Source: a virus
DNA length: 64,000 bases
Strand: one strand, 5' to 3'
IMG/VR virus record: IMGVR_UViG_3300027971_000046
Coordinates: 9,080-73,079 of that record
Shown: positions 1 to 64,000 of the stretch, piece by piece
Layout: each line of letters starts with the position of its first letter
Numbering within the stretch: position 1 is the first letter of the stretch
The notes under the pieces: generated by a model
What the model was told of the DNA's origin: nothing
What the model saw: only the letters and a program-made list of their open reading frames with translations
The model's database searches: none
Translations under genes and position numbers: made by a program

Positions 1-106
1 TAGCAGCAAGTTGTTTGGCTGCCTTCTCTTTTGATGGATGTGTGCCTAGAACTTTTGTTCCGCTCTTGTCTGTGACTACGAACTTGCTGCCGCTCTTCTT
101 GATCAT
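1..106 (-). CDS. small basic phage protein (partial, runs off the window edge)
   Basis: ATG at 106 reads MIKKSGSKFVVTDKSGTKVLGTHPSKEKAAKQLAA, resembling small head-associated modules of T4-like phages. Confidence 0.6.
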   Translation of the reverse strand, partial: MIKKSGSKFVVTDKSGTKVLGTHPSKEKAAKQLAA

Positions 107-115
107 GGATGGATC

Positions 116-1312
116 TCAATAATCGTCTGCATTTATTGAATGTTTCGATCCTTGCGAATAGTAATCGTCTTTGCTTTTACGATTCGCGTCTTGCTTTTTC
201 TTGTTTTCTGCGGAGCGGCGGGCTTCTTCTTCTCTCTTCTTTACCGAAGCAGCCGCAGCAGCAGCCGCACGGCGGGAGCGGCGGGCTTCGGAAGCAGCCG
301 CAGCAGCAGCCGCAGCGATTCCTACTATGCCCTCATCTACTGTAACGGCTTTCTTGCTCTTGCCCTTCTTTGTGCTGAAGGTCTTTGCAGCAGGAATGTC
401 TGTGGTCTTCATTGTCTCGCTTGCGGTTGTCATGTAATCACTGGACTCTTTCACAGGCTTCTTGGTCGGCTTTGGCTTTTCAAGTTCATCGCGCAACTTG
501 CGAGCCTGCTCCCGTGCCTTCTTGTTTTCCTGTGGGCTTTTGCGATTCATGGTGGTCATGTATTCGTTGAGTTCGCGCTGAAGATCAAAGAATGTCTTGC
601 CTTCACTCACGCTCTTCCAACTACCGCCCTGCTCGTTGTACCACTTCACTGCCCAACCGTTGGCGTAAGCCGATGGGTACACATCAAACTTGGAGCGAGC
701 CTTGGACTTGGCTTTCGCCCACAGTCCAGGATTGGTTGGCGTGTTCTTTTCCATGAGTTCCTGTGCGGCTTCAAGCAAACCAAACTCGTCCATGCTTTCG
801 GTGTTGGGAGTCTCAAACGACTCTTCCACGCTCTGATTGCCCAGAGTCTTCTTGAAGGCATTGAACAGGGTGGGGGAACCAGTGATCTTCTTGACCATAG
901 AGTCCATCATGTCAATCATCAGGTCACGGTACACCTTGGACGCGCTCATCTTGACGGCGGTTTCAGGCGACTGTAGAGCGCGGCGGGCAGACAGCACATC
1001 CTTCTTCTTGACCAATCCGCTGCGGAGCAGGGTCTTGGTGCGTTCGGTTTCCACGCCCTCGGTGGTCATGCTGGGTTCTTTGGACAGGCTGGCACGGAGG
1101 GCGGTGTACAGGTTGCGGTTGTTTAGTACACGATCCACCACATCAACCAGAATCTCCTGCATGAGCATACGATACGCAGGGTTCTTCATTGCCTTCTCGG
1201 GGTCTTGCAGCAGAGCGGCAGCGCGGCGCACATTGTTCTTGGAAACCAAGCCAAGGCGCAGCAGCGAATTGAGTTTCGATGAGATGGCACTCTCTTTTCC
1301 GATTCCGTCCAT
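116..1312 (-). CDS. probable head-associated polyprotein with tandem N-terminal duplication and PSAYANGW module
   Basis: 398 aa; two LLRxGLV...YRxLM repeats; WAKAKSKARSKFDVYPSAYANGWAVKWY module typical of T4-like cyanophage proteins; GGAG RBS and CTAAATA upstream. Confidence 0.75.
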   Translation of the reverse strand: MDGIGKESAISSKLNSLLRLGLVSKNNVRRAAALLQDPEKAMKNPAYRMLMQEILVDVVDRVLNNRNLYTALRASLSKEPSMTTEGVETERTKTLLRSGLVKKKDVLSARRALQSPETAVKMSASKVYRDLMIDMMDSMVKKITGSPTLFNAFKKTLGNQSVEESFETPNTESMDEFGLLEAAQELMEKNTPTNPGLWAKAKSKARSKFDVYPSAYANGWAVKWYNEQGGSWKSVSEGKTFFDLQRELNEYMTTMNRKSPQENKKAREQARKLRDELEKPKPTKKPVKESSDYMTTASETMKTTDIPAAKTFSTKKGKSKKAVTVDEGIVGIAAAAAAAASEARRSRRAAAAAAASVKKREEEARRSAENKKKQDANRKSKDDYYSQGSKHSINADDY

Positions 1313-1331
1313 AGTGGGTTCTCCCTTTTCT

Positions 1332-2384
1332 TTATTTAGACGATTTAGAGTGGCTGGTCATGTGGGGAGAGTTACCTTTTCCACTCCGCTGAGTCTCGGG
1401 TTCGACCCGTCTTTTTTGAATCACAGCCCGCTTGCGCTCTTTGGGGGTCATTTCACCCACCGTTTCAGGGGTTTTGCTGCTCACCTTGTTGACAGGGCGG
1501 CACTTGGGGTACTTGCCGCTAGAGGTGTCGTGGCGACCACACGGCGGATACTGCCCTGTCTTGGGGTCTTTCTTGCCGCCAATGTCTACCCACTTCTCTT
1601 TGAACCACCGCGCCAAGTCTTCGTCAATCTTGCACGGGGGAGTGGGGAATATTTTATTGTGCTTAGAGAAGCCGCCAGTTTGACCAGGCGTATCAGGTCT
1701 GCGCTTAGTCTTGTCGCTTTCCATGAGACGAACCGCAGCAGCGGAATAGATGCTGCCGTAGTCGATGCCTTCCTTGACACTGGTCTTCATGCCGTGCTGA
1801 ATGTCTTGGAACAGTGCCTTCACATCAGCAGCGTTTGCGCGGCGTGGCATTCCGCTCCTGAAAGTCTTGAAGTCGTTCTCCGCAGCGGCTGCGCGTAGTT
1901 TGGATGCGCTCATGCCTTGCACACCTGTAGCACTCTCGTCCCGCTTGCCTGCAATCACAATATTCAGGCTCTTGAGTTTCAGGCGGTCTTTCCTGCGACT
2001 CGGCTCCATCAATTCCTTGAAGGCTTCGTATTTTTCTTGCCGATCTTCTCCACCAACAATATGCACATGGTCGTAGCCCTTTTCGGCAAGCCAGTACAAC
2101 ATATCAAACGGAGTCTTGATTTGGGGAATGTCCTTGAAGTTTGCGTCAGGAAAGAACCGCTTCAGGTACTTGAACTTCTGACGCGGCGAGAGTGGGTTCT
2201 TCTTGGGATCGTTTGTGCGACTGCTGAACATCGCGTAGTCCGCACCCAAACTCTTTGCCGTACTAACTACCTTATCGACTAGCAGTTGGTGTCCTGAAGT
2301 TGGTGGCTGAAAGCGACCAAAGGCAACCACGATGGATTTGCCCTGGGTCTTGGGTTTCGAAATATCTCTAACCGTTTTTGCCAC
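1332..2384 (-). CDS. cytidylyltransferase-like (HxGH nucleotidyltransferase) with C-terminal LxRWFKEKWVD module
   Basis: AFGRFQPPTSGH, KKNPL, VGGEDR and GMSASKLR motifs of the T4-like phage cytidylyltransferase family. Confidence 0.85.
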   Translation of the reverse strand: MAKTVRDISKPKTQGKSIVVAFGRFQPPTSGHQLLVDKVVSTAKSLGADYAMFSSRTNDPKKNPLSPRQKFKYLKRFFPDANFKDIPQIKTPFDMLYWLAEKGYDHVHIVGGEDRQEKYEAFKELMEPSRRKDRLKLKSLNIVIAGKRDESATGVQGMSASKLRAAAAENDFKTFRSGMPRRANAADVKALFQDIQHGMKTSVKEGIDYGSIYSAAAVRLMESDKTKRRPDTPGQTGGFSKHNKIFPTPPCKIDEDLARWFKEKWVDIGGKKDPKTGQYPPCGRHDTSSGKYPKCRPVNKVSSKTPETVGEMTPKERKRAVIQKRRVEPETQRSGKGNSPHMTSHSKSSK

Positions 2385-2425
2385 TTAGATCACCTCCCGT
2401 ATGCACTTCGGACACCAACTGCCAG

Positions 2426-3631
2426 TCAAGTTTTCTTCCAAGTTTTTTCAACAGTAAAGTTGCTGCGTGAGAAGTCCAATCGGTCTACTAGTTTCACTGC
2501 CTTGTTGCTCATGCGGTCGATTGCCACGAAACCTTCGGGTGTCGTGACGCGATATCCCTTGCCGTCCTTGATGAAGGTCGAAACCTCACCCTCAAGGGAT
2601 GCAAGTTTGTCGCGCACAACCAACTTCAACTGCGCGACAGAGTTATGTAGGGCGAACACCCGACCGATCTGATTACGGTTTTTCCGTATCCATTCCATCG
2701 TGGGTGTTGGCTTTGTGCTTGGTTTCTTCCTGACGAGTGCCGATTTTGATTGCAGGAATGCAATCAATTGATTCACATCAGCGTGTGAACTGGCAATCCC
2801 TTTAGATACAAGAGAGTTGATGTATCCTTTGATAGCCTGTTTCACCCCATCGTTCTTTCCGATGGCGTTGAGTATTGCTTTCAGAGATTCGGCAGTGCGC
2901 GTGAGCGATTGGATTGAGGCTTCAATTGTTCTACGATCCGTTGGGCTGAACAGTGCCGAGCCAGAGGCAACACGAAGTGTGGCGTTGTCGAACCACACAT
3001 CCTTGCTCTTCTTCAAGTACGAGATATCGGGGTTGAACCGCGCACTCATGTCCTGCATGGTGTTGCCTTCGTATGCAGTATGGAACACGATTCCCATCTT
3101 GGCTGCACTCATGCGCTTCGCCAAATCGCTGTTGGCACTCACTGCGTACCTGATGGTGTTTGCTTGGAAAGTGAGATAGGCTTTTCCGTCAATCTTTTCC
3201 CGTTGCAGAGTATCGTGCTTGAACAAGAAGTCTCCTTGCAGCACACCACGCACACCTAGTTTAGACAGGTGCTTCAGAGCGAGTTTCAGTTTTTCGTTTA
3301 GTCCACCCTCGGGGTGGTTTGCGTCTATGTCCGCATCAGTGAAGTTTAACTTGGGTGTCACATTGAACACGCTCTTCGTACCAACGAAGAACTTGCCAGT
3401 TGATGGATCTGTTCCGCAGAATATTGCGGGTGCGCCGTCCCACTTCACGGTGACATCGTATGCGCTTGGTTCGTTTGCGCCCAAAGCGTCCATCAAACCA
3501 GTGATGGACTTCATGCTGCTGACAAAGCCAGAGTATCCGCTGTTCAGCATCTCGTCTTCAAGATGCTCCAAGTGGACATTCTTTCCAGTCTTTTTTACAG
3601 CCTCAACCAGATGTTCCGTGAATCGTATCAA
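2426..3631 (-). CDS. conserved T4-like phage protein (DUF6267-like)
   Basis: KNVHLEHLED, TVKWDGAPAIFCG, FFVGTKSVFN, PEGFVAID, KLVDRLDFS motifs; usual neighbour of the cytidylyltransferase. Confidence 0.8.
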   Translation of the reverse strand: MIRFTEHLVEAVKKTGKNVHLEHLEDEMLNSGYSGFVSSMKSITGLMDALGANEPSAYDVTVKWDGAPAIFCGTDPSTGKFFVGTKSVFNVTPKLNFTDADIDANHPEGGLNEKLKLALKHLSKLGVRGVLQGDFLFKHDTLQREKIDGKAYLTFQANTIRYAVSANSDLAKRMSAAKMGIVFHTAYEGNTMQDMSARFNPDISYLKKSKDVWFDNATLRVASGSALFSPTDRRTIEASIQSLTRTAESLKAILNAIGKNDGVKQAIKGYINSLVSKGIASSHADVNQLIAFLQSKSALVRKKPSTKPTPTMEWIRKNRNQIGRVFALHNSVAQLKLVVRDKLASLEGEVSTFIKDGKGYRVTTPEGFVAIDRMSNKAVKLVDRLDFSRSNFTVEKTWKKT

Positions 3632-3652
3632 AGGCGTCCTCCGCTTCCGTAT

Positions 3653-4321
3653 TTAGGAAACGCGGACGGGCTGCTCGGCGCGATAAGTCTGTATTGCTTC
3701 CACCAAATCAGGAACATAGTCCATTGGATCAGCGGTGAATACCTGACAGCCTCCGTCTTCCACCCCAATCAGAATGGCAATATTTCGCAATTCCTGTCCA
3801 GTGCGATCCTGCCACATAAGGGAATACGCGGTAGCCTGCATGAAGTAATCCTGAATTGCGTCTTCCGACTTCGGGTAATTGGATGACTTGAAGTCAATAA
3901 CGGACGGAACGCCGTCAAACTCCCCGATGCAGTCGGTGCGCCCTGCCAAGCCCACACGCTTCGACCAGAGCGGTACTTCAATGGCGAATATCTTGCCGAT
4001 ACGGTCAATGTCTTCCCGCATGGCGACAAACAGATCCGCCTCACTCGTCCCTGCTGCTTCAGCGAGCGTAGTTGGCGTAAGATCGTTGCGGAGATAGGTT
4101 TCAATGATCGAATGTAGTTTGGTTCCACGGGAAAGTACTCGCTTGGATTCTTCGGGATTGTCGCGCCGCCACTTGGCAAAGAACGCACGCTTTTTCCATC
4201 CCGTCACGGTGGTGACAGACGGAAAAATACCGTCAGGAGTGCTGTATCTCCTGCCTCCGTTGCTTTCTACGCTTTCAATATTTTCTTCAAGCGTCACTAG
4301 TTCATGCTGAAAGGTCTTCAT
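3653..4321 (-). CDS. PD-(D/E)XK exonuclease
   Basis: PSVTTV, RGTKLH, LAGRTDCIGEFDG, VIDFKSS, DYFMQATAY motifs; start moved to MKTFQH. Confidence 0.85.
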   Translation of the reverse strand: MKTFQHELVTLEENIESVESNGGRRYSTPDGIFPSVTTVTGWKKRAFFAKWRRDNPEESKRVLSRGTKLHSIIETYLRNDLTPTTLAEAAGTSEADLFVAMREDIDRIGKIFAIEVPLWSKRVGLAGRTDCIGEFDGVPSVIDFKSSNYPKSEDAIQDYFMQATAYSLMWQDRTGQELRNIAILIGVEDGGCQVFTADPMDYVPDLVEAIQTYRAEQPVRVS

Positions 4322-4535
4322 GTTTAATCGTCTGGTGTCTCGTCCACTACTTCCGCGCCTTCGGGAAGTCCGTTGGGCTGCTGCGTTTCCTTGGGTGGAA
4401 CCGCAGACTGATTGCGGTTCTGCCACTGATTTGCAGCCTTCCATTCAGGATTGTTCTTTTGATTCTGCTGAACCCAAGCCAAGTACTGTCTCATGTTGCT
4501 CATGGTGTTCTCCTAGTAGTATGTAGGGGCGTTTC

Positions 4536-5390
4536 TCAATCTGAAGAATTGCGTTCCAATATTTCGGCGTATTCAGAAATGAATTCCGTACACGCTCCCG
4601 TATATTCCGATGCGGCAGAAGAAAATTGGGTGAATATCTGCTGTGTGAACGGGTGTGCGCTTCCAAGACGAACCACTGCGGGCAACAAGATTGCCGTGGT
4701 GGCTTCCTGAATATACGAGTACTTGGTGTCGAAGCCGTGTTCACACGATTGGCGCAGGGCAAGTACTTGCAATGCTTCGCGGAAGGGCTGTTGCTGTCGC
4801 TCGGTGAGAGATTGCAAGCATTCCGTAGCAGAGCGTATGAGTGCTTCCACACACGCAGCGGATGTACTCTTGATGCTGTAGTCACACTCTTCCTTGATGG
4901 TCAAGAACTCAAAGGGCGTGGTCTTTTTGCGAAGATCGTTCATTACTGCGCGGTATTCGTAGAACTCCATCTCTTCCCCGATCACCTTTACGATATCGGT
5001 GTTGTGCATGGCATACGACAGACTGCAAATGCGATTAAACATTTCGCGGGACGAGAACGCCTCTGCGTACACAGACTGATGAGCATTGCTCCAACACTTG
5101 AACAGCGAATGCACCTTGGGCTTGTAGCGTGTCTCGGTGTGCTTGGCAGTCACACACAGTACCGTAGGAGCGAATCGCTCTGTAAGGCTGTCCACCACCG
5201 CGTTTACGAGTGCAGGATCAGATGCGTCAGATGCCTTGCACCACAGCGAAAGCGTGGACTGCGGGTTGGAATACAGATATGAAATCGAAGCAAGTCCTTG
5301 AGCGGACTTCACTGTAACCGATCCACCACCATCGGTTTGCTCATGTTGAATCATGTTGTTATCTTTTCTTGCTACGCGGACGCAATCCAA
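4536..5390 (-). CDS. hypothetical protein
   Basis: long ORF packed in the minus-strand operon; start uncertain. Confidence 0.6.
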   Translation of the reverse strand: MDCVRVARKDNNMIQHEQTDGGGSVTVKSAQGLASISYLYSNPQSTLSLWCKASDASDPALVNAVVDSLTERFAPTVLCVTAKHTETRYKPKVHSLFKCWSNAHQSVYAEAFSSREMFNRICSLSYAMHNTDIVKVIGEEMEFYEYRAVMNDLRKKTTPFEFLTIKEECDYSIKSTSAACVEALIRSATECLQSLTERQQQPFREALQVLALRQSCEHGFDTKYSYIQEATTAILLPAVVRLGSAHPFTQQIFTQFSSAASEYTGACTEFISEYAEILERNSSD

Positions 5391-5901
5391 ATGTCAAACG
5401 CTTACGCATTGAAAGTTTACGCTTTCGCTTGGCTTGTGATCTCTTGCCACGAGCCTTTCGTGCTGCTCGTTTTGCAGTGAGTTTCATTTTACGCAATTGA
5501 CTCGTAGCCCGCTTCACACAGGTACGCGGTCCTCTTTTCTTGAAGCCAGGAGCGCACTTGAAGATGATGCGCTTGCGTCCCTTGCGAACCACGATCTTGC
5601 GCTTGGCAGCGGCTTCGTTTAGTTCTTCGCCTTGAATGTCAACCGATTCTTCAATCTCTTCTGCGTCATCGTCTTCAATGCTGATCTCGGCTTCTTCCAC
5701 CGCGTCAAGAATGTAGATGACACCATCTTTTTCTTCCCACTCCACCTCGTTCTCGTCAAGGTAGTCTACCACATCTTCATAGGAAAGCGAGGGCATATCC
5801 AAAACAATCTTCTCTTCCGTGAGTTCAGCGTCAAACTCCTCAAAGACAATTCTTTGAAGTGAGCAGAATGCGTGGTCGCGTAGTTCTTTGAATGGCTTCA
5901 T
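5359..5901 (-). CDS. prohead core protein (gp68-like)
   Basis: acidic N-terminal half, very basic C-terminus ending KRKRKLSMRKRLTFGL, as in T4 gp68. Confidence 0.6.
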   Translation of the reverse strand: MKPFKELRDHAFCSLQRIVFEEFDAELTEEKIVLDMPSLSYEDVVDYLDENEVEWEEKDGVIYILDAVEEAEISIEDDDAEEIEESVDIQGEELNEAAAKRKIVVRKGRKRIIFKCAPGFKKRGPRTCVKRATSQLRKMKLTAKRAARKARGKRSQAKRKRKLSMRKRLTFGLRPRSKKR

Positions 5902-6803
5902 GTTTGGAATCCTGGTTTCTCGGCTCGCTTCTCGCCTGCTTCTCTTCCCTTACCACGGAAATACACGCGAGGCTTTATGTCTTCTTTGCTTGGAACGCGC
6001 TTCAGGCTCTTGCCATCCTCAAATATTATGTCTACCCCGTCATTCACGCGGTCATACACGGGAGTTCCACCATCCAATCCAAACTTGATGAAATTCAACT
6101 CTCCGTTTTCTATTGCAAGCCAGAACAAGTCATTCATCTGATTTCCAAAAGGATTGCCTTTGTCTTTGGTGATGTCTTCAAAAATGGTTTCACACATAAC
6201 CTTTTTCGTGAACTTCTTATCTGGTACATCACGCACGGACTTGGACTGCAAGAACTCCATTGCAATCTGAGAACCTTCATTCGTGCTGTTTTCAGAAATG
6301 ATACGCACGAACTGATATGCAGTCTTCAAGTTCTGTGGAATCTCTGCTCCCTCCAGCAATTTCAATATGTCGCCAGGCTTTACCGTGTTGGACTTTCCTG
6401 TTTTTGCTTTTGCAGACAGTTTTTTCCACGACTTTCCACGATTGAAAGACATCATGTAGTCATACATTCCCTGATTCTGTGCAGCAGGATATTTAATCAG
6501 TACATCATCGGGTCGTCCATCAAACAACTTGAACTTGACAACACCAAGAGGACCAAGAGTTTCACCGAAATCAGTCAGAATCTTTCTCTTGTGCGATTGC
6601 ACCGAAGGCTTTTTCAAATGCTTCTTGAGGTTGTCATCGGTGACTCCTTCTCCTTTGAGATAAGAAACCACCATGTCAAGATAGACACCGAGATCCTTTG
6701 GCAATTTGCTGATTCCCGCATCAAGAAGTTTCTGATACTCCTTGAATGTCAGGGCATCGCCTGCCATTTTGAATGTGCGTGGATCTAGTTTTGCTTCAGC
6801 CAC
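5898..6803 (-). CDS. hypothetical protein, possibly PD-(D/E)XK-like nuclease
   Basis: 301 aa with 4-nt overlap to the next gene; DFGE...D...SAK pattern. Confidence 0.55.
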   Translation of the reverse strand: MAEAKLDPRTFKMAGDALTFKEYQKLLDAGISKLPKDLGVYLDMVVSYLKGEGVTDDNLKKHLKKPSVQSHKRKILTDFGETLGPLGVVKFKLFDGRPDDVLIKYPAAQNQGMYDYMMSFNRGKSWKKLSAKAKTGKSNTVKPGDILKLLEGAEIPQNLKTAYQFVRIISENSTNEGSQIAMEFLQSKSVRDVPDKKFTKKVMCETIFEDITKDKGNPFGNQMNDLFWLAIENGELNFIKFGLDGGTPVYDRVNDGVDIIFEDGKSLKRVPSKEDIKPRVYFRGKGREAGEKRAEKPGFQT

Positions 6804-6811
6804 GATTCACC

Positions 6812-8905
6812 TCACTTTTTTGCTTGGGAATCCGTCTTCTTGTTCATAGTTTCGCGTTGCTTTATATCAACCTTCATCAGATCCCAATCAGATAGTTTTC
6901 TCTTCTGTGGCATCTTGGATTGGGTTTCGGTAATGCAGATCATACCAACATCGGTGAAGTCAGCAGACTCCCAAATCAAATCCGCTCCGCGATCAAGCAG
7001 CATACGGTGGCTCTTCTTGCCGATCACTTGCAGCCCTGTGCCTGCAACGCGCAACTCTACTTCGTTGGTTCCCACCATGTACACCACATTGCCCATGTAG
7101 CGAACCTTCTTTACCTTCACGGATGTTTCTTTGCCGTTCTTGGAGCCGTAGATTTCAAAAGTGGTGCCTTCAGGCTTCTTGTTCATGGTGGCGAGTAGAT
7201 CCTGGGCGGTCTTCTCGTTCTTCTGAACTTCGTTACTAGCACGGGCATCGCGGTTTACCTGCTGTGCAAGCGATGCAACAGGATTGCCCTTCTTGTCAAC
7301 TTTGCGGTCGTTGTTGCCGCGCTGAAGCACCGCACCGTATCCGAATGTGTCAGGCTCGTCACTGGCAATTCGGGGCTTCTTGAACTTGGCTTTGGCGGCT
7401 TCGTTCAGCGACTCAACAAGATTCTGTATACGCTTTGTGCCGAATTTGCTCATGGTCCATTCCTTCTGTGTTTTGGCTTCAGGCTTCTTCTCGGGAACAG
7501 TTTGTCCCTTGTTGCTTTGGCTTAGTAGTCCGCTGTCCTTCTGAAACTTGTTGGAGAACGCAATGATTTCATCAATAGGAACAGGCTTGCCGTTCTTGCT
7601 GATGGTGCGTGTTCGCATTGTGGCGTTTGCGCCCGAGCCATTAGCAATGTCCACGGCGCACTGCGCTGCCCAACGGTGGTGACCGTCAACCACATATCCA
7701 TCACTCACATAGATGGGATCAAGCAGACGCTTGGCTGCTTTTCCGTAGGTGTCGGGATCGGCTTGTGCTGCAAGCAGTGAACCGTACATTGCCACTACCT
7801 TGCTGCCTTGAAGTTGTCCCTGAATAGGCTTCAGAGATGTGACATCCACATCTTTTTCCTCAATGGTGTATCCTGCACCTTCAAGAGCCGCACGATACTC
7901 TTTCTCCAAGTTGATTTCTGCCTTCAGGTCTTCGGGAGTAACCTGATCGGGAGAAGTGTATCCCTTGCCTGCCATCAGTGCCTTGAACGCGGTGCTGTCC
8001 TTGCGTTCAGGGTTTACGAAAGACGAGAACTGCGGCATCTGAATGCGTTCAATGCCCTTGCTGACCTTCTCACCTGTTTCGGGATCAAAGCAGAATCCCA
8101 ACTGCGCGAATGTCTTGGAACACAACTCAAACTCGTATCCCACTTCTCCACGCATAGCCGATAGCGCAGCGTGGTTCATCTCGTCAACGAAACGCCGCTC
8201 TTCTTCAGGTCGCCCAAACACAGACTCCTTGGTGTTTTGCGGACCAGTGAACTGCCTGTTCTTGATGGCTCCTGCAACCACATTGGCTTTGCGGATGTCC
8301 TTCTTGGCTTTTGCGTCAGCAGTGGCTTTTTCGTCAGGCTTGACTTCCGCATCGTATTCGGTTGCAGGATTCTCTTTTCCTACTTCCGCGTGTTGGACTT
8401 CAGGCTGCGCTGCTGGTTCTTTTTTTGCACCCGCTTCGCCACCTTGCGGTTGTGCTTGACGCTGCGTATTACTGGTTGTCGCTTGCGCTTGGGGAGTTCC
8501 TGCTCCTCCTGCTGCGGGTCGGGCTGTTGGCTGTGCTGTTGGCTGTGCTGCATTCGGTTTAGGTTCTGCCTTTCCACCCTGTGGGGCTGCTGTGGGCTTC
8601 TTCTCGTATCCGTCCGCGTCCAATTCAACCTTGCGCGAGGTGTCGCCTGGATTGTCCACTCGTCCCGCAGGACCAGCCTTGCCAGCAAGCCACGCCTTCG
8701 CGTTGTCTTCGGAATCAAAGTATTCAGTCTGTCCGTCCTTGTTCTTTGCACCCCAATTGCCACTGGCAGTCTGCCACGGCTCGCCCACCTTGTGCGCCGT
8801 CTTGGCAGCAGGCTTCTTGTCTGCGGGCTTTACAGGCACAGCAGCGGCTTGCACTTCAAAGATTGCGGAACGAAGGCTCTTGTAAGGTTCAATGTCCATG
8901 TTCAT
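6812..8905 (-). CDS. large multidomain protein with ParB/Srx-like domain
   Basis: SLKPIQ...PIYVSDGYVVDGHHRWAA; low-complexity Ala/Pro/Gln linker. Confidence 0.7.
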   Translation of the reverse strand: MNMDIEPYKSLRSAIFEVQAAAVPVKPADKKPAAKTAHKVGEPWQTASGNWGAKNKDGQTEYFDSEDNAKAWLAGKAGPAGRVDNPGDTSRKVELDADGYEKKPTAAPQGGKAEPKPNAAQPTAQPTARPAAGGAGTPQAQATTSNTQRQAQPQGGEAGAKKEPAAQPEVQHAEVGKENPATEYDAEVKPDEKATADAKAKKDIRKANVVAGAIKNRQFTGPQNTKESVFGRPEEERRFVDEMNHAALSAMRGEVGYEFELCSKTFAQLGFCFDPETGEKVSKGIERIQMPQFSSFVNPERKDSTAFKALMAGKGYTSPDQVTPEDLKAEINLEKEYRAALEGAGYTIEEKDVDVTSLKPIQGQLQGSKVVAMYGSLLAAQADPDTYGKAAKRLLDPIYVSDGYVVDGHHRWAAQCAVDIANGSGANATMRTRTISKNGKPVPIDEIIAFSNKFQKDSGLLSQSNKGQTVPEKKPEAKTQKEWTMSKFGTKRIQNLVESLNEAAKAKFKKPRIASDEPDTFGYGAVLQRGNNDRKVDKKGNPVASLAQQVNRDARASNEVQKNEKTAQDLLATMNKKPEGTTFEIYGSKNGKETSVKVKKVRYMGNVVYMVGTNEVELRVAGTGLQVIGKKSHRMLLDRGADLIWESADFTDVGMICITETQSKMPQKRKLSDWDLMKVDIKQRETMNKKTDSQAKK

Positions 8906-9384
8906 ACTCCGTAACTGCGCGTGATGGCGGTGATCTTGTCAATCTGTGCAGCAATCTTTTCTGCACGACCTTCCCACTTGATGTACGGCTTTTCGGGATT
9001 CTTCATAAGATTAGTTAGGAGAGGCAGAATCATCCGCTCAAGCGTCTGCAATTTTTCCTTGCACTCGTCCCGTGTGGCGTTAGCCCGTTCTTCCACCTCG
9101 TTCAGCACACTAGACAGGCTTTCGCCTTGCGACTGCACCGCTGCATTCAGTTCGTGCAGTTCCATGTTCAGTACACGATCAATCTTTTCTTCCACTCGTG
9201 TCATCTGTGTGAGGGACACAGGCTTCAGTGCAGCAACAGCATTTTTTAGTTCAGTGATCTGTGCTGCAATGGCTGCAACTGCATCAGGTGAAACAGACGG
9301 AAGGGGAGGAGTTGGTGGTGTCACCACCAGACCCAACTCCTCCCCTGTTACCGCCGTGAAGCCAAAATCAAACTCTTCAGCCAT
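8902..9384 (-). CDS. conserved coiled-coil phage protein
   Basis: FDFGFTAV N-terminus and ILPLLTNLMKNPEKPYIKW C-terminus as seen in T4-like phages. Confidence 0.7.
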   Translation of the reverse strand: MAEEFDFGFTAVTGEELGLVVTPPTPPLPSVSPDAVAAIAAQITELKNAVAALKPVSLTQMTRVEEKIDRVLNMELHELNAAVQSQGESLSSVLNEVEERANATRDECKEKLQTLERMILPLLTNLMKNPEKPYIKWEGRAEKIAAQIDKITAITRSYGV

Positions 9385-9390
9385 TGTGGA

Positions 9391-10119
9391 TTACGAAACT
9401 ACCCAAGTTCCGCTCCCGCCCGATGGGGTGTTGAAGTAAACCGATGCGGTGAATCCGCCGTTGACGACTCCTCTGCCTTGGAAGTTCTCAAATGTGCTTC
9501 CTACAACACCTGATGTTCCACGGGTAACACCAACAGCATCAAGGTTGAACGCTGCACCTGTAGCGTAAGTGGTGGCAATGGTTGACCACACGCCGATGTG
9601 AGCGGTTTCGCCTGCTGCGGCAGAAGTGAATCCGCGAACAATATACACGGTTCCATCACCGAACGACAACTGATCGTAGGTGGAAACAGCAACAGGACCA
9701 CGAGCCACGAAAGTTGTTCCTGCTCCGCTGGTTGCTCCCGCTGCAAGTGTAGCACCTGTGGCTAGCCGCCGTGCATATCCTGCACCGCTGTTCACAAACT
9801 TTTTGATGAAGATGCCCACGGTCTGTCCTTCGATTGCTCCAAGACTGAAGCCGCTTGCCATTGTCTCACCGCGAGGGTTCTGCAATGCAGCCTCAGTTCC
9901 TGAAGCCAAAGACGAGGTAATACTGCCGAATGGGGGGAATCCTGTACCCGTGGTGAGTCCAGTGATGCCGAAGCCAAGTCGCTTGGCATACCGTTCGATT
10001 AGAAGTGCGCCAGTGCGTCCTGCCGCGCCTGCGGTACCGTGTGCGCTGAACAAGTGGGCAAGTTGGTTGCCGAGTTTGTTAGCCTTTCCGAGTTCTACTG
10101 ATCCTGCTGTGAATGCCAT
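9391..10119 (-). CDS. Gly/Ala/Thr-rich probable virion structural protein
   Basis: 242 aa; AAGGAG RBS; CTAAATA late promoter upstream. Confidence 0.65.
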   Translation of the reverse strand: MAFTAGSVELGKANKLGNQLAHLFSAHGTAGAAGRTGALLIERYAKRLGFGITGLTTGTGFPPFGSITSSLASGTEAALQNPRGETMASGFSLGAIEGQTVGIFIKKFVNSGAGYARRLATGATLAAGATSGAGTTFVARGPVAVSTYDQLSFGDGTVYIVRGFTSAAAGETAHIGVWSTIATTYATGAAFNLDAVGVTRGTSGVVGSTFENFQGRGVVNGGFTASVYFNTPSGGSGTWVVS

Positions 10120-10207
10120 AAGAGTTCTCCTTTTGAGCGATTTTGGCTGTCGGTATTATTTAGTATCCGCAGCGAGTAGCCACGGGTACACTTCAATATT
10201 CAAAAAA

Positions 10208-11020
10208 TCACCGCCACTTGTTGTTGTCTTTGGAACGATTGGTGTGGCGAGACACGAGCCGTATGTTCTTTTTCCCGTTGTTCAGCGCGTTTCCGTCCTT
10301 GTGGTCAATCTCGCGTCCATCGGTGCTTTTTCCTTCGCGTCCCATTTTGCGAAGAATACGCTTGCGCGAAGTTTTCTTCTTCATGGCTTTACGCTGCTTG
10401 GGCGTGGGGTTGTCGCCGCCGTACATCTTGGCGTATTCAGCCTTGTAGTCACGGGCTTCGGGAACCATGCCGCGCAGCGGATTGAGCGGATCTTTCCACT
10501 TCATACCCTTGGGTGGATGGGCAGACGCTTCCACTTTGCTCCACGGTAGCACAGCCAGTTTAGCCGTGGTCACCGTGCGCTTGTTCTGAAGCGGTCCTTG
10601 ACCGCTCACCATGCGATCTGTAATCTCATAACCGTACTGCTTGCCAAACCGCCGCATCATGGCACTGTAAACGGCATCGCGCTTGCCTTCGGATGTCTTG
10701 GACACCATGTCAAACTGTTTGGGCAATTCCTCAAATGTTTCGGTATGCCACTTCAAGAACATCTTTACGGCTTCAATCACCGTTGCCAGTATGCGGTACG
10801 GCTTGCCTGCGTGGGTGAGTTCATGTGAGCCGTCAAGCGTGAAGTTGATTTCCCACCCGTTGTTGATCTTTGTAATATCAATGTTCAGGTACTGACCGTT
10901 TTCGGTCTGTGCTTGATAGGTGACTTCAATGGTTGTCATGCCGTGACCGATCCGCTTCATTTCACGCACAGGAAGCGGACGATCAAACAGTTCAGTGAGA
11001 TAGGAGCGAAATGTGTTCAC
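10208..11020 (-). CDS. capsid-targeting-sequence protein with C-terminal HNH-like domain
   Basis: N-terminus MNTFRSYLTE; C-terminus IDHKDGNALNN...NIRLVSRHTNR. Confidence 0.75.
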   Translation of the reverse strand: MNTFRSYLTELFDRPLPVREMKRIGHGMTTIEVTYQAQTENGQYLNIDITKINNGWEINFTLDGSHELTHAGKPYRILATVIEAVKMFLKWHTETFEELPKQFDMVSKTSEGKRDAVYSAMMRRFGKQYGYEITDRMVSGQGPLQNKRTVTTAKLAVLPWSKVEASAHPPKGMKWKDPLNPLRGMVPEARDYKAEYAKMYGGDNPTPKQRKAMKKKTSRKRILRKMGREGKSTDGREIDHKDGNALNNGKKNIRLVSRHTNRSKDNNKWR

Positions 11021-11763
11021 GCTTTACCTCCCTGATACAACTCACCAAACTTGTGCTGTTTGTCCAACCAAACAATGGTGGGTGCTGCCATGCCCCCACG
11101 CGCAATGTCCAACTCATGCACCGTGCCGCCCACTGCGGCGGCTGCTTTACGCGCAAGTGCTTTGTAGATGCGACCACGCGCAGGATTGGCACTGGTCTTG
11201 GTTCCAATGATGATTCCGCGAACGGGATGGTTGTTCTTGACGAATTCACGCGAAGCGTCCACCACCGCGCCAAGCACAGAAGCAGCACCGCCTGTACTCA
11301 ACCAATTCAGGTCTTCATCTGTGCCGCCGCTATCAAATTTCCAATAGAACTTGCTGATGTCCTTGGGTTTTGAGCCAACTGGGTACGGACGGGGCGGCAT
11401 ACGCTCAAGCGATGTTGCGTGGCGAGAAAACGACAACTCGTAGATGCCGTCAGGCTCCAAGCCGTAGAACAGCAAAAATTCAGGGTATTCGTTTCGGATC
11501 TGCACAAGTGGAGTAAACTCCACCGAGTACACATACACTCTTGCTTTTTTTGTGTAGAACTTGTGCAGGCTGTCAAAGTGATTCTCTGGCGTGACTTCCA
11601 ATTCCTTTTCCACCCACTGCGTGAGTTTGCTTCCACGATCAGGAACAGGTATCAAGCGACCGTCTTTTTCCTGCACATGAAAAATGAATTGATTGTAGCC
11701 CATGCGTTGCAGGGAAAACTTTGTGTCAAACAGTTCGGTGAGATATGAGCGGAAGTCTATCAT
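11017..11763 (-). CDS. capsid-targeting-sequence protein, unknown function
   Basis: N-terminus MIDFRSYLTELFD; partly similar to the 10208 product. Confidence 0.7.
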   Translation of the reverse strand: MIDFRSYLTELFDTKFSLQRMGYNQFIFHVQEKDGRLIPVPDRGSKLTQWVEKELEVTPENHFDSLHKFYTKKARVYVYSVEFTPLVQIRNEYPEFLLFYGLEPDGIYELSFSRHATSLERMPPRPYPVGSKPKDISKFYWKFDSGGTDEDLNWLSTGGAASVLGAVVDASREFVKNNHPVRGIIIGTKTSANPARGRIYKALARKAAAAVGGTVHELDIARGGMAAPTIVWLDKQHKFGELYQGGKA

Positions 11764-12770
11764 ACGGCTTTACGCTTCACCTTTCCGTGCAGTTGACGGG
11801 AGAAAATTTCGGAGCGGTAGTCCACAGCCTTGTCGGAGTATGTGGTGTAGCCGCCCTTTACCCACGAATCAGCGTAGGTCATCTGATTTCCGCCTGTCAT
11901 CTGCGACAACTTCAAATTCGTGACTTCAACGGTGTCACCCAAACGAATGGGCGGCAACCCTTCCTTGCGATCCGCTGTGCCAATGTAGCCCATGAGCATC
12001 CAGCCTTCATCGGTCTGAATGCGAACACGCCATCGCCACACGCTCATCTTGGCATCATACGCTTTCTGACCAGGAGTATCCACATACGGACTCTTCCCAT
12101 CTCGTTCTCCAATGCGGAAGCGCGTGTTCCTGTACTTCTTGGTCTTTACGGGAATATCAAACACAGGATGCAACTGCACAATCTTGCCGCTGATGTTGAA
12201 CGGCTTACGAAAGTACTCGGGTTTGGGCTGCGGTGTGTCGCCTTGTTCCACGCCTTCTTTCACGGTTTTCTTCTGACCAATCCCGTACTTCTTCAAAATT
12301 GCATCTCGCTTGGCTTGCAGTTCTCGCTGCCGTGGTGAAGCGGGCATGGTTTTCAGGATTTTAATTGTCAGGCGATTTGCTTCTTTGCGGTCTTCAGGCG
12401 ACATCACAGCCCACGGATCTTTGAAATCCTTGAAGTCATGTGAGGTTTCATTTTTGACCCACTGCATTACCATAGCCTTGGCTTTCGCTAGTGTATCCAC
12501 GACCTCATCAGGCTGTCCACCTTCACGCACTCTGCGAATGAGATTTGCTTCGGGACCACCATCCTCTTCATACGATGCACCACTGCCATCGTATATGCAG
12601 TATAACTTCTTGCCTATCGGGGCATACCCGCGATACTCGTTGCATTTGGAAATCATGTACTTGCCGTGGCTTGTGATCCATGTGTTTGGACGCTTGCCTT
12701 TCACGATGGTAACCGCAGCAGCCTCTGTGATTTCTACGCGCTCCTGCATGAAATGCGAAAACCCTTTCAT
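11760..12770 (-). CDS. capsid-targeting-sequence protein, unknown function
   Basis: N-terminus MKGFSHFMQE; ATGA overlaps on both sides. Confidence 0.7.
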   Translation of the reverse strand: MKGFSHFMQERVEITEAAAVTIVKGKRPNTWITSHGKYMISKCNEYRGYAPIGKKLYCIYDGSGASYEEDGGPEANLIRRVREGGQPDEVVDTLAKAKAMVMQWVKNETSHDFKDFKDPWAVMSPEDRKEANRLTIKILKTMPASPRQRELQAKRDAILKKYGIGQKKTVKEGVEQGDTPQPKPEYFRKPFNISGKIVQLHPVFDIPVKTKKYRNTRFRIGERDGKSPYVDTPGQKAYDAKMSVWRWRVRIQTDEGWMLMGYIGTADRKEGLPPIRLGDTVEVTNLKLSQMTGGNQMTYADSWVKGGYTTYSDKAVDYRSEIFSRQLHGKVKRKAV

Positions 12771-13336
12771 ATCGCGCCCTCCACATCCATGTCAACCACT
12801 GTGTAGCCAGGGAACATACGCGCCAGATTGTTTGCCACGCGATTCTTGCCGCGTTGAAGCGCACGATCACGCAGCAGATTTTGTCCTGTTGCCGCAGAGA
12901 TAAGCGAAACGGTCTTGCGGAAACGGTCAACGCGACCCTGATAGTCAGGCATACCGCTTCCGTTGGTTGATCGTTCAACCGCACTACGATATTCAGGAAT
13001 ATCGTGGTGTATCACATCAGCGGTTTGGTGTGGCGGAATTTCCCACACTATGATCTTGCCGCCGTCCCACCACCACAACAGCGGCAAGTACTGGCGCAGA
13101 GTCTTGACATCATTGGTTGGCGGCAGTCCCCACTTCTCAAGCCAACGAGCGTTGGGATTGTCGTGACCTGTTGAATCGTAAGCCGCATAGGTCTTGCCGT
13201 CATAGGTGGTTTCAGCACGCAAACGCTGAAGCGTCTTTGCAGCGGTTTTCTTGTAGCCGCGTGGCTTCCGTGCGCCCTTTACGGCTTTGGTCTTGGAGAT
13301 CACGGCTTCGCGTAGATGTTGAGTAAAAGACTTCAT
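12767..13336 (-). CDS. capsid-targeting-sequence protein, unknown function
   Basis: N-terminus MKSFTQHLRE. Confidence 0.7.
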   Translation of the reverse strand: MKSFTQHLREAVISKTKAVKGARKPRGYKKTAAKTLQRLRAETTYDGKTYAAYDSTGHDNPNARWLEKWGLPPTNDVKTLRQYLPLLWWWDGGKIIVWEIPPHQTADVIHHDIPEYRSAVERSTNGSGMPDYQGRVDRFRKTVSLISAATGQNLLRDRALQRGKNRVANNLARMFPGYTVVDMDVEGAI

Positions 13337-13845
13337 GCGATTTTCCTTGCGCGTTTTACTATTTCAGAGTGATCGAATGCAAGTTGAGGCATTTTGTTCA
13401 CGGGAAACCACTCTGCTGCGCTTGCATCATCTGCACCGCGAACCCGTGGATTGAAGCCCTTCGGAAGCGTAACGGTGAACGCATGGGAGCGCGACCACGA
13501 TTCTGCACTGTCGCGTGGATCGCGTCCACCACCCTCGAAAACTCCGATATGCTTTATCATTCGCTGCTGTGCAGGGGTGAGTCGCAGTCCTGTTTCTTCT
13601 TCCAATTCACGAACCGCTGCTTGCAGAGGCGATTCCGCCCCACCCTTCCACTCTTCTCCGCGCTGTGCCGTGGTGTTGATGAAGCCACCAGGGATTGCCC
13701 ACTTGCCGCCTTCCACGCTGCCAGTCTTGCGCTTGATGAGCAGCAGTTCTTTTCCGTTCGCGCCTTCACGAAACACCACAAGATCCACCGTGGGATTTGC
13801 ACCACGAAAAAAGTATTCTGTGATGTGGACGCGAAACGACTTCAC
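13333..13845 (-). CDS. Nudix hydrolase (ADP-ribose pyrophosphatase/NrtR-type) with capsid-targeting N-terminus
   Basis: Nudix box GGF...AAVRELEEETGL, GRDPR, GADDA, LAFDH; GTG start overlapping the upstream TGA gives MKSFRVHITE. Confidence 0.85.
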   Translation of the reverse strand: MKSFRVHITEYFFRGANPTVDLVVFREGANGKELLLIKRKTGSVEGGKWAIPGGFINTTAQRGEEWKGGAESPLQAAVRELEEETGLRLTPAQQRMIKHIGVFEGGGRDPRDSAESWSRSHAFTVTLPKGFNPRVRGADDASAAEWFPVNKMPQLAFDHSEIVKRARKIA

Positions 13846-14567
13846 GATGCGGTTCTCCACTCGTTTGGATTGTACCGCTTGAAATCCGATAGTCCGCGAT
13901 TCAGTCCAACGCGCTCCACCACGACTGTGTTGAAGTTGCCACCGCTCTCGCTGATCTCGCGCAGTGCTGCACGAATGGAGTCGCCGTTGATGCCTTCCAG
14001 TGACGGTGAATTTCGTGCGCTTCCCGAGTACACCTTCAGCCAGCCCTTCATGTACGCAAGCCGCTGCACTTCATACGCCAGATCAATGTCTGTCTTCAGA
14101 ATGCTGTCGCGCACACTTTCGGCTGTGTGTGCCTGTGGAGTGCCTTCGCTGTCGTACCAATTCATGTGGCGCGACACCAAATGCTCTGCTTCCTTCAGCA
14201 GTCCCCCATTCAGTTCTGCGGTGGAGATGCCGAATGCCCGTGGAGTCTTTACAATCTGCGTGACATGGAAGCCACTGGTGAACAGGAACCACTGCTTGGT
14301 GGGATGCCACCAGCCTGGCTTCATGTTGTAGCCGCCACCGCTCCACGGAAACGGCTGACGCGCCGACTGTGTGCGGTGCTGTGCTTGCGACTTTGCAAGA
14401 GCCTTTGCGGCTACCCGTGCCATGACTCCACCGTAAAGCCGTGCTTGCCGCCGCTCGTATGCAATATCTGCACGACTACGCGCTCCACTGGTAGCGGGTG
14501 GCGTGTACGCATTGGGGTTGTCCTCAATGGCGAGGCGTTCGGTAATGTACTGGCGGAATGTCTTCAT
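13842..14567 (-). CDS. capsid-targeting-sequence protein, unknown function
   Basis: N-terminus MKTFRQYITE, 5 nt downstream of CTAAATA. Confidence 0.7.
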   Translation of the reverse strand: MKTFRQYITERLAIEDNPNAYTPPATSGARSRADIAYERRQARLYGGVMARVAAKALAKSQAQHRTQSARQPFPWSGGGYNMKPGWWHPTKQWFLFTSGFHVTQIVKTPRAFGISTAELNGGLLKEAEHLVSRHMNWYDSEGTPQAHTAESVRDSILKTDIDLAYEVQRLAYMKGWLKVYSGSARNSPSLEGINGDSIRAALREISESGGNFNTVVVERVGLNRGLSDFKRYNPNEWRTAS

Positions 14568-14572
14568 ACGGA

Positions 14573-14579
14573 TATTTAG
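14573..14579 (-). promoter_or_regulatory. T4-type late promoter (CTAAATA) for the CTS operon
   Basis: resembles T4 TATAAATA; the same core recurs upstream of many late genes in this window. Confidence 0.65.
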
Positions 14580-14633
14580 ACCCAAAGAAAAACCCCCTTG
14601 CGGGGGTTGATCGTTTGCCAAGGTGGACTGCAT

Positions 14634-15179
14634 TTATTTACTCTTCAGCACTGCGCCTATCGTCTTGTGGAGCCGCTTGTGGGCTGCTTCACCCGCCGCG
14701 CCCCCCACCATGCGCGATTCGTCCAGGTCACCGTGGAAGGTGTCCCAGTTGTCGATCACGATCTGTGCAGACGAGCCGCCCAGTACCATGCTGGGAACGC
14801 CGTTGCGCTTCAGGATTGCCCCTACCTTCGCACGGAGTGTGCCCCCACGGATGGAGGAGTCGCCCATCACGGGACGCAGTGCGCCGACCGCCTTCGGGGG
14901 AAGCCCTTCCATGAAATCGTGCAGTGCGGCTTTCACCCCGCCTTCGTGGAGTACGCTTTCGGTCTTCAGGGGTTCGCTCACGCGGGGAGTGGTGGGGTTC
15001 GCCTTTGTGGGCACAGGCTTCTTGCCCAATTTGTCCCCGTACTTGTCGTACCGTGTGCCAGCCTTGCTTGGCGGAATGGGAGCAGGAGTCTTTTCCGTTG
15101 TGATTTCAGCAATTACCGCTGCCAGATCGCTGCGGTTTTCGGGGGTACGGAACGGGAATGGGTCAAGAAATGGTTTCAT
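14634..15179 (-). CDS. hypothetical protein
   Basis: GAGGAG RBS before MKPFLDP. Confidence 0.6.
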   Translation of the reverse strand: MKPFLDPFPFRTPENRSDLAAVIAEITTEKTPAPIPPSKAGTRYDKYGDKLGKKPVPTKANPTTPRVSEPLKTESVLHEGGVKAALHDFMEGLPPKAVGALRPVMGDSSIRGGTLRAKVGAILKRNGVPSMVLGGSSAQIVIDNWDTFHGDLDESRMVGGAAGEAAHKRLHKTIGAVLKSK

Positions 15180-15409
15180 TGTGGCTTCTCCTCTTGTGAA
15201 ATTATGTAGGCTTCCACAGGGTCTTCTGCCTGTGACCACTGCCACAGTCTGTTGAACAATTCTCGCCGTTTCTCACAGCCATCACACTCCCGAATGCCTA
15301 GAGCGTGTGTCAGAGCGTGTACAGCGTCACCTAGACCGCGAACCGCGTTCTGGGCGTCTGGCAGGGGTTTCGTCCCATTATTTGAAATTTCACCCCCACT
15401 TTCACCCAC
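15176..15409 (-). CDS. small Cys-containing phage protein
   Basis: GLGDAVHALTHALGIRECDGCEKRRELFN resembles a recurrent small phage family. Confidence 0.45.
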   Translation of the reverse strand: MGESGGEISNNGTKPLPDAQNAVRGLGDAVHALTHALGIRECDGCEKRRELFNRLWQWSQAEDPVEAYIISQEEKPQ

Positions 15410-15463
15410 CTTCTCCCACCCTTCGGAAACGGTGTAGAAATAGGGGAGCGTGTGTGGTGGCGT

Positions 15464-15748
15464 TCATTGGGGTCCGTACTTCCTACCACGCAGCGATGCA
15501 GCGCGATCCAGATTTTCACGGTAACGCTTGGGTAGACCCGCCCCCATTTTCCGCGTTAATTCTTTGAATTGCGAGCCTGGTCCTGCCGTAGCGTCTGCTC
15601 CCATCACAGGAACGCTGATGCCGCGCTGCACACCACGCTTCTTGCAAGCGGGACACGGCTGCTTGCACGGCAGGTCGCGGTCGTCTATTTTATGAATGGT
15701 TTCGAAAGCGTGGGCGCACTTCGCGCAAGAGTACTCATAGGTGGGCAT
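15464..15748 (-). CDS. FmdB-family zinc-ribbon protein
   Basis: MPTYEYSCAKCAHAFE...PCPAC. Confidence 0.85.
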   Translation of the reverse strand: MPTYEYSCAKCAHAFETIHKIDDRDLPCKQPCPACKKRGVQRGISVPVMGADATAGPGSQFKELTRKMGAGLPKRYRENLDRAASLRGRKYGPQ

Positions 15749-15784
15749 AGTGTAGTCTCCTCTACACTATGTATGGCTACGGGA

Positions 15785-16204
15785 TCAGCACCCCCGTGCG
15801 AGTTTCCTCATGTACTTGCGGTGTTCCCGCATCAGTACACGGCGTGGAATAGGCAATTTAAATTGCTTGCACAGTTCTAGAGCCTCGCGCTCGGTCTGTC
15901 GCTCTAGTGTCAGGTAGTCCTGTTCCCACCAAATAGGGTCGTCCCGCATCCACTGCTGAAAGTGGGCGTACTCATGGGCTAGGGTGTACAGCCAGTCGGA
16001 AGCCTTGCGACCGCCCACGGCTACACGCAGTTGACCGCTCTGCCCCTTGCGATGCCACGGCTCAATGAAATACCCTTGGCAGCGTTCACCGCCGCCGTTG
16101 ACTTCGTAGCCACTAGACAGGGTAAAGCGCACATTGCACTTTTTGCACTGTGAGCGAACGGTCTTGAGAAAGTGTTGAACTCGGGGATTGGTCATGTAAG
16201 CCAT
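15785..16204 (-). CDS. HExxH metallopeptidase-like protein (ImmA/IrrE-like)
   Basis: TLAHEYAHFQQW...ERQTE; GGAGG RBS. Confidence 0.65.
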   Translation of the reverse strand: MAYMTNPRVQHFLKTVRSQCKKCNVRFTLSSGYEVNGGGERCQGYFIEPWHRKGQSGQLRVAVGGRKASDWLYTLAHEYAHFQQWMRDDPIWWEQDYLTLERQTEREALELCKQFKLPIPRRVLMREHRKYMRKLARGC

Positions 16205-16504
16205 TGGGAATCCTCCTGTTATGCCTACTGTATGTTGCTATTCTACCGCACCCAAAATTTCAAGAATAGGGGTGGATCAATACTTGAATGCGAAACAATA
16301 TTTGAAAGGTATGGGTTTCGAGATCGAGAGTGTCGAGCGGGGTTCTTGAGGCATTGCGGGAATGGGTGAAGTGTGTCGCGGCTCGTGCGCTCGTGCAGGC
16401 GCGTGCGGGCAGCCGCCCCCCGTACAGGTTATCGGACTCGCTGTCCCCGTAAGTCCTGTATTCCCAAGGGTTTACGCAATCTATATTTGAATCCCCTGTT
16501 TCGC

Positions 16505-16533
16505 TTGCAAATATGCCCATTTTCCAGTACAAT
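16505..16533 (+). promoter_or_regulatory. sigma70-type early promoter
   Basis: TTGCAA-N17-TACAAT, ATG 6 nt downstream. Confidence 0.7.
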
Positions 16534-16539
16534 TTGGGT

Positions 16540-18921
16540 ATGTCTACGCCTCTCGTTTCCACCGTCCCGACCGCACCCACCACCGCCAAGTCCATGCTGG
16601 CGCGTCTGCTGGCTACCGAAAACATTTCGGTGCAGCATGAGAACATTCCCACGGCATTTTTTGATCTGAAGGCGCGTAGCCTCCACCTGCCCATGTGGTC
16701 GGGTGTGAGCATGAACCTGTACGATATGCTTGTGGGTCACGAAGTGGCTCACGCCCTGTTCACGCCGCAGGACGGTTGGCGCGATGCCATCGACTCCGTG
16801 AGCGCGGCTACGGGTTGCAACAAGACCCTTGCCAAGTCGTACCTGAACATCGTGGAAGATGCGCGTATTGAGCGCATGATCAAGGCGAAGTTTCCTGGTC
16901 TCCGCGCTGACTTCATCAAGGGCTACGCCACGCTGAACGAGCGCAAGTTCTTTGGCGATCTTTCGAATATTGGCGAGATGTGCTTTGCTGACCGCATGAA
17001 CCTGCACTACAAGTGCGGCGTTCACATTGGCACGGCGATCCGCTTCAGCGCGGAAGAGCAGGTGTTCGTTAGCCGCGTGGACGCTGCCAAGACTTGGGCG
17101 GATGTGGTGAGCATTGCCGAAGACATTATCCGTTGGGAGCAGTCGCAGCAGCAGGAGCAGGGCAACCAGCCCCAGCCGCAGGACGGCACTGACAGCGAGG
17201 GCGAGGGCGAGGCGCTGCCGTCCGACAATGACGGCGAGAACGGTGACGCGCAGGACAGCAGCGCGGACGGCATGGACATTGACGGCGAGGAGTCGCAGGA
17301 GCAGAACGGTTCTGGCAAGTCTACTTCGGACACCACCGAAGGCAAGGAGCAGAAGCAGCAGGACGGCAAGGCTTCGAACAACGGCGGCAATGACAGCGCA
17401 CAGAGCGGCAGCGACAACGCTGTTGCTGACGGCAAGCCTGAAATGGGCGAAGACGCTGGCGATGACGCTCCCATGCCCACCACGAACAATGCGCTTGAGG
17501 AATCGCTCAAGACGCTGAACGCTGATGAGGGCGACTCGCCCAACCGCGTGATTCGTCTGCCCATGCCGTCCACTGATGCCAAGGAAATCGTGATTGATTT
17601 CACCCGCATCATGGCTGACCTGAAGGCTACGGGTTTCTCGCAGTACATGAACGGCAAGTTCAACATCGCGGACTACACCTCCGCTACCGCTACGATGGCG
17701 ACCGCGTTCAACCGCAAGAAGGCGGCTGATGTGTTCCGCCGCTCCACCGTGGCAAAGACGGGTGCATTGGATACGCTCCGCATGAACCAGTACAAGTGGA
17801 CGGACGACATCTTCCGCCGCACCACCCGCGTGGCTGAAGGCAAGAACCACGGCATCGTGATTCTGCTTGACTGGTCGGGTTCAATGAGCGGCATCATGCA
17901 GTCCACCATTGGTCAGTTGCTTATTCTCACGGACTTCTGCCGCAAGGTGGGCGTTCCGTTCGAAGTGTACGCTTTCACGAACACGCCGTACATCAAGGCG
18001 GAAAAGGTTCCGCACTACGGCACTCCCGAGTACGACCAGTATTGGAAGAACGAACACGCGAAGCAGGACGCTCGTACCGATGCGCTTTCGTTTGCCGCGA
18101 TGAATCTGCTGAACTTCCTGTCCTCGCGCATGAAGGCTAACGAGTACGAGGCTATGAAGTCGGCTATGTGGAATTGGTCGCGCATGAGCGGCTACGATCT
18201 CCGCTTCGCCATGAACAGCACCCCCACCCATGCGGCTCTGCTGTACGCATCGGAGATCGTTGGCAACTTCATCAAGCGCAACGGCATTCAGATTGCCCAC
18301 ACGGTGGTGCTGACTGACGGCGAACCCACGGACGACATTGATTTCTCGTTCAACCGTTGGGCGCGTTCGCAGGGCAAGGAAGCCTACGGTTCGGATTGGC
18401 GTGACTCGTACCGCAGCGCGGTGGTGATGAATGACCCCGTGACTGGCGCGTCTTACGATGTGCAGCGTGTGCATGGCAAGACGGGCAAGTACTACACCTA
18501 CGGCAATGTGGTGTTCACTGGCGAAGGACGCAACCACACCACGCAGGTCGCGCTCGACATTCTGCGCCGCCGCACTGGCTCCAAGATCCATTGGATCGGT
18601 CTGACCGAGCGTAGCCGTGCCATCCAAGCGGAGAACTACGGCATGACTGCCGCCAAGGGCAGCAATTGGAAGCGTGACGGTTTCATCCGTGGCGCGGTTG
18701 CGGGTTGGGATTCGGCGGTGATTGTGAACGCCGAGCGTTTCCTCCGCAACACGGACGGCAGCGTGTCGGCAACCGCGCAGAAGTTCCTGACTGCTGCGGA
18801 GTCCAAGATGGACAACGCTGCCACGAAGTCCACGCTTGCCAATGCGTTCATGGAAACGCAGATCGCGCAGGGTTCGCTCCGCACGGTCGCGTCCATCATC
18901 GGAGACTACCTCGCGGTCTAA
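16540..18921 (+). CDS. peptidase/VWA-domain protein (CobT-like partner of MoxR ATPase)
   Basis: GHEVAHAL and NIVEDARIE metallopeptidase motifs, acidic linker, MIDAS LLDWSGSM and LTDGE. Confidence 0.85.
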   Translation: MSTPLVSTVPTAPTTAKSMLARLLATENISVQHENIPTAFFDLKARSLHLPMWSGVSMNLYDMLVGHEVAHALFTPQDGWRDAIDSVSAATGCNKTLAKSYLNIVEDARIERMIKAKFPGLRADFIKGYATLNERKFFGDLSNIGEMCFADRMNLHYKCGVHIGTAIRFSAEEQVFVSRVDAAKTWADVVSIAEDIIRWEQSQQQEQGNQPQPQDGTDSEGEGEALPSDNDGENGDAQDSSADGMDIDGEESQEQNGSGKSTSDTTEGKEQKQQDGKASNNGGNDSAQSGSDNAVADGKPEMGEDAGDDAPMPTTNNALEESLKTLNADEGDSPNRVIRLPMPSTDAKEIVIDFTRIMADLKATGFSQYMNGKFNIADYTSATATMATAFNRKKAADVFRRSTVAKTGALDTLRMNQYKWTDDIFRRTTRVAEGKNHGIVILLDWSGSMSGIMQSTIGQLLILTDFCRKVGVPFEVYAFTNTPYIKAEKVPHYGTPEYDQYWKNEHAKQDARTDALSFAAMNLLNFLSSRMKANEYEAMKSAMWNWSRMSGYDLRFAMNSTPTHAALLYASEIVGNFIKRNGIQIAHTVVLTDGEPTDDIDFSFNRWARSQGKEAYGSDWRDSYRSAVVMNDPVTGASYDVQRVHGKTGKYYTYGNVVFTGEGRNHTTQVALDILRRRTGSKIHWIGLTERSRAIQAENYGMTAAKGSNWKRDGFIRGAVAGWDSAVIVNAERFLRNTDGSVSATAQKFLTAAESKMDNAATKSTLANAFMETQIAQGSLRTVASIIGDYLAV

Positions 18922-19007
18922 AAACCGCAGTTTTTCACTAATAGCGTAAAGTCCTTTACTACAAGGGGTTACAGCAGATATTATCGGACGCGCTGTCCCC
19001 GCAAGCC

Positions 19008-19036
19008 TTGAAATACAGGCAGAAATGCAGTAGAAT
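19008..19036 (+). promoter_or_regulatory. sigma70-type early promoter
   Basis: TTGAAA-N17-TAGAAT, ATG 7 nt downstream. Confidence 0.65.
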
Positions 19037-19043
19037 AAACCAC

Positions 19044-20390
19044 ATGAAGACCGCTTCTTTCAACATGACCTCTTCCCAGTTCGCCTTTATCGCTGCTGTT
19101 CGTCCGCACCTCGCGGCGTTCGGCATCACTGCCAAGACTTCCTGCAATGGGCAGTCGGTGCAGTTCTCGCCCCTGTTCCGCGCCGCGCACAAGGCGGGCT
19201 ACGCTGCTGTTCCCGCGTGGTGCATGGACAAGACCCGCAAGTGTGGGCGTGGCGTGTACGCGCTGCCTGAACTCTTCGCGGACGATGCCGCGTTCACGAT
19301 CACCGAAGTGAAGCGTGGTCGCCCTGCGGGTGCAAAGACCGCGAAGCCCGTGAAGAGCGCGAAGCCGAAGACTGTCGCGGCTGTGGAGCCGAAGACTGTC
19401 GCGGCTCCTGCCGCGCAGGTCGAAGAGTGCAGCGCGGTTGCGCTCACTGCGGGTACGGACACCGTGAGCCTTGCGCGTCAGGTCACGCAGGGCGAGGCGG
19501 ACTCGTTCATTCCGTCCACCGACTCCAACTATGTGGCATGGGGTTACCACAGCGAAATCAAGGACATCGTGAAGAAGGGCATTTTCGCGCCCGTGTTCAT
19601 CACGGGTCTGAGCGGCAACGGTAAGACCACGATGGTGGAGCAGGTGTGCGCCTCGCTGAAGCGCGAGTGCATCCGCGTGAACTTCACCGCGCAGACGGAC
19701 GAAGACGAACTCATCGGTGGCTTCCGCCTCATCAACGGCGAAACCAAGTTCGTGCCTGGTCCCGTGCTTGTGGCGATGGAGCGCGGCGCGATCCTGCTGC
19801 TTGACGAGATCGACCTTGGTGGTCACCTCATCATGTGCTTGCAGTCCGTGCTTGAGGGCAAGGGCAAGTACATCCCGAAGATCGGCAAGTATGTGCGTCC
19901 TGCCAAGGGCTTCAATGTGTTCGCTACCGCGAACACGAAGGGCAAGGGCGACAACGAAGGTCGCTTTGTCGGCACGAACATGATGAACGAGGCGTTCCTT
20001 GAGCGTTTCGACTTCACCTACGAGCAGGACTACGCTTCCAACGCGGTGGAGAAGAAGATTCTCGCCAAGTACGCGGAGTCGCTTGGTGTGGACGAAGACG
20101 CTTTCATCGACAACCTTGTGTCGTGGGCTGACATCATCCGCAAGTCGTTCAAGCAGCAGGTGGTGAGCGAGATCATCACCACTCGCCGTCTGCTCCACAT
20201 CATCAAGGCGTTCTCCATCTTTGGCGACAAGATGAAGAGCATTGAGCGGTGCGTGGCGCGTTTCGATGAGGACACGAAGGAGTCGTTCCTCCAGTTCTAC
20301 ACGAAGGTGGACGCGGACGCGCAGCCCAAGCCGCAGGTGCAGGACGCGCCCACGGCGAAGTCCAATGACCCCAACGCTTGCCCGTTCTAA
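19044..20390 (+). CDS. MoxR/CobS-like AAA+ ATPase
   Basis: Walker A GLSGNGKT, Walker B LLLDEID, TANTKGKG, NEAFLERF, ITTRRL. Confidence 0.9.
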   Translation: MKTASFNMTSSQFAFIAAVRPHLAAFGITAKTSCNGQSVQFSPLFRAAHKAGYAAVPAWCMDKTRKCGRGVYALPELFADDAAFTITEVKRGRPAGAKTAKPVKSAKPKTVAAVEPKTVAAPAAQVEECSAVALTAGTDTVSLARQVTQGEADSFIPSTDSNYVAWGYHSEIKDIVKKGIFAPVFITGLSGNGKTTMVEQVCASLKRECIRVNFTAQTDEDELIGGFRLINGETKFVPGPVLVAMERGAILLLDEIDLGGHLIMCLQSVLEGKGKYIPKIGKYVRPAKGFNVFATANTKGKGDNEGRFVGTNMMNEAFLERFDFTYEQDYASNAVEKKILAKYAESLGVDEDAFIDNLVSWADIIRKSFKQQVVSEIITTRRLLHIIKAFSIFGDKMKSIERCVARFDEDTKESFLQFYTKVDADAQPKPQVQDAPTAKSNDPNACPF

Positions 20391-20404
20391 TAGGAGGCGC
20401 ACAC

Positions 20405-20725
20405 ATGGACGACACCTTCAAGGGCAGCATCGTGATACGGCACACGCCTAGCGGCAAAGTAGTGCCAGACCACAATCAGATCAAGATTGTGTTTCCCAAT
20501 CGGTACACGGTCAGCATCGTGTACGGCGCATCGGTGTACTCCACGAACCGCAGCGGTTCGCGGTTCGATCAAAAAATTCTTTCAGACGATTACGCTACGA
20601 GCGTAGAGATCGCCATCCTGAACCCCGAAGGGCTGTTCGTGCCCTTCAAGGACGGCGAAGACATCAAGGGATTCGTCCCGCTCACTGAACTGTTCGGCAT
20701 TCTCAACTGGGTTTCTACCCGCTAA
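20405..20725 (+). CDS. hypothetical protein
   Basis: AGGAGG RBS; FPNRYTVSIV...EIAIL pattern seen in small phage proteins. Confidence 0.65.
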   Translation: MDDTFKGSIVIRHTPSGKVVPDHNQIKIVFPNRYTVSIVYGASVYSTNRSGSRFDQKILSDDYATSVEIAILNPEGLFVPFKDGEDIKGFVPLTELFGILNWVSTR

Positions 20726-20734
20726 CACAAGGAA

Positions 20735-21121
20735 ATGACTTCAATGACTACCAACAACAACACGCTTCCCCTTCTCGCCTCTTACACCCCTGGTCAGATT
20801 GAATTCATCAAGTTTCTTCAGACGAATCGCGGCGCGCTGACGGTGTACGACACCTGCACCGTGAGCCGCAAGGACTTGGTGACCCTGCTGTCCAAGAGCG
20901 TGTATGTGGCTGTGCCCGCGTGGATCGCCGCTGCGAAGGCTCGTCGTGCGGGTCGCGGCAACTACTACATTCCTGAACTCCACGCAGAGATCGCCGCTCT
21001 CACTGTGAACACCAACAACCGCGGTCGCAAGGCAGGATCGCGCAACAAGAAGGGCGTGGTCGCCCCGCCCACCCCGCCGCAGACTCCCGCGCAGCCCCAG
21101 TTTGCCGCCACCACCGCCTAA
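20735..21121 (+). CDS. stand-alone paralog of the AAA ATPase N-terminal domain
   Basis: YVAVPAW...GRGNYYIPEL aligns by eye with YAAVPAW...GRGVYALPEL of the ATPase. Confidence 0.75.
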   Translation: MTSMTTNNNTLPLLASYTPGQIEFIKFLQTNRGALTVYDTCTVSRKDLVTLLSKSVYVAVPAWIAAAKARRAGRGNYYIPELHAEIAALTVNTNNRGRKAGSRNKKGVVAPPTPPQTPAQPQFAATTA

Positions 21122-21141
21122 TTTCTCAAAGGAACCACACA

Positions 21142-21372
21142 ATGGCACTCGGAACCATCACCATCAAGATTCTCCGCGCTCGGGTTGCGTGTCTCATGTC
21201 GGAAAACGCCGCTCTGCACCGCGAAAACAAGCGTCTCCGCGCTGCGTGTGAAGTGTTTGACTACAAGCCAGCCGCCGAAATCCCCGTGACCGACCCCACT
21301 GAACGGGACTACGGGCTTGGTGGAGACGAATGGATTGATTCGCGCAGCGGTCGGGACACCTGGCACTCGTAA
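21142..21372 (+). CDS. hypothetical protein
   Basis: RBS and operon position. Confidence 0.55.
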   Translation: MALGTITIKILRARVACLMSENAALHRENKRLRAACEVFDYKPAAEIPVTDPTERDYGLGGDEWIDSRSGRDTWHS

Positions 21373-21378
21373 AAATCA

Positions 21379-21452
21379 GTCCCTGTAACTCAGCAGGATA
21401 GAGTAGCCGCCTTCTAAGTGGCAAGTCAGTGGTTCGAATCCACTCAGGGACG
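21379..21452 (+). tRNA. tRNA-Arg(TCT)
   Basis: GTCCCTG/CAGGGAC acceptor stem, GCCGC-CTTCTAA-GTGGC anticodon arm, GGTTCGAATCC. Confidence 0.92.
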
Positions 21453-21466
21453 CTAGAAACACGAAA

Positions 21467-21676
21467 ATGAACGCAAATTACGCAACAATTCGCAACGGAG
21501 TAGTGCTGCTGTGGCGCAGTGGGTGGAATTCACCCCTCTGCACGGTGTGTCGGGACGCGCAAAACGCTCAAGTCTACGGCAATGAACTCGTAGTAGCGTT
21601 CCGAAACGGCTCCACCACGGTTTTTCGCATTACTCCGAACGGTTCCAACGCATTTCCTGTCCGCACTACTCGCTAA
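21467..21676 (+). CDS. hypothetical protein
   Basis: 69 aa ORF after the tRNA. Confidence 0.55.
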   Translation: MNANYATIRNGVVLLWRSGWNSPLCTVCRDAQNAQVYGNELVVAFRNGSTTVFRITPNGSNAFPVRTTR

Positions 21677-21689
21677 AAGAGAAAAAATC

Positions 21690-21854
21690 ATGCCCCGACT
21701 CGCCGTGCTTGAATGTGACCTCCGTGACGACACCATTAATTGGGCGGAATTCGATAATTCCATCCGCTCGGACGCTGATCCGCGTGAAATCCGCCGCCCC
21801 ACTGACGAAGACGAGTGGGAAGACGAGGATGACAGCGACAACGACCGCCGCTAA
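21690..21854 (+). CDS. small acidic protein
   Basis: MPRLAVLECDLRDDTINWAEFDNSIRSDADPREIRRPTDEDEWEDEDDSDNDRR, read manually (54 aa). Confidence 0.5.
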   Translation: MPRLAVLECDLRDDTINWAEFDNSIRSDADPREIRRPTDEDEWEDEDDSDNDRR

Positions 21855-21867
21855 TCACTAAACTCTT

Positions 21868-21940
21868 GGCACTGTAGCCCAATGGCAGAGGCATTCGACT
21901 CAAAATCGAACTAGTGTGGGTTCGACTCCCACCAGTGCTA
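21868..21940 (+). tRNA. tRNA-Leu(CAA), short variable loop
   Basis: GGCACTG/CAGTGCT acceptor stem, TTCGA-CTCAAAA-TCGAA anticodon arm, GGTTCGACTCC. Confidence 0.88.
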
Positions 21941-21950
21941 CTAAAAAACT

Positions 21951-22271
21951 ATGAAAACTCACGAATTCCGCAACACCGTAGCCAAGCACCGCTGCCACCG
22001 CTTTGTCACCCTCATGCAGCCGTACAGCCAGGGACGCACCACTGTGACCTTCCACTACGATCCCGATGGCGCGTTTGCATTCGTGTGGCTCACTGCCACT
22101 AGCGCGGACGGCAAGCCCGTGTATGTGTCTGATGGGCACTACGCGCTAGAGAGCGACTGGCATATCTCCCTGTTCACTGAGAACGCACGGCGCGTGTGGG
22201 GTGATCTGCGCTCAGAGGGATGGGTAGAGATTGCACAGGGCAGCATTGGTGCGCCTGTGAGTACTAAATAA
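21951..22271 (+). CDS. hypothetical protein with ARxxWxxLxxxGW motif
   Basis: 106 aa ORF. Confidence 0.6.
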   Translation: MKTHEFRNTVAKHRCHRFVTLMQPYSQGRTTVTFHYDPDGAFAFVWLTATSADGKPVYVSDGHYALESDWHISLFTENARRVWGDLRSEGWVEIAQGSIGAPVSTK

Positions 22272-22311
22272 ATCGTAGCCGTGTGGGATTCGTCCCGTGC
22301 ATCGCTACAAC

Positions 22312-22350
22312 GCCCCTGTCCGCCTACGCACGGACAGGGGCTTTTTTTAT
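22312..22350 (+). terminator. intrinsic terminator
   Basis: GCCCCTGTCCG/CGGACAGGGGC stem followed by T-run. Confidence 0.8.
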
Positions 22351-22453
22351 TTCTACACCGCGTACTCCCCCGCACAACGCAGTCGGACAACAGTGCCAGG
22401 CGAAACCGTGGGGGGTTTAGTGGGCGCGTTAGCACCTCAACCCAAAATCCTCA

Positions 22454-22585
22454 AATCGCATTTCAAAAAATCACGGTGGGACTCCACCCTACCATACTTT
22501 TCAAATATTCACCGTGGGGTTTCCACCCCACCCAAGTTTTCAAATATTGGGTTCCCATACGCCCCTCCCACACTTTTCAAATATT
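22454..22585 (+). repeat. iteron-like repeat array, period about 38 bp, core TTTTCAAATATT
   Basis: cores end at 22509, 22548 and 22585, with a degenerate copy ending 22471. Confidence 0.75.
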
Positions 22586-22814
22586 GGAGCCTCCCCTTGG
22601 AGCCTCCCCGTGCCGCCTTCCCGCCCACGCGCCCCTGTGCCGCCTGTAGCCCCGTGCAGCCCCGTACAGCCTCCCCACGCCACACCGAAACGCTTACAGC
22701 CACACCGAAACCCTTACCACACGCCCCCCATATCCCGAAACGCTTACGGATTGAAATATGGAAGAATGGGCACACGGGTCTTGACCTCTCCACCCCATAC
22801 CGTATACTTGGGGT

Positions 22815-22949
22815 ATGAAAGAGCAATTCCTGTTTAGTTGGGTTTTACCTGCCACCGCAGCAATCACCGCGCTGCTCCTGTTTGTGCTGCTGCTGAGTGT
22901 GGTGTGGGACTACATGAGCGCAGAAGGAGGAAGCCGCCGTGAACGCTGA
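22815..22949 (+). CDS. small membrane protein (leaderless)
   Basis: MKEQFLFSWVLPATAAITALLLFVLLLSVVWDYMSAEGGSRRER after TTGACC-N16-TATACT. Confidence 0.55.
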   Translation: MKEQFLFSWVLPATAAITALLLFVLLLSVVWDYMSAEGGSRRER

Positions 22950-23340
22950 TCCCTCTCAACAGGTGCAGTCCTATGCGTTTCGTTCCCGCTACGGTGTGCT
23001 GCGGTCGCTGTCCCCGTGTGGATGGGGTGATGACGGCTACCGCCACTACATTGTGGACGGTGTGTCTGCGTATGTGCGCGGCGGCGAGGGCATGATTGAT
23101 TTTGAGGGCGGACCGTTTGTCCACACAGGTGAATTTATTAATCCCGAATCTCCTCAACCCGTGTACTTGGTGGAGTGCTTGGGCGCGTTCCCGTGCATTG
23201 GCGCGGATGAAATCATTGTGGGCGTGGAGTGGGTGGACGGCGAGAGCGCGGCGCGGCTTCGCCGCGCCTCCCTATATTCCAAGGCGGACGGACACTACTA
23301 CGCACACATTTGGACGCGGCGCGTATCTGACAACTCGTAA
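22939..23340 (+). CDS. hypothetical protein
   Basis: GGAGG RBS; IDFEGGPF motif. Confidence 0.6.
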   Translation: MNADPSQQVQSYAFRSRYGVLRSLSPCGWGDDGYRHYIVDGVSAYVRGGEGMIDFEGGPFVHTGEFINPESPQPVYLVECLGAFPCIGADEIIVGVEWVDGESAARLRRASLYSKADGHYYAHIWTRRVSDNS

Positions 23341-23397
23341 CACTTTTTAGGTGATGGCTGCGGTGTTTGCCCGTTCTCGCAACCGAAAGGCTTAAAT

Positions 23398-23718
23398 ATG
23401 GACTCACAACACACTTGGGATTTTCGCGTACTGCAACACGACGGATTTTACGCTGTTCACGAAGTGTACTACACAGACGGCGTGGCAACCACCTGCTCGC
23501 TTGACCCCATTCAGATTATGGGTGATGACTTGAGCGATCTGCGGGGCGAACTCAACCTCATGGCAGAAGCGTTCAGCAAGCCTGTTCTGGCGTACAGTGA
23601 TTTTGTAAACACCACAATTGGAGACTCACATGAAGAAGTCACGGAAATCACCGAAGAAGACCGCGCCGAAGGCAACGCCAACAATGCCGCGTTCCGCGCC
23701 CACCCAAACGGCGGCTGA
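23398..23718 (+). CDS. conserved small phage protein
   Basis: WDFRVL...VHEVYY...AFSKPVL motif. Confidence 0.65.
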   Translation: MDSQHTWDFRVLQHDGFYAVHEVYYTDGVATTCSLDPIQIMGDDLSDLRGELNLMAEAFSKPVLAYSDFVNTTIGDSHEEVTEITEEDRAEGNANNAAFRAHPNGG

Positions 23719-23944
23719 ACTGGCGGCTGAAAACGCCGCGCTCCGCGCACAACTACAGGAACAGGAAGAAGTAGCGTTCTACTGTTGGGCGCGACTGGTG
23801 GACTATGACGGGTACTACAATCCGCAGACCCGCAAGGGGGATGTGGAAGGGCTTGCACGAATCATTGATGATGTGCTTGAAACCCTCAAGACAGGAAAGA
23901 CTCCCATGCAGCGACTGGAGGAATCCGATGAGCCAATCCTTTGA
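23630..23944 (+). CDS. hypothetical protein
   Basis: GGAG RBS; overlaps the upstream ORF. Confidence 0.55.
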   Translation: MKKSRKSPKKTAPKATPTMPRSAPTQTAAELAAENAALRAQLQEQEEVAFYCWARLVDYDGYYNPQTRKGDVEGLARIIDDVLETLKTGKTPMQRLEESDEPIL

Positions 23945-24170
23945 CAGCCTGGTGCGCGAGATTGCCGCGCTGCGAACACAGTGCGAAGAGTTTCGTGTTC
24001 GCAACGAAATGCTACAGTACCACTTGGATCGTGAACGCCGCGCAGTGCGGGAACTAGAGCGCGAACTTCAGGAGTACTACGGAGTACGGGGTGTTCGCAC
24101 TCCTGATTTTTCACTCCCTGAATACGATCCCCCCGCGCCGCTTGGGTGGGGCAAGGACAAGGACGAATGA
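23928..24170 (+). CDS. coiled-coil hypothetical protein
   Basis: GGAGG RBS before MSQSFD. Confidence 0.55.
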   Translation: MSQSFDSLVREIAALRTQCEEFRVRNEMLQYHLDRERRAVRELERELQEYYGVRGVRTPDFSLPEYDPPAPLGWGKDKDE

Positions 24171-24568
24171 ACGCACCACCACAGGCACAATACGCCATCC
24201 ACCGCATCACGGACGCGAACAGCAACGAGTGGAGTTTCCTTGTGTACTCCGCAGCGTGTCCTGATGTGCTTGTGGAGGCACGACCACAACGCCCCACCAA
24301 TACAGGCTTTCCGTTTATGTGGGTGCATCAGATGGTTTTCAGCAACGCACTGCTGAGACAGTTGCCATCGGGCGCGAGATACGCAGAGTACGAACGCGCC
24401 ACGCTGTTCAAGAACAAATACCCTGAAGTCATTGCATTCAGCCGTGATGACGCGGTAACCGACACCATGACGGTGGGCATTCGTATTACATTCAACCGCG
24501 ACAACACCGTGCGGTTAGCCAAGAGCGATGCGCGGCTGCTGTGGGAGCGTCTGTCCGCTGCGCGATAA
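24167..24568 (+). CDS. hypothetical protein
   Basis: ATGA overlap with the upstream gene. Confidence 0.55.
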   Translation: MNAPPQAQYAIHRITDANSNEWSFLVYSAACPDVLVEARPQRPTNTGFPFMWVHQMVFSNALLRQLPSGARYAEYERATLFKNKYPEVIAFSRDDAVTDTMTVGIRITFNRDNTVRLAKSDARLLWERLSAAR

Positions 24569-24577
24569 ATACGGGCG

Positions 24578-25339
24578 ATGCACTACCGCGCTGTTTTCAT
24601 TTCCGATATGCACCTTGCTTCCAAAAAAGCAAAAGCCAAACCACTGAATGATTTTTTAAAGCACAACACATTTGAAACCATTTATTTGGTGGGCGATGTG
24701 ATTGACATTTGGCGATTCAAGCAAGCGTTTGCCATGTCGGCGGAAAAACAAAACGAGCATCTAGAGGTGGTGGAGCGGCTACTGAAACACGCCCGTAAGG
24801 GAACGGCAGTGCATTATATTTGGGGCAACCACGATGAGTTCATGGCAAAGTTCCGTGGACACCAAATATTCGGATCGGTGTCGCTGCACGAACGCATGGA
24901 TCACACCACCGCGAACGGCACACGATTTCTTGTGCTGCACGGACACCAGTTTGATCTGCTCACCAAGTATCCCGTTTCAGGCTTTATCTACAAAGCAGGA
25001 GACTGGGCATACGAGGTGCTGCTTAATATTAATGAAGCGTTTAATTGGTGCAGACGCGCAATTGGTATGCGCTACTGGAGCGTGTCCAAGTACATCAAGG
25101 TGAAAGTAAAGCGGGCTACTCAATTCATTGAAAGTTTTGAGTCCGTGGTGTGCCGCTATGCCAAGGAGCGCGGATACAGTGGTGTGATCTGCGGACACCT
25201 GCACGATCCCAAAATCAAAAGCGTGGACGGAATCGTGTACGCCAACTGTGGGTGCTGGACTGAAAAAGACAACTGCACCTTTCTGTACGAAGACGAGAAC
25301 GGCTGTTTGAAAGTAGGCTCGTATGCGAGAACTCATTGA
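24578..25339 (+). CDS. calcineurin-like metallophosphoesterase, LpxH-like family
   Basis: ISDMHL, LVGDVID, GNHD, HGHQFD, CGHLH, NCGCW motifs. Confidence 0.85.
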   Translation: MHYRAVFISDMHLASKKAKAKPLNDFLKHNTFETIYLVGDVIDIWRFKQAFAMSAEKQNEHLEVVERLLKHARKGTAVHYIWGNHDEFMAKFRGHQIFGSVSLHERMDHTTANGTRFLVLHGHQFDLLTKYPVSGFIYKAGDWAYEVLLNINEAFNWCRRAIGMRYWSVSKYIKVKVKRATQFIESFESVVCRYAKERGYSGVICGHLHDPKIKSVDGIVYANCGCWTEKDNCTFLYEDENGCLKVGSYARTH

Positions 25340-25493
25340 CAATGCACGGGATACGGTGATCCTGTGCGTGTGTATTGCAATCATCACACCCATCATGCTG
25401 TTTGGCACGGTGGAAGGCATGATACGGCGGTGGTTCACCAAAGAGTCCAGAACAGGCTGTTGAGATTAATAAATAGTGCATGGAGGATTGCTC

Positions 25494-26012
25494 ATGCGCT
25501 TTAGATCAAATCAGTATCGTCATATCACCGAAGCCACCAGTAGTGGAGTGGAGGGCGACTACGAGGGCGAGATGTCCCGTAGCGAACTCAAGTCCACCAT
25601 TGCCAACTGCAAAGAACTGCTTGACATGATTGGCGAGGACGACGAGATTGAAGCGTGGGTGCAGTCCAAGATCACCAAGGCAGCAGACTACATTTCAAGC
25701 GTTCGCAACTACATGGTGGGCGACACCGTGAACGAAGCCGTGGGTGCATGGCAGCGCAAGGAAGGCAAGAACCCCGAGGGCGGATTGAACAAGAAGGGCG
25801 TGGCTTCGTACCGCCGCGAGAATCCAGGCTCCAAACTGCAAACAGCAGTCACTACGAAGCCATCCAAACTGAAGCCAGGCTCCAAGAGCGCAAATCGCCG
25901 CAAGTCGTTCTGCTCACGCATGAAGGGCATGAAGGCTAAACTCACCTCCGCAGAGACTGCGCGTGACCCTGATTCGCGCATCAACAAATCTTTGCGAAAA
26001 TGGAACTGCTAG
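25494..26012 (+). CDS. probable head-associated protein (DUF6321-like C-terminus)
   Basis: EAWVQSKITKAADY and WQRKEGKNPEGGLN...RRKSFC...SLRKWNC modules of T4-like phages; TAAATA upstream. Confidence 0.75.
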   Translation: MRFRSNQYRHITEATSSGVEGDYEGEMSRSELKSTIANCKELLDMIGEDDEIEAWVQSKITKAADYISSVRNYMVGDTVNEAVGAWQRKEGKNPEGGLNKKGVASYRRENPGSKLQTAVTTKPSKLKPGSKSANRRKSFCSRMKGMKAKLTSAETARDPDSRINKSLRKWNC

Positions 26013-26039
26013 TAAGTTCCCGCGTACTAAATACTTGTG

Positions 26040-26156
26040 TCATCGGGCGGTGGTCGTAGGACAGTGCGAACTGGATTACGCTACTCATGCGTTGCGGGAA
26101 CTTCGCTACCTGTTGACCGTCAGAGAGGGGAGCCGCAAGGCTCCCCTTTCGCTTTT
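26040..26156 (+). ncRNA. candidate small structured RNA
   Basis: CTAAATA promoter, imperfect rod-like fold, GGGGAGCC-GCAA-GGCTCCCC terminator. Confidence 0.4.
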
Positions 26157-26270
26157 AAATATACCCGTGAAGAATTCAAACTGAATACTTCATACCGCTC
26201 ACCCAATTTGTGAGAGACTAGATATAGCACCCCCTCAATTCCGAGGGGATTTTTGAAAAGGAGAGTCTTA

Positions 26271-27014
26271 ATGAAGACACTACTCACATCTCTGGCAGCC
26301 GCATCGGTTGCCGCCTCTGCTGCTGCTCAAGACGCAAAGCCTGTTGCTCCTGCGTCTGCGCCACTCTTCAGTGATATCACCCTCACAGAAAATGTTGGCG
26401 TGTACGACAAGAAGGGTGACACCAGCACTGTTGCTGCTCTGAACACCCTGCTTGGTGTAAAGGCTATTGGACTTGACTGGCACTTGCTTGCGCCCGTCTA
26501 TGTGTCTGATGCCAGTGGTTACGGCAGCATTGAACTCGGCACTTCGTGGGATGCACTCAAGGACGCGGCGTTCCTTGGCAGCAAGACCACGGTGAGTGTT
26601 GAGGGTGGTCTGTGGATGCCTACTGGCTCTGCAAACTACGAGAACACGGAACTTGCTCCCCACATTGGCGCGGCTGCACTGATGAACTGGGGCGAGTGGT
26701 CTTTCAATCAGACCTTTGACTGGCGTTTCGTGACGGGTTCCATGTACGACCCGCTGCTTGACCGCTTCTCCACCGATCTTGCCACGGCTGTTTCTAGCCT
26801 GGACTACAAGTGGAGCGATACCGTGAAGTTTGGTGTTGATTTCGGTCAGTACTATTTTGTTGACGGCGGCGGCACGGTTCTTGTTACTCCCAATGTGGAG
26901 TGGACCCCCGCGCAGTCCGTGGTTGTGTCTGGCGGCGTGGGCGTTCCTGTTTGGCAGGATCTCGCTGTTGAGAACAACCTTGTTGTGAATGCTGGCGTTT
27001 CGTTCAAGTTCTAA
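26271..27014 (+). CDS. outer-membrane beta-barrel protein with signal peptide
   Basis: Ala-rich signal peptide (ASAAAQ), amphipathic beta strands, C-terminal GVSFKF. Confidence 0.75.
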   Translation: MKTLLTSLAAASVAASAAAQDAKPVAPASAPLFSDITLTENVGVYDKKGDTSTVAALNTLLGVKAIGLDWHLLAPVYVSDASGYGSIELGTSWDALKDAAFLGSKTTVSVEGGLWMPTGSANYENTELAPHIGAAALMNWGEWSFNQTFDWRFVTGSMYDPLLDRFSTDLATAVSSLDYKWSDTVKFGVDFGQYYFVDGGGTVLVTPNVEWTPAQSVVVSGGVGVPVWQDLAVENNLVVNAGVSFKF

Positions 27015-27034
27015 TTATAAAAGGAGATACTACT

Positions 27035-27202
27035 ATGGCTACTACCACTAATACCGTCAAGTCCTGCCCCGTCACTGGTTCTTTCTCGTGGAAGAACCCC
27101 CTTCATCTGGTTGCATTCTTTGCAGTGCTTCCGTTTGCCATCAAGGGCGCAGTGTTCCTCTACCATGCTGTAGAGAACGCAGTCGGCACACTCGTTAAGT
27201 AA
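27035..27202 (+). CDS. small membrane protein
   Basis: AAGGAG RBS; MATTTNTVKSCPVTGSFSWKNPLHLVAFFAVLPFAIKG...; hairpin terminator follows. Confidence 0.6.
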   Translation: MATTTNTVKSCPVTGSFSWKNPLHLVAFFAVLPFAIKGAVFLYHAVENAVGTLVK

Positions 27203-27312
27203 TTCTCTTAACGACTTAATTTCTGAAGAAGAGGGCGAAAGCCCTCTTTTTCATTTGCACTAAAATATTCGTGGGGCTTGCATCCGTGATGGGATGCTGT
27301 ATACTTTGGGAT

Positions 27313-27825
27313 ATGAACGAAACACACAAGCCATCCATTCTTGCATCACAGCACTACTTGTATGAAGTTTCAGGGCAAGCAGTGGTGGGTTACTTTCCGT
27401 GGCGTGAATCCGTGATCGTGGTGGAGTTTGATGCGTCCCGTGGTGCGTCCCGTGGTGAGTGCGTTGATCCTGATTACATCCGACACAACAGCAGTGTGCG
27501 ATTGAAGTCGGTGGAAGAAGCACGGCGTGATTGGATTTGGCGTGAGCGCAACACCGACGATACACATTCGCTACAGTGGTGCCGTGTGCTTGCGATTCCA
27601 AATTTCTCCGAAATTGAAGGGCATCTGAGGATTGTGTGCATTGGACTCGCCATTGGGTTCCGCGACCAAGAGGAAGCGCGTATTGGTCGCCAACAGCAGT
27701 CGGCAACCAACACAGAAACCTTTACCACTGTATTGGACAGAATCATCAAGCAGATGAAGGTGGAAGACAAAACTTCCCCTGTCATCGCAGAATACCCCAA
27801 CTACAACTACGCAATGGAGGCTTGA
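27313..27825 (+). CDS. hypothetical protein (leaderless)
   Basis: TTGCAT-N16-TATACT, then ATG 7 nt later. Confidence 0.55.
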   Translation: MNETHKPSILASQHYLYEVSGQAVVGYFPWRESVIVVEFDASRGASRGECVDPDYIRHNSSVRLKSVEEARRDWIWRERNTDDTHSLQWCRVLAIPNFSEIEGHLRIVCIGLAIGFRDQEEARIGRQQQSATNTETFTTVLDRIIKQMKVEDKTSPVIAEYPNYNYAMEA

Positions 27826-27827
27826 AC

Positions 27828-28262
27828 ATGGACGCAACAGAACAGTACGAAAAGTGGAAGGCACAGTTTCCTCTGTGCTTTGAGCGCACGGGTTCGTGCA
27901 TGGATTTTGGACTACAGTGTGGCAGCGGATGGTTCCCGCTGCTTGAGCGACTGCTCGCAAAGATTGAAGCCCACCTTGCGGAAAAGTACGCCGCAGGATT
28001 TCACGATCCCGAATACGGATTTCGCATTGACCAAATCAAGGAAAAGTTTGGAACGCTGCGGTTCTATGTGGGTGGCGGGGACGACACAATCTTTAGGTGG
28101 ATCGTGGACGCTGAACGCGAAAGCGCACAGACCTGCGAAATGAGCGGCGCGCCAGGCACCCTGCACTGCAAGCGCGGTGGGTTCTGGCTGCGAACGCTGT
28201 CCCCCGAAAAGGCTGCGGAGTACGACTACGAGCCGTACAAGGATGACGAATCATTCATTTGA
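27828..28262 (+). CDS. conserved phage protein
   Basis: CGSGW...QIKEKFGTLRFY...TCE motif. Confidence 0.75.
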   Translation: MDATEQYEKWKAQFPLCFERTGSCMDFGLQCGSGWFPLLERLLAKIEAHLAEKYAAGFHDPEYGFRIDQIKEKFGTLRFYVGGGDDTIFRWIVDAERESAQTCEMSGAPGTLHCKRGGFWLRTLSPEKAAEYDYEPYKDDESFI

Positions 28263-28271
28263 GGAAACCCC

Positions 28272-28853
28272 ATGACCTTGCCGTATGAAGAAGTCAACAG
28301 CCTGAAAGCCGTTCGCAAGTTTCTGTACGATCTGCTTGACCCGTCCAAGACTCCGCGTGTGCCAAAGGCAATCCGCCTACGCGCACACCGCCTATCCAAG
28401 CACTACCCGATGGACCACAGCATTACGGAGCGGTATCCTGATGTTGCGGAAGTGTCAGACACCCGTTTGCGGGACGCAATGAATCGCGTTACGGCTCAAT
28501 ACGAAAACACATTTAAAAGACTCGCACAATCAGAACAGGAAGACGCAATGACTGAAGACAATACCACGACCACCACTCGCAAGAACTATCTCGCAGAAAT
28601 CACCGAACAATATCTCAAGAACGGTGAAACCATTACCGTTACCTTCACCAAGAAGGACGGCACGGAGCGCGTCATGCTCTGCACTCGCAACATGGCAGCG
28701 ATCCCCGAGGACAAGCACCCGAAGGGCGATGGCAAGACGAAGGCGGCGCACCTGATTGTAGCCTTTGATTTGGAAAAGGGTGAGTGGCGATCATTCGGTG
28801 AAGAGTCCGTGCTGTCTGTGCAGCGCGGTTCCATGCTCCACGAATCGGTCTAA
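28272..28853 (+). CDS. TxPxE-type N-terminal domain fused to WYL_2/SH3-like beta-barrel domain
   Basis: MTLPYE...TPRVPKAIR...HYP, then VTFTKKDGTERVMLCT...FDLEKGEWRSF. Confidence 0.7.
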   Translation: MTLPYEEVNSLKAVRKFLYDLLDPSKTPRVPKAIRLRAHRLSKHYPMDHSITERYPDVAEVSDTRLRDAMNRVTAQYENTFKRLAQSEQEDAMTEDNTTTTTRKNYLAEITEQYLKNGETITVTFTKKDGTERVMLCTRNMAAIPEDKHPKGDGKTKAAHLIVAFDLEKGEWRSFGEESVLSVQRGSMLHESV

Positions 28854-28978
28854 AATATTGCAGATTTCGTACCCCGCGCAGAACCCCTGTTTTTACAGGG
28901 GTTTCTGTGTATAAGTTATCGGACTTTGTAAATCAGCCTCTTGACGGAAACCCCTGTTTTCCAGTACAATGGTGGTCT

Positions 28979-29761
28979 ATGGCAACCGCCTCAACTATCG
29001 CACCCACGCGCCGTTCCGCCCGTTCGCCCATGCAGTACAAGCCCTACACGCTCAACCCGTCCGCAGTTCCCTACGGTCTGTGGATTGACATTCCGTTCCG
29101 CAAGCGCGGCAGCACGGCTATCCGCTCCGAAGCGAAGGGTCGCGGTGCGCGTTTCTGCCCCGCCGCCAAGGGCACGATCAAGTGGTGGATGCCCAACAAC
29201 CGCCTGACTGCGGACACCGTGAATTGGCTCAATCAGTACGAAATGATTCGCGGTGAGCGCAAGGCTCCCGTGTTCAACCCCAACGCCATGACGGTCGCGG
29301 ACATCAACCTCGCGTACCCGTTCCGCGTGTACCTTGCCGTGCCGTTCGCAGACAAGGACTTTGCGAAGAACGCGGGTGCGCTGTGGAGCAGCGAGGACAA
29401 GCGGTGGTACTACAATGCCACCAACCTCACGCAGCACCGCTTTGACGAAATGCTGAAGAAGCAGTGGGTGTTCTCGTTCCACGGTGTGCTGAAGAGCGAC
29501 CCCACGCACACCGCTGTGGGTGTGTACTTCTTCAAGGAAGACTTTGGTGGAGGAGTTGCGGTGCAGAGTGTTGCCGCGCCGTTCGTGCCGCAAGTGTGGA
29601 CTTTCGTGAAGAACGGATTGATGATCACGATGAACACGATGGCAGACGGTCGCATCGCTCTTGAATCCGAGGATCAGTCCTATGTGGACGGTACTTATAC
29701 GAAGGACGAAGCGCGTATCACTTGGAACGCGCTCCTCTCTGACGGTTGGGTGCTTGCCTAA
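28979..29761 (+). CDS. protein with two DUF5710-like domains
   Basis: YLAVPFADKDFAKNAGALWSSEDKRWY and WIDIPF...AKGRGARF...KWW; TTGACG-N18-TACAAT promoter. Confidence 0.7.
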   Translation: MATASTIAPTRRSARSPMQYKPYTLNPSAVPYGLWIDIPFRKRGSTAIRSEAKGRGARFCPAAKGTIKWWMPNNRLTADTVNWLNQYEMIRGERKAPVFNPNAMTVADINLAYPFRVYLAVPFADKDFAKNAGALWSSEDKRWYYNATNLTQHRFDEMLKKQWVFSFHGVLKSDPTHTAVGVYFFKEDFGGGVAVQSVAAPFVPQVWTFVKNGLMITMNTMADGRIALESEDQSYVDGTYTKDEARITWNALLSDGWVLA

Positions 29762-29768
29762 AAGGAGA

Positions 29769-30041
29769 ATGACACAAATGTGCAATTACGAACACTGTGA
29801 CAGTTGCGGTTGCCGCGTCCACGCCAAGGCGCGGATGGTGGTGGAGTCCCTGCCGTGTGATGTGGCTTCCGCCAATGTGGGCGAGAGCGCGACCCTGTGC
29901 CGCCGTTGCTACGGCATCGTGTCGGGCAAGGACGCGCCTGTGCCTGATGACAACGCGAACCCGTGCCGCTGCTGCGGCGAAATCGTTTACGACACCGACT
30001 ACGACACCTGTGACACCTGTGAGGAGACTGACAATGGCTAA
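29769..30041 (+). CDS. Cys-rich zinc-finger protein
   Basis: four CxxC pairs; AAGGAG RBS. Confidence 0.6.
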   Translation: MTQMCNYEHCDSCGCRVHAKARMVVESLPCDVASANVGESATLCRRCYGIVSGKDAPVPDDNANPCRCCGEIVYDTDYDTCDTCEETDNG

Positions 30042-30285
30042 CACCAAGACCAAGAAGAAGATTCGTAAGCCCGCAATTTTCCGCACCCGCAACATATACG
30101 CTGAAGCCTTTGTTGAGATCAGCGGTCGGCGTACCGTTCGCTTCTACGACAGAGGCAGCGTAGGGATGTGGTCGGATGTGGGAGTCACCGTCCCGAGCAT
30201 TGCGGAATTCACCAAGTTCACCGAGTGGATGAAGAAGGCACGGGCATGGACGCGACAGAGGAACTTCAAGGAGGAAACCAAGTGA
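30034..30285 (+). CDS. hypothetical protein
   Basis: GAGGAG RBS. Confidence 0.55.
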   Translation: MANTKTKKKIRKPAIFRTRNIYAEAFVEISGRRTVRFYDRGSVGMWSDVGVTVPSIAEFTKFTEWMKKARAWTRQRNFKEETK

Positions 30286-30488
30286 GCGACGAAGAGCGCG
30301 AGTACCTGAACGAAACGATCAGGAACCTCAACAATCAACTCGTTGATGCGTTGCGTGAGCGTGACGAGGCGAGGCGGATGTGCTGTGAGCGAGCCGCTAT
30401 GGATGAGAGCGGATATGTGAAGCATGGAACCATGCTCCACTTCGCAGAGTCTCGCGGCTGGGACTGCTACAAGGAGGACTGCAAGTGA
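30282..30488 (+). CDS. ERDEARR/GWDC-family microprotein
   Basis: GTG start in the AAGTGA junction; near-duplicate of 31366..31572. Confidence 0.7.
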   Translation: MSDEEREYLNETIRNLNNQLVDALRERDEARRMCCERAAMDESGYVKHGTMLHFAESRGWDCYKEDCK

Positions 30489-30703
30489 GCGAATACAAAT
30501 GGGAAAAACTCAAAGGCAAGCGGCTACTGCTGACTGACAGGATCACGCGAATCCAACGCAGCGAATGGACTCTGCTTGAAATCTCCCCAAACGGCAAGGT
30601 GGGGAAGTTCCGCAACGAACTTGCCGACACCTGTTTTTGGACTGACCTTGATGATCTTGTTGTGGTGGATGTGCTTCCACCTAACAAGGAGGACGGCAAG
30701 TGA
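30485..30703 (+). CDS. hypothetical microprotein
   Basis: flanked by junction repeats. Confidence 0.6.
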   Translation: MSEYKWEKLKGKRLLLTDRITRIQRSEWTLLEISPNGKVGKFRNELADTCFWTDLDDLVVVDVLPPNKEDGK

Positions 30704-30930
30704 ACGAACACGATGCCATCGCAAGGATCAAGAGGCTGTCTCACAACATTAACTGTGCCGATGAGATCTGGAACTGTGCCGATGAGATCGCAGAAGTGAT
30801 TGAGCGGCTAATCAATGAGCGTGATGAGGCGAGGCGGATGTATTGCGGGCGGGCATCCCGCGATGTGCCGCTTGATGCGTTTGATATTGCGAAGAACCAC
30901 GGTTGGGATTGCTTCAAGGAGAACACATGA
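30700..30930 (+). CDS. ERDEARR/GWDC-family microprotein
   Basis: ERDEARRM...GWDCFK; internal NCADEI duplication. Confidence 0.65.
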   Translation: MNEHDAIARIKRLSHNINCADEIWNCADEIAEVIERLINERDEARRMYCGRASRDVPLDAFDIAKNHGWDCFKENT

Positions 30931-31085
30931 AGATTAGAGCAGGAAAGTTCGTACACGATGCGCTCCGCGAGGGGCAACGCTTGCGCCCGAAGACATGGGG
31001 CAAGAAGGATCGCTGTCCCCGCAAAGCACGGCGTGATGCCAAGCGCGAGGTGCGCGGCTGGGACTGTTTCAAAGATAATGCTTGA
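30927..31085 (+). CDS. basic microprotein with GWDCFKDNA tail
   Basis: ATGA overlap. Confidence 0.55.
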   Translation: MKIRAGKFVHDALREGQRLRPKTWGKKDRCPRKARRDAKREVRGWDCFKDNA

Positions 31086-31129
31086 CAACACCAATAGACT
31101 GTACTATACTAACAACAAGGAGATTGACA

Positions 31130-31369
31130 ATGACTAAGACTAAGACCGCAACCAAGACCAAGAATAGGACTAATCACATGAAGACCGCAACCAAGACCAA
31201 GACCAAGAAGAACCTCGTCAGCCTCCACGACCGCATGGATAAGATTCAAGAAATGATTGAGTTTTTGTCCAACGACATCATGGACGGTACGATCACCAAC
31301 AACGAGATCACCGACAAGTTGGACGAGATTGTTACCAAGATTGAGAACTTCAAGGAGGACGGCAAGTGA
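31130..31369 (+). CDS. hypothetical protein with KT repeats
   Basis: promoter and AAGGAG RBS. Confidence 0.6.
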   Translation: MTKTKTATKTKNRTNHMKTATKTKTKKNLVSLHDRMDKIQEMIEFLSNDIMDGTITNNEITDKLDEIVTKIENFKEDGK

Positions 31370-31572
31370 ACGAAGAAGAGCGCGAGTACCTGAATGAAAT
31401 GATCCGAAGTCTCAACAATCAACTCGTTGATGCGTTGCGTGAGCGTGACGAGGCGAGGCGGGAAGCGGCAACATTTTACGCACGTCAGTTCTATAAGGAT
31501 GACGCTGTTGATCGAATGTCTCGCATTTATGCGGAAGAGTGTGGTTGGGACTGTTTCAAAGATAACGCTTGA
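31366..31572 (+). CDS. ERDEARR/GWDC-family microprotein
   Basis: near-duplicate of 30282..30488. Confidence 0.7.
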   Translation: MNEEEREYLNEMIRSLNNQLVDALRERDEARREAATFYARQFYKDDAVDRMSRIYAEECGWDCFKDNA

Positions 31573-31621
31573 CAACACCAATAGACTGTGCTATACTATA
31601 CCAACAACAAGGAGAATAACA

Positions 31622-31975
31622 ATGACTAATCACAACAAGATCGCAGCAGATGAGTTTTGCAACAAGACGCACACTTCACCGATTGAGGCTTATGTCGCCA
31701 ATCGAATCTATGAGTTGGAGACGCAGGTGAATCGGCTGAAGCAGGAGCGGGATGAAGCCTGTGCAGCCATTGAGAAGCCTGCACAGAAGGCAAGCAAGTT
31801 CCGCAACCTGACTCAACAGGTCAACGATGTGCTTGACCTTACCCGTGGCTATGACCCCAACTCTCTTGTGGGACGGATGGCTGCTCTTTTGGAGCAGACC
31901 ACATTCTACAAGGATCTCTACTACAACACCCTGACTCCCGCACAGCGTGAGAACCCCGTGCCTCCAAAGGAGTAA
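31622..31975 (+). CDS. coiled-coil hypothetical protein
   Basis: promoter and RBS; ERDEA motif. Confidence 0.6.
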   Translation: MTNHNKIAADEFCNKTHTSPIEAYVANRIYELETQVNRLKQERDEACAAIEKPAQKASKFRNLTQQVNDVLDLTRGYDPNSLVGRMAALLEQTTFYKDLYYNTLTPAQRENPVPPKE

Positions 31976-31978
31976 AAT

Positions 31979-32632
31979 ATGAAAACTTTGATCGCAACTT
32001 TTGCTATTACCACTTCCGCATCCGCTGGCATTGTCACCTTCGACAATATCAATCCTCCTGCACCCACCGATCAGACAAGCAATCCTGGCGTTCAATTGAC
32101 CATGGATGTGGATGGATTTGCCTTCACTAGCACGAACACCTATTATGGTGACCGCCTATGGTACTACTACACTTTTTGCCCTGCCGTTTGGAGCAGCGGA
32201 ACTGCTCTTCCCATCGGCATTCGTGGAACCACAGCAGTCTTTAGCGGGTACTACCAAAACGCTGCTCCAACCTACAATGTCAGTCGAAGCGATGGAAGTT
32301 TGTGGGCATTCAACAAGGCATACTTTACCGCTCTTTGGAGTACAGGGGCGATTCATCTTGTTGGTTTGCGTGGTGGAGTTGAGGTTTTCAACTTCACTCA
32401 ATCCATCAGTAATACGCAGCAGACGATGGTTAGTTTGTCATCCTACCCAGGTCCAATCAACTGGATTGACACTTTGAAGATCACAAATGAATCAAATGAT
32501 CTGTATGGTCGTAGGAACTTCATCATGGACGATATGTTCTACACCCTTCCTGCTCCAGGTGCATTGGCTCTCATGGGGTGTGGTTTGTTTGGCATTCGCA
32601 ATCGTCGTCGCTACGAGGAGGACGGCAAGTGA
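31979..32632 (+). CDS. PEP-CTERM-like (PAPG variant) surface-sorted protein
   Basis: signal peptide ending ASA-G; C-terminal LPAPGALALMGCGLFGIRNRRR. Confidence 0.8.
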   Translation: MKTLIATFAITTSASAGIVTFDNINPPAPTDQTSNPGVQLTMDVDGFAFTSTNTYYGDRLWYYYTFCPAVWSSGTALPIGIRGTTAVFSGYYQNAAPTYNVSRSDGSLWAFNKAYFTALWSTGAIHLVGLRGGVEVFNFTQSISNTQQTMVSLSSYPGPINWIDTLKITNESNDLYGRRNFIMDDMFYTLPAPGALALMGCGLFGIRNRRRYEEDGK

Positions 32633-32663
32633 GCGACAGCACAGACCGTCCACGAAAACAAGA

Positions 32664-33383
32664 AGCCGCTCCTCACGGGGCGGCTTTCTTTTTGGCTTTA
32701 GAACAAGTTGGTCGGTTCACTTCTTTTTTCCCATCACTACCAATCTGATGTTTTCACCAAACTTGTCATTGTATACGATTGAATCGTGCTTGTCTGGATT
32801 GTATTTGTCTATAGTCGCAATTTTGTTCTTTCTTTGTGATGTATCAACTGCGGATACCTGTCTCATCTTTGCCAATGTTGCCCACAATGAACGGGAACCT
32901 GCCGATTGGGTGGGTCCACTTATGACACCACCAAACCTGTCTGCAATCATTCCATAGACCTTTGCAGCCAATCCACTCACCTTTGCGTTTCCGCCACGAT
33001 GGGACGGATGAATGTTTGGTGTGTCCACAGCAACAATACTTCTTCCATTTCGCCTACCACCGTCAACCAATGGAAATACCCCAATCTGTTTCCCCTCATG
33101 GTGTACGGTTACTGTGTCGGCTCCCATATCGTCTTGAATATGATGAACTTCATATGGACCGATATTTCCCAAATGTGCTATATGCTTGGTGTTCGGATCT
33201 GCATTCGGTTTTGTTGAATGCACATATCTGCGAGAAGCCGCCCACGGGCGTTCTACTGGCATCTCCGACAAATATTCAACGAACTGCGAGAAGGACTTCA
33301 TAGATTGCACCTATTCATTTTATGTATACCGATTTTTACTTTCCATTCTTCGTAACCACAGCCGCTCCTCACGGGGCGGCTTT
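32664..33383. repeat. identical 24-bp hairpin direct repeats (32664-32687 and 33360-33383)
   Basis: AGCCGCTCCTCACGGGGCGGCTTT twice, flanking one inverted gene. Confidence 0.85.
32717..33301 (-). CDS. capsid-targeting-sequence protein, GNAT-like fold possible
   Basis: MKSFSQFVEYLSE; HPSHRG...GLAAKVY...ISGPTQSAGSRSLW. Confidence 0.7.
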   Translation of the reverse strand: MKSFSQFVEYLSEMPVERPWAASRRYVHSTKPNADPNTKHIAHLGNIGPYEVHHIQDDMGADTVTVHHEGKQIGVFPLVDGGRRNGRSIVAVDTPNIHPSHRGGNAKVSGLAAKVYGMIADRFGGVISGPTQSAGSRSLWATLAKMRQVSAVDTSQRKNKIATIDKYNPDKHDSIVYNDKFGENIRLVVMGKKK

Positions 33384-33410
33384 TTTCATAGATACTTTCG
33401 GAGGTTCGTC

Positions 33411-33731
33411 ATGCTTGACAGTGAAAAAATCCTCGGCATTGACTTGGTTCGCATTGACGGCGAACACGGCATCTACGGAATATACGAATCCGTGAACGGC
33501 GGGGAAGAGTGGCGCAAACTTGCAGAGTCTAAAAAGATTTACGAACTGCTACAGTTTGCAAAAACCAAGTTTTCAGACGCAACACCAATGGTGTTGCCAC
33601 AGCAGATTCAAAATATTTTGACTTATGAAATCATGGAAGAGGCGGCAGATATGAAGCGGAAGGCAGCAGAAGAAAAAGCAAACCGAAATTGGTTTACGCG
33701 ACTTCTACATTTCTTTAAACGCAGGAGATAG
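33411..33731 (+). CDS. hypothetical protein
   Basis: GGAGG RBS. Confidence 0.6.
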   Translation: MLDSEKILGIDLVRIDGEHGIYGIYESVNGGEEWRKLAESKKIYELLQFAKTKFSDATPMVLPQQIQNILTYEIMEEAADMKRKAAEEKANRNWFTRLLHFFKRRR

Positions 33732-33733
33732 CC

Positions 33734-33907
33734 ATGAAGAAAACCGAGAAGGAACTCAACGAGGATTTGCTCAACGCAGCAGCACTAGCAGTCCACTCGT
33801 ATGAGGAATACCTTCTTGATGTGGTGGGGTGGCGCGAATTGGCTCAAGTCATGGACGGGCTACGCAAGAGCATAACAGCCGTAGACAAACACAAACTATC
33901 CAAATAG
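33734..33907 (+). CDS. small hypothetical protein
   Basis: AGGAG RBS; MKKTEKELNEDLL...YEEYLLD, read manually. Confidence 0.55.
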   Translation: MKKTEKELNEDLLNAAALAVHSYEEYLLDVVGWRELAQVMDGLRKSITAVDKHKLSK

Positions 33908-34103
33908 TGTTTCGGAGTGAAGTATAGACTTTTATATTGGGTCTAATTTTCCACTCGTATAAGTATCTGTGTCCAGTGTGAAGGGATAAACTCTTTAGAG
34001 TAACACCAGAGTACCATTGAGTACCAGAGGGACACCCCAAATCAAATATGAGAATAGTGGTAGTGGGGGTTGCATCTCAACGCCCACACGCTACAATAGG
34101 TGC

Positions 34104-34208
34104 ATGACGAACGACAAGCCAAGCAATCTGTGGACGGTTGCACTGCTCATCGTGGCAGGGTTCTGCCTGTACCGCATCGTGTTCCGCCCCAAGGGGAGCA
34201 AGTGGTAA
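34104..34208 (+). CDS. small membrane peptide (leaderless)
   Basis: TTGCAT-N16-TACAAT, ATG 6 nt later. Confidence 0.45.
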   Translation: MTNDKPSNLWTVALLIVAGFCLYRIVFRPKGSKW

Positions 34209-34468
34209 TGTTCCGCCTCCATATCGACATCCCAATGGGCACAGACGAAGCCACCGCCGCTGCTGTGGCGCAGACTGTGCTGTCTGCTCTACAAACTCCC
34301 GAACTACTGTCTGCGCTCCGCACACACGGCATCCCGTCTGTAAACTACCGATTAGGACACGACACAGACCGTCAGCGAAGCAATTATTTCGTGAAGACTC
34401 CAAGTGGTCATGTGACCAATCAAAAGTCTCGCATCACTCTTTCCACCGAGGAAACCCATGAAGACTGA
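34208..34468 (+). CDS. hypothetical protein
   Basis: TAATG coupling. Confidence 0.55.
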   Translation: MFRLHIDIPMGTDEATAAAVAQTVLSALQTPELLSALRTHGIPSVNYRLGHDTDRQRSNYFVKTPSGHVTNQKSRITLSTEETHED

Positions 34469-34661
34469 AACCAAGAAGCCTGTGAAGAAGACGGCAAAGA
34501 AGACTGCCACGCCTGTGAAGTTCAAGACGAAGCCCGTGATCATCAAGCCGTATACCGCAGAGCAGATTGAAACGGTTTTCCTTGCCGTGCTGCTTGGCGC
34601 GGTGAGCATTGCAGCCGTGCTGCTCACGCTCACGCTGTTCATCTCTGTTCTCAAGAACTAA
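34458..34661 (+). CDS. small membrane protein
   Basis: basic N-terminus, one transmembrane helix. Confidence 0.6.
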   Translation: MKTETKKPVKKTAKKTATPVKFKTKPVIIKPYTAEQIETVFLAVLLGAVSIAAVLLTLTLFISVLKN

Positions 34662-34753
34662 ACCACTGGGCGGTGGGCGGACGGCTTCGCAGACCTGCTT
34701 ATACCAGGTTCATTCAGGATCGACACCTGAACCGCCTATTTACGAAAACTACC

Positions 34754-35053
34754 ATGCACTACAACAACACCAATCCCGACAGTGAATTCAACGGCAGCAA
34801 CCCCACGCAAAACGATCAGATGGCTTTCATTGATTACGAAGGCGATGGGTTGTGGATGTTTGGCATTGCCACTCCCAATTATCAAATTCAGGATTTCGCT
34901 GTTTCAGAAATCATTGATCGTGACTCCGACCTAAATAAGTTGGTGAAGAGAGCAGTACTGGATTGGGGTGTTGACCCGCATGAACTGTGGGTTTCCCCAT
35001 GTGGGCGTGAGATTGCGCTGCTTGCTCTCAACGGCAAGAAGATTGGAGAGTAA
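34754..35053 (+). CDS. hypothetical protein
   Basis: ORF in operon context. Confidence 0.55.
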   Translation: MHYNNTNPDSEFNGSNPTQNDQMAFIDYEGDGLWMFGIATPNYQIQDFAVSEIIDRDSDLNKLVKRAVLDWGVDPHELWVSPCGREIALLALNGKKIGE

Positions 35054-35056
35054 ACC

Positions 35057-35269
35057 ATGAGTACACCCAAGAAGACCACAAGCATTACCCTTGACATGAA
35101 CATCGGGGACGCTGCGTTCCTGAAGATTGCCAAGGCGGCTCATGCGAACAACCGCACCTTTAACGATCAGATTAATCGCATCGTGCAGGACGCGGTGGCG
35201 AATCTTGATCGTCCTGCGGTCGCTGTCCCCGCACAACCGTTTGGTTTCTCTGCCAAGCCCCAAGTGTAA
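35057..35269 (+). CDS. small ribbon-helix-helix-like protein
   Basis: ITLDM...IAKAAH...TFNDQINRIV. Confidence 0.6.
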   Translation: MSTPKKTTSITLDMNIGDAAFLKIAKAAHANNRTFNDQINRIVQDAVANLDRPAVAVPAQPFGFSAKPQV

Positions 35270-35317
35270 ACGGAGAGCGGCAGTGCCACACGACTTGGGC
35301 TGTACAGGAGGTGTGCG

Positions 35318-35554
35318 ATGCGTGAACGAGACACTAGAGAACTTGAAGCCCTTCGGGACTTGGCGAAAGCCTTTGATAGCCTATGCGGAGACTTGCCGCG
35401 ACTTGAGAAATACAGACGAGATCAACGGGGTCGTATTGGATACACCCCTCACACCCTCGCTCTATTTCGAACCGCGTGGCGATGCTTGAGTGAGTGGAAG
35501 CGAGACTTTAAACGGGACACTAGTGGTTCCGACACAGAGGAGAGTACACCATGA
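35318..35554 (+). CDS. hypothetical protein
   Basis: AGGAGG RBS. Confidence 0.5.
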   Translation: MRERDTRELEALRDLAKAFDSLCGDLPRLEKYRRDQRGRIGYTPHTLALFRTAWRCLSEWKRDFKRDTSGSDTEESTP

Positions 35555-35567
35555 AAGGAGCAATGCA

Positions 35568-35765
35568 ATGGGTGGTAAACACGCTGCGGGCAAAGGCGAC
35601 CGCTATCGTCCAGTGGATCAAGCGGCTTGGGATCGGAATTGGGAAGCAGTCTTCGGAGACAAAACACGCCGATCTCCCGCCATGCGGAGTAGCCGCAAAG
35701 GGAAAACTACAGGGAAAAGAAATTCACCGAAAGATTCTGCTGCGCGTGATGCGCGACCTGAGTGA
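35568..35765 (+). CDS. small conserved phage protein
   Basis: GKGDRYRPVD...NWEAVF motif; AAGGAG RBS. Confidence 0.6.
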   Translation: MGGKHAAGKGDRYRPVDQAAWDRNWEAVFGDKTRRSPAMRSSRKGKTTGKRNSPKDSAARDARPE

Positions 35766-35994
35766 GCAGTACTACGGTTGTGGATGGATCGTGGGACTGG
35801 AACACTACCTGTGGACGCTTGCACTGCGTCAGGACACCGAAGAAGGACAGATTCTGCTGTACTGCGCGGAAATGAGCGGCGGGTGGTGGATGTGGGACGA
35901 CAAGCAGGAAGCAGCGGTGTTTGTGCCTCTTCCAATTTGGCGTTCCGCGTACAACGAAAACGAGATGGCGGAATCAGTCAGTCCATAAATACCT

Positions 35995-36305
35995 ACGGCA
36001 TTGTTGATCGTGGACGAAAACGCATACAGCACGGGGGTTCAACTCCCCCCGACTCCATTACTCAGATGCGCGAACGCGGAGTGACTGCATCACCCGCCTC
36101 TTCCCGCAGTCAAGCCCTCCGTTTGCAGCGGGGGCAAAACATAAGGGGTCGATTCGGAATCGACTGGTGCGGAGTACTGAAGCAGGAGATGTCCGAGGCG
36201 TGTATCAGATCCTCGTTAAAAAAACTGGTGCAACAATAATTGCTAACCAATTAGCAATGGCGGCTTGAAGCCGTGGGGACTAGCCCTCCCGCATCTGAAC
36301 GGGCT
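35995..36305 (+). ncRNA. ssrA: circularly permuted (two-piece) tmRNA, tag ANQLAMAA
   Basis: T-arm plus CGACTCCA (ends 36057) precedes the GGGGTCG 5' strand (36145); G3:U70 pair; resume motif ATAATT-GCTAAC; tag ORF 36242-36268; outer ends approximate. Confidence 0.88.
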
Positions 36306-36306
36306 G

Positions 36307-36332
36307 AAAAAGGAGCCGCAAGGCTCCTTTTT
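36307..36332 (+). terminator. bidirectional intrinsic terminator after tmRNA
   Basis: AAAAAGGAGCC-GCAA-GGCTCCTTTTT. Confidence 0.8.
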
Positions 36333-36363
36333 CCATTTATACATACTAGACGGAGGAAATGGC

Positions 36364-36612
36364 ATGACTTATCTTTTCAACGAAGCAATACAGTTTGGTG
36401 GCACAGGTGGACAGTTTGGCGGAAAGAACAAAGGCGTTCTGCTCACCAATCTCATCGGTAGCGGAAATACTGTAGACATTTACACCTACAAGGCTAACGG
36501 CACAACACTTGCAAATCGCGTGTCGTTGCTGGGCAACGAGTCCAAGATTTTTCAAATTCGTGCTTGGGGTATTTCTTGTGGTGCTGGTATCACAGGCGCA
36601 CTCCTGTCGTAA
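36364..36612 (+). CDS. small Gly-rich protein, possibly structural
   Basis: GGAGG RBS, TATACATA upstream. Confidence 0.55.
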   Translation: MTYLFNEAIQFGGTGGQFGGKNKGVLLTNLIGSGNTVDIYTYKANGTTLANRVSLLGNESKIFQIRAWGISCGAGITGALLS

Positions 36613-36674
36613 TTAAATAATTGGGAATTGCTTCCTCCTCTTGACACGCCCGCCGCACACGCTATACTGTGTGC

Positions 36675-36875
36675 ATGGCAAAGCGAATCCTAGACCCCAT
36701 AGACATTGAAGCCGAGCGGCAGGGCGCAGCAGTAGCCCGAGGACGGCAGCAGCAGTGCAAGCCGTTCGGTTTCAACAAGCGTACCCACAAGGAGCGCAAG
36801 GCGCGGCTAGACGGCGAGTTCCGTCAGCAGTGCCGTGTAGTGAAGAACAGCCTTTTTATTGTGGAGGCACAGTAA
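36675..36875 (+). CDS. basic hypothetical protein (leaderless)
   Basis: TTGACA-N16-TATACT, ATG 6 nt later. Confidence 0.55.
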   Translation: MAKRILDPIDIEAERQGAAVARGRQQQCKPFGFNKRTHKERKARLDGEFRQQCRVVKNSLFIVEAQ

Positions 36876-37090
36876 TGCCCCGCATCTGCGACAACTGCAA
36901 CACAGTGATTCCTCCTGCGCGTCTTGAGGCTCTGCCCCACACCACCACTTGCGTGGCGTGTTCGCGTGTCACCACATTCGTTGGGTTCATGGACTGGTCG
37001 CACAAGACCGCCCCTGAACTGGTCATGGTTGACAGTGCTGATTCAGAGAACCTGCGCCGCGCACGGCGCATTAGTGAACGATCACGATAA
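36875..37090 (+). CDS. DksA/TraR C4-type zinc-finger protein
   Basis: CDNCNTVIPPARLEALPHTTTCVAC. Confidence 0.8.
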   Translation: MPRICDNCNTVIPPARLEALPHTTTCVACSRVTTFVGFMDWSHKTAPELVMVDSADSENLRRARRISERSR

Positions 37091-37162
37091 GCGGGTTTCG
37101 TATAGTGGCTATTACGCAGGTTTTCCAAACCTGACAGGAGAGTTCAATTCTCTCAATCCGCA
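37091..37162 (+). tRNA. tRNA-Gly(TCC)
   Basis: GCGGGTT/AATCCGC acceptor stem, CAGGT-TTTCCAA-ACCTG anticodon arm. Confidence 0.85.
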
Positions 37163-37177
37163 TTAGGAGAAACACAC

Positions 37178-37417
37178 ATGAGCAAGCGAGAACTAAAGAC
37201 CGACATGGATTTCTTCATCACTATCAATCCACACTATCCTGACGAACCTGCCCTGCACATCAAGGGTGTGGACACGGCGGAACAGGTGGATACATACAGT
37301 ATTGACGAGGTGGAAGACCTGATTGACCGCCTCCATCTAGTGCTTGGTGAAATGGTTCACAAGCAGCAGATCATGGAGTTGTCCAAGACTCCCACTCTGT
37401 GGGACGGCATTGATTGA
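37178..37417 (+). CDS. acidic hypothetical protein
   Basis: AGGAG RBS. Confidence 0.6.
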   Translation: MSKRELKTDMDFFITINPHYPDEPALHIKGVDTAEQVDTYSIDEVEDLIDRLHLVLGEMVHKQQIMELSKTPTLWDGID

Positions 37418-37423
37418 CACATC

Positions 37424-37496
37424 GCCTTGGTAACTCAGTTGGTAGAGTAAGAGACTTTTAATCTCTAAGTCGCGGGTTCGACCCCCGCCCAAGGCA
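37424..37496 (+). tRNA. tRNA-Lys(TTT)
   Basis: GCCTTGG/CCAAGGC acceptor stem, AGAGA-CTTTTAA-TCTCT anticodon arm. Confidence 0.92.
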
Positions 37497-37515
37497 CGAT
37501 ACAAAGGAAACACAA

Positions 37516-38010
37516 ATGGCAAAGAAGAAGAACACAAAGAAGCCTGTCAGCAAACGCACAACTCGCGCCACTCTTGACGAACGCAACGAGCGTCTTGGCA
37601 AGACCGATGCGCCCAAGCCTCGCAAGCCCCGCACACAGAAGCCCAAGGTTGTCGTGACCACCGAACCCGCTATCAACACTGTTTGGCGCGAAGGAACCGC
37701 CGAAGAGTTCCTTGGCGAAACGCAGACAGTTACCCCTCCTGCGGAAGAGGTTCGCCCGTACACGCATTCGTATATTTTCTCACCCCCCGTGGAATATACT
37801 AAAGTCAACAAGAATTTTATTGATTCCGCTTGGGAATGGATTAATTTCAAGTTGGATGATGCCAAGGTGTATTGGAAGAAGCACGACCCAATTACAGTGA
37901 TTACGGATTTTTCATTTTCACATCCTATATTTTTTGCAATTGTGTTCAGTACCGCTGTACTGATCGTGGTGTTGGCATTCGGTATCGCCGCTCGTATTTT
38001 TGGATGGTGA
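37516..38010 (+). CDS. membrane-anchored hypothetical protein
   Basis: basic N-terminus, C-terminal transmembrane helix. Confidence 0.6.
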   Translation: MAKKKNTKKPVSKRTTRATLDERNERLGKTDAPKPRKPRTQKPKVVVTTEPAINTVWREGTAEEFLGETQTVTPPAEEVRPYTHSYIFSPPVEYTKVNKNFIDSAWEWINFKLDDAKVYWKKHDPITVITDFSFSHPIFFAIVFSTAVLIVVLAFGIAARIFGW

Positions 38011-38151
38011 TCCAAAACAAATAATAGAAAACCGCTCGTAGGGGTTGACATACCCCACAGACCTGTTACAATCTACTCATCGAAACGCCGAAGGATGTTG
38101 GGCTGACATCCGAAGCGTAAACTTCTGAAGCCCACTATTGGAGATATCGTA

Positions 38152-38427
38152 ATGGCTACTACCAAGATTTCGAACCGTCGTCGCGTCCTTAACTTCCTCG
38201 CATCGGGCAAGACCCTCACCTCCGCTCAGGCTGCAAGCAAGTTCGGTGTGAAGAACTTCCGCGCCATGATCAGCGACATTCGTTCGCAGGTTGAGGCGTT
38301 CGGCAACTGGGAAGTGACGCAGACCGTTCGCAACGGCGAGACTGTCTACGGCATGGAAGATACCCACGATGGTGATCGTGTGTACGGCTTCAAGCAGGAC
38401 GGTTCGCGCTACATGATCAACGCCTAA
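38152..38427 (+). CDS. winged helix-turn-helix protein
   Basis: VLNFLASGKTLTSAQAASKFGVKNFRAMISDIR; TTGACA-N16-TACAAT promoter at 38045. Confidence 0.75.
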   Translation: MATTKISNRRRVLNFLASGKTLTSAQAASKFGVKNFRAMISDIRSQVEAFGNWEVTQTVRNGETVYGMEDTHDGDRVYGFKQDGSRYMINA

Positions 38428-38519
38428 TTCGTTGATCTACTGACTGCCCTTGGGGTGGCTGCGACCGATTGGCGTAGTCACCCCTTTGGGTTTCTACACT
38501 CCATCAAAAAGGAAACAGC

Positions 38520-38921
38520 ATGATTCATTTTGGAAACAACAAGTCTTCGATTTTCGTTACTTACGCTGCTCTGTGTGTGGTTGGTTTTGCGGGTGTCACG
38601 CTTCTGTCCTTCACGGGCAAGAGCAATGACCTTGCGGCAGTGGTTGCGTTCTTTGCTTTCTACGGCTTCTTCTGCACTACTTCTGTGTTCTATGTGCTTG
38701 GTAAGCAGAAGGCGTGGATGGAAGCAATCAACACTAGTGTGGATCGTTCGCATGACAGACTGAACGAGTGCATGAACGATGTGTATCGTCAGATGTCAGA
38801 AGAGTCTCGCGCTCTGAACGATACGATGCACAGCACCACGGACGACCTGTGGCGCGAGGTTGGTCGCATTGGCGACAAGGTTGAAGACTGCTGCGAGAGC
38901 AGCAAGTACTGCAAGAAGTAA
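38520..38921 (+). CDS. two-TM membrane protein with coiled coil
   Basis: two hydrophobic helices. Confidence 0.6.
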   Translation: MIHFGNNKSSIFVTYAALCVVGFAGVTLLSFTGKSNDLAAVVAFFAFYGFFCTTSVFYVLGKQKAWMEAINTSVDRSHDRLNECMNDVYRQMSEESRALNDTMHSTTDDLWREVGRIGDKVEDCCESSKYCKK

Positions 38922-38971
38922 ATACACTCTAGCAATTGGTGGGTGAAACATCCCCCCAATTGTTTTTCACT

Positions 38972-39412
38972 ATGAACGCAAAGCGAATTCAAAGACTCCT
39001 TGGGATCGCGTATCCCCTGTGCTTGGACAATCCCCGTCCCAAGAAGCACATTTCAATTATTCTCCGCAAGGGGTCGGTTGAAGCCATTGGGTCTAATGTA
39101 ATGAAGACCCATCCAATGGCAGTGCAGCACGGCTACCTGTTCGGGGAAATGCACTCTGAATTGGATGCATTTTTGAAAGTCAATACTGCTGCCAAGCGCG
39201 GTCTAGTCCTGTTTAATGTGCGGTTCAACCGCTTTGGGCAGATGCGTATGGCGCGTCCGTGTGTGCGCTGTATGCCGTGGTGCGTGGGCTGTTTTGACGA
39301 GATTTGGTACACCACGGACGCAGGGGTAATGCTGCACGGTGAGGGGTTGACTCCTATAAATATAGGGATACCCAAGGAGAAACTGCATGAAAAAGTTCAC
39401 CCAATATCTTGA
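38972..39412 (+). CDS. zinc-dependent cytidine/dCMP deaminase-like protein
   Basis: HSE and ARPCVRC motifs. Confidence 0.75.
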   Translation: MNAKRIQRLLGIAYPLCLDNPRPKKHISIILRKGSVEAIGSNVMKTHPMAVQHGYLFGEMHSELDAFLKVNTAAKRGLVLFNVRFNRFGQMRMARPCVRCMPWCVGCFDEIWYTTDAGVMLHGEGLTPINIGIPKEKLHEKVHPIS

Positions 39413-40238
39413 TTCGGCTGCACTAAACGAAGCACTGTCCCGTAAGGACACGGACGAGGTTCCACTCGTTGAGTCCAAACTGTCTCGTGTATTTCAGTAC
39501 ATTGAAGACGACAAGCGCGACTTTGGAATTATGAGTGCATTCCGTGGAGCCAACTCCGACAAGGAGAACAAGGCAAAGCACGAAGAACTCAAGCAGATGG
39601 TGCGTGGCATGGGCTACGGCTTCATTGAACTGCGTGGTGGTTACAAGGGCGATGAAGGCTTCAATGAAGAATTGAGTCTGCTTATTCCGAACATCACCAA
39701 GAAGGAAATTGTTGCGCTTGGTCGCAAGTTTGCACAGCACTCCGTGATGTACAAGAATGACGAGGACTTTTACTATATCGGCACAAACGAAGAAGCAGGT
39801 GTAGGCAAGGTTCTTATGAAGTTCAAGAAGGGCGAAGGACAGCACAATCTGGAACTCGCCAAGCACAAGGTTGTGGATTTCTTCTCGCAACTTCGCAAGG
39901 GCGCACACAACGACAAGAAGTTCGTGTTTAATGCCAAGGATGAGACTCCTGCCCAAACCGCTCAAGCAGCACAGACAGACAAGGCTGCTGCTGCGCGTCA
40001 CCGTCCAGGTGATGTGTGGAAGACCTCTAGCGGCTTGTGGGGCGGCATGGACGCATCAGGCAACTACGAGTACTTTGACGACAAGGAAAGCGCACAGAAG
40101 TACGCCAAGAAGCACCGCGCAGGATACAAGATCCAAGAGCGCGAGGAGTGGGGATTCAACAAGGCTGCATATCTTCGTCGTGGCGAACAACCCAAGTGGA
40201 TCACGATTTATGAAGATTCTACCGAGGAAAATGCCTAA
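39387..40238 (+). CDS. capsid-targeting-sequence protein, conserved T4-like family
   Basis: TATAAATA upstream; MKKFTQYL; SAFR...N...GY...GGY...E.S...LGRKFAQHSV. Confidence 0.7.
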   Translation: MKKFTQYLDSAALNEALSRKDTDEVPLVESKLSRVFQYIEDDKRDFGIMSAFRGANSDKENKAKHEELKQMVRGMGYGFIELRGGYKGDEGFNEELSLLIPNITKKEIVALGRKFAQHSVMYKNDEDFYYIGTNEEAGVGKVLMKFKKGEGQHNLELAKHKVVDFFSQLRKGAHNDKKFVFNAKDETPAQTAQAAQTDKAAAARHRPGDVWKTSSGLWGGMDASGNYEYFDDKESAQKYAKKHRAGYKIQEREEWGFNKAAYLRRGEQPKWITIYEDSTEENA

Positions 40239-40440
40239 ATAAGTTTGGAGGGCAAATGCCTAAAAACACAAATTCCAAGCAAGCATTGAAGAATTCATTG
40301 CTGCGGAGTGCAATTGATAAATTGCGCCGTGAGGCTGTTGGACGGATAAAAGCAAACAGCAAATCAAATAAACGATCATCGTGATCGTGTATTGACACCG
40401 CCTGTGGTTTTGCTACAATAGTAACTGAAAGGAGTTCATA

Positions 40441-40887
40441 ATGAACTTTAAGACACTGGTTTCTTCGCTCGTGGTTTCTCTCTCGCTCACTGCTGCTGCC
40501 TCGGCGCAGTGGTCTAACAGTGGTACTGGCATCAACATCGGCGTTGGTGGTTCCTACGGAAAGTACAAGGTTAACGAGACTGGTCCGAACGGACGGACCT
40601 ACAGCCGCACAGTCACGAACAACGATCTGCGTTGGGGTGTTGGTGTGGGTAGTTACTCCAACACCAACAACGGCTACTACGGTGGCGGCTACGGTGGTGG
40701 ATACGGTTACGGTGGCGGCTGCTATGGTGGTGCGGTCTACGCTCCTACTGTCATGCCGTACTACGGTGGTTGCGTGACTCCTGTGGTGGTTCCGTACTCG
40801 CCCTTCACGGGCTGCTACGGCAATCCGTACTACGCTCCGCAGGTGATCGCTCCTGCCGCATACTGCCCGCAGTTCATTGTTCGCTAA
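40441..40887 (+). CDS. secreted Gly/Tyr-rich protein
   Basis: signal peptide AAASA-Q; GGGY repeats; TTGACA-N16-TACAAT promoter at 40392. Confidence 0.65.
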   Translation: MNFKTLVSSLVVSLSLTAAASAQWSNSGTGINIGVGGSYGKYKVNETGPNGRTYSRTVTNNDLRWGVGVGSYSNTNNGYYGGGYGGGYGYGGGCYGGAVYAPTVMPYYGGCVTPVVVPYSPFTGCYGNPYYAPQVIAPAAYCPQFIVR

Positions 40888-40927
40888 AGGTTAACAGAAT
40901 GGTTAATTAAACTCGTTTATATTGTTA

Positions 40928-41119
40928 ATTGCCTATCCCTTCCTGCACCGATGATCACGGTCGGCTGATCTCCATCAAACGCAGGATAAAGACTTTGTTT
41001 CGTCAAAGGAACGCAAGAGAAGATCGGGCTTCTTGCAACGGTGGCTTCAGAGTACCGTGGCACAACGCACTCATCTGAAAATGGTTTGGCGGCTCCATTC
41101 AAAAGCCGCCGCTTTTTTT
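40928..41119 (+). ncRNA. candidate multibranch structured RNA upstream of tRNA-Glu
   Basis: nested helices (see finding). Confidence 0.45.
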
Positions 41120-41192
41120 GGTCCTGTCGTCTAGTTGGCTAGGATACCGCCCTTTCACGGCGAGAACACGGGTTCAAATCCCGTCAGGATCA
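41120..41192 (+). tRNA. tRNA-Glu(TTC)
   Basis: GGTCCTG/CAGGATC acceptor stem, CTTTCAC loop, GGTTCAAATCC. Confidence 0.9.
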
Positions 41193-41235
41193 CTGTTAAA
41201 AACCTGTTCAAGCACAGCACAAATGAACATAGGGT

Positions 41236-41433
41236 ATGGAAACACTAGCAATACTTCTCTACGGGATCGGGGCTGTAGCCGCCTTTACAGCGGCTGCGCT
41301 AAAAATTCACGCACACGGATACGCCGCAGGGTATGAAGACGGCAAGAAGTACGGTTTCGCTGATGGGCTGAATCGGGCAAAGGTAACGATGACCAAGGGA
41401 CAGCCACAAAAGCGGGAGACTGTGGGAGCCTAA
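41236..41433 (+). CDS. small membrane protein
   Basis: N-terminal TM helix, GY..GY..G repeats. Confidence 0.55.
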   Translation: METLAILLYGIGAVAAFTAAALKIHAHGYAAGYEDGKKYGFADGLNRAKVTMTKGQPQKRETVGA

Positions 41434-41452
41434 ATACGAATTGGAGGCTTCT

Positions 41453-41827
41453 ATGATTATTCCAAAACTGCTTGGTCTGCAAAATCAAATTCGCGTACTG
41501 CACTGGCAAACCGAGTCGTATGCCGAACACAAGGCTCTAGGAAAGGCTTACGAGTCCCTTGACGGACTTGTGGACTCGTTCGTGGAGACTTACTTTGGCG
41601 CACACGGACGGCACAGCGCGGTTCCTGGTGAGGGCACTACCCGCGCACCCATTGAGGTTGTGGACTACGGTGATGCCAAGCCCCTTCCCGTGATTGAAGA
41701 CGGTATCGTGTTCCTCAAGTCAGAGGTTCCTGATTATGTGGACGAGACGGATACGGATCTGCTCAACATCCGCGATGAGATGCTTGCGGTACTGAACCAC
41801 ACCAAGTATCTACTCACGCTAAAGTAA
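41453..41827 (+). CDS. ferritin/Dps-like phage protein (DUF5856-like)
   Basis: LHWQTESYAEHKAL...D.FVE...DLLNIRDEML...KYLLTLK. Confidence 0.8.
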   Translation: MIIPKLLGLQNQIRVLHWQTESYAEHKALGKAYESLDGLVDSFVETYFGAHGRHSAVPGEGTTRAPIEVVDYGDAKPLPVIEDGIVFLKSEVPDYVDETDTDLLNIRDEMLAVLNHTKYLLTLK

Positions 41828-43234
41828 TCACACCAACAGCAAATCAGCAGTCAGGTTCGGTCTGTTCATCACCGTATACAGGTTGGTGTTCAGACCGATT
41901 CTGTTTTCCGATATTGCTGTCTCATTCAGGTACACACGAACGCGGCTCTGCTTCAGGGTTTCATCGGAAGTAAATTTCACAGTGAATGAGTGTGCGTTTG
42001 ATGCGGCAGTTCCTGCGCGGTAATTCACCAACAGGGTTTCGTCCGCCACTAGGGCTGCAACCGCTGCCTTTGTCTGCGTGTCAGGCGATGTGATTTCCAG
42101 AATATTGGTTCCCGTGGGAATAGTTGAAGTGCCGCTGAACTCTGCGGTAGTGTAGTACTCCGTGATTGCGCCAAGCGAAATGCCTGTGACCACAAGGGGT
42201 GATCCTGTGTCGCTGCTTACACGATCCACTAGTGTGCAGGTCACGCTGCCAAGCACCACGCCTTGTTCGGTGTCAGGCGAGAAGAAAGTGAATGTAGTGC
42301 CTGTGTTTGTGGCAGCACCAAATGAATTCCACTGCTGTACTGCGGTGGGGCTTTCGTCTGCAAGCGATACGGTGGTGTTGGAGCCAATGGTAACGAGTAC
42401 GCGAATGCCTTCAGTGTTCACGGAATTGGTGTCACCGCCTGCAAGGAACTTGCAGTTCTGTAGACTGCCGCCGCCGATGGGTGTGTTCTCGCTTTCCCAT
42501 GAATAAAATTGCGTGACACTGGAGGAGTTTTCTTCCCCTTGAATCATTACAGCCAGCCGAGTGCTGCCGCGAGCGTCCCAAATATTCAAGAACGGAGTCA
42601 GGTCAAACGAAACCGTTGAGCCGTTCCATGCACCCTTGGGCATTATTTCAGATGCCGCAGGTTCGGTGTCGCCGCCTTGAACCGTCCACCCCGTGGCAGC
42701 GGCTTCGGATGGCTTGTACCACGACACCGAGTAGTCCACGGCTGTGTCTAGGGGCAGCAGCACGGCTTTCAGCAGCCCACCAGTGGCTCCAGACGAGCGC
42801 GTCATGCTCAGCGTGGCATTTGCTACGGTGTATGCACTGCCTGCGGTGTAGCCTTCAAGGGTATCTACCGCTGCCGCAAAATATTGGCGTGGATTCAACA
42901 GGATGACTGTTCTGAATTTCTCAAGAGCAGTGCCGCCTACTTTCAGATAGTTGCGGGCGCGATACAGCAGGTTGCCGCTGTCCCCACCTGTGTAGTACGG
43001 AACCTCTACGGCGGCTTCGTCTCCCACCGCTGCGGTTGCTTCTCCAATATCACTCAACTGAATAAACTTGGATGATACTCTTTCAAAAACAGGAACCGTG
43101 GTTACTGCGCTTTTGTTTGTGATATAGGTGTCGCTGTTTCCGTCTGCGCCGTATACCGTAGCCTTCACGGTTGGTGTTATATCGTGAACCAGCCGCGAAT
43201 GGTAGTAGTTGTTGCGATAACTGGAATGCAGCAT
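41828..43234 (-). CDS. probable virion protein with DNRLRE/CBM-like domain
   Basis: ATLS...W...GGD...SFDLT...FYSWE pattern; start moved to MLHSSY. Confidence 0.6.
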   Translation of the reverse strand: MLHSSYRNNYYHSRLVHDITPTVKATVYGADGNSDTYITNKSAVTTVPVFERVSSKFIQLSDIGEATAAVGDEAAVEVPYYTGGDSGNLLYRARNYLKVGGTALEKFRTVILLNPRQYFAAAVDTLEGYTAGSAYTVANATLSMTRSSGATGGLLKAVLLPLDTAVDYSVSWYKPSEAAATGWTVQGGDTEPAASEIMPKGAWNGSTVSFDLTPFLNIWDARGSTRLAVMIQGEENSSSVTQFYSWESENTPIGGGSLQNCKFLAGGDTNSVNTEGIRVLVTIGSNTTVSLADESPTAVQQWNSFGAATNTGTTFTFFSPDTEQGVVLGSVTCTLVDRVSSDTGSPLVVTGISLGAITEYYTTAEFSGTSTIPTGTNILEITSPDTQTKAAVAALVADETLLVNYRAGTAASNAHSFTVKFTSDETLKQSRVRVYLNETAISENRIGLNTNLYTVMNRPNLTADLLLV

Positions 43235-43244
43235 GATGTCCCTA

Positions 43245-44957
43245 TCAGGAAGCGTAGAACGAGAAGGTGATTCCTGTGCCTGTGTTGTGCGGAGCAAATC
43301 CTGCCGAGTAAGGCGGGTAGAACACCTTGATCTTGTCGATGTTGTCCACTTCAAGGAACAGTTCGTCGCCGTGATACATTGTGAAAGATGCAGTTCCTGC
43401 GGTTGATCCATAATTTCCTGCATCATCTTCAGAAATCACGCACATGAGTTCGTTCTGCGATGCGTTTGTGCCTGTGGCAATACGCGATACCTTGATGCGA
43501 ACACCTGTGGCGCAAGTGTATCCTGCCGCAGAGTTGTACTCTGTGAGATTCTTTGGAGAATAGCCTACTGTATTCGTGCGTGCGATGAACGAAGGCTGTG
43601 TTGCATAGGAGTCAATAGCAACGCTGATGGAGCCGCTAGACACCGTATTAGCAAGAGTCTGTAGTTGTGTGTTTACAGCATTCTTGATTAGCGAGTAGAT
43701 GGAAAGCGAATCGGTGAAGTCAAATGCGCCCACGCTTACAGTCGGATCGTACAGAGCCTTCTTCGTGGCAATCAAGAAGTCGGTGTTTGTTTTGACCTGA
43801 CCAATGGTGGCATTCATCGTGGATGTTGGAGTATCAAGTTTTGCCAATTCAATTGGCATGAATCCACCTGAATAGCCCTTGACAATCACAGGTCCGTTGG
43901 CTGTGTCTCCTGCAACCCAAAGTCCTTGTATTGCACTAGTTGTTCCTGTGACTGGAATTGGTGCATAGGATGGAGCAGTAATACCAATTTGTGCGCTGAA
44001 TGTGGCGTAAGCATTGAAAGAGAACCCCGAGTTGACGAGGTATACATTTACTGCCGAGCCGCACCATCCTGCGCCTGTTGTGCCACCCACTTGCGTGAGT
44101 GTGCCAGCGGGTCCAACGGCGGTATTTTGATAAACAGGAATCGTAGCCTTGGACTTATTGTCTGTTGCGCCCTGACCCACAATCGTAACCGTGTCAATAG
44201 TGTAGTCAAGGTTACGAATATCAAGATCCGCAGCAGACACCGTGATGCCCGCTGAAGTCTTGATGTTTACATTCAGTGCATTGGATTCCGCGTAGATGGC
44301 AGCAACACCTGTTCCCGTGAATCCGAATAGTCCTGTGGACACGGTGGAAGCAGTTCCGCCGCCGTAAACGGTGATGTTGTCTGTGGCTGCGGTGATGCCG
44401 CGAATGCTGAAGTTCGAAGCCTGCACATACACAGCCGTTGCGCCAGTGACTCCGAATATGCCTAGATTGGAGAAAGACGAAACCGTTACAGGCAGTGCGG
44501 CACTAACAGTGATCCCGATGGGGTATCCGCTGGCAATTCCTTGAATACCCACATAGTCTATTCCAGTGGTACTGCCGAGAGTGTCTCCACCGTACAGGTT
44601 TCGAATGCTGAAACTGCTACCCGCAACATTCAGAGTTCCAACCGTAATACCTACGGCGACTCCTCCTGATACACCCACAACAGTGAGAGATGTTCCTGTA
44701 ATTCCTACAATAGTTGTGGCTAGGCTGTAGTAGCCTGATGGAGCAAGATATTCGTACTTGGTCCACGAGCCGCACAGACCCACTGGCAGGGGCGCAGAGG
44801 CATTTACATATGTTACTGTGTCGTTTGCACCATACGCGATCTTGACAATCTGATGATGTGCAGTTTCTCCTGCACCTACAGGCTTGACATAATCGCTGGC
44901 TATGGTATAAGTAGTACCACTGGTAACTATCGTGTAGTTGTCGCTGGTCGCTGCCAT
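43245..44957 (-). CDS. Gly/Thr-rich tail-fibre or structural protein
   Basis: 570 aa, beta-rich, HHQIVKIAYG motif. Confidence 0.65.
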   Translation of the reverse strand: MAATSDNYTIVTSGTTYTIASDYVKPVGAGETAHHQIVKIAYGANDTVTYVNASAPLPVGLCGSWTKYEYLAPSGYYSLATTIVGITGTSLTVVGVSGGVAVGITVGTLNVAGSSFSIRNLYGGDTLGSTTGIDYVGIQGIASGYPIGITVSAALPVTVSSFSNLGIFGVTGATAVYVQASNFSIRGITAATDNITVYGGGTASTVSTGLFGFTGTGVAAIYAESNALNVNIKTSAGITVSAADLDIRNLDYTIDTVTIVGQGATDNKSKATIPVYQNTAVGPAGTLTQVGGTTGAGWCGSAVNVYLVNSGFSFNAYATFSAQIGITAPSYAPIPVTGTTSAIQGLWVAGDTANGPVIVKGYSGGFMPIELAKLDTPTSTMNATIGQVKTNTDFLIATKKALYDPTVSVGAFDFTDSLSIYSLIKNAVNTQLQTLANTVSSGSISVAIDSYATQPSFIARTNTVGYSPKNLTEYNSAAGYTCATGVRIKVSRIATGTNASQNELMCVISEDDAGNYGSTAGTASFTMYHGDELFLEVDNIDKIKVFYPPYSAGFAPHNTGTGITFSFYAS

Positions 44958-45044
44958 TTGCTTCTCCGCTTTTGCAGTGTCGTGGGCAAGTCAAGGACTA
45001 AATAAGAGTACCCTTCTATGTATATTTCCGAAAGTAAACCTGTC

Positions 45045-45260
45045 ATGGACATCAACAACATCCGTTTCCCCCGTGAAGTAGAAAATCATGTAAAGGTATA
45101 CGAGGTTTCGTATATTGACGCAGTGCTTGCTGTGTGCGAACAGTTTGGAATAGAGCCGCAAGTCGCCGCCAAGTTCTTGAGTAAGCCGATTATTGAAAAA
45201 ATCAAGGCTGAAGGACAAGAACTGAATCTGCTTCCGAAAAAGTCAAAACTACCTGTTTGA
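45045..45260 (+). CDS. gp33: late transcription coactivator gp33
   Basis: SYIDAVL..CE...IEP......SKPIIEKIKAEGQELNLL. Confidence 0.8.
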   Translation: MDINNIRFPREVENHVKVYEVSYIDAVLAVCEQFGIEPQVAAKFLSKPIIEKIKAEGQELNLLPKKSKLPV

Positions 45261-45364
45261 CCTTGACACACTGCTATTGTGTGGTACTATCCATACATAG
45301 TTGTGGCTGATTTCTACATCACACACATTAACACACACAGTACAAATAGTACAAGGAGACACGC

Positions 45365-46303
45365 ATGGGATTCAAAGACCTAAAGTCCGCTTCCAAGAAC
45401 GCATATCAGACTCTTTCGTCCGAAATGGACAAGATGGCAAAGAAGTCTGAGTCCTACAAGGACGACCGTATGTGGAGAGCGGAAACCGACAAGACTGGCA
45501 ACGGCTACGCCGAGATTCGCTTTCTACCCGCACCCGATGGCGAGGATCTGCCGTGGGCGCGTGTTTGGAACCACGGCTTCCGTGGTCCAGGTGGTTGGTA
45601 CATTGAAAACTCCCTCACGACCATTGGTCTGAAGGATCCAGTGTCTGAAATGAACTCGCAGTTGTGGGCTAGCGGATCGGATGACGACAAGAAGATTGCG
45701 CGTGATCGCAAGCGCAAGTTGTCGTATATCAGCAACATTCTTGTTGTGAGCGACCCCAAGAATCCGCAGAACGAGGGCAAGGTGTTCCTGTTCCGCTACG
45801 GCAAGAAGATTTTTGAGAAGATTCAGGAAGCCATGAATCCGCAGTTCCAAGACGAGAAGCCCATGAATCCGTTTGACTTTTGGAACGGTGCAAACTTCAA
45901 GTTGAAGATTCGTCAGGTTGAGGGCTACACCAACTACGACAAGAGCGAGTTTGCTGCTCCGTCAGCCCTGCTTGGTGGCGATGACGCTGCGCTTGAGAAG
46001 TTGTGGAAGACGGAGTTCTCCCTGAAGGAGTTCACTGATCCCAAGTCCTTCAAGTCGTATGATGAACTCAAGGCTCGTCTGGAGCAGGTGCTTGGCGGTA
46101 ACATCCGCGCCACCTCTTCAGAGTCGGGTTTCAAGGGTGGTGCAGAGAAGGCTGCGTTTGATGATGAGGATACGGTTCCCGCTGTGAAGAAGCCTGCGCC
46201 GCAGGCGGCTCCAAAGAAGAGTGTGAAGGAGAGCGTCAGCACGGATGATGACGACACGGAGGATGCACTCTCTTACTTTGAGAAGTTGGCAAGCGAAGAC
46301 TAA
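45365..46303 (+). CDS. gp32: single-stranded DNA-binding protein gp32
   Basis: DKTGNGYAEIRFLP, WYIENSLTTIG, NYDKSEF, acidic tail ALSYFEKLA. Confidence 0.95.
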   Translation: MGFKDLKSASKNAYQTLSSEMDKMAKKSESYKDDRMWRAETDKTGNGYAEIRFLPAPDGEDLPWARVWNHGFRGPGGWYIENSLTTIGLKDPVSEMNSQLWASGSDDDKKIARDRKRKLSYISNILVVSDPKNPQNEGKVFLFRYGKKIFEKIQEAMNPQFQDEKPMNPFDFWNGANFKLKIRQVEGYTNYDKSEFAAPSALLGGDDAALEKLWKTEFSLKEFTDPKSFKSYDELKARLEQVLGGNIRATSSESGFKGGAEKAAFDDEDTVPAVKKPAPQAAPKKSVKESVSTDDDDTEDALSYFEKLASED

Positions 46304-46329
46304 ATAGCAGTGACTTTCGGTTTCGCAGC

Positions 46330-46360
46330 AAGGGGCGCACTTCGGTGCGCCCCTTTGTTT
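46330..46360. terminator. bidirectional terminator
   Basis: AAGGGGCGCAC-TTCG-GTGCGCCCCTT between convergent genes. Confidence 0.75.
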
Positions 46361-49251
46361 TATGGAACCATAGAGAATGCTTGCATCTGCTTCTGCGTGG
46401 GTTCGTTGTTCCGAATCCGCAGATCATCATTGAAGTTGTTGTTTGTGGTGCTGATCTTGGTCTGAATGTTTGCGTTATTGTTGGTGTTTCCGCCAGCAGG
46501 AGTCGCTGCCGCACTACGAGCATCACTCAATGCGTTTTGCTCTGCGGAGTACTGACTCATCATCTTGCCCATTGTGGTGTTGGCTGTAGCAGGGGCAACA
46601 ATCTTTCCTTGCACATCATTACCAGCAGCGGAGGATTTGCCTGCAAGATTCTGTTCCATTTCCTGCTTTTTTTCCCAAGACAATCCGCGTACTTGCTGTC
46701 GCCTGATGGTTCTCTCTGTGGCACTGCCACCTGCCTGTATCCAATTTGCTATATTTGGAGTCTCGGGTGGAACCATCGTGCCATCTTCCATAGGATGCCA
46801 GCCAGCATCTTTGAATGGAGACATTCCAGCCATAGCGGTCTTTTCGGCGGGATTTTTAGCCGCTCCTACATCATCAGCATAAGGATCAGCAACTTTTCCT
46901 CCTGCTGCTATGGATGCATCTACCTCAGAATTAAATTTATTCACTCTATCATTTTCAAGGCTCTCTTCTTCTCTATCCCTTCTTCTGCGTGGCATACTAG
47001 CAACCATGTTCGCTCTTGACTTAATTTCGTCGGCGTTCTTCCCCTGCTTTGCCCAATCTTTTAGATTGGGGTAACTATCCCAAAAATAAGTGTTATCAAA
47101 TACCGATAGATCATCAACGCCTTCTCCTGTGCTTGATTCATCACCGTCTACTGAAATCAGTGAACCAACACCAGGAATTGCAGCCACCATGTCATAGAAC
47201 TTGGTGGGACCAATCTGTTCCGCAAGCAGTTCCGCAATTTTTCCTCCCACCCATGCTCCACCAATAGTACCAATTAGTGTTCCGAGTCCAGGAATTGGAA
47301 TGAGTGTTCCTAGTGCGCCTCCTGCAACAGAACCAAGTGCTTCTCCGACTGTTTTAACAATCGTTTTGCCGATTTGTTCTTTCTTCTCTTCTTTAGACAA
47401 TTCGGTATTGTTCTTGATGGATGCAATGTCTATTGCTCCCATGATTCCCGTGATAATTGCTCCAAGACCAGGAATCTTCGCAATCCCCTTTATGATCTTT
47501 CCTGCGCCCTTGGCAATTGGACCTTGCAGCAATTTTGTTGGATTGAGTTTACCAAGCAGATTTCCTGCTCTACCCAACATATTGCTAAACCATCCTCCTG
47601 CTCCTCCTGCTGCTGCTCCGCTTTCGGATACTCCCTTGATGGCATTCTTGCCAGCATCCCAAACGCTCTTACCAGCACCCATCACTGCTTGTCCTGCTCT
47701 GCTTTGCGTTATTCCCTTGATGGCATTCTTGCCAGCATTTGAAATGCTTCTACCAGCACTCATCACTGCTTGTCCTGCTTTGCTATTCCTTATTGCCTTG
47801 ATGGCATTCTTACCTACAATCCGTGCGCGTCTGCCAGTATCCACCACGGTTTTTCCAAAACCCTTTTTGGATATTTGCTTCGCGGTATTCCTGCCGAAAT
47901 CCGTGACGCTTTTGCCAGCAGTTCTCACGGATTCTGTGGCTCTTCTGAATGGAGAAGACACAGCCTTATAGACTGATGTGTTCTGTAGTTTTGTGAGTCC
48001 TCGTGTTCCAAGTCTCCTCGTAGCACCGATACCACCGCTAGTCACAAATGAACCGATACCCGCAATGTTTCCTATGGTTGATAGAATGCCGCCTCCACCG
48101 CCACCGCCCGCTGTCCCCGCGATGCCTCCCTTTCCACCCAATGCACTCAATACGGAAGCAGCAGAACCATTTCCTCCACCCATAGCGGAACCAGCCGCGC
48201 CCTCAAGTTCAGACTCACGAGCAGCAAGTTCATTTACATCAGCCTGCTTGATAAGCAGTTTTCGTATTTCACGAACTTCTTTATACATTCCATCAAGTGT
48301 AGCCAGTACACGGGTTCCTCCCTTTCCTTGCTCATTGATGCCCAAACCAGGAATATCAGATGCGCGAGTTCCGCCCATCTGTTCGGGACTGCCTGTTCGT
48401 GTGTTTCGCGGTTCTCTTGAGTCTGTACCACTTATGTCTAGTTCAGATCCTCTATTTTCGCCACGCGAGATTTTCGCTCGTAGACGACCAGCATAGTCAT
48501 CAATCTTTTCTTTTGTTTCGCGTTTTTCTTTCAGGAATTGACTAATAAGACCGCCGACCACTGGTATTTTTGCAGCGAGCCGTTCAGGCAGAGTCTTTTT
48601 GAAGTTCTTTGCCCTATCTTTGATAAACTCTGAAAAGGATGTTCTCTTTTTCAGTTGTTCTTCGACAGGCTTGATGATTGCATCTAGTTCATTAGCAATA
48701 CTAGACTGTTCACCTTTTGTTTTTGCCGCGATTCCTCTTATGAACTTTAGTTGGGCATAGATTTTCTGTGCGTCATCTACGGAAGCACTGAGTGATTCTT
48801 CCGAAAGCAAAACGGCTTCTCTCATCAACTGATACGCAGCCGCTCCCGCTGGATCTTCTCGGTTAAACTTTTCGCGGTTCTCAACAATGAATGCTTCCAC
48901 TTTGGATCGAACACCCTCTTTTTGAGATGTTCCAACCACATAATCTTCAAGGGCAGTGGGTTCTGATCCCGTTTCTTTTTGTTGCATACCCAATGCGGTT
49001 AGGAGATCAATGTTTTCTCCCGCTTCCGCATTAGGCGCACCAGCCCCTGCACTTGGTGTTGGTGGGGCGGCTGATTCTGGCGCAGCGGGTGATGCACTTT
49101 GTGTTGGTGGGGCGGCTGATTCTGACGCAGCGGGTGATGCAGTCCTGAATTCTGGCTTTAGCCCACCAAATTGACCACCTGGTCCTCGCTCTTGGCGTTG
49201 GGACTTCATTCGTCTGTATTGTTTGTCGCTGACCTTTTTCTTCCTTGCCAT
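46360..49251 (-). CDS. tape-measure-like / baseplate hub protein
   Basis: 963 aa, helical, Gly/Ala-rich, 27-aa GKNAIK repeats, hydrophobic GG-rich segment; follows gp26/gp51. Confidence 0.65.
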   Translation of the reverse strand: MARKKKVSDKQYRRMKSQRQERGPGGQFGGLKPEFRTASPAASESAAPPTQSASPAAPESAAPPTPSAGAGAPNAEAGENIDLLTALGMQQKETGSEPTALEDYVVGTSQKEGVRSKVEAFIVENREKFNREDPAGAAAYQLMREAVLLSEESLSASVDDAQKIYAQLKFIRGIAAKTKGEQSSIANELDAIIKPVEEQLKKRTSFSEFIKDRAKNFKKTLPERLAAKIPVVGGLISQFLKEKRETKEKIDDYAGRLRAKISRGENRGSELDISGTDSREPRNTRTGSPEQMGGTRASDIPGLGINEQGKGGTRVLATLDGMYKEVREIRKLLIKQADVNELAARESELEGAAGSAMGGGNGSAASVLSALGGKGGIAGTAGGGGGGGILSTIGNIAGIGSFVTSGGIGATRRLGTRGLTKLQNTSVYKAVSSPFRRATESVRTAGKSVTDFGRNTAKQISKKGFGKTVVDTGRRARIVGKNAIKAIRNSKAGQAVMSAGRSISNAGKNAIKGITQSRAGQAVMGAGKSVWDAGKNAIKGVSESGAAAGGAGGWFSNMLGRAGNLLGKLNPTKLLQGPIAKGAGKIIKGIAKIPGLGAIITGIMGAIDIASIKNNTELSKEEKKEQIGKTIVKTVGEALGSVAGGALGTLIPIPGLGTLIGTIGGAWVGGKIAELLAEQIGPTKFYDMVAAIPGVGSLISVDGDESSTGEGVDDLSVFDNTYFWDSYPNLKDWAKQGKNADEIKSRANMVASMPRRRRDREEESLENDRVNKFNSEVDASIAAGGKVADPYADDVGAAKNPAEKTAMAGMSPFKDAGWHPMEDGTMVPPETPNIANWIQAGGSATERTIRRQQVRGLSWEKKQEMEQNLAGKSSAAGNDVQGKIVAPATANTTMGKMMSQYSAEQNALSDARSAAATPAGGNTNNNANIQTKISTTNNNFNDDLRIRNNEPTQKQMQAFSMVP

Positions 49252-49280
49252 GATGCTACCTCGGTGTCATGGTAAAGGGG

Positions 49281-49463
49281 TCACAGGGGTTTTCTGTTGC
49301 CTGCTTTTTCCTTCTCTTGTTTAAGATGAGAAATAAGCATTTGTATGTATACCTCTCGTTCCCAAGGTAGCATTGCCTCTAATTCGGCAAGGGAATACCC
49401 GTGGTGCTGCATGAGGTTGAAGTTCATTTGGTAATACGCCCCCAAGTCGTTATGACAGAGGGC
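49281..49463 (-). CDS. gp51: baseplate hub assembly catalyst gp51-like (not in the ORF track)
   Basis: ALCHNDLGAYYQMNFNLMQHHGYSLAELEAMLPWEREVYIQML; start codon uncertain. Confidence 0.8.
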   Translation of the reverse strand, partial: ALCHNDLGAYYQMNFNLMQHHGYSLAELEAMLPWEREVYIQMLISHLKQEKEKAGNRKPL

Positions 49464-50188
49464 TACTGAAAAAAATCAGATACGCTATTCATTTCTACGG
49501 TTACTATTTGTTTGCAATTGGGGCAGTTGTACTTCATCAGATACTTTAGTTCGGGAACGCTCTGTATGAACTCCAACATTTTAGCAAACTGATCTGGCAG
49601 CATATTGTCCACAAAATCGGATAGAGTCTGCGGGTTGATGTCCTGTACTTGGTACACCTGTTCGTTTAGAATAACCGATTCAATGCACCGCTTGGCTAGT
49701 TCAAATGCAATTTCCACTTCAGTTTTGTCGTAGTCAAAGTCGTGGATGGACGGATACCGCATGATCACGGTGAGTTCGTCTGTCATCTTTATGTTGCTGT
49801 CGATCACGGGTTTGTCGGTGGTCTTGATTGTGATCTCGTCCAGTTTTATTTTGACGCTTGTTTCTTTGCCGCAGTTGGTGCAGACCACCTGTGGCTTGAC
49901 TTCTTCGCCCACCGACTTGGAGCGAATCTGCAAGAAAGCGTACTCTGCGTCCGCAGCACACAGTTTGCGGGTGTCTATGCTGCTGTTCGTGCAGGCGAGA
50001 ATCACATTCCGCATGGCATCGTTGATCTGATTGATGTTTTTTGACTGCATTGCCATCAGTAGGATTTTTTCTTCCTTGACGACAAATGGTCTGAATTTTG
50101 CCAGTATGCCTGATACGGGCAGAGTCATGCTGTATTGTGGTAACGCTGCGTTTGTCAGATTCAGTTGATTCATGGCGATCCTTTTCAA
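49463..50188 (-). CDS. gp26: baseplate hub subunit gp26
   Basis: FRPFVVKEEKILL, LQIRSKSVGE, two CxxC, terminal DFF. Confidence 0.85.
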   Translation of the reverse strand: MKRIAMNQLNLTNAALPQYSMTLPVSGILAKFRPFVVKEEKILLMAMQSKNINQINDAMRNVILACTNSSIDTRKLCAADAEYAFLQIRSKSVGEEVKPQVVCTNCGKETSVKIKLDEITIKTTDKPVIDSNIKMTDELTVIMRYPSIHDFDYDKTEVEIAFELAKRCIESVILNEQVYQVQDINPQTLSDFVDNMLPDQFAKMLEFIQSVPELKYLMKYNCPNCKQIVTVEMNSVSDFFQ

Positions 50189-50205
50189 TATAGGGTGTAA
50201 TCTAT

Positions 50206-50946
50206 TTATCTAGGCAGTGGTAGGTTGTTTTTCAGTGCATTTGCAAGATCGGGAGCATATAGTCCGTTTACGGTTCCGTCAGATGATACATTGTAAAATT
50301 GACCGTTTCGTGCGTATGTGTTTCGGGTCAACGCTCTCTCTGGAGAGAGGGCGGGTGCTTGCAGCAATTGAGGAACAGTTTGGTTTACCTGTGGTACTGG
50401 CGGTAGCCGCACAGGCAGGTATTTTCTGAATGCTATGGTGACATCTTGTCGCATGAACTCGTTGTCTTTGTCGTATCCGATTTGGATGTCACCCATAGCC
50501 TTGGGATATGCTTCTTCCACTGCAATCTGATATGTTATCTGACTAGCCCTGTTTAGTATGTTGATCGTCAGTGGAGCAGTGTACTGATCATAGTAGTTGA
50601 ACTTGTAGTCGTTCGGACTGCATACTCCGTTCATCCACTGCTCAAAGAACTCACGCTCCTGTAGGCTCTCGGATAGAATCACCGACATCGTGAGTTCTCC
50701 GCTGTATATTGGCTCATATGGCATATTCCTAGCAGGACCGTAGAACCTATACGGCACGGTGGAGAAGGATCGTCCAGGAATGGATATGGAATCACAGCGC
50801 ACAGCAATTTGTCGTGCGGCATCCGAATTCAGTGTTCTGAAGATATTGGGATAATTGATCAGCACTTCGTAGCGATTGGTGTACGCAAGACCGCTAGAGA
50901 ATATGCTGCTGAACATCTCGGTTATGCTTGATGGAATCTGCGACAT
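50206..50946 (-). CDS. tail tube-like protein (gp54/gp19 family)
   Basis: NRYEV...CDSISIPGR...FFEQW...EAYP. Confidence 0.75.
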   Translation of the reverse strand: MSQIPSSITEMFSSIFSSGLAYTNRYEVLINYPNIFRTLNSDAARQIAVRCDSISIPGRSFSTVPYRFYGPARNMPYEPIYSGELTMSVILSESLQEREFFEQWMNGVCSPNDYKFNYYDQYTAPLTINILNRASQITYQIAVEEAYPKAMGDIQIGYDKDNEFMRQDVTIAFRKYLPVRLPPVPQVNQTVPQLLQAPALSPERALTRNTYARNGQFYNVSSDGTVNGLYAPDLANALKNNLPLPR

Positions 50947-51539
50947 TATGTTCCCCTGCGGATTACTGCGTTTCTGCTGTCTCTGTATACGGTTACTGGT
51001 CTTGCGCCAACGAATTTCTGCGTGTTTCCATTAATCATGTCTTCCCATAAGTGAAACGGAACAATCACTGGTCTTTTTTTCATCCCTTTCCATAGATATT
51101 TTCGATAGCATGGTCTGTAGTATTTGAATATTTTTCTAGCATCTAGCCGATCATAGTCAATTTTCAGCCGCGTCTTCCACTCCTCGTTTGCTTTGATTGT
51201 GGGTAGTCCGCGCATGATCGTATCAAACAGAGCATTTCTGTATTGTGGACTCAAGAAGTGCAGGTTTATACCTTCGAACCCGCCCTTATAGACATCAGTT
51301 ATCATTACAAGAGGATACGAATCATAATATGTATCCTTTGCAATAAAAGATTCGCTGATTGGTTTGTACTTGAAGAACACCAATAAGCCTGGCATTAGGC
51401 GGTTCGGTATCAGCAACTGATCCTGTTTGCTCAACATTTTCAAGAACTGCACATATGTCTGGTCTGTTCCACCCAATGCGATGGTGGTTTCCTCTAGCAA
51501 TTCTTCTAGTTCGATCTTGTGTTTGTCGTTGTCGTTCAT
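50946..51539 (-). CDS. gp2: DNA end protector gp2
   Basis: YYDSYPLV, GINLHFL, PCYRKYL. Confidence 0.8.
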   Translation of the reverse strand: MNDNDKHKIELEELLEETTIALGGTDQTYVQFLKMLSKQDQLLIPNRLMPGLLVFFKYKPISESFIAKDTYYDSYPLVMITDVYKGGFEGINLHFLSPQYRNALFDTIMRGLPTIKANEEWKTRLKIDYDRLDARKIFKYYRPCYRKYLWKGMKKRPVIVPFHLWEDMINGNTQKFVGARPVTVYRDSRNAVIRRGT

Positions 51540-51976
51540 GGCTTTTTGTTGAACAGATCGTCTTCGGTCAATATTTTGAATTCCCATCCCTTGGCATCAG
51601 ACACCCGCTTGGCGGCTTCCCACTTGGCTTTGTTGGTTACCCATGTCTTGACTTCGGTGATGTACCCACGAGTGATCCTGCTCTTCTTCTGCGGCTCTTG
51701 GCACTGCTTTTTGGGTTTGATCTCTACAAGCCAAGTCTTGATGCCCTCTGGTGTGCGTACCTCAACCAAGAAGTCCACAAAGTAGCGGTGGGGCTTGTGG
51801 TCGATGGGACTCATGTACGGAATCACCACTTCTTCGGATGCCCAACGCAGAACATTCGCGCTGCTGTCGCAGTACTTCATAAACTTGCGTTCCCACATAC
51901 TTCGGTAGGTGATCTTGGTGGGATCGCCTATGTATTTGGTGGGGTTCTGTGGTTGAAAAATGCCTTTGTATGCCAT
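51536..51976 (-). CDS. gp4: head completion nuclease gp4 (TnsA-like)
   Basis: MAYKG.F.P.NP.KY.GD, YRSMWE, WASEE, HRYFVDF, EIKP. Confidence 0.92.
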   Translation of the reverse strand: MAYKGIFQPQNPTKYIGDPTKITYRSMWERKFMKYCDSSANVLRWASEEVVIPYMSPIDHKPHRYFVDFLVEVRTPEGIKTWLVEIKPKKQCQEPQKKSRITRGYITEVKTWVTNKAKWEAAKRVSDAKGWEFKILTEDDLFNKKP

Positions 51977-52017
51977 ACATAAATATGTAGCCAATCCCCC
52001 AAAGGAATCCTCCACAT

Positions 52018-53532
52018 ATGTTAGTACCAGACAAATATGCCCGAAGTCCCGAGGTTGCGCCACAAACAAGCAACGGAAAGCCGTTTGTTGCCAGCAATCG
52101 CACAGGACGAATTTCTAGCGAACAATTCGCGGAGCAGATTCAGGATCAGATTTCTAGAAATCTTGAGGGCTTCACCCCACTCAAGCGTGGCTCTCGCTCA
52201 CGCCCATCTCTATTGAAATATCCTATTGAAATTGGTTCGGGACAGGTTCCTCATGTCATGCAGTTCAAGGTGTTCTGGCGGTGGGAACAAAAGGACATGA
52301 AAGAAACCTTGAACAACGCCAAGGTGGAGAATGAAAAGAAGATTGGTGATTTGCAGACTCTTCACAGTCTGATTGAGAATGGTGATCTCACAGAAGAAAA
52401 TCTGATGCGAAGCCCGCTTTCAGATCAGGGTATTGCTGCACTAAACGAGATCGTGTACAGCAACAAGACTCTGAAGGTGGTTGATCCTAGCATGAACGAT
52501 AGTCTGGCACAGATGCTGGACAACAATCCACAGCGCGCCAAGCAGATTCTTGAACAAACCATTTCGTCGTATCAGACTCGTCTATCAGATATCAATTCTG
52601 AAATATCAAACGGCACGGGCAAGGTTGGATTGGATGAACAGGAAAAACTGCAAGTACAGGGAAGATTCGGTGAGCAGATAGCAGATTCTAGTGCTGGTAG
52701 TGCTGCTGTGAGTGTTGGTTCTGTGGGTGCTGTTATTGGTGGTATTGCTGGATTTTTTCTTGGTGGACCTCCTGGCTTAGTAGTTGGAGCATTGGCGGGT
52801 GGTGGTGGCGGCGCACTCGCAGGGGTTGCGGCACAACAGGGGGCAAAGGCTTTTCAGAATCAAGCAGTGTACGATCAGATGGTGTCCATCTATCTGCCGT
52901 TCTGCACAAAAATCAATAACGAAGACACCTTTCAATATGAAGAGTCCAGTATGAGTGTTGCTGGTGGTATTGGTGATTTTATGAGTAATGGTATGATTTC
53001 ATCCACCGAGCAGGCTGCACAGGCAGGACTCAACAAAGGTTCGGAGATGGTTGGTACTGGACAAGCGGGTGCGGCTCTTCAAGGACGAATAATCAATCCG
53101 CGCCTTGAAAAAATGTTCAAGCAAAAGGATTTTAGAAACTTCAATTTCAGTTGGGAGTTCTATCCAAAGACCAAAACGGAAGTGGAATACATTCGAGATA
53201 TTATTGAAACATTCCGCTATCATGCTCACCCTAGTCGTGAGAATGAACCTGGCTCAGACGATCCATCCAAGGTTCAGATCATGCTTCGCGTTCCTGGTGA
53301 ATTTGAAATTCGCTTTCTGTCCAGCAATCCCGATCCCAACCAAGCAGGTTTCGTTGAGAACGAGTACCTGCCACAGATTGGTCGCTGTTCTCTCACCTCT
53401 ATTTCTGTGGATTACACACCAAACTCCATCTACAGTTCGTTTCAAGACAATTCTCCAACGGCAATTACTTTCTCGCTTCAGTTCACTGAAATGGGACTGC
53501 TGACCCGTGAAGCAATAGATAAGGGCTACTGA
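52018..53532 (+). CDS. gp48: baseplate tail tube cap gp48
   Basis: IYLP, NP....F....RNFNFSWEFYP, SVDYTPN, LQFTE. Confidence 0.8.
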   Translation: MLVPDKYARSPEVAPQTSNGKPFVASNRTGRISSEQFAEQIQDQISRNLEGFTPLKRGSRSRPSLLKYPIEIGSGQVPHVMQFKVFWRWEQKDMKETLNNAKVENEKKIGDLQTLHSLIENGDLTEENLMRSPLSDQGIAALNEIVYSNKTLKVVDPSMNDSLAQMLDNNPQRAKQILEQTISSYQTRLSDINSEISNGTGKVGLDEQEKLQVQGRFGEQIADSSAGSAAVSVGSVGAVIGGIAGFFLGGPPGLVVGALAGGGGGALAGVAAQQGAKAFQNQAVYDQMVSIYLPFCTKINNEDTFQYEESSMSVAGGIGDFMSNGMISSTEQAAQAGLNKGSEMVGTGQAGAALQGRIINPRLEKMFKQKDFRNFNFSWEFYPKTKTEVEYIRDIIETFRYHAHPSRENEPGSDDPSKVQIMLRVPGEFEIRFLSSNPDPNQAGFVENEYLPQIGRCSLTSISVDYTPNSIYSSFQDNSPTAITFSLQFTEMGLLTREAIDKGY

Positions 53533-54437
53533 TGTACTTTTCTAAATTCCCACTACTACAGTATCCTGTCAAGGACGGAACCGCCTTCCGTTATGTGTAT
53601 GTGCGAAATCTGCTGCGGCGGGTTGCGTTGAGCGAAGACTTGAAGAGCGGGGAGTCTGCGTTTTTGGAGTACAACATCAAGGACGGAGAACGCCCCGAAC
53701 ACATCGCAGAGCGCGTATACGGAGATCCTGCGTACCACTGGTTGATTCTACTAACAAACGACATTATTGATCCGTATCACGGGTGGTACAAATCGGGCTT
53801 GGCACTAGAAGACTACATTCAAAAGAAATACGGTGGCTACACTGTCTACATCAGCACCACATCCGATTCTTTCTTTTACAACTCCGCAGTTGGCAGTGGC
53901 TCTACTTTTTCACAGGGCGGAAAGTCGGTGGCAATTGTGGACTATTCGCCTGAACTCTGCAAACTCACTGTGCTTGGAAAGGATATTGCTGAAGGAGCCG
54001 CAACGATTGGAGTCTCTGGTGGAACTAGTTACTCTGTTTATGTCCACCGTGTAGACCCGTCTTTTACTGCCGTGCATCACTTTCAGATTCCTTATTCAAG
54101 TGGGCTATGCGGAGCCTCCACCGAGTTCACTGTTGACCCATTGAGTCAGCAAACAGACAGTTACTCTGTGGTGGGTGGTGTGGTTGGTCATACAAAAAAT
54201 GAGTATCCCGCAATAATCACCGATGGTAAACAATATGCAGGATCGGGAACTGTAGACTTATGGGAAACTTATATTGGTCGTTACATGGGAATTTCTGGCG
54301 CACAGTTAAACACCTATGCGGTATCTAATTACACCTACGAGTTCACGGAAAATGATGCAAAGCGAACCATCAAGGTTCTGCATCCGCGTTTCAAGAAGAC
54401 TGCCCTGAACGAACTTGAATCTCTGCTGAGGGTCTAA
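53532..54437 (+). CDS. gp53: baseplate wedge gp53
   Basis: MYFSKFP, DGERPEHIA..VYG...HWLILL.N, ENDAKRTIKVL. Confidence 0.85.
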   Translation: MYFSKFPLLQYPVKDGTAFRYVYVRNLLRRVALSEDLKSGESAFLEYNIKDGERPEHIAERVYGDPAYHWLILLTNDIIDPYHGWYKSGLALEDYIQKKYGGYTVYISTTSDSFFYNSAVGSGSTFSQGGKSVAIVDYSPELCKLTVLGKDIAEGAATIGVSGGTSYSVYVHRVDPSFTAVHHFQIPYSSGLCGASTEFTVDPLSQQTDSYSVVGGVVGHTKNEYPAIITDGKQYAGSGTVDLWETYIGRYMGISGAQLNTYAVSNYTYEFTENDAKRTIKVLHPRFKKTALNELESLLRV

Positions 54438-55771
54438 TGATGGCAGACGAATCAGGATACGGAAACAACAACATGAAGGCGGGAGACTACAAACTAGAAA
54501 AGTTTGTTCTCCATTCAATGGTCAATGGAAGCAGTGTTGATCTCTCTAATCTGTATCGCTACATTGAAATTTATGAAGACCTGTTCTCTCCGTACATCAC
54601 GGCTAAACTGCATATCGAAGACGCTTTCAACTTTCCCGAGCGGTTTCCCATCAGTGGACAGGAAAAGATTGAACTCACCTTCAAGTCAGACATCAATGCA
54701 CTAAAGCCCGTAGAGTTGGTGTTTCGTGTCTACAAGTTGGACACCCATGAGATTTCAGACACAGGAAAAACACAGCAGTATGTGCTGCATCTGATGAGTG
54801 AGGGCGGATATTTTAACTTCTCTGAAGTGTGTGGATATTCCGTTCGTGGTACTGTATCTAAAATGGTAGAGACTATATTTGCAAAACACTTTCCTCAATC
54901 GGTATGGAAAGACAAATTGGAAATCGAGAAGACGGCGGACAACTACTCGTTTGTTCTGCCTAATTCATACACACCTTTCAAGGCTATCAACTGGTTGAGT
55001 GGCAAGGCTTTTTCCAAGACAGGAAAGGACTATACGCCTTTCATGTTCTATGAAACACTAGACGGACACAAGTTCAAGAGTCTTGGAAGGCTTATTGAAG
55101 ACGGGGGTTCAAATGTCACAAAGTACATCTATACTCCTGCAAACATGGCACAACTACCAGGTGACAATGACAACATGGGATTCCAAACCGTTTTGCCGTC
55201 CCGATACCACCGAATTCAGAAACTAGAAGAGTTGGGTAGATTCGATATGGCGGCAAACATTATGAACGGCGTGGTGTCGTCTCGTCTGGTTGTGCATGAC
55301 TTGGTGCGTAAGGAGCAGCGGGTATCTGAATTCTTTGAAGCAGATATATTCCAAGACATGAAGAAACTTGGAACTGAACCACATTTCCGCACATCCGATC
55401 CTGAATCAGACAGACTATACAAGAAGGGTGCTGCATATGTTTACTTGCCGTCTACCCCATATACCGCGTACACATCAGCCAACTCACTGATTGACAACAC
55501 ACAGGTGGAGTCTCTGTTTCTGAAGCGCAAGTACCACATGAACACTTTCCTCACGCAGAAGATCGTGATTCAGATATTTGGAGACAGCAGGCGGCGTGTG
55601 GGCGATCTTGTGGATATCAGTGTTCCAAAAATACAGTCGGACTCGCATATACAGTACGACAAACAGGACGCAAACTTGAGTGGTGAGTATATGGTTACAA
55701 GCATCAAACATAGATTTGCAAAAGTATACAGTTGTAAACTTGAACTTTCACGGAACTGCATGGGGGTGTAA
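54437..55771 (+). CDS. baseplate hub / tail protein (gp27-like)
   Basis: IYEDL, FYET, GD....GD.V, LSGEYMVTSIKH; lies between gp53 and gp5. Confidence 0.7.
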   Translation: MMADESGYGNNNMKAGDYKLEKFVLHSMVNGSSVDLSNLYRYIEIYEDLFSPYITAKLHIEDAFNFPERFPISGQEKIELTFKSDINALKPVELVFRVYKLDTHEISDTGKTQQYVLHLMSEGGYFNFSEVCGYSVRGTVSKMVETIFAKHFPQSVWKDKLEIEKTADNYSFVLPNSYTPFKAINWLSGKAFSKTGKDYTPFMFYETLDGHKFKSLGRLIEDGGSNVTKYIYTPANMAQLPGDNDNMGFQTVLPSRYHRIQKLEELGRFDMAANIMNGVVSSRLVVHDLVRKEQRVSEFFEADIFQDMKKLGTEPHFRTSDPESDRLYKKGAAYVYLPSTPYTAYTSANSLIDNTQVESLFLKRKYHMNTFLTQKIVIQIFGDSRRRVGDLVDISVPKIQSDSHIQYDKQDANLSGEYMVTSIKHRFAKVYSCKLELSRNCMGV

Positions 55772-56877
55772 TGAGAGGATTCTTAGGACGAGAAGGATTT
55801 GTGTGGTGGCATGGTGTTGTTGAAGACAACGCCGATCCGCTGTTCCTTGGACGATGCCGCGTCCGCATTTTTGGTTTCCACGGAGAAGACAAGGGCGAAC
55901 TCCCTACTGGTGCTTTGCCTTGGGCGTATCCCATGCAGCCACTGACTTCTGCCGCTCTTTCGGGAATTGGTGTCTCACCCACGGGTCTTCTTGTTGGTTC
56001 CCATGTGTTTGGCTTTTTCCGCGATGGTGAAGAAGCACAAGACCCCGTGATGATTGGGTCGTTTGGTGGAGTCCCCACCAAGCAGGCAGACACATCCAAA
56101 GGATTTAATGATCCAACAGGAACCTACCCTGCAAAACCTTCTGATGTCAACGCAAACCTGTTCCCGCTTGGTGTGTCTGTGATTGGTGAACAGGACACTA
56201 ATCGGCTTGCACGAAACAATAACGCAGATCAGATGAAGTCTACTGTGGCTGCGTACAAGGCGGGATCATTAACCGCCAATATTCCAAGCACTCCCGACAT
56301 ACAAGGCGGTTCAAAGTGGAGCGAACCTGCTACTCCATATGCTGCGAAGTATCCAAAAAATCATGTGCGGTACACCGAAAGCGGTCATGTAGAGGAGTTT
56401 GACGACACGCCTGGTGCGGAGCGAATTCATCAGTTCCACAACTCAGGCACATTTACGGAAGTGGGCAATGGATGGACACAGAATCCTGACGGCACTCGGG
56501 TGCAGCGCATCATGGGCGATGACTATGAGATTGTCCACGGCAACAAGAAGGTGTACATTAAAGGCAGCGAAGGACTCAATTTGGTGTTGGATGGAGCCAT
56601 CAACCTGACCATCAACGGCGGTGGAAATATTCAGATCAACGGCGACACCAATATTCTCGCAAGCAGCGATGTGAATCTTCAGATTGAGGGCAGTCTGAAG
56701 GCTTCAGGCAAGACCATTGAATTCTACGCAGACGGCGACATCGGATTCTCAGGGCGCACCATTTCGTTCATCACGGACAGCAATATCATGGTGATGCAGC
56801 AGGGCAAGCGCATTGAAGTGAATTCAGGTGAGGCAGTACTCAAGCCCAAGCGCGTTGATGTGAAGGGTGGTGGCTGA
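55771..56877 (+). CDS. gp5: baseplate central spike gp5
   Basis: WWHGVVED..DPL.LGRCRVRIFG.H, LPWA, ESGHVEEFDDTPGAERI. Confidence 0.9.
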   Translation: MRGFLGREGFVWWHGVVEDNADPLFLGRCRVRIFGFHGEDKGELPTGALPWAYPMQPLTSAALSGIGVSPTGLLVGSHVFGFFRDGEEAQDPVMIGSFGGVPTKQADTSKGFNDPTGTYPAKPSDVNANLFPLGVSVIGEQDTNRLARNNNADQMKSTVAAYKAGSLTANIPSTPDIQGGSKWSEPATPYAAKYPKNHVRYTESGHVEEFDDTPGAERIHQFHNSGTFTEVGNGWTQNPDGTRVQRIMGDDYEIVHGNKKVYIKGSEGLNLVLDGAINLTINGGGNIQINGDTNILASSDVNLQIEGSLKASGKTIEFYADGDIGFSGRTISFITDSNIMVMQQGKRIEVNSGEAVLKPKRVDVKGGG

Positions 56878-57095
56878 TGCTGTATCGCGGCTTTCACCGA
56901 AAGTATGTTGAAGGCACATCGCAGTACGCGGTTTATGTGTACGGTGATGTGGTCAAGCGGGACGGCAAGTTCTATGTGTGCGGAATCACGCAGACATCAG
57001 GCTATCTTCCCGAAGACGCGGCTTCAGGCTTTGACCTGTTGTCGTATTACATTGACCCGTCTCCCAATGACAACATTGACGGAGGGCAGTTCTAA
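56877..57095 (+). CDS. small baseplate-region protein
   Basis: translationally coupled; IDGGQF tail. Confidence 0.6.
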   Translation: MLYRGFHRKYVEGTSQYAVYVYGDVVKRDGKFYVCGITQTSGYLPEDAASGFDLLSYYIDPSPNDNIDGGQF

Positions 57096-57361
57096 TGGCT
57101 GGTTCTCAGGTTTGCCTAGCCAATCTAGATACAGCAGGGGGAATCATTCTAGAAGGAAACCCCTACTTTTTCGTTGATGGTTTTCCTGTTTCCGTTGAAG
57201 GAAATCCCGTAGAAGATCACGGCATAAACGAACACGATAATGCCGTGATGGTAGAGGGAAATCCAAATTTTGTGATTGGTGGCATTCCTGTCTGCACGAT
57301 TATGAGCAAGGCTAGTTGCGGCGACCAACCTGTAAGTTCAAGTACTTTTTTTGTGGGGTAA
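57095..57361 (+). CDS. PAAR-like spike tip protein (gp5.4-like)
   Basis: VDGFPV, H...H, IGGIPVC, SCG; follows gp5. Confidence 0.8.
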   Translation: MAGSQVCLANLDTAGGIILEGNPYFFVDGFPVSVEGNPVEDHGINEHDNAVMVEGNPNFVIGGIPVCTIMSKASCGDQPVSSSTFFVG

Positions 57362-57364
57362 ACA

Positions 57365-58183
57365 ATGGCAGATCAACCGTGTCCATGCAAGCAGAAACTG
57401 ACAGAAGGTCAAAAAGGTGTCTTTAACTTTGGCTTGGACGATGCCAAGTCTATGCTACAGAATCCTAATGCTGCCGCTATTAATGCAGTCCGAAAACTGG
57501 GTGGAGCAAATAGTGCGCGTATTGAAAGTTTGATTGCAGCCGCAGATGTTACTGGTCCAGGTGGTGTGCAGAATGTTCTGTTTACCGCTCTTCCATCTTT
57601 GCAGAAGATGCAGGCTTCCATCACCAAACAAACTGGTATAGTAAACGCTTTTGAGAATGAATGCAATCGGTTTACAAATCCTCGAAATCTAACCAGTATC
57701 ATTAGTTCTTTGAGTCTATTTGCAGAATTGAACTGCGCTCTTGGTATTGAAGGTCTTGATATCAATGTTGGACTGAATGTGGTGAACAACAATGGACAGT
57801 TCTCGATTGATTACGCAGTCAATGCAAACATCAATTTGCAGAAGATACTAGACAAATACGGAGATGGTTTGGGAACCGCTACCGCCAATATGGTAAGCGA
57901 TCTACAGGCTGGATTGAATGATGTTTTTGGAAAAATGGATGAAGCCAACAATGCACTCAACAAGATAATGGCAGAATCGAATGCAATGCAGCAGAAGGCA
58001 GCGGCTTTCATTGCAAAATACACAAGCATCAATTCTCTCGCAAATCTGGTTAATCAGGCAAGCACAGATCCCTGTTTTAAGTTGGGTGCAACACTGAATG
58101 GTAGTTTGGTTAGTTCTGAATTTTTGAATACTGTCAGTAATGCGGGTTTTGGCGGTGCGGGAGGAGGCACGAGCATTCGATGA
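57365..58183 (+). CDS. hypothetical virion protein
   Basis: 272 aa in the baseplate operon. Confidence 0.65.
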   Translation: MADQPCPCKQKLTEGQKGVFNFGLDDAKSMLQNPNAAAINAVRKLGGANSARIESLIAAADVTGPGGVQNVLFTALPSLQKMQASITKQTGIVNAFENECNRFTNPRNLTSIISSLSLFAELNCALGIEGLDINVGLNVVNNNGQFSIDYAVNANINLQKILDKYGDGLGTATANMVSDLQAGLNDVFGKMDEANNALNKIMAESNAMQQKAAAFIAKYTSINSLANLVNQASTDPCFKLGATLNGSLVSSEFLNTVSNAGFGGAGGGTSIR

Positions 58184-58851
58184 GCAGCGTATCTGAATAT
58201 TTTACAACCATCAAGGACAACTTGCAATCCGTAGGTGAGGCGGTTGGAGTTTTTGCCGTTGGATTGGCTATTGGTGTGGTTGGTGCTTTCCGAAAGAAAC
58301 GCATCACGATCAAAAGCCCCATACAGTTCAAAGAGCAGAAGTTTATACAGCGGCACAGTCAGATCCATGAACTGCTCACCGAACTTCGGGTTACCGTTCG
58401 TGCTTCTCGCTGCCTTGTCTTTCAGTTTCACAACGGCGGCTCGTTTGCAGACGGAACCTCCATCAAGCGATTCTCGGTGACCCATGAATCGTGCGTATCA
58501 GGAACCACAAGCATGATTCTTGAATCGCAAGATGTGCTGCTGACTCGGTATGTGGATGTGATCCGTATCATGGATGAAACGGCTAGCAAGATTATATCGG
58601 TGAGCAGCCTGCCGCCGTCAGCATTCCGTTCTGGACTTGAGATAAATAGCGTGGAGTACTTCAGTATTACTCCTTTGCGATGCATGGACGGACTGACTCC
58701 TCTTGGTTTCTTGTGTTGCCACTGGTGTACGGTTGATCAACTAGACGAGATTGAAGCAGAAGGAATACAGCAGTCCACTTTGGAACAGGTGATTGCTGAC
58801 AGCGTTCACAACATAAACACCCACCTTTCGTACAAAGCGGAACTCAAGTAA
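58180..58851 (+). CDS. single-TM protein with GAF-like domain (holin-like)
   Basis: N-terminal TM helix; FQFHNGG...KRFSVTHE...LGFL. Confidence 0.55.
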   Translation: MSSVSEYFTTIKDNLQSVGEAVGVFAVGLAIGVVGAFRKKRITIKSPIQFKEQKFIQRHSQIHELLTELRVTVRASRCLVFQFHNGGSFADGTSIKRFSVTHESCVSGTTSMILESQDVLLTRYVDVIRIMDETASKIISVSSLPPSAFRSGLEINSVEYFSITPLRCMDGLTPLGFLCCHWCTVDQLDEIEAEGIQQSTLEQVIADSVHNINTHLSYKAELK

Positions 58852-59258
58852 TGGCACTACAGATCACAGGCAGCGGGAAACCTATATTCACGGATATAGA
58901 TCCCACACTCACAAAGAATCCCAAGACGGGTGATCTTCTCACCCTGAAGGACGATTTGGCTGTGCGTACCTCGGTGCGAAATCTACTGTCCACGGCTTTT
59001 GGTGAGCGGCTGTTTCAGCCCACCATTGGTGGATCGCTGCGCGCTCTGCTGTTTGAACCCATTGATGCCATCACCACAATGGAGATTCGTGATCGAATTC
59101 TGTATACCATCAGCAACCACGAGCCTCGCGTTGGTCAGGTACTGGTTGATGTGGTGGCAAGTCCAGACGAAAACTACTACACGGTTGTTGTGGAATACGC
59201 CATACAAACCGTTGGCAAGAGAGATAGAATCTCGGTTGTCCTAGAAAGGGTGCGCTGA
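58851..59258 (+). CDS. gp25: baseplate wedge gp25
   Basis: SVRNLL.T..GERLFQP..G, LLFEP, EPRV. Confidence 0.92.
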   Translation: MALQITGSGKPIFTDIDPTLTKNPKTGDLLTLKDDLAVRTSVRNLLSTAFGERLFQPTIGGSLRALLFEPIDAITTMEIRDRILYTISNHEPRVGQVLVDVVASPDENYYTVVVEYAIQTVGKRDRISVVLERVR

Positions 59259-61084
59259 TGTCGAATTCAAATAGTTTCAACATTGTGGGTCTGGACTTTG
59301 ACGAAGCAAAGGCTTCGCTACAGACCTTCTTGCAGTCGCAGGACACCCTGAAGGACTACAACTTTGACGGCTCGGTTCTCAGCACCGTGTTGGATGTACT
59401 GGCGTACAACACCCACTATCAGGCTTTCCACACAAACATGGTTGCCAACGAGATGTTCTTGGACAGCGCAGTTCTGCGTCCATCCGTTGTTTCTCATGCT
59501 AAAGCATTGGGCTATGTACCTTCTTCCCGCCGCGCTGCAAAGGCAGTGCTGACTGTTAAGGCTGCTGGCTCAACCGAAACCACCTATCTGTCTCGGGGCA
59601 CAGAGTTCACAGGAGTTAATTCCGCAGGTGGGCAGTACCGTTTTATCCTGCTTGACACGGTTTACGCAAATATAACCGATGCAGCGGATCCAAAGTTTTC
59701 ATCTATTGAAGTATACGAAGGCACTCTGCGCCGCATGAGTTATGTGTACGATCCCACAAAGAAGACGGGATCGGTTCTGCTTATTCCCAACGACAAGATC
59801 GACACAAGCACAATCAAGGTGCGTGTCAAGGCATCCGCTGCGGACAACACAGGCATTGAAAATGTTTGGACATACGCGGATTCGTATATTGATTTGACAC
59901 CGACTTCCAAAGTGTATTTCTTGCAAGAGCGCGAAACAGGAATGTACGAACTGTTTTTTGGAGACAACTTCTTGGGATTGCAGCCTGCTGCTGGCAGCGT
60001 GGTGATTGTTGAGTATTTGGAAACGAATGCAGACGAAGCCAATGGGATTGCTACATTCAGCAGCACGGTGTCTGGTCTTGGAGCCATTACTGTTGACACC
60101 TCTGCGGCGGGTGGTGCGCGGGAAGAAAGTGTTTCTCGTATCAAGTTCTTGGCTCCCCGTTTCTACAAGTCACAGAATCGCGCTGTAACGGGAGACGATT
60201 ATACTTCCGCAGTGGTCAAAGAATATCCCAATGCTGATTCTGTGTATGTGTACGGCGGGGAAACCGTGGTTCCTCCGCAGTATGGAAAGGTGTTTATTGC
60301 AGTGAAACCCAAGTCGGGATCTGCTCTCACCACGGATGAAAAACTCAGTCTTGCGCGTTCCCTGCGCGAGAACCGTTCTGTGGTTACAGTTACGCCTGAA
60401 ATCGTAGATCCTGATTACATTGATCTTGTGATTGATTCGATTGTTACCTACGATCCTGCTCTGACAACCATCGGCACGGGAACACTAAAGGCACTTCTTG
60501 TGGCGTATGCTTTCACCTATTCAGGAAGTGTGCTTGAGACTTTCGGGTCTAATTTCTACCTGTCGAAACTCTCACAGGGCATGAACGCGATCAACTCCAG
60601 CATTCTTAGCAATCAGACCACCATTCGTCTTCGCAAGACGGTAAACTTGACTAAACTTGTTGCGTCCAAGGGTTTTGTCATCGACTTCAAGAATCCCCTG
60701 TACCATCCACACGATGGTCACTCCACCATCATGGGGTCTACCATTATCTCGCACCGCAACACTGATGGCGTGATCGTAGACAATGTGTACGCGGTGGATG
60801 ACGGCTACGGCAAGATCAACTTGGTGACCACGGACTCCACTGGAACGCAGAGTCTTGTGTATCCGAATATTGGAGTGGTGGATTACGCCAACGGCACGAT
60901 AAAGTTCAACACCGCATTTGCCCCCACTTCTTCTACTGTTCTGTTTACCGTCACTGTGCAGCCGCAGAACACCGATATCTTTGTGTTTGAGAACAAGATT
61001 CTTCGTGTAAGCAGAGGATACCCTGATTCTGTACGCATCTCGTTGCAGTCGCAGACATCCCGCAAGCAAAATCTGAAGGGATAA
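59258..61084 (+). CDS. gp6: baseplate wedge gp6
   Basis: LDFD, DYNFDGS.LS..LDVLAYNTHY, QNRAVT..DY, PPQYGKVFI. Confidence 0.93.
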   Translation: MSNSNSFNIVGLDFDEAKASLQTFLQSQDTLKDYNFDGSVLSTVLDVLAYNTHYQAFHTNMVANEMFLDSAVLRPSVVSHAKALGYVPSSRRAAKAVLTVKAAGSTETTYLSRGTEFTGVNSAGGQYRFILLDTVYANITDAADPKFSSIEVYEGTLRRMSYVYDPTKKTGSVLLIPNDKIDTSTIKVRVKASAADNTGIENVWTYADSYIDLTPTSKVYFLQERETGMYELFFGDNFLGLQPAAGSVVIVEYLETNADEANGIATFSSTVSGLGAITVDTSAAGGAREESVSRIKFLAPRFYKSQNRAVTGDDYTSAVVKEYPNADSVYVYGGETVVPPQYGKVFIAVKPKSGSALTTDEKLSLARSLRENRSVVTVTPEIVDPDYIDLVIDSIVTYDPALTTIGTGTLKALLVAYAFTYSGSVLETFGSNFYLSKLSQGMNAINSSILSNQTTIRLRKTVNLTKLVASKGFVIDFKNPLYHPHDGHSTIMGSTIISHRNTDGVIVDNVYAVDDGYGKINLVTTDSTGTQSLVYPNIGVVDYANGTIKFNTAFAPTSSTVLFTVTVQPQNTDIFVFENKILRVSRGYPDSVRISLQSQTSRKQNLKG

Positions 61085-61085
61085 G

Positions 61086-63944
61086 ATGGCTGCAATCAAC
61101 AACATTGTCCTGAACACAGAAGCAGAAGCACTAGAGCATCTGCTGTCTCCTTTCATCAAGGAGCAGTTTCCGCTGTTCATGCAGACTGACTATCCCAAAC
61201 TCGTCCTGTTCATAAAGGCGTACTACGAGTGGATGGAGCAGGAAGGCAATGTGGGATACCTGACTTCCAAGATGGACACCATCTGGGATGTGGATCGCAA
61301 TCTAGAAGAGTTCTACTCCCACTTCAAGAACACCTATTTGGATTCGTTTCCTGAACTGTTTGCGGTTAACGACAGCGGAAACAAGCCCAACAAAAAGACC
61401 CTGCTGAAAAAGATACGGGATTTCTACGGCAACAAGGGCACAGAGAGCGCGTACAAGTTTCTGTTCCGCGTACTGTACGACAGCGACTTGGAGTTCTACT
61501 ATCCGAAAAATGACATTCTGAAAGCCTCGGACGGTGTTTGGTTGGAGCCACGCTCCATCAAGACCACGGTGACAAACGGAACAGACCTGTTCGGCGGCAA
61601 GGGTGGTCAGATATTTCAGTATGAGGGGCAGCAGTTGGTTGCCAGTGCGTTCATCAATTCCGTGGTGCAGTACGCATTCAACGGCGTTCCCATCAGCGAG
61701 TTCTTTATCACAGACATCAACGGAACATTCCTGCCCAATCGCACTGTGAAAATTATCAAGGACAGCAGCGAGTGGAGTGAGACTGCGTATTCCGTGCTTG
61801 GAGAATTCTTTATTGAACTGCCTGGCGAGGGATATCGCGTTGGTGATGCGGTTACAGTCGTGGACTCCACAGGCAGGGGCTTTTCTGCAAAGATTGACCA
61901 AGTGGGTCTTGCGGGAGGAGTCAAGAAGATTGGTATTTCCAATTCAGGTGTAAACTACTCGGGCGATATCGTTTTGAACATCTTCAGTGAAACAGGATCA
62001 CAGACTGCGCGTGTGGTTGGTTTGCGTAGCGCAGTCACGCAGTATCCTGGATATTTCTCGGGCAATCGCGGCAAGGCTTCGTCCAACAAGAAGATTCAGG
62101 ATGGTCACTACTACCAAGACTTCTCGTATGAACTAAAGTCGGCGGTATCACTAGACACATATTTTGGTGTATTGAAGGACATCATCCACCCCGCAGGTAT
62201 GCGGATGTTTGGTTCTATTCTTGTGAAGAAGGCTATTGATAATCAGTTGACTTCTTCTTCACAGGCTACCTTTTACGAAATTCCTCTTATTGGGCGATAC
62301 ACTCCGTATAACATTGGAACCACGCTGGATCTTCGTGCCAACGGTGTCACCCTTTCAGGATACTGGTTGGGAGCCACGGGTGATCTGTATCCGCTTGGGT
62401 ACAATCCGTACATCGGCAATACTCTTGAAGTAGGACCAAACGGATCTACCACTTCACTGGGTACGGTGTTTGTCGGTACATCGTTGGGCTACACCTACTG
62501 CTATGTGCCTGAAGGCGGACGCACTGCACACAACCCCATCGGCGCACCACTTGGCAGCACCAGTGCATTCTATCGGAATAAAGAAAGCAATTTGGATCCG
62601 ACAGGCATGGTGGGACTCGTCCTGTGGCTGAAGCCAGAGAATATTGGTGTGTGTGGCTCGGTAGCCAACGGCGCAAGTATGGATATTTGGCGTGATGCTT
62701 CCCCGAACGGAAACCATGCGCTTCCACCCACATGGGATCGGTGGACCAGTGTGCCTGCTTATGCGGGAGTCACCATTGACAAACTGCGTCCCACACTCGT
62801 CATCAACGATAACGGTATCGTTGGTGCTACTGGAATCTCGTTTGATGGTGGTGTGATCTTTGGACCGCAAACCATCGTGAGAGGAAGCGGATTGACTTTG
62901 GGATCTGCTGCTATAGGATTCACCTTTGCTCCTGGGTCTTCAGGAGATAAACTGCTTGTTGGTCGGCATTTCTATCTGAAAAATGGACTCACACTTTCTG
63001 CTGATATGGATATGTTTATCGTGTATCGTCCTACAATTGATTCATTCTCTTATGGATTGGGTCTTGTTTCTTCGAATAGACGGTTTACAGATTCGTTTTT
63101 CTCCAGTAATCCCGATGATTTTGTTGTGTTCTCTCGCTCATGGAATTATGCTGATCGTGATACTCCGAGCCAGACATCCACATATTACAATTTTGCAAAC
63201 AACCAAAAACTGTATCCTGTTGGTGCGGGGCTGATTGGTTTCACTCCGTGGCGACCGTTTACACCATCTGTTGCTGCTTTTGCTAAAACTTTCATTGCTT
63301 ATGATCCCCATGTTTCAGGTCAAAGCATGGGAATGGTGGTGGGTGAAGTTTCTAGGGATTCCGCAAATGTGCTGTACGCTTTTGCAAACGGCGATCAAGC
63401 CACAAACAGATCACGATCCACTGGACTCTTTGTTACTAATTCCGATGGATCTGGAGGAGGACGCACCGCGCCTGTGTGTGGTGTAACCGTAGATATTGGA
63501 CGATTTGGTTCGTATCACCGTTATGATTTGGCTTCAAGTGGTACAACAGGCAGTGCTGCTTGGATATCAACTGCACTCACGAATACACCCTATGGATTCC
63601 GTGGAGTCATCAACGAAGTCATTGTGTTCAACCGCAAGTTGCAGGAAACCGAACGGCAACAGGTGTATGGCTATCTGGCACGCAAGTACAAAATGGACAC
63701 CAAACTTCCTGATGCGTATCAAGCCTCGCATCCAAGCGCGTATATGATGGGGCTTACTTATTGGAATATTGAACACCACCCAAACACCAAGGGCATCACA
63801 GGACTTGAGGCTGGTGTGTCGTTTGGAAACATTGTTCTTCAGAACTTCTTCTCGTTCCCCGATAGTCTGTACAAGTCCGAGGGAACCGTGCTGTCGGATG
63901 GAACTGTTTTGACAGGCGATACATACAGTAATGTCGGTCTATAA
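61086..63944 (+). CDS. baseplate wedge subunit (gp7-like) with C-terminal LamG-like domain
   Basis: FIKAYYEW, FY..KGTE, IQDGHYYQDFSY, HPAG; LVLWL...W.D.S and EVIVFNR.L...ER. Confidence 0.8.
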   Translation: MAAINNIVLNTEAEALEHLLSPFIKEQFPLFMQTDYPKLVLFIKAYYEWMEQEGNVGYLTSKMDTIWDVDRNLEEFYSHFKNTYLDSFPELFAVNDSGNKPNKKTLLKKIRDFYGNKGTESAYKFLFRVLYDSDLEFYYPKNDILKASDGVWLEPRSIKTTVTNGTDLFGGKGGQIFQYEGQQLVASAFINSVVQYAFNGVPISEFFITDINGTFLPNRTVKIIKDSSEWSETAYSVLGEFFIELPGEGYRVGDAVTVVDSTGRGFSAKIDQVGLAGGVKKIGISNSGVNYSGDIVLNIFSETGSQTARVVGLRSAVTQYPGYFSGNRGKASSNKKIQDGHYYQDFSYELKSAVSLDTYFGVLKDIIHPAGMRMFGSILVKKAIDNQLTSSSQATFYEIPLIGRYTPYNIGTTLDLRANGVTLSGYWLGATGDLYPLGYNPYIGNTLEVGPNGSTTSLGTVFVGTSLGYTYCYVPEGGRTAHNPIGAPLGSTSAFYRNKESNLDPTGMVGLVLWLKPENIGVCGSVANGASMDIWRDASPNGNHALPPTWDRWTSVPAYAGVTIDKLRPTLVINDNGIVGATGISFDGGVIFGPQTIVRGSGLTLGSAAIGFTFAPGSSGDKLLVGRHFYLKNGLTLSADMDMFIVYRPTIDSFSYGLGLVSSNRRFTDSFFSSNPDDFVVFSRSWNYADRDTPSQTSTYYNFANNQKLYPVGAGLIGFTPWRPFTPSVAAFAKTFIAYDPHVSGQSMGMVVGEVSRDSANVLYAFANGDQATNRSRSTGLFVTNSDGSGGGRTAPVCGVTVDIGRFGSYHRYDLASSGTTGSAAWISTALTNTPYGFRGVINEVIVFNRKLQETERQQVYGYLARKYKMDTKLPDAYQASHPSAYMMGLTYWNIEHHPNTKGITGLEAGVSFGNIVLQNFFSFPDSLYKSEGTVLSDGTVLTGDTYSNVGL

Positions 63945-63955
63945 GGGGAAAATCA

Positions 63956-64000
63956 ATGGCTAGTTACTTGAAAGCATCCATTCAACGCTCATACGCCGAA
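63956..64000 (+). CDS. start of the next baseplate gene (probably gp8), partial
   Basis: AAGGGG RBS then MASYLKASIQRSYAE; synteny only. Confidence 0.5.
   Translation, partial: MASYLKASIQRSYAE

Follow-up and report, generated by a model that had tools for sequence, protein, structure and literature searches.

A probable T4-type internal-protein array in a Kyanoviridae-like freshwater myovirus

Introduction

[quoted passage not shown] Their propeptides in T4 are 10-19 aa long and begin MKT[F/Y]: in the T4 record IPII and IPIII begin MKTYQEFIAE, while IPI begins MKTFKEF...ITE. Section 2.6 of PMC9026906 assigns positions 4 and 7 of the IPIII CTS to head targeting and positions 8 and 10 to processing by gp21. 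In the giant phages phiKZ and SPN3US, too, proteins inside the head start with a propeptide, which a gp21-related protease takes off by cutting after a Glu, and the ejection proteins of these phages are described in the pertinent part of PMC5694885 as paralogues with conserved N-termini.

Here we analyse a window of 64,000 nucleotides, a 33%-complete fragment of an uncultured, metagenomic phage, which contains an array of six minus-strand genes (g1-g6; window 14567-10208). As in the T4 IPs, an N-terminal propeptide with aromatic positions 4 and 7 and an I/L-x-E end precedes unrelated, mostly basic mature parts; in both cases the genes are late, the phage is a T4-like myovirus and a gp21-type protease is encoded (here by relatives), and the content of the locus varies between relatives as in T-even IP loci. 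However, the phage lineage is distant from T4, its baseplate protein being 37-39% identical to those of Melnitz, pelagimyophages and cyanomyophages. The array further differs from the T4 IPs in that its six genes form one operon with one promoter and overlapping stop and start codons, and in the make-up of its cargo: the predicted mature proteins are larger, at 17.6-37 kDa, some are recognisable enzymes, and others combine several modules on a carrier domain that they share. The giant-phage propeptides are mostly >100 residues long with A/S-x-E cleavage, whereas the leader of the array has ~10 aa and ends in I/L/M-x-E. The cyanophages S-CREM2, S-SCSM1, S-SZBM1 and S-CRM01, with their virion enzymes, belong to the same broad phage family as the array phage. 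They bear the same leader, there on a virion-detected SAM hydrolase, kinase and NMNAT/cytidylyltransferase, and share a DUF6267/cytidylyltransferase neighbourhood with the window, but their tagged genes are scattered or in small groups rather than in one six-gene operon. On balance, we think that the array is probably an internal-protein locus of T4 type, carried by a freshwater myovirus from a distant, Kyanoviridae-like lineage.

Results and discussion

Anatomy of the operon

An earlier note on this DNA had described a single CTAAATA promoter followed by six genes that are joined by ATGA/GTGA overlaps and share their N-termini, and that observation is confirmed in all points. We read six ORFs and five overlap junctions (in order from g1 to g6: GTGA, ATGA, ATGA, ATGA, GTGA), recovered all six N-termini as listed, with V/M starts in g2 and g6, and found no further copy of CTAAATA inside the array (Table 1). 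All that the six genes have in common is a 10-residue N-terminus, M-x-x-F-x-x-[Y/H/F]-[I/L/M]-x-E, with conserved positions F4, Y/H/F7, I/L/M8 and E10.

The CTAAATA motif occurs 11 times in the window as against 2.8 expected (0 of 100 shuffles reach 11), and it precedes both tagged units, namely the array and a separate DUF6267 gene. Its spacing of only 5 nt from the ATG of g1 is unusual, the other late genes of this phage having 18-37 nt, and speaks against the internal-protein reading; the same module of hairpin, CTAAATA, 5 nt and ATG is also found in three relatives (L003, L004 and L009). The hairpin is terminator-like and would close the upstream transcription unit.

Table 1. Coordinates of the array, its flanking signals and the seventh tagged gene in the window
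Feature	Position	Strand	Description
g1	14567-13842	-	241 aa; leader MKTFRQYITE + 231-aa basic cargo, family without assignment
g2	13845-13333	-	170 aa; leader (V/M)KSFRVHITE + predicted Nudix hydrolase
g3	13336-12767	-	189 aa; leader MKSFTQHLRE + 179-aa basic cargo, family without assignment
g4	12770-11760	-	336 aa; leader MKGFSHFMQE + two-module cargo
g5	11763-11017	-	248 aa; leader MIDFRSYLTE(LFD) + 238-aa cargo, family without assignment
g6	11020-10208	-	270 aa; leader (V/M)NTFRSYLTE(LFD) + ~150-aa N-domain + C-terminal HNH module
CTAAATA late-promoter motif	14573..14579	-	5 nt upstream of g1 ATG
Terminator-like hairpin	14591..14608	-	7 pairs, 5 G-C, then T-run; directly precedes promoter motif
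DUF6267 gene	2426..3631	-	leader (L/M)IRFTEHLVE + 391-aa mature part; PF19782, E 2.9e-103
CTAAATA motif	3650..3656	-	18 nt ahead of DUF6267 gene
Cytidylyltransferase gene	1332-2384		leader absent

Specificity of the leader

A scan for the leader, suggested by the earlier note, confines the tag to the array genes and the late gene for the DUF6267 protein: when all start codons of the 73-kb genome were searched with the regular expression, there were 8 matches, comprising 7 ORFs of 170-401 aa and one 15-aa ORF, which is spurious. In the 23,037 residues of a crude set of 99 ORFs there are 6 instances of the core F-x-x-[YHF]-[ILM]-x-E, four at residue 4 and one each at residues 10 and 97. The corresponding DNA pattern matches 8 times in a closer relative (G001; 150 kb, 83% complete), at the six array genes, the DUF6267 gene and one 20-aa ORF, beside 0 and 1 matches for a reversed-pattern control. 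A second relative (G002) likewise has 8 matches, 7 of them real and one with a stop at codon 2, and 0 for the control. A motif logo was also drawn, although, as it derives from ORFs selected with the regular expression, its agreement at positions 4, 7, 8 and 10 is circular.

The DUF6267 gene lies outside the region covered by the earlier note. Within this clade and in Melnitz and C48C1 the gene carries the leader; its counterparts in S-PM2, S-CRM01 and S-SZBM1 lack it.

The leader could instead be an N-terminal module with another role, such as directing translation initiation or coupling where genes overlap, or recruitment into a cytoplasmic complex, on proteins that stay intracellular and unpackaged. 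T4 itself may offer a precedent, in that gp61.1, a 54-aa ORF adjoining the primase gene, begins MKTFKEFIKE in the T4 record; hence, the motif by itself is no proof of packaging. Moreover, several other genes of this phage begin MK[P/T]F, and part of the motif may thus reflect a general N-terminal preference. Several observations argue against such roles. Identity among the leaders is 31% at third codon positions as against 58% at positions 1 and 2, which indicates that conservation is at the level of protein rather than nucleotides. The conserved positions 4, 7, 8 and 10 match those with a function assigned by mapping of the T4 IPIII CTS (in the section of PMC9026906 cited above). The leader is also found on genes that do not overlap others, such as that of DUF6267, which has its own promoter and Shine-Dalgarno sequence. 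Finally, g1-family leaders vary in length (10, 13 or 17 aa), yet 56 of 70 homologues keep the phi-x-E site immediately ahead of the conserved RL.I..NP core, as would be expected of a cleavage site more than of an initiation signal.

Diversity and origin of the cargo

The earlier note had held the bodies of the six proteins to be mostly different. All-against-all blastp bears this out, recovering nothing beyond the leaders, a 21-aa N-terminus shared by g5 and g6 and one weak match between g4 and g6 (E 0.001). Its assignment of a Nudix hydrolase, an HNH-containing protein and four members without a family also stands. The g2 protein matches PF00293 (E 1.2e-17), retains the intact Nudix core E-x7-REUxEExGU at residues 71-87, has PDB matches that include 2qjo and 1q33, and matches the NCBIfam NadM-Nudix models (E 4e-16) over their Nudix half only; it is a predicted Nudix hydrolase of the ADP-ribose-pyrophosphatase/NadM-Nudix type. 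The C-terminus of g6 scores 21.5 bits against HNH_3, under the Pfam cut-off of 24.8, while its orthologues exceed that cut-off (33.2 and 25.6 bits). No match was obtained for g1, g3, g4 and g5 in Pfam, PHROGs or NCBIfam; Atlas structure matches for g4 were sub-threshold and are taken as a lead only.

The six genes might alternatively be tandem paralogues that have diverged past recognition, with the N-terminus as the sole remnant of common descent. Beyond the tandem arrangement itself, this receives some support from the longer N-terminal resemblance of g5 and g6, which by hhalign of g5 against the g6 family extends over ~55 aligned columns and no further. However, g2 belongs to the Nudix superfamily, with many close homologues devoid of the leader: among the 120 homologues listed for its family a minority have it, the rest beginning at the Nudix core. 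As the Nudix and DUF6267 families each occur with and without the leader, it is portable and has been joined to unrelated bodies, and we hold common descent of the array genes to be highly improbable.

Comparison across relatives reveals a cassette array, in which position and leaders are kept while cargo modules are gained, lost, fused and swapped. Relatives carry 4-7 tagged genes with shuffled cargo, including Nudix, HNH, a HAD/Pnk-like insert and unassigned modules; hence the array was correctly termed expandable, since its content differs among relatives. The g1 cargo is the most widely conserved in the array, and g3 orthologues of 54-91% identity are found in 10 relative loci, with the leader in every locus scanned. 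The C-terminal ~150-aa module of g4 stands alone behind its own leader in two loci (L014 and L074; 174-175 aa) and is fused to a g6-type protein in a third (L004). In the g6 family the leader stands at residue 1 in 115 among the 120 homologues listed; these proteins range from 156 to 455 aa with differing C-terminal modules, namely HNH, an insert resembling HAD/Pnk phosphatases (phrog_415, E 1.8e-12) and the module that forms the C-terminus of g4. This suggests that the ~150-aa N-domain of g6 acts as a carrier for exchangeable C-terminal modules. In its workings, with no claim of membership, the g6 family resembles polymorphic toxins and effectors, which likewise couple a constant N-terminal trafficking part to exchangeable C-terminal modules; there delivery is by a secretion system and here, as proposed, by ejection from the phage head, and no immunity genes were seen here.

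A common view of T4 IPII and IPIII is that they are structural, serving in the core or scaffold or in DNA condensation, and most of the six array proteins might similarly be structural components that the tag directs to the prohead core, rather than host effectors. Four of the six are without a recognisable enzyme family, and g1 and g3 are conserved clade-wide in the manner of structural genes. All 7 predicted mature tagged proteins are also basic (pI 9.2-10.1), which would suit the internal-protein reading as well, but this argument is weak because a pI >9 is likewise found in 6 of 13 family-annotated window genes and half of a crude ORF set. Against a structural role, the catalytic core of g2 is intact, and the HNH motif is retained both in g6 and in its orthologues; tagged relatives are enzymes (SAM hydrolase, kinase, NMNAT); and the gain, loss and shuffling of cargo between close relatives point to accessory functions rather than essential structural parts. 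Further, T4 IPIII acts in the host cytoplasm according to the relevant part of PMC9391042. We accordingly judge it quite unlikely that most of the array is structural.

Head genes and virion proteomes of relatives

The 33%-complete fragment contains no head genes. A prohead protease of gp21 type is, however, encoded by two relatives that have the same array (PF03420, E 5e-42 and 1.7e-40), and the closer of them, G001, has a T4-type set of portal (phrog_213, 1e-205), protease (phrog_207, 5e-84), scaffold (phrog_237, 5e-63) and major capsid protein (phrog_138, 2e-141).

The pattern is found at four CDS starts in S-CREM2 (ORF6 SAM hydrolase, ORF14 kinase, ORF136 and ORF154 cytidylyltransferase), and all four products are among the 52 virion proteins in Table 3 of its proteome, for which the chance probability is ~0.003 given that ~52 of 219 CDS were detected. 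The NMNAT encoded by S-SCSM1 ORF91, marked as a virion protein, begins MKSFLQFLKE; the cytidylyltransferase S-SZBM1_140, present in the S-SZBM1 proteome, has a leader one residue shorter (MRFRQFIIE); and a Ser/Thr kinase is present in S-CRM01 virions according to the text available from PMC10665884, the S-CRM01 kinase g130 beginning MISFDQFLSE in the record. Of the cyanophage tag-bearing proteins checked, 5 of 8 are virion-associated in published or record-annotated proteomes, the eight being 7 strict-pattern CDS starts plus S-SZBM1_140 and leaving out one S-SZBM1 and three S-SCSM1 pattern matches. By the strict DNA pattern 3 of 7 are absent from the virion reports, namely S-SZBM1_191 (105 aa), S-SZBM1_192 (165 aa) and S-SCSM1_30 (106 aa).

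These absences would suit a leader unconnected with packaging, as would contamination of CsCl preparations, which the proteome authors allow for virion-associated enzymes in the accessible parts of PMC10665884 and PMC9602691; the complete recovery of the tagged S-CREM2 proteins stands against it. Weighing this together with the conservation pattern, we find it unlikely that the leader serves a purely intracellular role. The accessible text of the cyanophage proteome papers draws no link between virion enzymes and a targeting sequence, and the word 'internal' is absent from that of PMC10665884; a literature search on capsid targeting and cyanophage found only a T4 review, with 'cyanophage' there in a reference title.

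Proposed mode of action

Taken together, the match of the conserved positions to the T4 IPIII CTS, the confinement of the tag, the head genes in relatives and the cyanophage virion matches uphold, as far as computation reaches, the earlier interpretation of the leader as a capsid-targeting sequence of T4 type. We infer packaging, cleavage and effector roles for the array proteins along the following lines. Late in infection, as the motif suggests, the six genes would be transcribed from the CTAAATA promoter; judging by the anatomy, the g1 message would begin at or adjoining its AUG and g2-g6 would be translated by coupling via the GTGA/ATGA overlaps. By analogy with T4 IPIII, the aromatic residues 4 and 7 of the ~10-residue leader may dock on the scaffolding core as the prohead assembles, whereupon a gp21-type prohead protease, such as that encoded by the two relatives, would cut after the invariant Glu of [I/L/M]-x-E. 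This would free the basic mature array proteins and a predicted 43-kDa DUF6267 protein, which would remain in the head with the DNA. The cargo would include a Nudix hydrolase of the ADP-ribose-pyrophosphatase type, a carrier domain bearing an HNH nuclease module, and four or five modules without family assignment. If T4 is a guide, it would leave the head together with the DNA, enter the next host cell and be active there before any phage gene is expressed. The earlier note had called a counter-defence or host-takeover role for this cargo likely, a degree of caution that we find appropriate.

Source phage and anatomy of the array

The window takes up 64 of the 73 kb of a viral contig that has a G+C content of 51% and is classed as 33% complete. 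Its baseplate and tail genes, including those for the tail tube cap, wedge subunits and hub/lysozyme, have PHROG matches with E-values of 4e-48 to 9e-154; judged from this gene content, the phage is a T4-like myovirus. A tblastn search with the gp6-like protein placed the OM43 phage Melnitz, pelagimyophages and cyanomyophages, all alike filed under Kyanoviridae, as the nearest named relatives, at only 35-39% identity. A megablast search with the array against the phage collection gave 0 matches, and many freshwater metagenome runs contain DNA near-identical to it.

The six genes of the array (g1-g6) are organized as the earlier note described, with one CTAAATA preceding ORFs that are joined by overlaps (GTGA, ATGA, ATGA, ATGA and GTGA, in order). 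CTAAATA is a published late-promoter consensus for Aeh1, where it occupies positions -12 to -6 (PMC1524935). It is enriched in the window and lies upstream of both tagged units, i.e. the array and a separate gene for a DUF6267 protein.

The start codon of the first gene lies exactly 5 nt past the CTAAATA in the window (14567-14579, minus strand), and the same spacing recurs in the loci L003 (about 5195-5207), L004 (about 5779-5791) and L009 (about 519-531) of other genomes, where the 5-nt spacers themselves are unlike (tccgt, agtgc, tggag) and a terminator hairpin stands ahead of the CTAAATA every time. Given the published position of the element, this spacing predicts a transcript that starts at the A of the AUG and hence a leaderless late mRNA. 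Elsewhere among the late genes of the window phage the spacing is 18-37 nt and a Shine-Dalgarno sequence is present. An FmdB-type zinc-ribbon protein is encoded upstream of the array, and likewise upstream of the arrays in the distant relatives L006 and L018.

Features of the window discussed in the text
Feature	Coordinates	Strand	Remarks
FmdB-type zinc-ribbon gene	15464-15748	-	PF09723, E 1.7e-11
Terminator-like hairpin	14608-14591	-	upstream of CTAAATA
CTAAATA	14579-14573	-	5 nt, then g1 ATG
g1		-	241 aa
g2		-	170 aa
g3		-	189 aa
g4		-	336 aa
g5		-	248 aa
g6		-	270 aa
Gene after the array	10119-9391	-	own CTAAATA
DUF6267 leader gene	3631-2426	-	PF19782, E 2.9e-103; behind CTAAATA
Cytidylyltransferase gene	1332-2384	-	without leader
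Lone ORF	32717-33301	-	194 aa

A shared and specific leader

The N-termini of the six proteins share the pattern M-x-x-F-x-x-[Y/H/F]-[I/L/M]-x-E, and their bodies differ to the point that blastp shows no kinship among them. When all start codons of the 73 kb were scanned, this leader was recovered in seven ORFs of 170-401 aa, the seventh being the DUF6267 gene, and in one 15-aa ORF. All seven proteins have F4 and Y/H/F7, and in sequence all seven also match a gp21-type hydrophobic-x-Glu (phi-x-E) processing site through I/L/M8 and E10. Among the 23,037 residues of 99 crudely called ORFs, the core motif has six occurrences: four at residue 4 and one each at residues 10 and 97.

A degenerate DNA pattern, with T4 as the positive control, recovered ipII and ipIII (both MKTYQEFIAE) and gene 61.1 (MKTFKEFIKE) from the latter. 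In the larger relative G001 (150 kb, 83% complete), whose g1 is 97% identical to that of the window, it matched only the six array genes, the DUF6267 gene and one 20-aa ORF, the reversed control giving 0 and 1; in the second relative, G002 (113 kb), seven matches are real and one is interrupted by a stop at codon 2, and the control had none. The genome C48C1 has six forward matches versus 0 in the control, five of them within about 11 kb around its DUF6267 gene. The leader pattern had 0 matches in Mosig, and in S-PM2 no match looks real, both containing stop codons or sitting at control level.

Two other sources of the shared N-terminus were considered and rejected as the main one. Descent from tandem paralogues is opposed by the blastp result and by the existence of leaderless Nudix homologues. 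A recombination or initiation element acting at the nucleotide level is opposed by the codon-position identities of the leader: third positions are 31% identical versus 58% for positions 1+2, which argues that selection acts on the leader peptide.

The lone 194-aa ORF begins with MKSFSQFVEYLSE, which departs from the standard leader by three additional residues ahead of L-S-E. Neither an upstream CTAAATA nor a family match accompanies this ORF, which may encode an eighth tagged protein.

Likeness to T4 internal proteins and their head machinery

[quoted passage not shown] The ipI leader reads MKTFKEF...ITE in the T4 record. In IPIII, residues 1-10 suffice for packaging, with targeting mainly via residues 4 and 7 and processing via residues 8 and 10, and the internal-protein propeptides span 10-19 residues (PMC9026906). 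These four functional residues are exactly the positions conserved in the window leaders. The use of the CTS for loading diverse proteins is already in print for T-even phages (PMC3012670, PMC9026906). T4 gp61.1 (NC_000866, 18966-19130), a 54-aa hypothetical protein encoded beside the primase gene, also begins with what is by sequence a near-perfect CTS.

Head genes (protease, scaffold) gave 0 matches in the 73-kb, 33%-complete fragment of the window phage. Both array-bearing relatives, G001 and G002, encode a Peptidase_S77/gp21-type protease (E 5e-42 and 1.7e-40), and the head module of G001 follows the T4 order: sheath, tube, portal, two small core-like ORFs, protease, acidic scaffold and major capsid protein. 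The predicted mature parts of the leader proteins are all basic, which weakly supports packaging.

Taken together, these sequence features suggest that the array works like the T4 internal-protein system, with putative packaging of its products. The leader genes would be transcribed late, their leaders would dock on the scaffold core and cleavage would follow after Glu10; the mature proteins would be kept in the head with the DNA, then ejected, and would act in the next host. We hypothesize that the cargo has effector roles in counter-defence or host takeover.

Cargo families

The earlier note had named a Nudix hydrolase, an HNH-containing protein and four unknowns as the cargo. g2 matches PF00293 with 64.6 bits (cut-off 21.1) and has an intact Nudix box (ESPLQAAVRELEEETGL at residues 71-87). 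Its PDB relatives, 2qjo and 1q33, are ADPR pyrophosphatases, and the proteins it most resembles are those of the NUDT9 type and, in their ADP-ribose pyrophosphatase half, NadM-Nudix enzymes. Against the NCBIfam NadM-Nudix model it reaches at best 58.9 bits versus a cut-off of 449, a score that falls below because only the Nudix half matches. In sequence, g2 resembles the NadM-Nudix/ADP-ribose pyrophosphatase subgroup, at a score short of equivalog-level membership. g6 has the motif DH..GN...N...N at its C-terminal end and scores 21.5 bits against HNH_3 (PF13392, cut-off 24.8), its orthologues in L003 and L004 scoring 33.2 and 25.6 bits. The remaining proteins, g1, g3, g4 and g5, match no family. 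Relaxing the Pfam threshold to E 10 yielded nothing more for these four or for the DUF6267 protein, the ESM Atlas offered nothing usable for g1 (scores <= 0.77) or g4 (TM <= 0.33), and PDB sequence searches with the DUF6267 protein, g4 and the DUF6267 profile returned nothing significant.

The DUF6267 protein matches its family with 346.5 bits over profile positions 1-376 of 376, the match starting at residue 18, i.e. past the leader. An alignment of the family (A1) has the invariant motifs VKWDGAPA (KxDG), PEGFVAI and AVK.VDR, which we take to recall the covalent nucleotidyltransferases (ligases, capping enzymes). No ligase came up either in a PDB search with the profile or in Pfam with E-values up to 10, and a literature search of limited coverage found no publication on DUF6267. 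If this protein were a ligase, it would be a notable instance of a head-packaged RNA or DNA repair enzyme.

Exchange of cassettes behind the leader

That the array is expandable, as the earlier note proposed, holds among the IMG/VR relatives: they carry 4-7 leader genes of unlike content, in an array that retains its position upstream of the 242-aa anchor gene. Among the arrays compared, the window and G001 alone have the Nudix cassette. In the loci L014 and L074, the C-terminal module of g4 forms a protein of its own with a separate leader. The g6 family consists of the leader and a domain of ~150 aa. Some members comprise nothing more (154-170 aa), others have an HNH tail (239-272 aa) or the g4 module in addition (408 aa), and that of G001 has an extra HAD/Pnk-phosphatase-like insert (phrog_415, E 1.8e-12; 451 aa). 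Among the 120 matches listed for this domain, 115 have the leader at residue 1, with lengths from 156 to 455 aa.

The leader is present in a minority of the 120 Nudix matches listed (P0001-3, P0012-14, P0016 and P0023), the rest beginning at the Nudix core. Within the same subfamily, P0021, P0022, P0024, P0027, P0007-P0009 and P0017 are extended by other conserved N-terminal stretches (MKSKDQ.LLE.AYE.. and M.WYK.A..., for example), which may represent further leader types. Leaders of the g1 family comprise 10, 13 or 17 residues, and in 56 of 70 homologues the phi-x-E abuts the conserved RL.I..NP core; this retention at the core despite the varying leader length is as expected of a cleavage site.

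Short contigs from four DNA runs show strain variation, and some end close to gene starts; this was taken only as a hint. Contigs from three freshwater runs of different studies depart from the window at 13823, inside the g2 leader, into one shared alternative sequence, which in reverse complement reads as a different leader start with a different upstream neighbour. Other contig ends, at 11011, 11716 and 10977, fall near the starts of g5 and g6. These short contigs hint that cassette junctions lie at the leaders.

Leader-bearing proteins in cyanophage virions

We applied the same leader pattern to related cyanophage genomes. S-CREM2 has seven matches, three of which are not gene starts and four of which are at annotated CDS starts: ORF6 (SAM hydrolase), ORF14 (APH-like kinase), ORF136 and ORF154 (cytidylyltransferase). 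Each of the four appears among the 52 virion proteins of Table 3 of PMC10665884, whose authors term ORF6, ORF14 and ORF154 non-structural and could not exclude contamination. In S-SCSM1, where virion status was read from the 'virion protein' labels of the GenBank record, the NMNAT ORF91 starts with the leader and is a virion protein per both paper and record; ORF30 (106 aa) has the leader and no such label, and one further match is antisense. In S-SZBM1, cytidylyltransferase _140, with a leader one residue shorter, is in the virion proteome, and two further leader proteins, _191 (105 aa) and _192 (165 aa), have names absent from the proteome paper. S-CRM01 has the leader on kinase g130, cytidyltransferase g127, acetyltransferase g185 and g33; a Ser/Thr kinase is reported from its virions (PMC10665884), and its identification with g130 relies on that sentence and the GenBank annotation.

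Overall, 5 of 8 tag-bearing cyanophage proteins checked are reported in virions, a tally that leaves out three S-SCSM1 matches and one S-SZBM1 match. The three misses are small proteins, two of them from the shallowest proteome (30 proteins). N-terminal processing of the tagged proteins is not reported in the accessible portions of the proteome papers, and a literature search of limited coverage found no link of a targeting sequence to virion enzymes of cyanophages or Kyanoviridae.

S-CREM2 ORF12 (L082), a virion-detected 'Cas9-like' nuclease, and its neighbour homologue S-CRM01 g128 (L079) show a leader-like F/L-x-x-F-[MI]-x-E only beyond some 16-20 additional residues, a sequence likeness that suggests a longer propeptide class. 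The cytidylyltransferase of the window is NMNAT-like and ends in a DUF5872 domain. The leader is present on its counterparts in S-CREM2, S-SCSM1, S-SZBM1 and S-CRM01, the first three being virion-associated; in the window phage it is the Nudix hydrolase that has the leader, and this enzyme is similar to the remaining half of the bifunctional NadM-Nudix enzymes.

Implications for T4-like phages

Among phage products, head-packaged proteins encounter host defences first, and beyond the T-even phages they are known mainly via scattered proteome matches. Uncultured T4-like phages are abundant in lakes and oceans, and a sequence tag that predicts packaging opens the way to a catalogue of their injected proteins. 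We hold it to be evenly balanced whether the leader is a general, portable head-loading signal across Kyanoviridae-like T4 relatives, with the g6 family as a polymorphic effector of this clade; the scope may take in phages of cyanobacteria, OM43 and other hosts, both in freshwater and in the sea. Should the leader prove general, injected proteins could be read directly from sequence, and it would define a large, mostly unexplored repertoire of pre-made enzymes arriving with the DNA: ADP-ribose-type Nudix hydrolase, SAM hydrolase, protein or small-molecule kinases, NMNAT, acetyltransferase, the ligase-like DUF6267 protein and HNH nucleases. The g6 family would then combine a carrier domain with exchangeable C-terminal enzyme modules.

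The leader offers a mechanistic, testable account of the cyanophage virion enzymes, which their discoverers could not distinguish from contamination; if correct, it would settle whether these recurrent 'non-structural' enzymes of the proteomes are real cargo. The ADP-ribose-type Nudix hydrolase, the HNH modules, the DUF6267 protein and the four unknown families become candidates for action against defence systems or host metabolism. The tag could also load foreign proteins into the heads of T4 relatives other than coliphages, as the T4 CTS does in T4.
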